From assembly GCA_048882505.1 (NCBI GenBank), contig JBHLRO010000001.1, forward strand, positions 450,001 through 482,000: DNA of 32,000 bases, in the 5' to 3' direction. The notes under the pieces are model-generated. The model worked only from the letters and a program-made list of their open reading frames with translations, ran no database searches and was not told where the DNA came from. Below are positions 1-32,000 of the stretch, one piece after another (the first letter of the stretch is position 1; each line of letters begins with the position of its first letter). Both the position numbers and the translations under genes were made by a program. Origin of the DNA: Candidatus Thorarchaeota archaeon. GTDB taxonomy: Archaea; Asgardarchaeota; Heimdallarchaeia; Hodarchaeales; Hodarchaeaceae.

Positions 1-227
1 TTGATTACTGAATCGGAGTATTCTGAGCCTGGGAATGTATATCCAAAAATTCCATGACGAGCTCTATTTTCAAGAGCATCAATCACTGTTTGTGGAGTTC
101 GAAAATCCATATCCGCCACCCAGAGTGGTAAGAGATCTTCATGTCCGAAATGCTCTTTTAAAAAAGCAGGGTCCCATTTTACTGAGCCTGTTCCCGATCG
201 ATCAATGATTTCATCAAAGGAAGACAC
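1..227 (-). CDS. patB: MalY/PatB-family PLP-dependent C-S lyase/aminotransferase, N-terminal part (runs off the left edge)
   Basis: Not in the ORF track. Manual translation from GTG at 227: (M)SSFDEIIDRSGTGSVKWD...DLLPLWVADMDFRTPQTVIDALENRARHGIFGYT. The FDxxIDRxGTxSxKWD, WVADMDF and HGIFGY blocks are typical of MalY/PatB. GGTGA lies just upstream of the GTG. Confidence 0.88.
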   Translation of the reverse strand, partial: MSSFDEIIDRSGTGSVKWDPAFLKEHFGHEDLLPLWVADMDFRTPQTVIDALENRARHGIFGYTFPGSEYSDSVI

Positions 228-386
228 AATATGTCACCAGGTTAATCATTTCAGATATCTACCAATGTCTCAGAGTCTTCTTGAATAAGCATTGTTTATA
301 CCGAGATGATAGGGTTTATCAATCCACAATTTGCCTAAAATTATCAGAACTAATCTTCACAATTTCTGTTTAAAGGTGCTCTGATC

Positions 387-848
387 ATGGTTGATTTTAG
401 AAGTCTTCCAGATCCCATTTGGCGTGTATTAAAGCTCCCAGAACGATTATTCAGACTAGGATTTGGCCCCAAATTCGTCCTTCTTTTGACAACGATTGGC
501 CGAAAATCGGGACGACGCTATGTGACTCCCCTACAGTATGAAGAACAGAATGATGTTCTTTATGTTGCTTCGGCGCGAGGTAGAAAAGCAGACTGGTATC
601 GGAACATCAAGGCCAATCCGAATGTTGCAGTTCAAATTAAATCAAATTGTTTTCGGGGAATTGCGCACCAGATAGAACATCCTAAGCAAATCACAAAGTT
701 TTTGGAACTTAGGATCAAAAACCATCCTAGAATGATGGGAGTAATGCTTCAGGCCGAGGGCCTATCGAAATCTCCATCTCTCGTCGAATTAGAAACTCTG
801 GCAAGAAAGATTACTCTTGTAGGAATCACAAGACACATCGTGGCTTAG
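387..848 (+). CDS. Deazaflavin (F420)-dependent nitroreductase/quinone reductase family protein (Ddn-like)
   Basis: LLLTTIGRKSGRRYVTPL and ADWYRNIKANPNVAV match the Ddn/F420H2-dependent split-barrel family pattern; 153 aa. Confidence 0.88.
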   Translation: MVDFRSLPDPIWRVLKLPERLFRLGFGPKFVLLLTTIGRKSGRRYVTPLQYEEQNDVLYVASARGRKADWYRNIKANPNVAVQIKSNCFRGIAHQIEHPKQITKFLELRIKNHPRMMGVMLQAEGLSKSPSLVELETLARKITLVGITRHIVA

Positions 849-939
849 AAATGGTCGTACAATCCCGCCCTTACAATAAAGACAGAGAATTCTCTAGAAT
901 CATGGAATTTCTGGCAGACTTATTTGATAAAACCAAGTC

Positions 940-2454
940 CTATGAAAATTGGTTTCCAGATCTATATATATCCTGAGATCTAACATCAGATACTCTTCGA
1001 TATGAAATAAAAGCAGCTAATATTGCAAAAAGCGAAAATACAAAATAAGTTTGTCCTAAACTAACGTAATAACTCGAAACGTTTATTATTTCGCCAGTAT
1101 CGTTGATGGCATTGTTCATAATGAGAAACAAGCCGAAAAATGCAGAACTCAAAGTTGTACCAAGAGCGAATCCAATGTTACGAGAAAGCCCAATAAGCCC
1201 TGAAACAACGCTAACATCGGTCGTCGGTGCCATATTCATCACTGAGGTCCCGTTTGAAACTGTAAACGTGGTTAAAGATCCAGCTGAAAGTGCCACAAGT
1301 GGTACCAGAATAATCAAAATCTCCAAAAGGTTTATTGGAAAAACATTAAGTAAAATTGCAAGACACATCACAAAAAAACTCAAGAAGATTGCTCCAATTG
1401 TAGTGGATCGTCTAGCTTCAACTTTTTCTGCAAAGAATCCGGCAAACGGGCCCATAATCGCCATTGCGAGGGGAGGAACAACCATTAGGATACCTGCTTC
1501 AGACTGTGTAAAATCCAGAACATCTTGATAGTAGAACGGCAATAGGAAGATGACAGTATAATACACCATGTAACACAGGAAAGAAGAAGTTACTCCAGTT
1601 AGAATGGTTCTATCCCGTAGAATATCAACAGAAACCATCGGAGTTGGATGGTTACTCTCTATATAAATGAAAATTGATCCAAATACCGCTGAGATCAAAA
1701 TGAAAACACTTCCTACTAGATCACCATTAAATATCGTCAGGATGCCTTGAACCATTGCAAATACTGCTATCAAAAATGTTATCATTCCTATATAATCCAG
1801 TTTGGAACGTTTTTCAGTCGTTTCGGGTATGAAGAATTGGACAAGGAGGATCCCGATAATCCCAATCGGGGCGTTTATCAAGAAGATACTTGGCCACCCT
1901 ACATACTGGGTGAGTACTCCTCCTAACATGGGTCCTGTTGAAAGTGCAAATGCTACAACCACAGAATTGATCCCGATGGCTCGGCCTCTAATTGAGGGTT
2001 CCGTGTAAGTAATCACTAATCCCAATCCATTGGCCGTAAGCCCTGCACCTCCGATGGCTTGGATCGCACGAGAAAGAATAAGGATTTCCAAGGAGGGCGC
2101 AAAAGCGCAGAGGAGTGATCCAAAAACGAATATCAACATGCCTACTTGAAGTATTTTTTTTCTACCATAGTTGTCTCCTAATGACCCGCCAATTCCGATT
2201 ATTGAGGAAATAGTCAGTAAATACACAATTACTACCCATCTAATCCCCGATATATCTGTGTTTAGCGAATTTGCTATGGTAACTAATGAAACGTTAACAA
2301 TACTGCCATCCATCGCCGACATATACGTTCCGATGGAAGTAATGGGCATTAATCTACGTAACGGAATAAAGGAGTCCTGTTTTCTTGAAACTACGGCCTT
2401 AGGGACTTGATCAGCGCTCAATGTGATGGAAATCTCCTTGGGAGTGGCGCTCAA
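940..2454 (-). CDS. MFS drug:H+ antiporter, DHA2 (EmrB/QacA-like, about 14 TM)
   Basis: MDGSIVNVSL in TM1, motif A GSLGDNYGRKK, RAIQAIGGA, GPMLGGVLT and WPSIFLINAPIG; 504 aa, TTG start. Confidence 0.92.
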   Translation of the reverse strand: MSATPKEISITLSADQVPKAVVSRKQDSFIPLRRLMPITSIGTYMSAMDGSIVNVSLVTIANSLNTDISGIRWVVIVYLLTISSIIGIGGSLGDNYGRKKILQVGMLIFVFGSLLCAFAPSLEILILSRAIQAIGGAGLTANGLGLVITYTEPSIRGRAIGINSVVVAFALSTGPMLGGVLTQYVGWPSIFLINAPIGIIGILLVQFFIPETTEKRSKLDYIGMITFLIAVFAMVQGILTIFNGDLVGSVFILISAVFGSIFIYIESNHPTPMVSVDILRDRTILTGVTSSFLCYMVYYTVIFLLPFYYQDVLDFTQSEAGILMVVPPLAMAIMGPFAGFFAEKVEARRSTTIGAIFLSFFVMCLAILLNVFPINLLEILIILVPLVALSAGSLTTFTVSNGTSVMNMAPTTDVSVVSGLIGLSRNIGFALGTTLSSAFFGLFLIMNNAINDTGEIINVSSYYVSLGQTYFVFSLFAILAAFISYRRVSDVRSQDIYRSGNQFS

Positions 2455-2558
2455 GCCATATTTTAATCTTTGTTTATAGCCCTAAGGCCTTAGATTGAAC
2501 GCGCGATACTATATTTCACTGGGAAATTGGAGTTATAAGAGGGAAAATCATAGGAGTC

Positions 2559-3392
2559 CTAAGGGGCATTAGTTGGATCCCAACCTGTAATCAATTCCTC
2601 ATCGAATGATTCCAACCTAGACATGTCTTCTTCTGAAATTTCAAAATCAAAAACATTACCGTTCTCCTGAATTCTATCCTTCTTCGTGGATTTTGGGATA
2701 ACGATAAAGTCTTGCTGCAACGCCCAACGAATGAGAATTTGTGCGGGTGATTTTGAGTAGGTAGTTGCGATTTCCACGAGTTTTGGATCATTCAGTTTTC
2801 GACCTTTAGTGAGGGGACTGTAGGCCTCTAACGTGATGTTTTTGGATCGACAATAATCAACAACTTCCTTTCTATATAGATAGTTGTAAGGAGAAAGTTC
2901 GATCTGATTCACCGCTGGAGGAATGCTACAATCATCGAGCAATTCCTCTAGATGTCGACGCATATAATTACTTACGCCAATGGATCTACATTTTTCGTCA
3001 TCCACCAACGCTTCCATGGCCCTCCAAGTGTCAAGTCTTAACTTTTCCACAGGCCAATGAATTAGAAGAAGATCAATATAATCGAATCCTAACTTGTTTA
3101 GACTTTCACCACAAGCCTTTATTGCTCTATCAAAGCCGTGATCTGCATTCCATATCTTTGTGGTTACCCAGACATCCTCTCTAGGAATAGGGCTATTTTT
3201 TATCGCTTGTCCAACATCCTGTTCATTTCTGTAGATTTTAGCGGTATCTACATGAATATACCCCGCCTCTAAGGCGTACTTCACTGCATTTTGTGTCATG
3301 GGTCCACTAGGACTTCGATAAACACCCAATCCCATCCAAGGAATTTCAGTACCATTATTCAATTTTTCTTTGCTTTTTAATGTGAGATTCAA
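2559..3392 (-). CDS. Aldo/keto reductase (AKR5 / 2,5-DKG reductase-like)
   Basis: GYIHVDTAKIYRNE (catalytic D/Y), VTTKIW (K), DLLLIHWP (H), SIGVSNY, PAVNQIE, IPKS. TTG start preceded by a GAGGGAG SD-like sequence. Confidence 0.95.
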   Translation of the reverse strand: MNLTLKSKEKLNNGTEIPWMGLGVYRSPSGPMTQNAVKYALEAGYIHVDTAKIYRNEQDVGQAIKNSPIPREDVWVTTKIWNADHGFDRAIKACGESLNKLGFDYIDLLLIHWPVEKLRLDTWRAMEALVDDEKCRSIGVSNYMRRHLEELLDDCSIPPAVNQIELSPYNYLYRKEVVDYCRSKNITLEAYSPLTKGRKLNDPKLVEIATTYSKSPAQILIRWALQQDFIVIPKSTKKDRIQENGNVFDFEISEEDMSRLESFDEELITGWDPTNAP

Positions 3393-3485
3393 GGCATCTC
3401 CCTCTAACCGAATATGATTTTAATAAGACCTTTATCTTTCCCCTTCTTCATTGGTCCATCTATCTTAAATAACGGATTTTTTACT

Positions 3486-4523
3486 ATGTACCTACTAGTA
3501 AAGCTTGCTCGATTTATCACTCCTCAAGAGCAGGTTGAAATCTCTAATGAAATAGAGACAAGCTCCAATCAATTTATTACCGTAGCTCAGGTTAGAAATG
3601 ATAAATGGGCTCCAAAAAACAGATTAATTGTTAAACTTAGGGTAAAAACTACAGATAACCTATCTTTCAATTTAGAAAAATATGTCCAAACCCTTTTAAA
3701 AAAGCCTGGTCTTGTTAGTGCCGTTATCATTACTACAGATATGTATAATTGGGAATCTAAATCCTTCAGCATGCTGATTAGTGCTCTCACTGAATATATA
3801 AGTACAAATGAGCCTTTAGACTTCAATCTTGAGTTTGTCAGCATAGGAAAAGTACCATTCCATAGGAAGGCAATCATTGATAGACTAAAAAAGAGAAATT
3901 TGAGGTACTTAGAAGATAGTAACTTTGTATTGTACCTGGAAGCATTTAATACAAAAACCGCCAAAAAAACTAATACTCCTGTCATCCTATGCAGGATCGG
4001 AAAGAAGATTTCTCCGGTTGTCTCTCCAAAAGCTGTTTATTATAATTCTCTTCCCCAATTAGTGCTATATTCACCTTTTACGGCACAGGAAGTAGCTGAT
4101 TTCTTTCGTTTGGGATTAGCTTTCTCAATCCCAGTTTTTATTACTAACGAAAACAATCAGGCCAATGATCTGATAAAAAAAGTAAGTAAGAGATATTATA
4201 AGGGATTAGATAAGATTGAGTACCACATAACTCCCTCATTAAGTGAATTTCTTGAAGAATACGAGGAAACTTGTTTTGGGTTCTCATTGTGGGGAAACAA
4301 TCATGTAACCGAACTACCGAAGTTCATTGAACGTACTAAGTCATCTTCTTCAGGAAGAAAAGATATTAGTCTCATTTTTGGCAATGAAGAAACTGGGCTT
4401 CCATTATATGTAAGGAAAAAAATCCCTATGTTCCGCATTGGTGTTCGGACATCAGAACCTCTAAGAGCATCACATGCCGCAGCATATGTTTTGGGTGTAC
4501 TATTTTCTCGTAAAAAGACGTAG
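3486..4523 (+). CDS. SPOUT (SpoU/TrmH-like) RNA methyltransferase with an N-terminal, possibly THUMP-like, domain
   Basis: C-terminal knot motif LIFGNEETGLP followed by IPMFRIG...PLRASHAAAYVL. The open frame starts at 3414, but ATG 3486 (MYLLVKL) is more plausible because 3414 abuts the divergent AKR start. Confidence 0.7.
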   Translation: MYLLVKLARFITPQEQVEISNEIETSSNQFITVAQVRNDKWAPKNRLIVKLRVKTTDNLSFNLEKYVQTLLKKPGLVSAVIITTDMYNWESKSFSMLISALTEYISTNEPLDFNLEFVSIGKVPFHRKAIIDRLKKRNLRYLEDSNFVLYLEAFNTKTAKKTNTPVILCRIGKKISPVVSPKAVYYNSLPQLVLYSPFTAQEVADFFRLGLAFSIPVFITNENNQANDLIKKVSKRYYKGLDKIEYHITPSLSEFLEEYEETCFGFSLWGNNHVTELPKFIERTKSSSSGRKDISLIFGNEETGLPLYVRKKIPMFRIGVRTSEPLRASHAAAYVLGVLFSRKKT

Positions 4524-4983
4524 AAGTCATTTCTCAAGATAGGAAAAAATTAAAATTGGTACCCTGAATTTACGAGGCTTTTTCTGTGATATTGCTCTAT
4601 ATGCAAAGTCCTGTCGTCAAATAATAGTTTGAAGACATTTCAAGATGTCGTATAACCATCGGGTACGGTGAATTGAGAATTCACTGATCTTTTGATTCAA
4701 TTACTAACCCATATCTCGATTTGTCCGATACACCCCTCACGAGCAAAGGGCGAGGCCTTATGTGCTCCAATTTTTGCGTGGATGTATTAGAAGCCCGGAG
4801 AGGTCGATTTTTTGATGTCGGACAAATTCCGTTATGGAAAAGTATAAAATGATGACTTTCCAACATTAAATACCACCAGGACTTGGAGCATATGTCGCAA
4901 TAAATGTATTCGTAACAGATAGGTTGCTTCCTGTAATAGATTATCATCATTGGAATAAAAGAATATAGAGGACTAAATTACCA

Positions 4984-5664
4984 ATGTGGAAACAAAATAT
5001 CGTGAAACGAAAATTTATTGGCATTCCAGTCGTGCTAATTTACATAAACTTGGTTTTAATTCTTTGGCCGCATTTATATGATAAAGCTACTGTCCTGAAT
5101 TTGTTGACAATTCTATTATTCAATATATTTATGGCTGGAGATATATTATTTAGACCACTTTGGGTTGGGAAGGAAAGAGATCAGTTTAAGATGAGTACCC
5201 TCATTATTTTTCTTTTATTCTTTACCGTTCCTTTTCTCTTGTATTTTCCCTATATTGAGTACCAAGCATTCCTTCAGCAATTCATTCCATCTTCGATCAA
5301 TCTAGTGATGGGTATAATCGGCAATTTCGTTTTGCTGTGTGGTGGTATTCTAATGATTTGGAGTAGGATCCTCCTTGGACCTTATGGAACACCCAAGATC
5401 GTGATTAAAGACCACCATCAATTAATTACCAAAGGAATTTATCGATATATCCGTCATCCTCTCTACTTAGGCTACATTCTATTGTTATTCGGGTATAGTT
5501 TTGCTTTTAGCAGTTTTTTTTCTTCTTGTATAATCATTCTTATTGTGCTTCCGTTAACCAAAAGTAGGATGGATTTAGAAGAGAAACTACTTATAGCTAA
5601 CTTAGGAGAGAAATACAGTAACTACATAAAACATACAAACCGATTGATCCCCAAGATTTATTAG
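4984..5664 (+). CDS. Isoprenylcysteine carboxyl methyltransferase (ICMT/PEMT-like) family membrane protein
   Basis: Hydrophobic N-terminal helices, then HQLITKGIYRYIRHPLYLG and EEKLL...GEKYSNY...TNRLIP, the C-terminal signature of this family. Confidence 0.88.
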   Translation: MWKQNIVKRKFIGIPVVLIYINLVLILWPHLYDKATVLNLLTILLFNIFMAGDILFRPLWVGKERDQFKMSTLIIFLLFFTVPFLLYFPYIEYQAFLQQFIPSSINLVMGIIGNFVLLCGGILMIWSRILLGPYGTPKIVIKDHHQLITKGIYRYIRHPLYLGYILLLFGYSFAFSSFFSSCIIILIVLPLTKSRMDLEEKLLIANLGEKYSNYIKHTNRLIPKIY

Positions 5665-5761
5665 ATATTGTATATTTATGACTCTTGGAATGCGTGATGA
5701 AGCTGTTTGACGACACTATTTTCAAAATAAATCCCTAAAAATGATTCCTAGCTAATCATAA

Positions 5762-6172
5762 GTGTTTAGCATGTCTCTTGATGCTTTTTCTGTATTTATG
5801 CTCGCGCAGATTGTAAATTTCGGATTATTCTTCACTTTAAGTTTTGAGCATATGACAAAATATCGTTTAGTGATAGTTAAAAGATCCCAAGCGATTTTAT
5901 ATCTCTTCATTATTATTACGCAGGGGATTTATTTCATCTGGGCCCTTTCGTATACTTGCCTTCTTCCTTCCCCTGAAAATATAGATTTTTTCGTTTTCTA
6001 CGCTTTTTTCATCATAAGCACGCATTTTATTAGTATCAGTGTGAATATGATCAGACTTTATCGAACCCAAAAAGCGTTCTATGGATATAAAGCTAATAAA
6101 ATACCCTTTCGCATTTCTTTTGTTGCAGCAGTAACTGCAGTGATACTGGCGATCATTACTTCGCTACGGTGA
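5762..6172 (+). CDS. Hypothetical membrane protein (about 4 TM)
   Basis: 136-aa ORF with four hydrophobic segments. Start is GTG 5762 or ATG 5771. No family recognised. Confidence 0.65.
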   Translation: MFSMSLDAFSVFMLAQIVNFGLFFTLSFEHMTKYRLVIVKRSQAILYLFIIITQGIYFIWALSYTCLLPSPENIDFFVFYAFFIISTHFISISVNMIRLYRTQKAFYGYKANKIPFRISFVAAVTAVILAIITSLR

Positions 6173-6240
6173 ATTATATGCGATTTCTGAGGGAGAATGT
6201 TGCTGCAATAAAGCAAAAATGTCCAAAATGATCGCGAACG

Positions 6241-6275
6241 AAAAAAAAGAAGAAAAAAAGAGAGGGGGAGGAAAA
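6241..6275 (-). terminator. Oligo-U terminator of the actin gene
   Basis: On the minus strand, directly after the actin stop: ggttttcctccccctctctttttttcttctttttttt. Pyrimidine/U tracts are typical archaeal terminators. Confidence 0.6.
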
Positions 6276-6277
6276 CC

Positions 6278-7420
6278 TTAGATGGCTCGTTTCATAACGC
6301 CGGCGCCTTGTTCTTGGTATTCCTTGCGGGACACCCAGAGACGCTGAAAGGTTTTGAGGGACGAGAGGATTGAACCACCAATCCAAACGGAGTAACGGCG
6401 CTCGGGAGGAGCCACGATACGAATCTCGACGTTTTCAGGTACTAGTTCTGTAAGTTCCTTGTGGAGTCGCTCTTTCAGACCTGGGAACATGGTGGAGCCA
6501 CCAGAAAGAACAATGTTTTGATACAATTCCTTTCGCAGGTCAATATCACAGAGCTGGACTGCGTTGTAAATGGCTTCGTCCAAAGGAGTTTCTTCTTTCC
6601 CTAAAGCACTTGGATTAAAGAATGCTTCTGGGGCCAAGAATCGTTCTGGACCAATTGTCAAAGATTCTCCGTCAGGGAGGGTGTATTGTTTTTCCATCCC
6701 GGAAACTTTTTCAGCAAGCTTGAGTTCCTTTTCAGGATCCAGGGCTACATAACACAGTCGTTCTTTAATGTCCCGGACAATTTCTCGTTCAGCTGACGAT
6801 GTCAGGGCACGACCTCGGGTTCGCAGTAAACGGCGGAGATATTCGGTGATATCACGGCCTGCAATGTCTATACGACTAATCGCGTGTGAAATTGCAAAGC
6901 CTTCGTAAATAGGCACGATGTGAATAACTCCGTCGCCAGCGTCAATGACCAGGCCAGTAGTACGACCAGACGCATACAACGACAGCACAGCTTGCATGGA
7001 GACATACATCGCCGGAACGTTGAATGTCTCAAAGAGGATTTCAGCCATCTTTTCCCGGTTCTTAGCCGGGTTAAGAGGCGCCTCTGTTAATAACACTGGA
7101 TGTTCGCTGGGGTTGACCCGTAAATCATTATGGAAAGTATAGTGCCAAATTTTTTCCATCGCATCCCAGTCGGTGACGACTCCGTGAATAATGGGGTAGA
7201 TAAGTTTGAGAACACCCCGAAGATTCATGGCTTCCTCGCCAACATAATATTCACGTACATAGTGGTCAACGTCAGACATGATAGACTGATACTTAGGATA
7301 GCCAATCAGGGTCGGAAATACCGACCGAGGTTGGTCTTCGCCTGCGTAACCGTTTTTGCTTAAACCAGTACCATTGTCAATTACTAGCGGTTTACCAGTG
7401 ATTCCTTCAGCTACAGACAT
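6278..7420 (-). CDS. Asgard actin (Lokiactin-type), 380 aa
   Basis: [119 protein letters not shown] and [19 protein letters not shown] are colinear with eukaryotic actin. ATG 7420 (MSVAEG) is preferred over 7456. Confidence 0.97.
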
Positions 7421-7463
7421 GTTTATCGCCTTAATTCTATAGTTCGAATTGAGCATATTTACA

Positions 7464-7520
7464 CCATATCTTGACCGAAACGATCAATGCAATCTCATAC
7501 ACCGTTTCGGTCAAATCTGG
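7464..7520 (-). promoter_or_regulatory. Long inverted repeat / stem-loop upstream of actin
   Basis: TTGACCGAAACG (7471-7482) is the exact reverse complement of CGTTTCGGTCAA (7503-7514). On the minus-strand RNA the stem extends by G-U and U-A pairs inward and about 5 more pairs outward. Confidence 0.8.
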
Positions 7521-7555
7521 CGTCAGTACTCAACGAAAGCAAGAGATCCATGGCT

Positions 7556-7580
7556 TTTTTAATTTAAAAATCTAACCTTT
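7556..7580 (-). promoter_or_regulatory. Candidate BRE/TATA promoter of actin
   Basis: The minus strand reads aaaggttagaTTTTTAAATTaaaaa, about 145 nt upstream of the ATG. Inferred from motif only. Confidence 0.4.
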
Positions 7581-8095
7581 CGACAAAAAAAAACTAAGAA
7601 GAGTGTTCTAAATCCAATATATGTCCAAAGGAGTTCCATCCGCCCCAGTTTACACGTTTAAGTGGCAATGTGCCGTGAAATGAACTTTAATTCCAGGTAA
7701 TTTTCCACAAAATGGAATAACGAGACGGTACAGGCTTCCTTGAAGGTATGGACGGGATAGCAACGATAAGAAGATGCTTTGTCCGTGGTTCGTGGCAAAA
7801 TGGGGACAAGTTCCGTGAAGAGTGGGGTTCCTCCTCTGGAACTTTTACGCATGGACACTGGATCTCAAACCATAATCTGGACCCATATGGAGCAAACCTA
7901 CGGCATAAATCCTGATAAAGTCTACTATTATGATGCATGACGGTTATGAGTCGGCTATGATGCACGGAGAACAGTTGATAGATGTTTAGCAATGGTTTAG
8001 CTAAAGGGAGCTAATTTTCCAGCAATTTTTGGAGAATAGTCTTTGACTGAAAGATATCTAAATCCTAAAACGGTACCAGTTGCTGAGGTTACGAG

Positions 8096-8497
8096 ATGAA
8101 GGATCCGAATATATCGTTATATGGAATCCTGCTTCTTATACCGAGCGTTATCCTTCTGAGGTTGGAATATTTCCATGCTGTGGACATTTACAGTATTTCT
8201 GGATGGAGAATTCACCCTGATAGGGAGTTAGCAATCCGCCTCGGTCAGCTTGCCAATTCGGTCGTCATTTTTCCCTCATTGTTTGGACGGATCATTCTGC
8301 TTACTGTCCTCGGATGGGCTGCTTCAATAGCCATACAGATGGGATCCTCTCGCACCCTACTTCACTGGAGCGAAGGTCTTTTTTGGCATCCTGTTCTTGT
8401 GGTAAACTTTGAGATCAAAAATGAATATGATCGAAAGAAAATTGAAGATTTCGTTAATAGTCTCAACCTCCCCAATATGATATATCAAGAACACTAA
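8096..8497 (+). CDS. Hypothetical membrane protein
   Basis: 133-aa ORF with ATG start, two to three hydrophobic segments and a charged C-terminus. No family recognised. Confidence 0.6.
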   Translation: MKDPNISLYGILLLIPSVILLRLEYFHAVDIYSISGWRIHPDRELAIRLGQLANSVVIFPSLFGRIILLTVLGWAASIAIQMGSSRTLLHWSEGLFWHPVLVVNFEIKNEYDRKKIEDFVNSLNLPNMIYQEH

Positions 8498-8676
8498 GCC
8501 GAAAGCGAATTATGCGGGGAAATTATCAGCCACAGTATCTATGACTGATGTTCGCTTAGTTCTAGTCCTGTTTTGGCTAGAAATAAAGAATTTAATACAA
8601 ACAATGTGTGAACAGACATATTCGTGTTAAAAATATCAAAAATCATATAAAGCAAAACGTCTTCTAAAATATAATG

Positions 8677-8703
8677 TTCCTCATATGTAGCTGATATGAG
8701 GAG
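8677..8703. promoter_or_regulatory. Inverted repeat overlapping the start codon of the 480-aa regulator
   Basis: TCCTCATAT-gtagctg-ATATGAGGA (8678-8686 / 8694-8702). The ATG at 8696 lies in the right arm. Confidence 0.5.
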
Positions 8704-10138
8704 AGTGGGTAAGGTTTCGGACGATATTCTTCTAGGCCCTTTGAAGCAGGATAAAGAAACTGAAAAAACATTTGTAAAGGCATTCATTGCTTACTGGAAA
8801 ATCATCAGAGAACATCTTGTCACTGATCTTACTCAGGTTACTTTCAAGTGCAAGTTATTGTACCATACATTTACAAAACCATTCATTGAACAGTGGGAAG
8901 AGCGAGTACCAATCATCTCCACTAGTGATGAATATATCAGAGACTACCATTCATTCGAGTTAACGGTACGGGCTGGAGCTCATATTCTTATACCGCACAA
9001 ACTCGTTGTCTACGAATCCATGCGGCCTTTTGGGAAACTTTATCACCATATTGAGAGAATTTCTACCATAAAAGAACTCCTTTTTTTTTTGGAACGATCG
9101 TGTCGTGAAATCAGCTTCCCCTTAAACAAAAGTGATGTCATCATTATCAGAAAATTAACCTCACGAGGATTTATTGGCTCCTCTAGGAAGATACCTACAT
9201 TTAAAAAACTCGCAGAGATTTGTGGGGTTCATAAAAATACAATAGCAAGACATTTCCCTAAAATGATCGATTCTTACATTCTTAGTATTATCTATAAGGT
9301 TGATCCGAGTATTGCGGGGTATGAAACTTTTGTAATCATTGACCAAGGTGAAGACCCAGAGGTAGAAGAGATAGATTACATCCTGGCAATGAATCCTTAC
9401 GAAAAAAATTTGGCTGACTACCGTTTAACCATCTTTCAGCTACCCCAAAAAAAGAGTGCCCTCTTCCATCGGATAAAAACGAAATCTAATACAATTTTAT
9501 TCCAATCTCTCTCCAATGAATACATTGGTTGGAACTTACGCTCCTTAACTACCAAATCGAAGGGCAGATGGGAATTCTTACCTCCTATTTTATCTGTGCA
9601 TTCTTGGGATGAAAGAATTAGAGGATTTACAAACGGAGTAACTCTGAACCTTCAGCCCTACCACCAAACGCCCCATCTTACACCTTTAGACAAGAAGATG
9701 CTGGATTTTTATGCGATTCATAACATGCTTGAAGATATCGAAGTCGCTAAAAAACTTAATGTCTCTGAAAAGTATGTTCGTCAGAGTAGAGTTCGAATCA
9801 TTAAAGAAGGTTTGATTAAATTATTCGTTGATGTCTCAAATATTGGGGTCACATATAAGCCTTGGATAACCATTATTGGAGAACGAGGGGTCGCCCATTA
9901 TAATATCCTCTGGCAAGTCCTCGAGCACCTAAAGTTTTTTCCGTTTGCACGGTTATTTTATGATTTCAATGGTCCGACACAGATCATTACAGGTTATATG
10001 TATATGCCTGAACATTGGGTAAATGATTTTTTGTATAAATGGTCCGAGCTTACTCAGTATGGTTTAAGAACCGAAATCAACCTGTCATATTCCCGATTCA
10101 TCAAATGGAGTGTTAACATAACACGTACCAATCAGTAA
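8696..10138 (+). CDS. Putative transcriptional regulator with two Lrp/AsnC-like winged-HTH modules
   Basis: HTH1: IPTFKKLAEICGVHKNTIARHF. HTH2: LTPLDKKMLDFY...DIEVAKKLNVSEKYVRQSRVRIIKEGLIK. Each is followed by an alpha/beta segment. Confidence 0.7.
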   Translation: MRRVGKVSDDILLGPLKQDKETEKTFVKAFIAYWKIIREHLVTDLTQVTFKCKLLYHTFTKPFIEQWEERVPIISTSDEYIRDYHSFELTVRAGAHILIPHKLVVYESMRPFGKLYHHIERISTIKELLFFLERSCREISFPLNKSDVIIIRKLTSRGFIGSSRKIPTFKKLAEICGVHKNTIARHFPKMIDSYILSIIYKVDPSIAGYETFVIIDQGEDPEVEEIDYILAMNPYEKNLADYRLTIFQLPQKKSALFHRIKTKSNTILFQSLSNEYIGWNLRSLTTKSKGRWEFLPPILSVHSWDERIRGFTNGVTLNLQPYHQTPHLTPLDKKMLDFYAIHNMLEDIEVAKKLNVSEKYVRQSRVRIIKEGLIKLFVDVSNIGVTYKPWITIIGERGVAHYNILWQVLEHLKFFPFARLFYDFNGPTQIITGYMYMPEHWVNDFLYKWSELTQYGLRTEINLSYSRFIKWSVNITRTNQ

Positions 10139-10309
10139 ATCTAAGAGGAGGACATTTCATTAATATATGCAATGTTCTACTTTTTTTGATAGGTTATTAC
10201 TCCGATGATCCTCTACTGTCTTCTGTAACAATTGTTAAAAGACTCCACTTATGATTCGATCAAAAAAGCAAGTACAATATATATGATTCTTAGTCATAAC
10301 GTCATTATA

Positions 10310-10405
10310 TCTTATTTATAGATACCAAATTTCCAAAATTCTGGGGTACAGGAAAGTCGTTACCCCTTCATGTAGCAGTAGTTGGTAGGTTTTACCTGAC
10401 CTACC
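10310..10405 (+). promoter_or_regulatory. TATA-like box and double-hairpin leader of the micro-ORF
   Basis: TTTATA at 10315-10320; GGGGTA...TACCCC (10343-10348 / 10361-10366); GGTAGGT...ACCTACC (10384-10390 / 10399-10405), ending exactly at the ATG. Confidence 0.5.
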
Positions 10406-10549
10406 ATGTCAATTAGAGAACGAATTAGAAAACCTTCAGGCAATTCTGTTGTAAAAATCCTTCCTTGGGTTTTTATCTTCTTGCTACTAGTATTAAATAC
10501 TACTGGAGCATTAGCTCCGCCGCCGAATCCTCCTGCCGGCGGGCATTAA
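10406..10549 (+). CDS. 47-aa micro-protein: signal-peptide-like leader plus proline-rich C-terminal peptide
   Basis: MSIRERIRKPSGNSVVKILPWVFIFLLLVLNTTGALA-PPPNPPAGGH*. Basic n-region, hydrophobic h-region and A-L-A c-region; upstream TATA-like box; T-tract after the stop. Below the ORF-track length cutoff. Confidence 0.65.
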   Translation: MSIRERIRKPSGNSVVKILPWVFIFLLLVLNTTGALAPPPNPPAGGH

Positions 10550-10582
10550 CCGAGAGAATTTTTTCTTATTACCTTTCTCTGT

Positions 10583-10903
10583 TTGATACGAACAATGTCA
10601 CTTACTGAACAGCATTCCCTTAGTGCCATACGAATGTTCCTCCTTGGAATATTCATATTCACTGATTTCACCGTGACTGATTATTGCATTAGGCTCTTTG
10701 CAAGAAGTTCGATTAGAAAGGATCTAATAGACTTCTTATTAGATCAATTAAATGAAATAACGAGCTTAGAATTTTATTTAACTGTTAAAGATAAAAACAA
10801 TGAAGTGATGGATCTTTATTGTCTCTCTGATCCGTTATTTTTCTCAAAATTGTTTCAGCTAGTCAACACGGATAATGAAAAGAGTATCTTGAGAAAGTAT
10901 TGA
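10583..10903 (+). CDS. Hypothetical protein (106 aa), in the same frame as the micro-ORF
   Basis: TTG 10583 or ATG 10595 start, protein-like composition. The frame is open from the TAA at 10547-10549 to 10903. Confidence 0.45.
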   Translation: MIRTMSLTEQHSLSAIRMFLLGIFIFTDFTVTDYCIRLFARSSIRKDLIDFLLDQLNEITSLEFYLTVKDKNNEVMDLYCLSDPLFFSKLFQLVNTDNEKSILRKY

Positions 10904-11010
10904 GATATGGAGAATCACTTAGAATATCTGAAGAATACGGACACAAATCGATTGGCTGACTTATAAACAGCATAAACTGGAAATGGCAGGGGTTATGAGG
11001 TTTAAGCTTA

Positions 11011-11328
11011 ATGGATGCAAAAACAAAAAGCAAAAAGAACATATTTGGTAAAAAAGACTGCCCAATGCTTTCTTTCGTTTTGAATGGTAAAAATCGGATA
11101 ATAACATACCTCCAGCTGCTTAAGGAACCATGTTATGCCTATGAGATTGCGCGAAAGGAAAATCTGACTGTTTCAGCAGTATTAAGAACAATAAAAGACT
11201 TGAAGGAGGCCGAAGTAATTACTTGTTTGAATCCTGAAGACAGAAACAAAAAAATATATTGTTTAACCGAAAAAGCTCTACTCTTTCGAGACGAGATAAG
11301 GAATAAAGCTTTATTACAAAACCCCTGA
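11011..11328 (+). CDS. Stand-alone winged-HTH transcriptional regulator (ArsR/MarR-like)
   Basis: YAYEIARKENLTVSAVLRTIKDLKEAEVITCLNPEDRNKKIYCLTEKA gives an HTH plus wing. First gene of the ABC operon. Confidence 0.85.
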   Translation: MDAKTKSKKNIFGKKDCPMLSFVLNGKNRIITYLQLLKEPCYAYEIARKENLTVSAVLRTIKDLKEAEVITCLNPEDRNKKIYCLTEKALLFRDEIRNKALLQNP

Positions 11329-11346
11329 CGAATCAAGTGGATCCCC

Positions 11347-14172
11347 ATGGGTAAAATCAGAGGTTTATCTTGGATTGTAAAAGCCAATCTTAGAGCATCT
11401 ATGCTTTCGACCCTTGGACTGATGCTTGCTTTAATTCTGTCAACATTGGTGGTTGTAGGAACACGTTCTGCCGAGGATTTGTTACTCAAGGAATCTTTTA
11501 AGGAAAATGACATATTTTTAACCGCTACTCCTCAGTTTGATTTAACCCAAGAGATTTCTTATGATATTGTCTCAAGTTGGAACAATTCTTTCGTATCTCA
11601 ACTCTCACTCTACAATCTAGGGAACAATTTGCTTCTTAATGATCAGACATTCATTGACTGGGAATACAGCTTTCCTGGTGAAAATAGTACTTGGTTGAAT
11701 TTAAGCCCCCTACCGTTTCCTATCCTTGAAAATCTCTACAAGGTCTCAATTATCAATAGTAAACTCCCTCAAAATTTTAATGAAACCATATTAATAACAC
11801 TAAGAGACGGGAAATACAGTGATTCACTGGGAAAGACGCTTTATTTCTCTTCAAATTCATCTGCTATTATTAATGGCTTTCCTGTGAGGTTTTGGGTTAA
11901 TAATACTGTTACAGTTTCAGGGGTAGTTTTTTATGAAGATTTACCGTATTATTTGAGAGACAAATTCTATTTTTCAACTGGATCTTCCCCAACCAACAAA
12001 ATCGTATTACTAACAGATCCAGAAAGGTTTTTGGATTTTGTTCAACATTCAATTGCCAAATTGGATTTACCAGTACGATCAGCTATTGCCCACTTCACTA
12101 TATCATCTCCTTCTCTTATTATAAAGTTTCATTATTCTTTTAATTTCAGTCAGTTGAATAGAGGTCAAACCATACTGTTAAGTTCAGGCATTGAAATGCT
12201 ATCTAATGCATTGACCGAGTATCCTAGAAATCAAACGCTTTTCGTGAGTATTGGCTTTCAACATAATCTCTCGACTTTCAATAATATAATCTCGGGTATA
12301 GATCAAAGTGTTACTCTGTATTTACTGTTGGCGTTTCCAATGTTGCTAATCGCGCTATTGACGGTAAATTTCTCTTTAGAAATCATCAACCACAATAGAG
12401 CTCAAGCAATTGAGGTACTGAAAACTCGGGGGATGAAAAACCGATTAATTTTCCTGACCTTGGCAATTGAAACCTTGGTTTTATATTTCATGGCCTTCGT
12501 GGGGGCCATAATTTTAGGGATACCGCTAGCCACACTCATGTCACAATCAAACCAATTCTTAGAATTTTCAGGACCAATGCGCGTTGTTACCATCCAGGAA
12601 ATTGACTTACTACCGGTTTTTTTGTTAAATCTGGTATTTATTCTATTTGTTTTTCTTAAACCAGTAATAATAATTTCTAAATCAAAAATTGTTGAGTTAA
12701 GACATAGGAAAAAAGAAAAACCGTTCTGGCAAAAGCAAAATCTCGATCTCTTGTTATTAATCCTTGGAGTTGGTGTTTCGCTCCTTGGCCAACCATTTTT
12801 AGGGACGTACCTCGAAAATCCGTTGGTTTATCGTCCTGTCCTGCCCTTTGTCATCGTTTTATTCTTGCTGAGTCCGTTATTTCTCCTTTTAGGATTGGTT
12901 TTGCTTTTTGCGAGAGGAACTGAGCTTGCTTTAAGGAAAACAAGTGAGTTTCTGTGGGAGAAACGGGGAGGGTTACTCAGTTTGGTGCTAAAAAATCTCT
13001 ATTCAAATAATCGTCTTGCATCGAATACTGGGTTGGTTATTGGCCTAGCTACTTGCTTTTTAGTAATATTTTCGATCATTTCTGTTTCATTATCTGTATA
13101 TGAGTTCAATCGTATTATTTACGAAACGGGGTCTGATCTTTCAGTAACAGTGAGGGGTAGAGAAGAAATCGTGCAACAAATTGAGAATATTAGTTCAATT
13201 GATGGCGTGGTTGAGATTTCTGAGGCTGTTTCTTTTACGTATTCATACCCCCAGAATCCAAGTTCTTCAGCTGGCGATCTTCTAGAAGTTAATTTCATTG
13301 GCATTCAACCTAATAGTGTAGAAGTTCTTTCCTTAAGAGACTATTATTCGGGGTTCAATTTATCAGAACAGGTTTTAAACCTGGCTGATTCGTCTGTCTT
13401 AGTTAATAATCAGTTATTGGATTGGACCCGGAATGAGAATGAGCTTTTTGTCCAATTCTACAATCAAACCAGTAGAAAACCGGAGGTACTCCTACTAGAC
13501 ATTACGGGAACGTACACTTATTTTCCGTATTTCTTTGACGGAAAAACACATGCAGTTATTGGTGAGATGCGTTATATCCTGAATCTGGCTAAAGATTTGG
13601 TTTTTGATAAAAGTTCACTTGAGCATCATCTTTTTATTAAGATTACAAACCATGCTGATCCAAATTCAATAGCAGATCAAATTGCATCTTTGCTGAAGAT
13701 AGATCTAGCTCAAATAAACTCGAAATCTTCGCTTCTTGAGAATTATTGTACTTCAATTATAACTCTGTTATTCTGGATGAATGTCAATTCTATTGTATTT
13801 GCTGCAGTAGTGGCAATTGCTCTAACGATTCTACTTTATACCTCTACTAGAATTATTGTGCAGTCTGAAGAAAACGGATTGAATCGTGCTCTTGGCTTAA
13901 AACCCAGACAAAATTTTCAGCTAAGGAATCTGGAGGTTTTAACTATTCTTATAGTGGCAGTCCTATTTGGCTCTCTAATAGGTTACTTGATCGCCCGCTC
14001 ATTGATTGTAGCCACAAGTTTCTTTTTTGTCCCTCCAATCTTTCTAGTTATACCATGGAGTCAATTAAGTTTCCTCTTTCTTATAATTATTGGTGTTTCG
14101 ATAAGCTTTAACTTGATACTTCTTGCTTATTTTAGAAGAATCGAAATAACACAGCTTTTAAGAGCGATTTAG
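11347..14172 (+). CDS. ABC transporter permease, MacB/FtsX-like, duplicated (two extracellular domains and two FtsX TM blocks)
   Basis: IEVLKTRGMKNRLIFLTLAIE and NGLNRALGLKPRQNFQLRNLE are two copies of the FtsX EIxxLRAxG motif; large soluble loops; 941 aa. Confidence 0.88.
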   Translation: MGKIRGLSWIVKANLRASMLSTLGLMLALILSTLVVVGTRSAEDLLLKESFKENDIFLTATPQFDLTQEISYDIVSSWNNSFVSQLSLYNLGNNLLLNDQTFIDWEYSFPGENSTWLNLSPLPFPILENLYKVSIINSKLPQNFNETILITLRDGKYSDSLGKTLYFSSNSSAIINGFPVRFWVNNTVTVSGVVFYEDLPYYLRDKFYFSTGSSPTNKIVLLTDPERFLDFVQHSIAKLDLPVRSAIAHFTISSPSLIIKFHYSFNFSQLNRGQTILLSSGIEMLSNALTEYPRNQTLFVSIGFQHNLSTFNNIISGIDQSVTLYLLLAFPMLLIALLTVNFSLEIINHNRAQAIEVLKTRGMKNRLIFLTLAIETLVLYFMAFVGAIILGIPLATLMSQSNQFLEFSGPMRVVTIQEIDLLPVFLLNLVFILFVFLKPVIIISKSKIVELRHRKKEKPFWQKQNLDLLLLILGVGVSLLGQPFLGTYLENPLVYRPVLPFVIVLFLLSPLFLLLGLVLLFARGTELALRKTSEFLWEKRGGLLSLVLKNLYSNNRLASNTGLVIGLATCFLVIFSIISVSLSVYEFNRIIYETGSDLSVTVRGREEIVQQIENISSIDGVVEISEAVSFTYSYPQNPSSSAGDLLEVNFIGIQPNSVEVLSLRDYYSGFNLSEQVLNLADSSVLVNNQLLDWTRNENELFVQFYNQTSRKPEVLLLDITGTYTYFPYFFDGKTHAVIGEMRYILNLAKDLVFDKSSLEHHLFIKITNHADPNSIADQIASLLKIDLAQINSKSSLLENYCTSIITLLFWMNVNSIVFAAVVAIALTILLYTSTRIIVQSEENGLNRALGLKPRQNFQLRNLEVLTILIVAVLFGSLIGYLIARSLIVATSFFFVPPIFLVIPWSQLSFLFLIIIGVSISFNLILLAYFRRIEITQLLRAI

Positions 14173-14210
14173 AATGATCTTAAGTTTATTAAGGAGGGTG
14201 ATAACAAGCA

Positions 14211-14924
14211 ATGCGGAGATGTAATATGAATAATATGCTCATCGAGTGTTCAGATCTAATTAAAATCTATCCTGGAGTGATTGATGGGTTAAATGTTCCA
14301 GCCCTTAGAGGAATTGATCTCCGCATAAAGAAAGGGGCTCTAATATCTATTATTGGGCCGAGTGGGTCAGGAAAATCAACATTGATTCGATTATTAGGTG
14401 GGCTTGATAAACCTAGTTCAGGTGAGATTTGGGTAGATGGAAACCTGTTGAACAAATACGGTGAAAACCAATTGGCTGAGTATAGACAGAAGGTTGGATT
14501 TCTCTATCAAACTCCAGAAAAGAATCTGTTACCTCACCTGACCATTCTCCAAAATGTTATGTTACCAATGATGATGCTTAATGCATTTCCGAGGGAAGAA
14601 AAACATAGAGCGTTCAATTTGCTGGCGGAAGTGAGCTTAATCGGAAAAGAACAAAGAAAGCCAAATCAGCTATCAGGAGGGGAGATACAACGTGCGGGAC
14701 TTGCGGTAGCTTTAGCAAACGATCCAATAATCTTGCTAGCTGATGAACCAACTGGAGAACTTGACACCGAAAGTACTTTCAAAATCATATCATATCTCAA
14801 GTCTCTTAATGCCAAGCTAGGAATAACAACTATTGTTGCTACACATGACATACGTCTCGCAAAAAAAACTGAAATTAACTATCGATTGAAAAATGGCCGG
14901 ATAATTTATCAAGAAGAGTCCTAA
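14211..14924 (+). CDS. ABC transporter ATP-binding protein (LolD/MacB-type)
   Basis: Walker [36 protein letters not shown]; SD GGAGGGTGA upstream. Confidence 0.95.
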   Translation: MRRCNMNNMLIECSDLIKIYPGVIDGLNVPALRGIDLRIKKGALISIIGPSGSGKSTLIRLLGGLDKPSSGEIWVDGNLLNKYGENQLAEYRQKVGFLYQTPEKNLLPHLTILQNVMLPMMMLNAFPREEKHRAFNLLAEVSLIGKEQRKPNQLSGGEIQRAGLAVALANDPIILLADEPTGELDTESTFKIISYLKSLNAKLGITTIVATHDIRLAKKTEINYRLKNGRIIYQEES

Positions 14925-14928
14925 CCAA

Positions 14929-15633
14929 ATGTCACAACTCCAACCATCAAAATTTCTACAAGCCAGAGATTTGGTTAAAATATATTCCAAAGGGGAAGAG
15001 ACTGTTCGAGCTGTAAATGGTATTACGCTCGATATTCACGAAAATTCGTTTACTGTTATTATGGGGCCGTCCGGTTCTGGAAAATCGACATTTTTAAACA
15101 TGTTAAGTGGATTGGAACGGCCAACAGCGGGTACAGTTCTGTTGGCGGGCAAAAATATAACTAAAATGACGCAGACGCAGCTTTGTGAGATCCGAAGACA
15201 TACGGTTGGCATTGTTTTTCAATTTGTGTATATGCACGATGGTTTGACCGCAATTCAAAACATCGAATATCCTATGATGATTGCTGGGATAGACAAACCT
15301 AACAGTAGAAGAAGAGCTCAAAAATTGATTAGATTTGTTGGTTTGGAGGAGAAAAGCGGATTTTTACCCCATCACCTGAGTGGAGGAGAACAGCAACGCA
15401 TCGGAATTGCCCGCGCTTTAGCTAATGATCCCCCGATCATTATTGCTGATGAACCGACGGGAAACCTTGATACTCAAACTGCTAAGAATACCATTAATAT
15501 CCTTTTGAACTTGGTTGAAAACGAAAATAAAACTGTGGTCATGGTTACGCATGATGAAGAAGTCCTCTCTCCAAAGATGCATCAACTCGTTATGAATGAT
15601 GGCAAGATATTTGGGAAAAATCCTGCAAAATAA
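14929..15633 (+). CDS. ABC transporter ATP-binding protein (LolD/MacB-type), second copy
   Basis: [39 protein letters not shown]. Confidence 0.95.
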
Positions 15634-15671
15634 AAGAGTACCACAACAAATTAAACCACGAGACTCTAGGG

Positions 15672-16763
15672 ATGAAAATCTGTGGTTTAGATGTCCATTA
15701 ATCCCTTTGCTGATGCACTTTCGTGATTAAACGGGGCTGAACTATGAATACTCCCTTCCTCGAAGGATCTAAGGCCTCTAAACCCCCTAGCAAGTCTTGC
15801 ATGACCATCAGGTGACTAAAATGGTCATGAAATATACTAATACCTATTAAATTCCTGACCATCAAATGTTTGCTGACCACATTGAGTGTTGTACGAGTAA
15901 CGTGTACCAACGCAAAGTTTTAGACAAACCTAAGATGGGTGACCATGATGTCCAAAATTTAGCTCAGTAGAACCCGCTGAATATAGTAAGAACATATTTT
16001 GTCCCTTCCCCCCTATTTATGAGTTTTAGCAATCGGTACGGCTCGGAATCAACTTTTTCAACAAAAAACGGCCATTGTAAGGTAGCTGAAGGCAGTTTTG
16101 GAACATACTATACCTGAGATTACCCAAGAGTCGAAAGATCTTAACGGGGAATGTTTTCAAACCTTTTTACAGCAGCGAGGAAACCCAAACAAACTAAAGT
16201 TGAACTAGAAGCACGTGTAAGAGCAGACTTAGAGGGGATAATTACTATGTCGAAAGGTCTAGGTCACTGGTGGTGACAACCCCCATCCTCTCCCATTTGG
16301 TACCCACAGAAATTACATCTTAAACGATATGATTTCATGACAACTGGGCTGAGCGATCTGGAGGAGCAGATCCACATTAAAGTCACGGAAACTGGATTGA
16401 AAAGGGTAGTGGAACTCCTGGCTTCAATTCCAGGTCTGGGCTATCTTATCGCGGTGGCGGCGGCCTGTGAGCTCGGCGGAATGACTTAAGAGGGCATGCG
16501 AAGCAGCCGCGAGCTGTGGGCTGACACCGCGTATGCATGGATCTGTTGGACGGCTTTACGCAGCTGGAATTACGAATTATAGGCAAAATGGTGCTTATCG
16601 GGCGTTGTATATTGCCTATGAAACTGTGATCCACTTTATCCCTGAACTATCAGTATTTTACCAGGGAATTAAAACTGGGCGACATGGACTGCTCGCTATG
16701 GCTGCACCGTGCCGAAAACTGGTCTCGTTGTGATGGGTTTTCTGGTGAAAACAAGAGAAATAG
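15672..16763 (+). pseudogene. Decayed IS110-family (DEDD) transposase/recombinase
   Basis: Colinear fragments across frameshifts and stops: MKICGLDVH* (15672), VTKMVMKYTNTY*IP, KMGDHDVQNLAQ, TARNQLFQQKTAIVR*LKAVLEHTIPE, LLASIPGLGYLIAVAAACELG (about 16400-16480), AASCGLTPR...GITNYRQNGAYRALYIA, FYQ...AMAAPCRKLV. Confidence 0.85.
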
Positions 16764-16915
16764 TGTTAATACCCTTGTATTAGTCAAAAATTGCATTATA
16801 GTTTTCAAGAAATCTCCATATTTTGCCGGAGAATCTATCCATCCCCAAATTCCGAGGAACAATGAAAAAAAGGAATAGAGAAAAAAATTAATGAGGATAA
16901 TATTTCTTTTCCTAT

Positions 16916-17629
16916 CTAGGAGTGGCTAAGGGTCCAACCTTGCCATTGGTGATATTGAGTGTCGTGTTCCCAAAAGTCAATGGCGTTGGCCCACGGGAAT
17001 GCAATTCCAGTGTAATATCGGTACTGCACATAGACATAATAGTCCGTATTGGCACTCAATGAAGAAGACACTGTTTTAGTTTCAGTGTCACCTTGCCATG
17101 ATTGAGTATCGTCATACGTTTGTGTAGTCGTGAAAATGGTAGATGTACCCCGTTTTAGTTTATAGGTAATTTCTAGCCAAACGTTCAGATTCTGCGTTCC
17201 AACTGAAATTACCCCGTCAAAATAGGTATTAAAGTCAACACTGTAGATTCCAGCCCAGTTATCACTTGTAATGGGATCGGATGTAAGCGTGACGATGACC
17301 TGACCCCAATTAGACCATCCACCGCTAACCTTGGCAGACCAAGTTTTGTAACCCTCAATCTGACCATTATCTTTGAAACCATATGAAATTCCTTCTCCGT
17401 ATCCTGAAAAAGTAGCTAAACCGGTTTCTGAAGCAGACCATGGGACAGCAGCTACTTTCATAGCAGATGGTATCAATATTGTGGCTAAAACAATGGAGAG
17501 AAATGCCACTGTTCGTGTATTTTGCGTTTTCTGCAATATATTTTTCTCCTCGTGTATTTTTCTCGATCCAAATCTAGTCATGGATCCGTAAGGGCCCGAA
17601 ATTCTATGTTTAAAAGACATAGCTAGCAA
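16916..17629 (-). CDS. Hypothetical secreted or membrane-anchored beta-rich protein
   Basis: Basic N-region, then hydrophobic VAFLSIVLATILIPSAMKVAA, then about 185 aa rich in S/T/G/W/Y. The start could be 17629, 17620 or 17581. Confidence 0.75.
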   Translation of the reverse strand: MLAMSFKHRISGPYGSMTRFGSRKIHEEKNILQKTQNTRTVAFLSIVLATILIPSAMKVAAVPWSASETGLATFSGYGEGISYGFKDNGQIEGYKTWSAKVSGGWSNWGQVIVTLTSDPITSDNWAGIYSVDFNTYFDGVISVGTQNLNVWLEITYKLKRGTSTIFTTTQTYDDTQSWQGDTETKTVSSSLSANTDYYVYVQYRYYTGIAFPWANAIDFWEHDTQYHQWQGWTLSHS

Positions 17630-17709
17630 TGTGATTACATCAAGTCGGTCCTGGTGTTTTAGATTGTGTAAATGTCGTTACCGCCTCATTGTGCTTGCAG
17701 GAAGTTGAA

Positions 17710-17883
17710 ATGCGTAATTCAAAGATATGGACATGGTTTAAGTGGAGTATGGTTTCCTACTTTCTGACCGCCCTCTTTCTCACACCTGTGGATGGGATCA
17801 CGCCCTTGGTGATCATTTTTGCGGCGGTCACCATCACCTACTGCGCGGATCGACGCATTGGGAAAATTCGAGAATCCGCCTGA
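17710..17883 (+). CDS. Small two-TM membrane protein (57 aa)
   Basis: MRNSKIWTWFKWSMVSYFLTALFLTPVDGITPLVIIFAAVTITYCADRRIGKIRESA; AGGAAG upstream of ATG 17710; divergent from the secreted protein. Confidence 0.55.
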   Translation: MRNSKIWTWFKWSMVSYFLTALFLTPVDGITPLVIIFAAVTITYCADRRIGKIRESA

Positions 17884-17997
17884 TCGGGAGGCCGATCCGT
17901 CTCCTCGTATTGAACGTGGAATGGACCTCATTCACACAGGAGAACAAGAATTAACAGGAAAAGTCGAACAGACTACTTAGATCGCCTGGGATCAGTT

Positions 17998-18258
17998 TTA
18001 AAAAGAGGTGTATCTCAGGGGACAGACCAAAAATGGAACAGAAACACCAACTGCCCCCGTTGCGGCGCGAAAGCATTTCATGGCATGCCACCTAAAATTT
18101 GATGAAAAACTCACGACCTTTCCACTCATTTCTTCTCGTCCCTGTACAAAGAACATCAGCTTTTCCCGTGGATTTTGAACCCGTTGCGGAGATCGAATAG
18201 GAAAATCCGAAGCGTTTCTCTTCCAACTGCTTGTTAGAACTTGCTCGAGATCGATCAT
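17998..18258 (-). CDS. Possible small hypothetical protein (86 aa)
   Basis: ATG preceded by GAGGG at SD spacing, with an AT-only near-palindromic TATA region at about 18453-18470 upstream. No recognisable motif. Confidence 0.3.
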   Translation of the reverse strand: MIDLEQVLTSSWKRNASDFPIRSPQRVQNPREKLMFFVQGREEMSGKVVSFSSNFRWHAMKCFRAATGAVGVSVPFLVCPLRYTSF

Positions 18259-18545
18259 GAAAGCCCTCTAATATACTAGTGAGTCGAAACAGGAGTGTCT
18301 GGTGATTCAGATCGGCTTTCCAGCTTGTCTATTCGATAAATAATAAAAATAATAAACAGAGTTCCAACGAACGTAATGATCAGGAGAGGAAAAGAACTCC
18401 CCCGATAAAGCAAAGTGAGCTATGGCATGGGGCCAGCCAATGAAGGTATAGCATTTTATATAATATATAAATTCAAGGAAATCCTTCTAGGATGGGTTTA
18501 TATTGCCCCATGGATAATCCTAGCCAAAGGGAGATCGTTTGACAG

Positions 18546-18908
18546 ATGCGAGATATTAAGCCTAGGAGACTTGCAAAAAGAATGGTTATAATCTCTTCTG
18601 GCATCATATTTTTAGCCCTCATTCTAGTGGGAACACTGGACATCTTCTTCGGAAGCGGAGTCTTAGGTCTTTTGCTATATGGGTTTGCGCTAGCAGGTAG
18701 TATTGGAGGTTATAGCTACCGATCAATAATTTTTACTGGTTCAGGAATTGCTAGTGGGCATAAGATAGAAAATATACCCGAAAACAGGGGGAAACTTCCA
18801 CTAACTCTTACACTTAATGTAGATACAAAAAAAATCATGTATGGATACGAAACAGATAACACTAAGAGTGGCTACAGGTCAAGAGAGGATAATAGAGCCG
18901 AACTCTAA
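18546..18908 (+). CDS. Hypothetical membrane protein (two N-terminal TM helices)
   Basis: ATG with GGAG upstream and TTTTATATAATATATAAA about 80 nt upstream. Basic N-terminus, two hydrophobic helices, polar tail. Confidence 0.65.
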   Translation: MRDIKPRRLAKRMVIISSGIIFLALILVGTLDIFFGSGVLGLLLYGFALAGSIGGYSYRSIIFTGSGIASGHKIENIPENRGKLPLTLTLNVDTKKIMYGYETDNTKSGYRSREDNRAEL

Positions 18909-19290
18909 CCATACCTCTGCCAATTTCTCAATGCAACGATATTCTACGAAAACGAGAGAAAAATGCATTGTGATTGGATAGATCTTGGCTGGTTGGGAGA
19001 TGATCTTATCATGAAGATGATTTTTTGTCGCGTCCCGCCGTCTCGATATCCTTCATGGGATCTTCGTGGCACTCGGGCTTTCTCCCGTGTCCTATCTACA
19101 ATCATTTGAAGCGAATTTTTGCTTTGCTGTATCTCTTCCCCTGTGATATGATTCGATTTTCCTTAGAGTAATGGTACGAGTAAAACCTATTCCGGACTCG
19201 CTCGCCCAAAACTTGATGATTTCTTATGTTAATTACAAAAGTTTTCTTAGATATCAAAAATGTTTATAGTTTAACTCAGAATATCTTTTT

Positions 19291-19449
19291 GTGGCCGCAG
19301 TGACGGATGAAAGCTCGTCAACTCTGGAATTCCCGTTGATGGTACTAGATTTCGATGGCCTAGCTTCCTGGGCTATTACCTAGGAACTACTAGGGCAAGG
19401 GTATGGCATAGATCTCGACAAGGTCACTTCGGAAATCGGATCCTGGGCC
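19291..19449 (+). ncRNA. Candidate structured leader or small RNA upstream of the FAD oxidoreductase
   Basis: About 52% GC by hand count versus about 20% in the 80 nt upstream. TTTATA at 19263-19268; terminal pairing GGCC(G)CAG/CTGGGCC; GAAA-capped hairpin 19301-19320; 13-bp hairpin 19359-19394. Confidence 0.35.
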
Positions 19450-19454
19450 TTAAG

Positions 19455-20990
19455 TTGAGGGATAATTTTCTTGAAAATTTAAACGAATCCAAGAGTAGGA
19501 AAGTGATACAAATTAACTTTCAACTGACTAATATCCAGTGGGACGTCATAATTGTTGGCGCTGGCATCATTGGCTGTTCTGCTGCATATCATATTAAAAA
19601 AACCTCCCCAGAGTTGAATGTCCTCCTAATCGATAAACAAGCTTCCGCAGGGTACGGTAACTCTATTCACTCTACGGGAATGTACAGAAACGTATTCGAA
19701 TCACCAACAAATAAGATGCTCACTGACTCGAGCATTGGCTTTTACAAGTATGTTACGCGTGAGCTGGATATTGATCTGGGATTGAAAGAGATAGGATATC
19801 TTTTTCTCGAACCAAAAACAAGAGGAGAGGCCCTTATTTCAAAGCTCAAGCAGTTAAAAATCGATCACGAGGTTTATTCCAGTGAGGATCTTGTGAACCT
19901 GTTACCTGGGATTAGAGTAAACTTTGATGCTGAAGATAATTCGATGAAAACGAAGTTAAATCCTATAAATATTGCATACGGCATTCTAGGAAAAAAATGT
20001 GGACGTTTGGATCCTTATTTGGTGGCAAAATTCTACGAAAACGAATTCAAGAAGGAAGGAGGGATAACCAGATACCGTATTGAGGTTACTAGCATCTTGT
20101 TGGGAGCTGCTGGTGAAGATTCTATCGAGGCGACTGAATTAGGTGATATATCGGACACATCTTTCCCTGTTTGGATAAAACCTAAAGTTCGAGGAATAAC
20201 GTTCATTGATAAAAAGAAAAATGAGAGTAAATCTGATAGCAGAAGCAATAGGAAGGAGAAAAGGAAGAAAGAACCCACACTCCTCACCAAAAGCTTGATA
20301 CTTTGTACAGGGGCATGGATTAATCAGTTATTGGATCCGATTGGAATAGATTCACAGGTCAAACCGAAAAAACGGCAGTTATTTAATTTCTGCTATAAAA
20401 AAGATAGTCCTAGTTCAGCAGAATTACGTAAAAACCTTCTAACATTGCTTAACAATGAGAACTTCAATAAATTGGGAACAATCCCTCTTATCATCCTTCC
20501 GATGGCAGGAGTTCATATTAAACCTGAAAAAAACGAGGGGTGTGTAACAATTGGATGTGCTGATAATATCGGACGGCGCTTCGAACCAAGCATAGGAGTT
20601 AATGAGAAAGGCAAATTAGTTCGAAGTTCGGCCTTAGATGAACCAATATGGGAAGAAGAATTCTATATTCACTCTGTTCTGCCGATCCTCAACTTATATT
20701 TTCCAAAGATCTTTGGGCACTATTTGAGAAGTAGTGGAGGAGACGCAGGGCATTATGCAATATCTCCTGATGGATTTCCCGTTGTAGAAAGGGACAAGTC
20801 TTTGGATAATTTGATTTATGCATCAGGTTTGAGTGGAAGTGGTATAATGAAGGCAGATGCCCTAGGGCGTATTGTAGGAGCACTATTTAGAAATGAAGAA
20901 AACGCAATATTGTTTAATGGGGAGAAATTTAAGGTTGCGAACCTAGGAAAAGAACAGAGAAACACTCAACCGGAAACTATTATTCTCTAG
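19455..20990 (+). CDS. FAD-dependent oxidoreductase, DAO/sarcosine oxidase beta/proline dehydrogenase-like family
   Basis: DVIIVGAGIIGCSAAYH (GxGxxG), LILCTGAW, AGHYAISPDGFPVV, SGLSGSGIMKADALGR. The exact start is uncertain. Confidence 0.9.
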   Translation: MRDNFLENLNESKSRKVIQINFQLTNIQWDVIIVGAGIIGCSAAYHIKKTSPELNVLLIDKQASAGYGNSIHSTGMYRNVFESPTNKMLTDSSIGFYKYVTRELDIDLGLKEIGYLFLEPKTRGEALISKLKQLKIDHEVYSSEDLVNLLPGIRVNFDAEDNSMKTKLNPINIAYGILGKKCGRLDPYLVAKFYENEFKKEGGITRYRIEVTSILLGAAGEDSIEATELGDISDTSFPVWIKPKVRGITFIDKKKNESKSDSRSNRKEKRKKEPTLLTKSLILCTGAWINQLLDPIGIDSQVKPKKRQLFNFCYKKDSPSSAELRKNLLTLLNNENFNKLGTIPLIILPMAGVHIKPEKNEGCVTIGCADNIGRRFEPSIGVNEKGKLVRSSALDEPIWEEEFYIHSVLPILNLYFPKIFGHYLRSSGGDAGHYAISPDGFPVVERDKSLDNLIYASGLSGSGIMKADALGRIVGALFRNEENAILFNGEKFKVANLGKEQRNTQPETIIL

Positions 20991-21361
20991 GACGTTGGTT
21001 AGCGGTTTTCTTTTCCTAAAGATACGGCTTATCCCGTATTCGGCGTCTCAAAGGCTTTTCCACCGCATTTGTTTTCTTGTTGGGCCAGCAATTCCGTCAT
21101 TCTTTCCAGCTATACGATTGTGGCAAGATAAACTGGGTGGTTCCCCACAATCGTGGGACAAATGGAGCGATAATCTGATAGAAACGTAACAAAAACACTC
21201 CTTGAATTGTCTGTTAATTCGAATTTGCCTATTTTCTCTCTCTTATTACAAACAGAAGTTATGAATTCCCCCTGGGAATACAAACCACGGATCATCAAAA
21301 GATGAATCCCCTAAGAAAAGATATGAAAATCGCAGGACTAGGATTATAAAAAGCCTGTTTT

Positions 21362-21904
21362 TTGAATTATAAAATTTCCGCCAGAAATACCAATGAGTTC
21401 GGTTCGTACAAGGTTAAAAAGAGGATTGATGTCGTGTCATCACAAAATCAAATAACAGAAAATCCGTATCTAAAGTACTCTTGGAAAGGACTGATTATTA
21501 TGGGAATCATCATGGTGGGCGAGTCCCTCCTTCAAATATCTTCAGCTTTCTTGGGCAATAATGAGTTTATCGAGAATTATACAGGGGTAAACTGGAATCA
21601 GTATGCGGCTGCATATCCTGAAATGGCTGACTATTTACTCATGATTGGTCTACAATTTGGAGTTTTATTAGGCGTTGTAGGGCTGTTTGGATGCGTTATC
21701 GCCTGGAAGGGGTTTAAGAAACACGAAAAGTGGGCTTGGTATACAATGTGGCTGTTTCCAATCAGTTTTGGGCTTATATCACTAATCTTTTTTGTTTCCA
21801 TAAATAATATGTTAATTGCATGGGTATCATCAGCTATATTCAGCTTAATAACCGCTATTATCGTCCTTCTACCCTATCAAGCGTTTTTCCCCTCCACAAC
21901 CTAA
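21362..21904 (+). CDS. Hypothetical membrane protein (about 4 TM)
   Basis: Four hydrophobic helices and a KKHEKWAWY loop. The real start may be ATG 21500. Confidence 0.75.
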   Translation: MNYKISARNTNEFGSYKVKKRIDVVSSQNQITENPYLKYSWKGLIIMGIIMVGESLLQISSAFLGNNEFIENYTGVNWNQYAAAYPEMADYLLMIGLQFGVLLGVVGLFGCVIAWKGFKKHEKWAWYTMWLFPISFGLISLIFFVSINNMLIAWVSSAIFSLITAIIVLLPYQAFFPSTT

Positions 21905-22146
21905 TTAAAAAACCACAACAATTAAAGCATTCAGTGCCCTCAGTGCAGCCGAGCGAAGATCTCCCTAAATATCACGTGTGGTTTTGTAAATTGAAACTCC
22001 ATAAAGATCAGGAGTGGCGAGTCATGGCATTAGTTAGGTCAATGTAGTGCCAGTGTGTAATACGGGGCGCGATTCCTTATAACGATACTAGTCTATTCAT
22101 AAATCATTCAGAGGCCTTTTTTCTACTCAATATCCCTTGACTCGAA

Positions 22147-22527
22147 TTATCGTTTCACAAAGCTAGGAACGAGGGAAGTGCCTTCCAAGTAGACAATCGC
22201 AACGAGGTAAATGAAATGAAATCCTGCAATAGTGAGACTGAAAAATGGGTCACCAATCTGAGCGACAGTCTGATAGAGGTGGAAAAGAACAACACCAACC
22301 TCCTGGATTACCAAAACCCAAAGGAAATCATGGTATTTGTCGGTGTCCAAAGATAGAACAAATACAAAAAGACCAAAGGTAATAGAAATCAAGTTGTATA
22401 GGAGGGGGACTGTGGCATCGGGATTAAACATTTCTGGAAGGAGAACAGATCCAATTCCTACCACCACATAATCTAATGTTACAACAGTGAGGACTATTCG
22501 TAACCATTTTGATCGATCAAGTGACAT
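22147..22527 (-). CDS. Hypothetical membrane protein (about 4 TM)
   Basis: MSLDRSKWLRIVLTVV... with four hydrophobic helices. The frame extends to TTG 22539; ATG 22527 is preferred. Confidence 0.75.
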   Translation of the reverse strand: MSLDRSKWLRIVLTVVTLDYVVVGIGSVLLPEMFNPDATVPLLYNLISITFGLFVFVLSLDTDKYHDFLWVLVIQEVGVVLFHLYQTVAQIGDPFFSLTIAGFHFIYLVAIVYLEGTSLVPSFVKR

Positions 22528-22818
22528 TTTAAATCTCAAAACGAGCGCTTGAATCGTGATATATCGCTTATGATGCGTTTTTCGTAAATCTGCTATTTTA
22601 TTCCAAACTTGGTTTTTGCGAGCGATTAGGCGAGCTAAATCCGAGCATTCTTATGCTTATCATATCGATATCCCTCAGGGCGTTTTTGTTAATTTACTGA
22701 ACCCTATTGAATGACCCTTGGATTCATTCGGAGATAATTGACAAATCTTTTATATGGGAGGGCATCGAATTAGTGTACTGGTTTCATTATCACGTTTCAC
22801 AACACAGAGGTATCCAAA

Positions 22819-23847
22819 TTGACTAAAGAAGCTTCGCAGGAAAAACCACGATATAAGTTTGATTTGACGGATGGAATCGGCCGAGAGGATGCATTTGCAA
22901 TTATTTATGGGATAGGGCGAGCAGTTCTTTTTATTCTGAAGATTATATTCTGGCCCCTTGTTTGGTTAGGGCGAATATTCAATCGATCTGTAAGATTTGC
23001 CCGGGTAAAGGATACAAAAGTTAGAAGACTAACCAGAGATGAACGACTATTTATTGAAAGTATTCCTACCTTTTTCATACTTGCGGGCATATTCATTGGA
23101 GGAATTATCGCAATAATTGAATTTTTCCTGGGTAGTGACGCTATAATTGAGTTCATCGAAGAAATTAGTTTAGACACCTTGATTGCAAGTATCGTGTGGT
23201 GGTTGACATTTATTCTGGAGATCATTCTCACTATCATAGGCCTCGGCAACCATCATATGAACCTATCAATTGCAGGTTACGATATCTGGGTTCAGGGAGA
23301 AGAGCGCACTATTGGGATCATCGATTGGATCAGGGCGTTATTTACATTTTTGTTTGAGTTTGTACAAAAGGATCCCATTGTACTTTTTCTCACAATTGGA
23401 GCAATAGGAATAGGGGTCACTTTAGTGTGGATTCTTGTATCCGAAACTGGAGCCGTAACATTTGTGGTTTCCAGATTCGTCACTCTGGTTCGTCAGGTGG
23501 TTGGGGCCCCGAGAGCTGTATATAATCAACTTAACGCTGCCTATCTGGGATTTAATAACCGTCTGAGCAGTATCGTAATTGGAAGTAGACGTTTGGACCA
23601 AAGAAGTGTAGCTTTTCATCGCAAGATACTGTTATTGACCTTGGGCTTAGGTTTGTACACGTTTGTGGGTGGAATCTTCGTAATTGCAACACAGAATATT
23701 CAAGATCATGTTTTTTTCATTTCCGTGATTTTGGTGATGCTTACAGCCTTTGGCCTCGGAATCGGTATTGTGGGGATGTTTATAATCGTAAGATTGTTAG
23801 ATAGGGTTTCTCGTGGAAAATACGACATGGCTCCCTCATCCACTTAA
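22819..23847 (+). CDS. Hypothetical polytopic membrane protein
   Basis: 342 aa with several hydrophobic helices separated by basic loops. TTG start with AGAGG SD; TTTATAT at about 22749-22755. Confidence 0.8.
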   Translation: MTKEASQEKPRYKFDLTDGIGREDAFAIIYGIGRAVLFILKIIFWPLVWLGRIFNRSVRFARVKDTKVRRLTRDERLFIESIPTFFILAGIFIGGIIAIIEFFLGSDAIIEFIEEISLDTLIASIVWWLTFILEIILTIIGLGNHHMNLSIAGYDIWVQGEERTIGIIDWIRALFTFLFEFVQKDPIVLFLTIGAIGIGVTLVWILVSETGAVTFVVSRFVTLVRQVVGAPRAVYNQLNAAYLGFNNRLSSIVIGSRRLDQRSVAFHRKILLLTLGLGLYTFVGGIFVIATQNIQDHVFFISVILVMLTAFGLGIGIVGMFIIVRLLDRVSRGKYDMAPSST

Positions 23848-23961
23848 TAGGTGCAGTTTTGGCCTCGGATTACCTCAATAACCTGTTACAGTTGGCGCGG
23901 CGGAACACCCAGCACTCCGTTCTAGACTCTATTTAAGGAAGGTTCCCTTGCGAAGGCATCT

Positions 23962-25884
23962 ATGGTGACTGAACGTCTCTCAACAAAGTACCTCCTCGTG
24001 GGCATGTTATCTGTCCTTTTTTTCACAGCTTCGGCATACGGGGTTCAGAGAACCATTCTAGCAACCGGGGCTGAAAGGAAGGTTCAAGTGACTTCATGGT
24101 TCACGGACTTTAGTTGGATCTACATTGCCTTTACATTGGCAGGATTTGGATTGTTTAAGTCGCTTGCGGGATTTATGACGGGAGTCTCCACAAAACGATT
24201 CGGAACGCGCAATGTGATCTTGGTAGGTTGTGCTAGTTTTATAGTAGGGGTAATTCCTCTAATATTCTCCGCTGGTAGCCCAAGCCTCCTGGCAATCGGT
24301 AATAGCTTTTTAGGGGCAGGCGAAGGATTGCTGTATGCTGCCGCAATGACATATCTTTCAGATATCACCCCCTTGACAAAAAGAGCTCAGGTTATGGGGA
24401 TTATGGAATCCGCGGTTTACGGAGGATATACAGTTGGTGCAATCTTGGCAGGACTACTAAGTACACTAATGGGAAATTCTGATGCACCTTTTCTATTTTC
24501 TTTCGTCGTAAGCATCATTGCACTCGTGTTTGCCTTGGGATCGATAAAGAAAACGCAAGTAAGTGAGACAGAGACTCAGATCAGTCAACTACGAACAGAA
24601 ATCGAGATTCCAAAGACGATTCCCGTTACAGATCTATTGATTCGCCCCACTGTATTTGTTACCTTCATTGCTGGGCATATAAGTAAGATGGCAGATGCGA
24701 TAATCGTTTTATTTCTTCCTATCGTCCTTAATAATGCAGTTTTCGGGTATGGTCTTACCATAGAAGAAACTGGTCTGATAACCGGAGCATTTACTTTGTC
24801 GTGGGCCCTATCGATGCCCCTTTCAGGCCTGCTTAGCGATTGGATTGGGCGGAAACAACCGATACTGTTCGGGCTTTTGCTAGAAGCTACTGCTCTGGTG
24901 GCATTACAGTGGGGAGTGGCTCCTTTTGTAGTCCTCCTTGGATTCGCTCTGCTTGGAGGCCTGGGAGTGGGATTATATTATCCTCTCCTCCCTTCGATTG
25001 CTGTTGATGTGGCCCCTGAGGATGAAAAAGCTCGTCTTATTGGTTGGTACCGCGCAATAAAAGATTTGGGTTACTTCACTGGCCCTTTTATCGCAGGAAT
25101 TATTGCACAGACGTGGTTCGATACTGGGGCTTCATTAAACCTCGTCATTGCCTTACCATTGGTCGTTGCCGCGTTTTTGTTGGTACTTGCATCGTTCATA
25201 ATACTGTTGGCCCGGGAAACCCGACCAGGATGGGCCCAATTTCGTACAGTGCTTGTTCATGCCCAAACAGTGGAAAGTTCCGTAAAACAAGCTACTAAGG
25301 GGCTTTTAACATATCTTGAGCAGAATGAGTACGAAGATCGAACTGAACTAGAGAAGCGTCTCTCTAATCATTCGCTTGTGGCAAAAAAACTCGAAGTGAA
25401 GGCAGATCAACAACTAGAAGAGATCGCCGTCCAAACCTTCCAACGATTTCATAAAAGCCCAGATGCAGGTACCTTTGTCCGAATCGCCAGACGATTGGAT
25501 AGAGTTGCAGGGCTAACCTTGGGAGCGTTGTATCGCCTCCAAGTCATTCCGATTGAGGAGATCCCATCATTAATTCAAGAAAAACTACATGATGCGGCAT
25601 ATGCATTAAGATCGTTGGTTGAAACAGCTGTAGACGGACTCCAGGTCCTGGAATTAAAATTGGATGCGGTACCGGGCATCTATAAAGCAATTCGAGAACG
25701 TGAAACTGAACTTGATCTTCTATATCGGATGATGAACAAGCAGCTGTATATATCCGCCCAAGAAATGCATTATGGTACCTGGTATGCGATTAGGGATGTG
25801 GTCAATATGATAGAAGCCGCCGCCGATTCAGCAGAGGATGCTGCAGAGGTCATGAACTTTTTGGCAATAAAATACAAAACGTAG
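23962..25884 (+). CDS. MFS transporter fused to a C-terminal DUF47/PhoU-like helical domain
   Basis: About 12 TM with MFS loops (GVSTKRFGTRN, GLLSDWIGRKQP), then about 215 aa with KKLEVKADQQLEEI, IARRLDRVA, IRERETELDLLYR and MIEAAADSAEDAAEV, the DUF47 pattern. Confidence 0.85.
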   Translation: MVTERLSTKYLLVGMLSVLFFTASAYGVQRTILATGAERKVQVTSWFTDFSWIYIAFTLAGFGLFKSLAGFMTGVSTKRFGTRNVILVGCASFIVGVIPLIFSAGSPSLLAIGNSFLGAGEGLLYAAAMTYLSDITPLTKRAQVMGIMESAVYGGYTVGAILAGLLSTLMGNSDAPFLFSFVVSIIALVFALGSIKKTQVSETETQISQLRTEIEIPKTIPVTDLLIRPTVFVTFIAGHISKMADAIIVLFLPIVLNNAVFGYGLTIEETGLITGAFTLSWALSMPLSGLLSDWIGRKQPILFGLLLEATALVALQWGVAPFVVLLGFALLGGLGVGLYYPLLPSIAVDVAPEDEKARLIGWYRAIKDLGYFTGPFIAGIIAQTWFDTGASLNLVIALPLVVAAFLLVLASFIILLARETRPGWAQFRTVLVHAQTVESSVKQATKGLLTYLEQNEYEDRTELEKRLSNHSLVAKKLEVKADQQLEEIAVQTFQRFHKSPDAGTFVRIARRLDRVAGLTLGALYRLQVIPIEEIPSLIQEKLHDAAYALRSLVETAVDGLQVLELKLDAVPGIYKAIRERETELDLLYRMMNKQLYISAQEMHYGTWYAIRDVVNMIEAAADSAEDAAEVMNFLAIKYKT

Positions 25885-25912
25885 AGGTATACGGAGAGTC
25901 AAATTTGAAATA

Positions 25913-27673
25913 TCAGGTCTTACCTGTTTGAACACGCCATAACGAGGCATAAATCCCACCGTTCATGACAAGCTCGGGGTGAGTTCCACGTTCCGCGATA
26001 CCCCCGTTCTCTAGGACAAAAATTCTATCCGCATTTCGTATTGTAGACAATCTATGGGCAATAATCACGGTAGTACGCCCCACAATAATCTTTTCTAATG
26101 ATTTTTGGATCGCTGCCTCGGTTTCATTGTCTACGCTTGATGTAGCTTCGTCCAACACAAGGATTGGAGGATCTTTCAAAACAGCCCGTGCAATAGCGAT
26201 TCTCTGACGTTGTCCCCCACTTAGCTTCTGGCCTCGTTCCCCAACCAGGGTATCGTACTTATTTGGTAGTTTATCAATGAAATCATGAACCTCTGCAATC
26301 GTAGCGGCTTCAATAACCTCCTCCAAGGGGATATCAGGATTTCCATATGCGATATTTTCCCGCACTGTACCATCAATAATGAATGTATCTTGCTTTACCA
26401 GACCTATTCCCCGTCTTAGGTCTTGGAGTCTGAGATCTCGGAGATCTACACCATCAATCAGGATTTTTCCCGTATTAGGATCATAGAAACGCAGTAAAAG
26501 CTTAACAAGTGTGGATTTTCCAGCTCCAGTGGCGCCCACAAATGCAACGGTCTCTCCAGGATCAATAGACACGTTAAAATTCTGAAAAACTTCTTCTCGT
26601 CCCTTATACTGGAATGTGACATCCTTAAATTGAATTTTGCCTTCGATGGAAGCTACTGGCAAGTTCACATCCCCAGATATGATCTTTCCCGGTTTATCTA
26701 ATAAATTCATTATCCTGGCCGTGGAAGCCATGGCACGTTGATACTGGTCTAGCGTTTCCCCGACTCTGGTCAACGGCCATAATAGCCTTTGAGTCAAAAA
26801 GATCATGGCTGAATATGCCGCCACCTCAAGTGCCCCGTTTAAGGTCTGGAGGCCTCCAAAGAATAGCATCATGGTGAATCCAATGACAATAATCATCCTG
26901 ATAAGGGGGGAAAAGGCCGAACTATACTTGATCGCTTCACGATTAGCCGTTCGATAGTTATCTGAAGCGATGAAGATCCGATCTTCTTCGAATTTTTCAG
27001 TGGTATAGCTCTTAATAGTAGTGATCCCCGTTAGGTTATTCGCTAGCTGCCCATTTAGAATTCCTACAGCCTCTCTAACATTCCTATATTTCGGTTCAAG
27101 GTATTTCTGAAATTTAATGGAAAAATAGAGAATGAATGGCATCGGGAGCATAGCCATCCATGCAACCTCAGGGGAGAGGAGAAAGAAAGAGAAGCAGATG
27201 ACAATTGAGGTGACAGTTACCTGGATGAGATCATTGGCACTGACATCCAGAAAACGTTCTAGTTGGTTAATATCATCGTTTAGAATGGACATCAGGCCCC
27301 CAGTCTGCCGATCTTCAAAATATTCGACCTCCAAAGTCTGAAGATGGATATAGGCATCCATTCTAAGGGCGTGTTCAATTGTCTGGGCCAGGTTCCGCCA
27401 GTATATCTTGTAAAGATATTCAAAAAGGGATTCTAGGCCCCAGATAATGAATGTCAGCAGGCTCAGGAAAAGGAATTGTGAAGGAACATCTGGCAGAAAG
27501 CCAAATATCGATTGATCCTTTCTTACAGCAATATCTACGGCTGAAGCAATGAGAAAGGGAGGCGCCAGATCAAAAAGTTTGTTGAGAATCGAAAACATAG
27601 TTGCAAAACCCATCCTCGTTTGAAAAGGTTTGGCGTAGGTCATTAATTGTATAAAAGGGCTTGAACCGCTCAT
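25913..27673 (-). CDS. ABC half-transporter, fused permease plus ATPase (ABCB/MsbA-like exporter)
   Basis: Six-TM ABC_membrane region, GATGAGKST, LSGGQRQRIAIAR, ILVLDEATSSVD, IAHRLSTI. The frame extends to 27718; ATG 27673 is preferred. Confidence 0.93.
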   Translation of the reverse strand: MSGSSPFIQLMTYAKPFQTRMGFATMFSILNKLFDLAPPFLIASAVDIAVRKDQSIFGFLPDVPSQFLFLSLLTFIIWGLESLFEYLYKIYWRNLAQTIEHALRMDAYIHLQTLEVEYFEDRQTGGLMSILNDDINQLERFLDVSANDLIQVTVTSIVICFSFFLLSPEVAWMAMLPMPFILYFSIKFQKYLEPKYRNVREAVGILNGQLANNLTGITTIKSYTTEKFEEDRIFIASDNYRTANREAIKYSSAFSPLIRMIIVIGFTMMLFFGGLQTLNGALEVAAYSAMIFLTQRLLWPLTRVGETLDQYQRAMASTARIMNLLDKPGKIISGDVNLPVASIEGKIQFKDVTFQYKGREEVFQNFNVSIDPGETVAFVGATGAGKSTLVKLLLRFYDPNTGKILIDGVDLRDLRLQDLRRGIGLVKQDTFIIDGTVRENIAYGNPDIPLEEVIEAATIAEVHDFIDKLPNKYDTLVGERGQKLSGGQRQRIAIARAVLKDPPILVLDEATSSVDNETEAAIQKSLEKIIVGRTTVIIAHRLSTIRNADRIFVLENGGIAERGTHPELVMNGGIYASLWRVQTGKT

Positions 27674-27730
27674 AATTGAGACAACTAGCACAAAATAATA
27701 ATATCCATTGTATTTCACCTAGTTAATGAT

Positions 27731-30361
27731 TTGGAAACGTACCTGACTAGGAGACCTGTGGTGAGCCTGACCTCTCAACAGACAGTTGTTTTTACCCTCA
27801 TCGACCTAGATTATGAGATCTATTCATCCCCCCTAGGGCAACGACCTCGACTTAGACTTTGGGGACGCGCAGGGCATGATATTGTTGAAGTTAGAGTAGT
27901 AAATTTCCTTCCGTATTTTTACGCTCAAACCACAGAAGAAGAAGTACGTATACTTCTGTCCCAGGCGGACCAGCAGATAAGAGATTGGGTACTAGAGATT
28001 AATCCGCTTGAAAGACGAGTATACTTTGGTGGAGATACGATTAAATTGGTACGCCTGGTAGGCTCCCTCCCATATCAGGTTCCCCTCATTAGACAATTTC
28101 TGGAAGAACATCAAGTTGTAACACATGAAGCTGACATTCCCTTCACCCGGCGATTCTTGATTGACAGAAATCTTCGTGCACTTCACCCCATTCGTGCCTC
28201 AGGAAAGATTTTGGGGTCCAAATCTAGTTCCATCATCATGGAAACTGAGGTCAAGAATATAACCGCTGAGGAGTCGAATACGGATTTCCAACCCCTTGTC
28301 CTAGCTTTTGATATTGAAGTGGATGAACAGGGTGAAACCATTCAAGAATTAATGGATGAGAAAAGGAGACGGATTACCGCAATCTCACTTGCTTGGGGTA
28401 GATTTCCGACTGAACACCCCGATTCAAAAGTCTTAATTCTCAGAACCAAGACCGATGATGCTGAACGCGAGATCCTTGAGAAGTTTCTTTATCTCGTCCA
28501 GAGCGCAATCAGACCTGATATCTTGGTGTCATTCAATGGAACGTTTTTTGATATTCCTTATTTGGAATCCAGATTAAAACGTTATGGCAAGTCAATGGGG
28601 TCATTAACCTTATTTGAGGGACTGCAAGACACCATTCTAAAAGTTAATATTCCAGTCGAAAGTTATCGTCTCAGAGGTCGTGGAGTGGTGGACCTAATGC
28701 CGAAGACGTGGCATATTCATCCAGTTTCGGGGAAAAAAAATTTGGAGACGATTGCAAACTATGTCCTCGGGGAATCTAAAGTTGCCGTTCCAACTAGTCT
28801 GGGGGAATTATGGCGTAAAGGTGTTCACGGCGATGAGGAATCGATGCGGAATTTTCATGATTATTCTCTCCAGGATGCCATCCTGACATTTCGATTAGTA
28901 GGAGAACTGGGAATTATTGATACCCTAGAACTATGTCGTTTGGTGGGATACCCATTGCCTGAAGGCCTTTTGTCTACAGCTAGGCAGATCGGTGAATATG
29001 AACTCTATAGAATCCTATATGAAAATGAAATCTTGATACCATCAAAACCTAGCTCTACTGAACTTAAACAACGTCAGGAGTTGAAACGTAAGCATCCACA
29101 TCTGGGGGGGTGGGTCATCGACCCCACTGTGAGCGAGGCAACTTTCGTTGCCATTCTTGATTTTCGGTCACTCTACCCGAATTTGGTTCGTGTCCACAAT
29201 ATTAGTGGTGAGACTTTGATTCATGGTTCTGAAAACTTGGCACCCGTAGAAAGATTCCGAAAAACACCACAGGGCGCTCTTGCAAAGCTGATGGACCGGA
29301 TCTTGAAACAGCGATACAAAGTCCTGCACGAACTCGACCAAGTTCCAGAGACTCTGGATAAGGAAACTCAGGAAAACTGGAAAAAGATGTTGAAGAGACA
29401 AGAAATCTCACTTAAACTCATGGCAAATTCTTTGTATGGTTCATCAAATTATCCCCGTGGGCGATTTTACCATCATCTAATGTCAAATAGTATAACTGCA
29501 ATCGCTCGCGATCTACTTGGGGTGAAACTACAAAAGTGGACAGAAGAATTCGCAGTCCAACAACCTTATGGGGTTGCTCTCCTCTATGGTGATACTGATT
29601 CCATTTTCATTGAATTTCAACTTGATTTGAATCCTCAAGAGTTTTCTTGGCCCACAAAGCAATCTTTAGCCCCCCTTTTGAGTGCCATTAATATGTATCG
29701 AGAATTTCTAGCGAACAAGTTACCTGAGTTCCTTGAACTAAAATTAGAGGATATTGCACTTAGAATCATTTTGAAAGAGGGACGGAAGAAGGCGTACGCC
29801 TATTATTCACTCCTTTCGGGTGAGATCATAATTAAGGGGTTTGAGGCGGTTCGGTCTGATTGGTCTCCCCTGGCCAAAAGGACCCAAAGGCAGCTTTTAG
29901 AAACCCTCCTTACGGATTTCACGGATGATCGCGCTCAGAAAGCCCAAAGCGTTGTAATACAGGCATGTCGTACCATTTTGACTAAATCTATGTCCCAGCT
30001 TTTTGAAGATTTAACCATTCGGGGACCCCTTCGTAAGGCTCCAAGCAAATATAGGACAAAAACTCCAGCGGTTGGTGCATTTCTAAAGTATTGCACCAGA
30101 AACAAACTAGATCCTGAAGAGGAGTGGAAAAGATGGGATGGGTTTCCCTATATCATCGCTAAAGGCCCCATCGGAAAACCACAGTATCTTCGTGCTTTTC
30201 ACCCTGACGTTTTTCATGATAAAAGACAGAAACCAGATCGGAGACATTATGTACGGGAGATATTAGGTGCAAGCGAGCGATTTGGGATTGCTTTTTCTGA
30301 AAATGAAATCCTACACAAAATCTTTGTTATTCCCTTAACCGAATTTCTGGCTAATAACTAA
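27731..30361 (+). CDS. polB: Family B DNA polymerase with intact exonuclease and polymerase motifs
   Basis: ExoI AFDIEVD, ExoII FNGTFFDIPYL, ExoIII YSLQDA; motif A LDFRSLYPN, motif B LKLMANSLYG, motif C YGDTDS; KGFEAVRSDW. No C-terminal Cys cluster. Confidence 0.95.
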   Translation: METYLTRRPVVSLTSQQTVVFTLIDLDYEIYSSPLGQRPRLRLWGRAGHDIVEVRVVNFLPYFYAQTTEEEVRILLSQADQQIRDWVLEINPLERRVYFGGDTIKLVRLVGSLPYQVPLIRQFLEEHQVVTHEADIPFTRRFLIDRNLRALHPIRASGKILGSKSSSIIMETEVKNITAEESNTDFQPLVLAFDIEVDEQGETIQELMDEKRRRITAISLAWGRFPTEHPDSKVLILRTKTDDAEREILEKFLYLVQSAIRPDILVSFNGTFFDIPYLESRLKRYGKSMGSLTLFEGLQDTILKVNIPVESYRLRGRGVVDLMPKTWHIHPVSGKKNLETIANYVLGESKVAVPTSLGELWRKGVHGDEESMRNFHDYSLQDAILTFRLVGELGIIDTLELCRLVGYPLPEGLLSTARQIGEYELYRILYENEILIPSKPSSTELKQRQELKRKHPHLGGWVIDPTVSEATFVAILDFRSLYPNLVRVHNISGETLIHGSENLAPVERFRKTPQGALAKLMDRILKQRYKVLHELDQVPETLDKETQENWKKMLKRQEISLKLMANSLYGSSNYPRGRFYHHLMSNSITAIARDLLGVKLQKWTEEFAVQQPYGVALLYGDTDSIFIEFQLDLNPQEFSWPTKQSLAPLLSAINMYREFLANKLPEFLELKLEDIALRIILKEGRKKAYAYYSLLSGEIIIKGFEAVRSDWSPLAKRTQRQLLETLLTDFTDDRAQKAQSVVIQACRTILTKSMSQLFEDLTIRGPLRKAPSKYRTKTPAVGAFLKYCTRNKLDPEEEWKRWDGFPYIIAKGPIGKPQYLRAFHPDVFHDKRQKPDRRHYVREILGASERFGIAFSENEILHKIFVIPLTEFLANN

Positions 30362-30600
30362 TCTTGCAATTAAATGATTATTGAGGATCTAAGAAGGTTC
30401 TTTGATCATTTGTGGGGTAGTTAAAAACCTTATCAGCACGACTAAACTTTCTTGCTAAATTATAACGGAAAAGGATCGGCTGTCTATAATTCCGAACATA
30501 AATCCCCACCCGTTCTAATACTTGGTTCTTTATCGGAACCTCCAAAGTAGTGATCACAGTTGGAAATCATTTGATTAAGATCGTTGGAGCATGTTTCAAG

Positions 30601-32000
30601 ATGAAAATTCGTTTTATTAGTATTATGATCTTATTTATTCTCATAATGGGAGTTTTTCAGTCTGTAAACGCTTCTCAGTTGTCGATATCAGAATCAAAAT
30701 ATGGAAACGGAATTGATGACCAAAAATCCAGTGATTCTCTTGATGATCGTTCGTTTGAGGTTGAAATAGAGTCTCAATCATTGGAATCGCTCTCGAGATT
30801 TGATGACCCATTGTCTCGTCAAATCAGTCCGCTAGTTGTTAACAACGCATCAACCAATCAAAAGATTGTCCAATCTGTACAGGATGACCTAGTTGTCAAT
30901 ATTGATTTAGAAAAAAATACGATTCCGTCTGGAACCCCTCTTTATTTTTCAATTCAAGCTACAAGGGGATTTTTACCAGCTGAAGGAGCTGAATTTTTGC
31001 TGGAAATCATTGATGGCGAGTACTGGGGGTATTATTATTGGTGGGCGGAGGAATACTATAACTACCAAGATCGGGTCATAACAACAGAACAAGTCACAAT
31101 TGGGCCTGATGGGGAGTATCAAGGGATGTTCCTCCCACCAAAGGACGGTATTTTCACGCTAGTTGTCCGAGATCTAAGCTCAAATGTTCTGCAGAGTCGA
31201 ACCTTTACTGTAGCTGATATTGGGATTTTCTGGAGGGTACCATGGGAATATATAATCGGTGAGGAACACTATTCAGTGGCTTATGTTTTGAACACAACTG
31301 ATTTTTCCCCTGTAACGAACGTAGCTGTGGAACTATCTACCATTACCTATGAATACGTTCCGGATAATGCGGATTACGAGGTAAATACAGATTTGGTGTT
31401 TACAGGGGTAACCGATGAATCTGGTGTTGTCGAGATTTCATTTATTCCATCAAGTAGTTTTTCATCAGGTTATTTCCTCGCAAACCTAAGTGCTACCTAC
31501 AACGGTAGATCGGTTTATGTATCCCGAGAGCTTAGACAAGGGGATAACAGGTGGTGGTGGGGTAGTGATCAAGGCTATAACCCCTATGAGTTTATTATAA
31601 CAACCGATAAACCGATCTACACTCCAGGTGAATCGATACAAGCACGGATATTAGTATGGAAAAACGATTATCACAAGGTTACTAAAAAACCAGTGAAGGA
31701 AACTTTCACCCTAAGGTTATTATCTCCGTCGCAGCATATACTTGTCCAGCGTGAATTGACTACTGATACTTTTGGGGTGGCTACCTATTCTTTTCCGCTT
31801 GATACTGATATTGAATTAGGTAAATATACCTTAGAAGCCAAAAAAGGTGAAATTCAGTCATTTCAAGAGATTAGAGTTGATAGATACGAAAAACCTGCTT
31901 TTCGAGTAGATCTTCTATTAGACCGAGACTATGTCCCACCCGGGGAATTAATAACTGGAACCCTTAGTGCAAAATACTATTTTGGCAAACCCGTGGTAAA
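30601..32000 (+). CDS. Secreted alpha-2-macroglobulin-family (MG-domain) protein, 5' part (runs off the right edge)
   Basis: Not in the ORF track because there is no stop. Open for 466 codons: signal peptide MKIRFISIMILFILIMGVFQSVNA, then ITTDKPIYTPGESIQARILV (31600), LGKYTLEA, IRVDRYEKPAFRV (31870) and LSAKYYFGKPV (31963). These are the ordered MG2/MG3 motifs of A2M and complement-like proteins. Confidence 0.85.
   Translation, partial: MKIRFISIMILFILIMGVFQSVNASQLSISESKYGNGIDDQKSSDSLDDRSFEVEIESQSLESLSRFDDPLSRQISPLVVNNASTNQKIVQSVQDDLVVNIDLEKNTIPSGTPLYFSIQATRGFLPAEGAEFLLEIIDGEYWGYYYWWAEEYYNYQDRVITTEQVTIGPDGEYQGMFLPPKDGIFTLVVRDLSSNVLQSRTFTVADIGIFWRVPWEYIIGEEHYSVAYVLNTTDFSPVTNVAVELSTITYEYVPDNADYEVNTDLVFTGVTDESGVVEISFIPSSSFSSGYFLANLSATYNGRSVYVSRELRQGDNRWWWGSDQGYNPYEFIITTDKPIYTPGESIQARILVWKNDYHKVTKKPVKETFTLRLLSPSQHILVQRELTTDTFGVATYSFPLDTDIELGKYTLEAKKGEIQSFQEIRVDRYEKPAFRVDLLLDRDYVPPGELITGTLSAKYYFGKPVV

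Follow-up and report, generated by a model that had tools for sequence, protein, structure and literature searches.

A predicted surface-tethered alpha-2-macroglobulin family protein in Hodarchaeales and other Asgard archaea

What kind of protein is encoded at the end of this stretch of Hodarchaeales DNA, what it might do at the cell surface, and whether it bears on the ancestry of the thioester proteins of animal immunity are the questions raised by this locus. No known prokaryotes are more closely related to eukaryotes than the Asgard archaea, whose cell surface, with proteins that are little known, mediates contacts with partners that are thought to be relevant to eukaryogenesis. In the window (the whole stretch of 32,000 nucleotides analysed, positions 450,001 to 482,000 of contig JBHLRO010000001.1), an ATG at position 30601 opens a single frame on the forward strand that is still open at the window end, 32000. 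An in-frame GTG lies upstream at 30550, and homologues, which start with MKIR or MKKK, support the ATG as the start. No ORF of at least 60 aa on either strand overlaps positions 30601-32000 as a competitor. Extension in its own genome, on the same 515-kb contig, brings the gene to an end at the window-equivalent position 36492 (contig position 486492; G000:C1:486492; L002:601-6492) and yields a full product of 1,963 aa belonging to the alpha-2-macroglobulin (A2M) family, of which the window covers the first quarter. The features in the window are:

27731..30361, + strand: family-B DNA polymerase (PolB) gene (Pfam DNA_pol_B, E = 3.8e-42, and an exonuclease domain)
30601..32000, + strand: 5' part of the A2M-family gene, codons 1-466 of 1,963 (ORF call, extension in its own genome, Pfam)
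30601..30672, + strand: signal peptide of Sec type, aa 1-24, with a predicted cut between VNA and SQ, devoid of a lipobox Cys (sequence reading)
30673..30876, + strand: N-terminal part of the mature protein, aa 25-92, disordered, acidic, and rich in Ser and Thr (model, conservation, composition)
30889..31212, + strand: first macroglobulin (MG)-like beta-sandwich, aa 97-204, holding the aromatic insert YWGYYYWWAEEYYNY (AlphaFold model, strands 74-181)
31219..31539, + strand: second MG-like beta-sandwich, aa 207-313, with the aromatic linker RWWWG after it (model strands 184-290)
31585..31878, + strand: third beta-sandwich, a Pfam MG2 domain, aa 329-426, with TDKPIYTPG (Pfam, model strands 306-403)
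31900..32000, + strand: start of the fourth beta-sandwich, from aa 434 on, with AKYYFGKPV, cut by the window end (model strands 411-518)

The N-terminus, with MKIR followed by a hydrophobic run (hydrophobic peak 2.3) and the VNA/SQ site, is of Sec/SPase I type. A lipobox-like match is found in just one of 19 family members and not in the Hodarchaeales copy, in agreement with the first-pass annotation, which had read a signal peptide of Sec type lacking a lipobox Cys. The segment that follows contains 12 Asp or Glu and 17 Ser or Thr residues, forms the lowest conservation window within the genus (0.21) and corresponds to residues 1-69 of the model of aa 24-762, where pLDDT is below 35. This model (pLDDT 80.2) comprises six beta-sandwiches and retrieves with Foldseek the MG1-MG6 chains of C5, C3, and C4 at ~1e-22. 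Its MG2 sandwich, modelled with a pLDDT of ~90, is matched by Pfam MG2 at aa 332-419, within the window, with E = 1.3e-22 and 80.4 bits (cut-off 32.8), which implies that the set of motifs is not due to chance. The motifs from which membership of the superfamily had originally been proposed are all there and in the stated order, namely TDKPIYTPG (aa 335-343, nt 31603-31629), (F)xVxxYxxPxFxV, with YEKPAFRV at aa 429-436 (nt 31885-31908), and AKYYFGKPV (aa 457-465, nt 31969-31995). Residues D313, K314, Y317, and P319 of the MG2 region and Y437, F438, and G439 of the fourth sandwich are invariant (alignment A2 numbering). The two aromatic segments, YWGYYYWWAEEYYNY (aa 141-155, nt 31021-31065), whose region is modelled as a low-confidence short helix, and RWWWG (aa 317-321, nt 31549-31563), are indeed present but, far from being special to this copy, they represent a family consensus (GEYWxWYxY in the first sandwich and YYWxWxG at the RWWWG linker).

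Along the whole protein, the domain order is signal peptide, acidic tail, six MG domains, bait-region domain, A2M, TED, MG8/bMG10, Ig-like stalk, and TM helix. Pfam detects A2M_BRD (E = 6.3e-08, 33.5 bits, cut-off 22.7), A2M (E = 2.2e-16), TED_complement (E = 8.6e-27), and, at aa 1708-1800, bMG10 (29.6 bits, cut-off 26.2), the latter being a beta-sandwich in the model. The characters of the superfamily, that is, an MG array, a variable bait-region domain, A2M (MG7) and a TED with CxEQ, and a C-terminal MG8-type domain, are thus found together, so that the membership suggested by the MG2 match is confirmed by the downstream domains. The A2M and TED domains exist where their absence would have spoken against the first-pass annotation, the bait region and C-terminal anchor that it proposed to look for downstream are both found, and the thioester lies, as it had anticipated, beyond the window. 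It corresponds to GCTEQ at aa 1205-1209 in the TED; GCxEQ is present in all 61 Asgard family members, and Cys1206 is one of only two Cys residues in the whole protein. The TED is helical in a second model (aa 755-1830, pLDDT 76.8), for which the top structural match is native CD109 (E = 1.9e-38, TM 0.51), with A2M, A2ML1, C5, and TEP1 also matched, as well as ECAM and Salmonella A2M at ~1e-31. Residues 898-982 have a pLDDT below 50, and conservation of the bait within the genus falls to 0.25 (alignment window from 953) against 0.63 overall, with variable length and conserved blocks on its flanks. Neither ANATO nor C345C/NTR Pfam domains occur in the whole protein (E ≤ 0.01), A2M_recep (PF07677) gave no match, and no PADLOC defence model matched. 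NCBIfam profiles returned only weak squalene-cyclase matches, explained by the alpha/alpha toroid that these enzymes share with the TED.

All 19 family members checked have a C-terminal hydrophobic helix, preceded by a conserved [IV]PxxP. An archaeosortase-type sorting signal at this motif is disfavoured, since the genome (94.6% complete) had no match to the exosortase/archaeosortase family PF09721, the one Pfam family searched, for which the M. jannaschii control was positive; we treat the segment as a plain predicted TM anchor.

The gene is single-copy and a full-length version exists in 19 of the 21 genomes of this Hodarchaeales genus (45-88% identity). The PolB gene lies directly 5' of it, on the same strand, in 9/9 genus loci, including that of a closed 4.9-Mb genome, and the A2M gene is vertically inherited within the genus. 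The closest sequence relatives come from Heimdallarchaeota or Hodarchaeales which, together with a synteny common to the genus, bears out the Asgard host. We mention the PolB gene for its conserved position and do not propose that it works together with the A2M gene. The other neighbours are N6-DNA methylases and an RHH regulator at this locus; elsewhere in the genus, a 250-aa gene and a myo-inositol-1-phosphate synthase are found next to the A2M gene. The loci of the genus share no functional neighbour, be it a protease, a transporter, or a PBP, and the adjacent pbpC that had been proposed as a check is found neither here nor at those loci. Full-length relatives are scattered in other Asgard families, among them that of Lokiarchaeum ossiferum (P0061), and in Loki-type lineages the gene immediately 5' of the A2M gene encodes a membrane-anchored wHTH protein. 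Across the Asgard phylum the family was found in 47 of the 400 genomes searched, a patchy distribution which shows that most Asgard archaea can do without its function. The datasets listed as containing this stretch are sediment metagenomes, one of which may be the sample of origin, with no RNA dataset among them.

Such a gene might be a recent acquisition from bacteria, or even bacterial contamination of the MAG. Most of the 8,908 representative A2M homologue matches are bacterial, the C-terminal domain fits the 'bacterial' bMG10 model, and Makarova et al. 2021 inferred a horizontal transfer from bacteria for some Methanomicrobia A2Ms (PMC8416519). We nevertheless consider a bacterial origin of this kind extremely improbable. 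The gene sits in a 515-kb contig beside an archaeal PolB and conserved flanks, in the same order in nine of nine genus genomes; the best bacterial match stops at 261 bits, whereas even the most distant Asgard member reaches at least 557; and the Asgard proteins, rather than nesting within a bacterial clade, which would have lowered their evolutionary interest, form one clade of their own with support 100/100 and a long stem. The closest outgroup of this clade includes Thermoplasmata A2Ms, which have the same C-terminal anchor; the Asgard clade itself branches at a three-way fork with Thermoplasmata and a clade bearing A2M_recep (FastTree support 84).

The first-pass annotation had also deemed the protein relevant to the origin of the thioester proteins of innate immunity, and an Asgard gene ancestral or sister to the eukaryotic A2M, TEP, and complement proteins would find some encouragement in the scores among solved structures (133 bits for A2ML1 and 124 for A2M, against 30.6 for E. 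coli ECAM) and in a tree where the Asgard and the eukaryote-containing clades lie on the same side with respect to the bMG10-type bacterial A2Ms (89/90). The same tree, which holds only two confirmed eukaryotic sequences, groups vertebrate A2Ms with the bacterial clade bearing A2M_recep, with two starred branches carrying bacterial sequences between eukaryotes and Asgard, and an AU test rejects the grouping of Asgard and eukaryotes (ΔlnL 103.5, p = 1.3e-5), also when CD109-like sequences are added (p = 9e-4). Moreover, prokaryotic proteins are closer to the Asgard protein (~250-260 bits) than any eukaryotic one (at most 168 bits), and the Asgard proteins are devoid of A2M_recep, ANATO, and NTR domains. 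To our knowledge, eukaryotic TEPs occur essentially in animals alone, which likewise speaks against such an ancestry, to which we attach hardly any credence. On sequence evidence, the Asgard A2M belongs to an archaeal line of the family rather than being a forerunner of animal complement; animal complement and A2M do not descend from the Asgard gene, and the suggested relevance to their origin is not borne out.

As for function, we consider it fairly probable, from sequence and structural models, that the protein, a member of the A2M/thioester family, is exported by the Sec route, has a type I membrane topology, and works as a surface-tethered, monomeric protease trap. One TM helix at its C-terminus, continued by a basic tail in the cytoplasm, would anchor it to the outside of the archaeal cell membrane, so that it would be tethered and not released as the term 'extracellular', first applied to it, suggested. 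A foreign protease would cleave the exposed hypervariable bait loop (~aa 940-985; disordered stretch 898-982), the MG-domain body would then change its arrangement, and the presumably buried Cys1206-Gln1209 thioester of the TED would become exposed and react with amines (Lys) of the protease, which would be left bound covalently at the cell surface and hindered sterically. The C-terminal MG8-type domain would shield the thioester. We infer the formation of the thioester bond, proteolysis as its trigger, and proteases as the target; the role of the trap would presumably be the protection of a cell surface that has neither wall nor outer membrane. At the position of the catalytic His, HMMER pairs Asp1320, and not His1318, with the C4A Asp1106/C4B His1106 position, in a loop that is ~9 residues shorter than in C4 and ambiguously aligned. 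His is found at this loop only in P0002 and P0003 (2 of the 57 aligned members, namely this copy and its 88% relative), the family motif being SWR[GN][IV]D, with Asn in the Loki branch, and that of this copy SWGHID. A catalytic His of C3/C4B type can thus be discarded as a family trait. The residue conserved there is Asp or Asn, which is also what C4A and A2M have, and it favours a putative A2M/C4A-like amine reactivity.

C3, TEP-type opsonins, and CD109 are also activated by proteolysis at the equivalent site, so that a bait and a thioester alone are not diagnostic of protease trapping; the lack of a shared functional neighbour and the patchy distribution in the phylum also count against the trap. 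The tethered thioester could instead serve, as in complement, TEPs, or adhesins, to bond foreign surfaces (syntrophic partners, competitors, or virions) or act as a 'chemical harpoon', without any protease inhibition. In its favour are the intimate association of Asgard archaea with partner cells, a top structural match to CD109, which is monomeric and attached to the membrane, a C-terminal tether that places the TED by the cell's own surface, and the His of this copy near the C3/C4B catalytic position. We nonetheless judge this unlikely, given the rarity of that His among the aligned members and the conserved Asp/Asn seen in the amine-reactive C4A and A2M, the absence of anaphylatoxin and C345C/NTR domains (Pfam), and a hypervariable bait typical of broad-spectrum protease traps; a membrane-fixed protein would, besides, tag only things that touch the cell. 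A broader and decidedly more doubtful version extends surface recognition and attachment of complement type to the whole TM-anchored lineage of Asgard and Thermoplasmata, with covalent bonding to partners, competitors, or virions upon activation by proteolysis or contact, an archaeal innate 'tagging' parallel to that of animal TEPs which, in Loki-type lineages, the upstream membrane-anchored wHTH protein may regulate. The protein might finally be structural, the MG array and TED forming a large scaffold of the envelope, perhaps cross-linking itself covalently to other components of the envelope, with no trapping involved. Its very large size, Ig-like stalk, and disordered acidic N-terminal tail, as well as the lack of a partner gene, agree with an envelope role, which we find improbable because a strict GCxEQ in a nearly Cys-free protein with a fast-evolving bait suggests a triggered reactive device, there is no excess of N-glycosylation sequons (15, with 14.1 ± 3.5 expected), and most of the searched Asgard genomes lack the protein.

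A protease trap tethered in this way can be compared with several known systems. The bacterial ECAM (YfhM) and SaA2M (PDB 5a42, 4u48) are likewise prokaryotic, membrane-tethered, and presumably monomeric, and share with the Asgard protein a long MG array, the bait, the TED, a last domain of bMG10 type, and the fold match mentioned above, in spite of the low sequence affinity of ECAM. However, they are periplasmic, have an N-terminal lipid (lipobox) anchor, and are paired with pbpC, whereas in the Asgard protein, whose host has no peptidoglycan, the signal peptide is predicted to be cleaved off, the anchor is a C-terminal TM helix, and pbpC is missing. Human CD109 (PDB 8s3o) is monomeric, attached to the surface by its C-terminus, and cut by proteases at its bait, as proposed for the Asgard protein, but it bears a GPI anchor in place of the TM helix and an A2M_recep last domain, lacks the two extra N-terminal sandwiches and the Ig-like stalk, and is not specifically related to it according to the AU test. 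The C-terminal TM helix would thus represent a third A2M tether, beside the bacterial N-terminal lipid and the GPI of CD109.

Archaeal A2M homologues with a signal peptide, Ig/MG domains, a TED, and an intact CxEQ, as in the Asgard protein, have been known since 2021 (PMC8416519). That work centred on Halobacteria and Methanomicrobia, and although its supplementary phyletic table lists two A2M proteins in Heimdallarchaeota LC_3, Asgard archaea are unmentioned in the main text, and the work describes neither an Asgard-wide clade (~1,950-2,050 aa) nor its C-terminal TM anchor, common to Thermoplasmata proteins, nor a conserved synteny (PMC8416519). Unlike the archaeal A2M loci reported there, the Hodarchaeales locus has no Ig-protein, peptide-transporter, or arCOG14565 neighbours. 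Our literature search, which covered few subscription journals, found no paper on macroglobulin or thioester proteins in Asgard lineages and no analysis of an archaeal clade uniting Asgard and Thermoplasmata. A very large thioester surface protein conserved in Hodarchaeales and in the cultured Lokiarchaeia (L. ossiferum) offers a target for experiments. The best matches outside the family are Thermoplasmata A2Ms (for example P0140 and P0156; MEM2899151.1 and MEM2870702.1), at ~250 bits, which adjoin the Asgard clade in trees. They are mostly far longer (2,380-2,810 aa) and three of the eight checked lack GCxEQ, but all eight carry a C-terminal hydrophobic anchor, as the Asgard proteins do.

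The A2M gene of the window is a single long open reading frame that starts at ATG 30601 (with an in-frame GTG at 30550), has no rival reading frame of at least 60 aa overlapping it within the window, and is still open at the window end, 32000. On its 515-kb contig, of which the window is G000:C1:450001-482000, it extends to L002:6492 (L002 being the extended locus of the same genome) and encodes P0002, a protein of 1,963 aa counted from the ATG. The part of the reading frame inside the window already matches Pfam MG2 (E = 1.3e-22), so the motif set quoted in the first-pass annotation, all of which we recovered in the stated order (aa 141-155, 317-321, 335-343, 429-436, and 457-465), is not due to chance. 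With MKIR, a hydrophobic stretch, and then VNA|SQ, the N-terminus reads as a Sec/SPase I signal devoid of a lipobox Cys, as had been proposed, and the thioester region predicted to lie past the window is indeed found there, as GCTEQ in the thioester domain (TED). The assignment to the A2M/thioester superfamily was right and is now complete with the full-length gene. The features of P0002 are:

aa 141-155, GEYWxWYxY cluster, in the first sandwich
aa 317-321, YYWxWxG cluster, preceding MG2
aa 332-419, MG2 (Pfam, E = 1.3e-22)
aa 763-899, A2M_BRD, the bait-region domain (Pfam)
aa 934-939 (window-equivalent nt 33400-33417), WWFWWY cluster, abutting the bait loop on its N-terminal side
aa 994-1081, A2M (Pfam)
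aa 1194-1472, TED_complement (Pfam, E = 8.6e-27)
aa 1205-1209, thioester motif GCTEQ (read from the sequence)
aa 1708-1800, bMG10 (Pfam)
aa 1865-1921, Ig-like, Big_13 (weak Pfam match)
aa 1930-1954, hydrophobic helix, then RRKTKG (read from the sequence)

ANATO, NTR, and A2M_recep had no Pfam match in P0002, which contains two cysteines, one of them the thioester Cys1206. The three conserved Trp/Tyr-rich clusters are specific to the family, the Asgard clade of full-length A2M proteins to which P0002 belongs, and aromatic residues make up 11.9% of P0002.

The model of aa 24-762 (pLDDT 80.2), built with a 34-sequence family alignment, starts with ~70 residues of disordered acidic tail and continues as six beta-sandwiches, with Pfam MG2 as the third, that match chains MG1-MG6 of C5, C3, and C4 as well as A2ML1, CD109, TEP1, ECAM, and SaA2M (E ~1e-22 to 1e-19). 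In the model of aa 755-1830 (pLDDT 76.8), an all-helical TED is surrounded by beta-sandwiches; the model lies structurally closest to native human CD109 (E = 1.9e-38, TM 0.51), A2M, A2ML1, C5, and TEP1, with matches at ~1e-31 to E. coli ECAM and Salmonella A2M. Its two low-confidence loops (aa 898-982 and 1666-1694) are also where conservation inside the chain is lowest when 57 full-length family members are aligned. Inside the genus, conservation falls to 0.25 in the 30-residue window from aa 953, against 0.63 overall, and the loop varies in length between conserved flanks, the aromatic block ending in WWFWWY and IRDNLPENAYW. Disordered and fast-evolving, this loop, which separates the BRD from the A2M domain, has the look of a bait region.

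With an export signal, a C-terminal anchor, a complete A2M domain set, a conserved thioester motif, and a variable disordered bait, on a ~1,950-aa frame shown to be under purifying selection across the genus, we infer that P0002 is a surface-tethered "snap-trap" for proteases, probably monomeric. A foreign protease cutting the bait would expose the thioester, which would acylate lysines of the protease, and the trap would protect a cell devoid of wall or outer membrane. The main rival, a TEP/CD109-like role in tagging or adhesion, is less likely because the family has no conserved His and the protein is tethered to the membrane of its own cell. A C3/C4B-like catalytic His was considered and discarded as a trait of the family: HMMER sets SWGHID on PCPVLD of C4A, which places Asp1320, not His1318, at isotypic position 1106. 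His1318 is confined to P0002 and its 88%-identical relative; the motif reads SWR[GN][IV]D in every other Hodarchaeales, Heimdall, and Thor member, and Asn is found in the Loki branch. Given Asp or Asn instead of His across the family, its sequences resemble the amine-reactive C4A and A2M types, with a loop shorter than that of C4, which makes the exact equivalence uncertain.

The closest proteins to P0002 carry the names Candidatus Heimdallarchaeota, Hodarchaeales, or Promethearchaeota, and 19 of the 21 genomes of the genus have it (45-88% identity), mostly complete and single-copy, with a few copies fragmented at contig ends. The source genome has one A2M-domain gene. One orthologue (G017:C82:1037-6697) contains a single in-frame TAA that could reflect a pseudogene, a sequencing error, or recoding. 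A PolB gene (Pfam DNA_pol_B, E = 3.8e-42) lies immediately 5' on the same strand in all nine genus loci compared, which have further flanks in common. In the loci examined, neither pbpC, envisaged earlier as a possible neighbour, nor a protease gene lies beside the A2M gene. Downstream, the source genome and its closest relative (locus L013) alone carry an insert of three genes that looks like a small restriction-modification island:

L002:6551-10877 (window-equivalent 36551-40877), Eco57I/MmeI-like N6-adenine methylase (775 aa), N6/N4 methylase (435 aa), and RHH_8 regulator

The other seven genus genomes examined have at this site an unknown 250-aa gene and myo-inositol-1-phosphate synthase.

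At all seven loci compared of the distant, Loki-type family members (families f19 and f20), the A2M gene is directly preceded, in the same orientation, by a small gene (154-202 aa):

L023:13102-13710 (-)
L024:5886-6443 (+)
L025:13041-13580 (-)
L026:13894-14418 (-)
L027:13272-13736 (-)
L029:6146-6658 (+)
L030:6074-6649 (+)

Its product, with an ArsR/TrmB-like winged helix (Pfam matches below threshold only) and apparent C-terminal TM helices, is a candidate membrane-anchored regulator. The source genome has a 46%-identical homologue on a separate contig (G000:C21:2173-2595(-), locus L031), and PolB takes its place at the A2M locus of the Hodarchaeales genus.

Across the phylum, the query matches 47 of 400 genomes at E <= 1e-20. 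Full-length members occur in family f1 (19/21), f6 (1/1), f19 (8/14), one f20 genus (10/135), and one f32 genome, and include P0061 from the closed Lokiarchaeum ossiferum genome; this query found none in f3 (0/31) or f4 (0/12), both of the same class. Such a patchy spread may reflect ancient ancestry with losses or transfer within Asgard. A second, shorter A2M type (~1,550-1,650 aa) is present in a few other Asgard genomes (G081, G117, G127, G280-G282, and as second matches in G229 and G050). This type, including P0201 (Freyarchaeota) and P0174 (Bathyarchaeota), has GCVEQ and no C-terminal TM segment, and forms its own clade adjoining bMG10-type bacterial A2Ms; therefore, at least two unrelated A2M lineages exist in Asgard archaea.

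The family is set off by a wide score gap. In a word-indexed search its most distant member scored at least 557 bits versus at most 261 for any other protein. In an exhaustive HMMER search (8,908 hits) complete members (~1,950-2,130 aa) reached at least ~360 bits with the whole query aligned, and other proteins at most 255, matching the A2M-TED core only. Eukaryotic proteins were lower still (up to 168 bits in the word-indexed search; A2ML1 in PDB, 133), and ECAM had just 30.6. In unrooted trees of top-scoring homologues (172-row FastTree; 64-row IQ-TREE, LG+C20+F+G4 PMSF), where eukaryotes are represented by just two confirmed sequences of vertebrate A2M type, the Asgard family falls into a single clade (100 and 100/100). 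This clade is one arm of a three-way polytomy. Long proteins, among them two named Thermoplasmata archaeon, make up the second arm, and the third is a 100/98 clade of a small unnamed group and the bacterial A2M_recep clade (Planctomycetota, WOR-3, Kiritimatiellae), inside which the vertebrate A2Ms sit with prokaryotic CD109-like proteins (100/99). Topologies that unite Asgard with eukaryotes (ΔlnL 103.5, p = 1.3e-5), or with eukaryotes and CD109-like proteins together (p = 9e-4), are rejected by AU tests. These tests and the position of the vertebrate A2Ms leave the suggested link to the origin of complement and innate-immunity thioester proteins unsupported. A strongly hydrophobic C-terminal segment occurs in 19/19 Asgard and 8/8 Thermoplasmata-type proteins and is absent from bacterial, DPANN, Frey/Bathy-type, and eukaryotic rows, bar one borderline bacterial case; this trait of architecture, independent of the trees, fits an archaeal grouping.

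Archaeal A2M homologues with CxEQ were already known (27 proteins in 24 genomes, mainly Halobacteria and Methanomicrobia), and two from Heimdallarchaeota LC_3 appear in a supplementary table of the same study, whose text never takes up Asgard (Makarova et al. 2021, PMC8416519). NCBI labels the family "MG2 domain-containing protein", and our literature search found no paper on Asgard A2Ms. The modest but real novelty is that A2M-family thioester proteins with a C-terminal TM anchor make up a clade found across Asgard and shared with Thermoplasmata, with cultured representatives available for testing it.

The prokaryotic CD109-like A2Ms comprise P0220 (L022:7872-13028) and its relatives P0070 and P0090, one contig also carrying ParE/antitoxin and HTH genes; their placement is relevant to a long-standing question, whether A2M passed from bacteria to animals or the other way.
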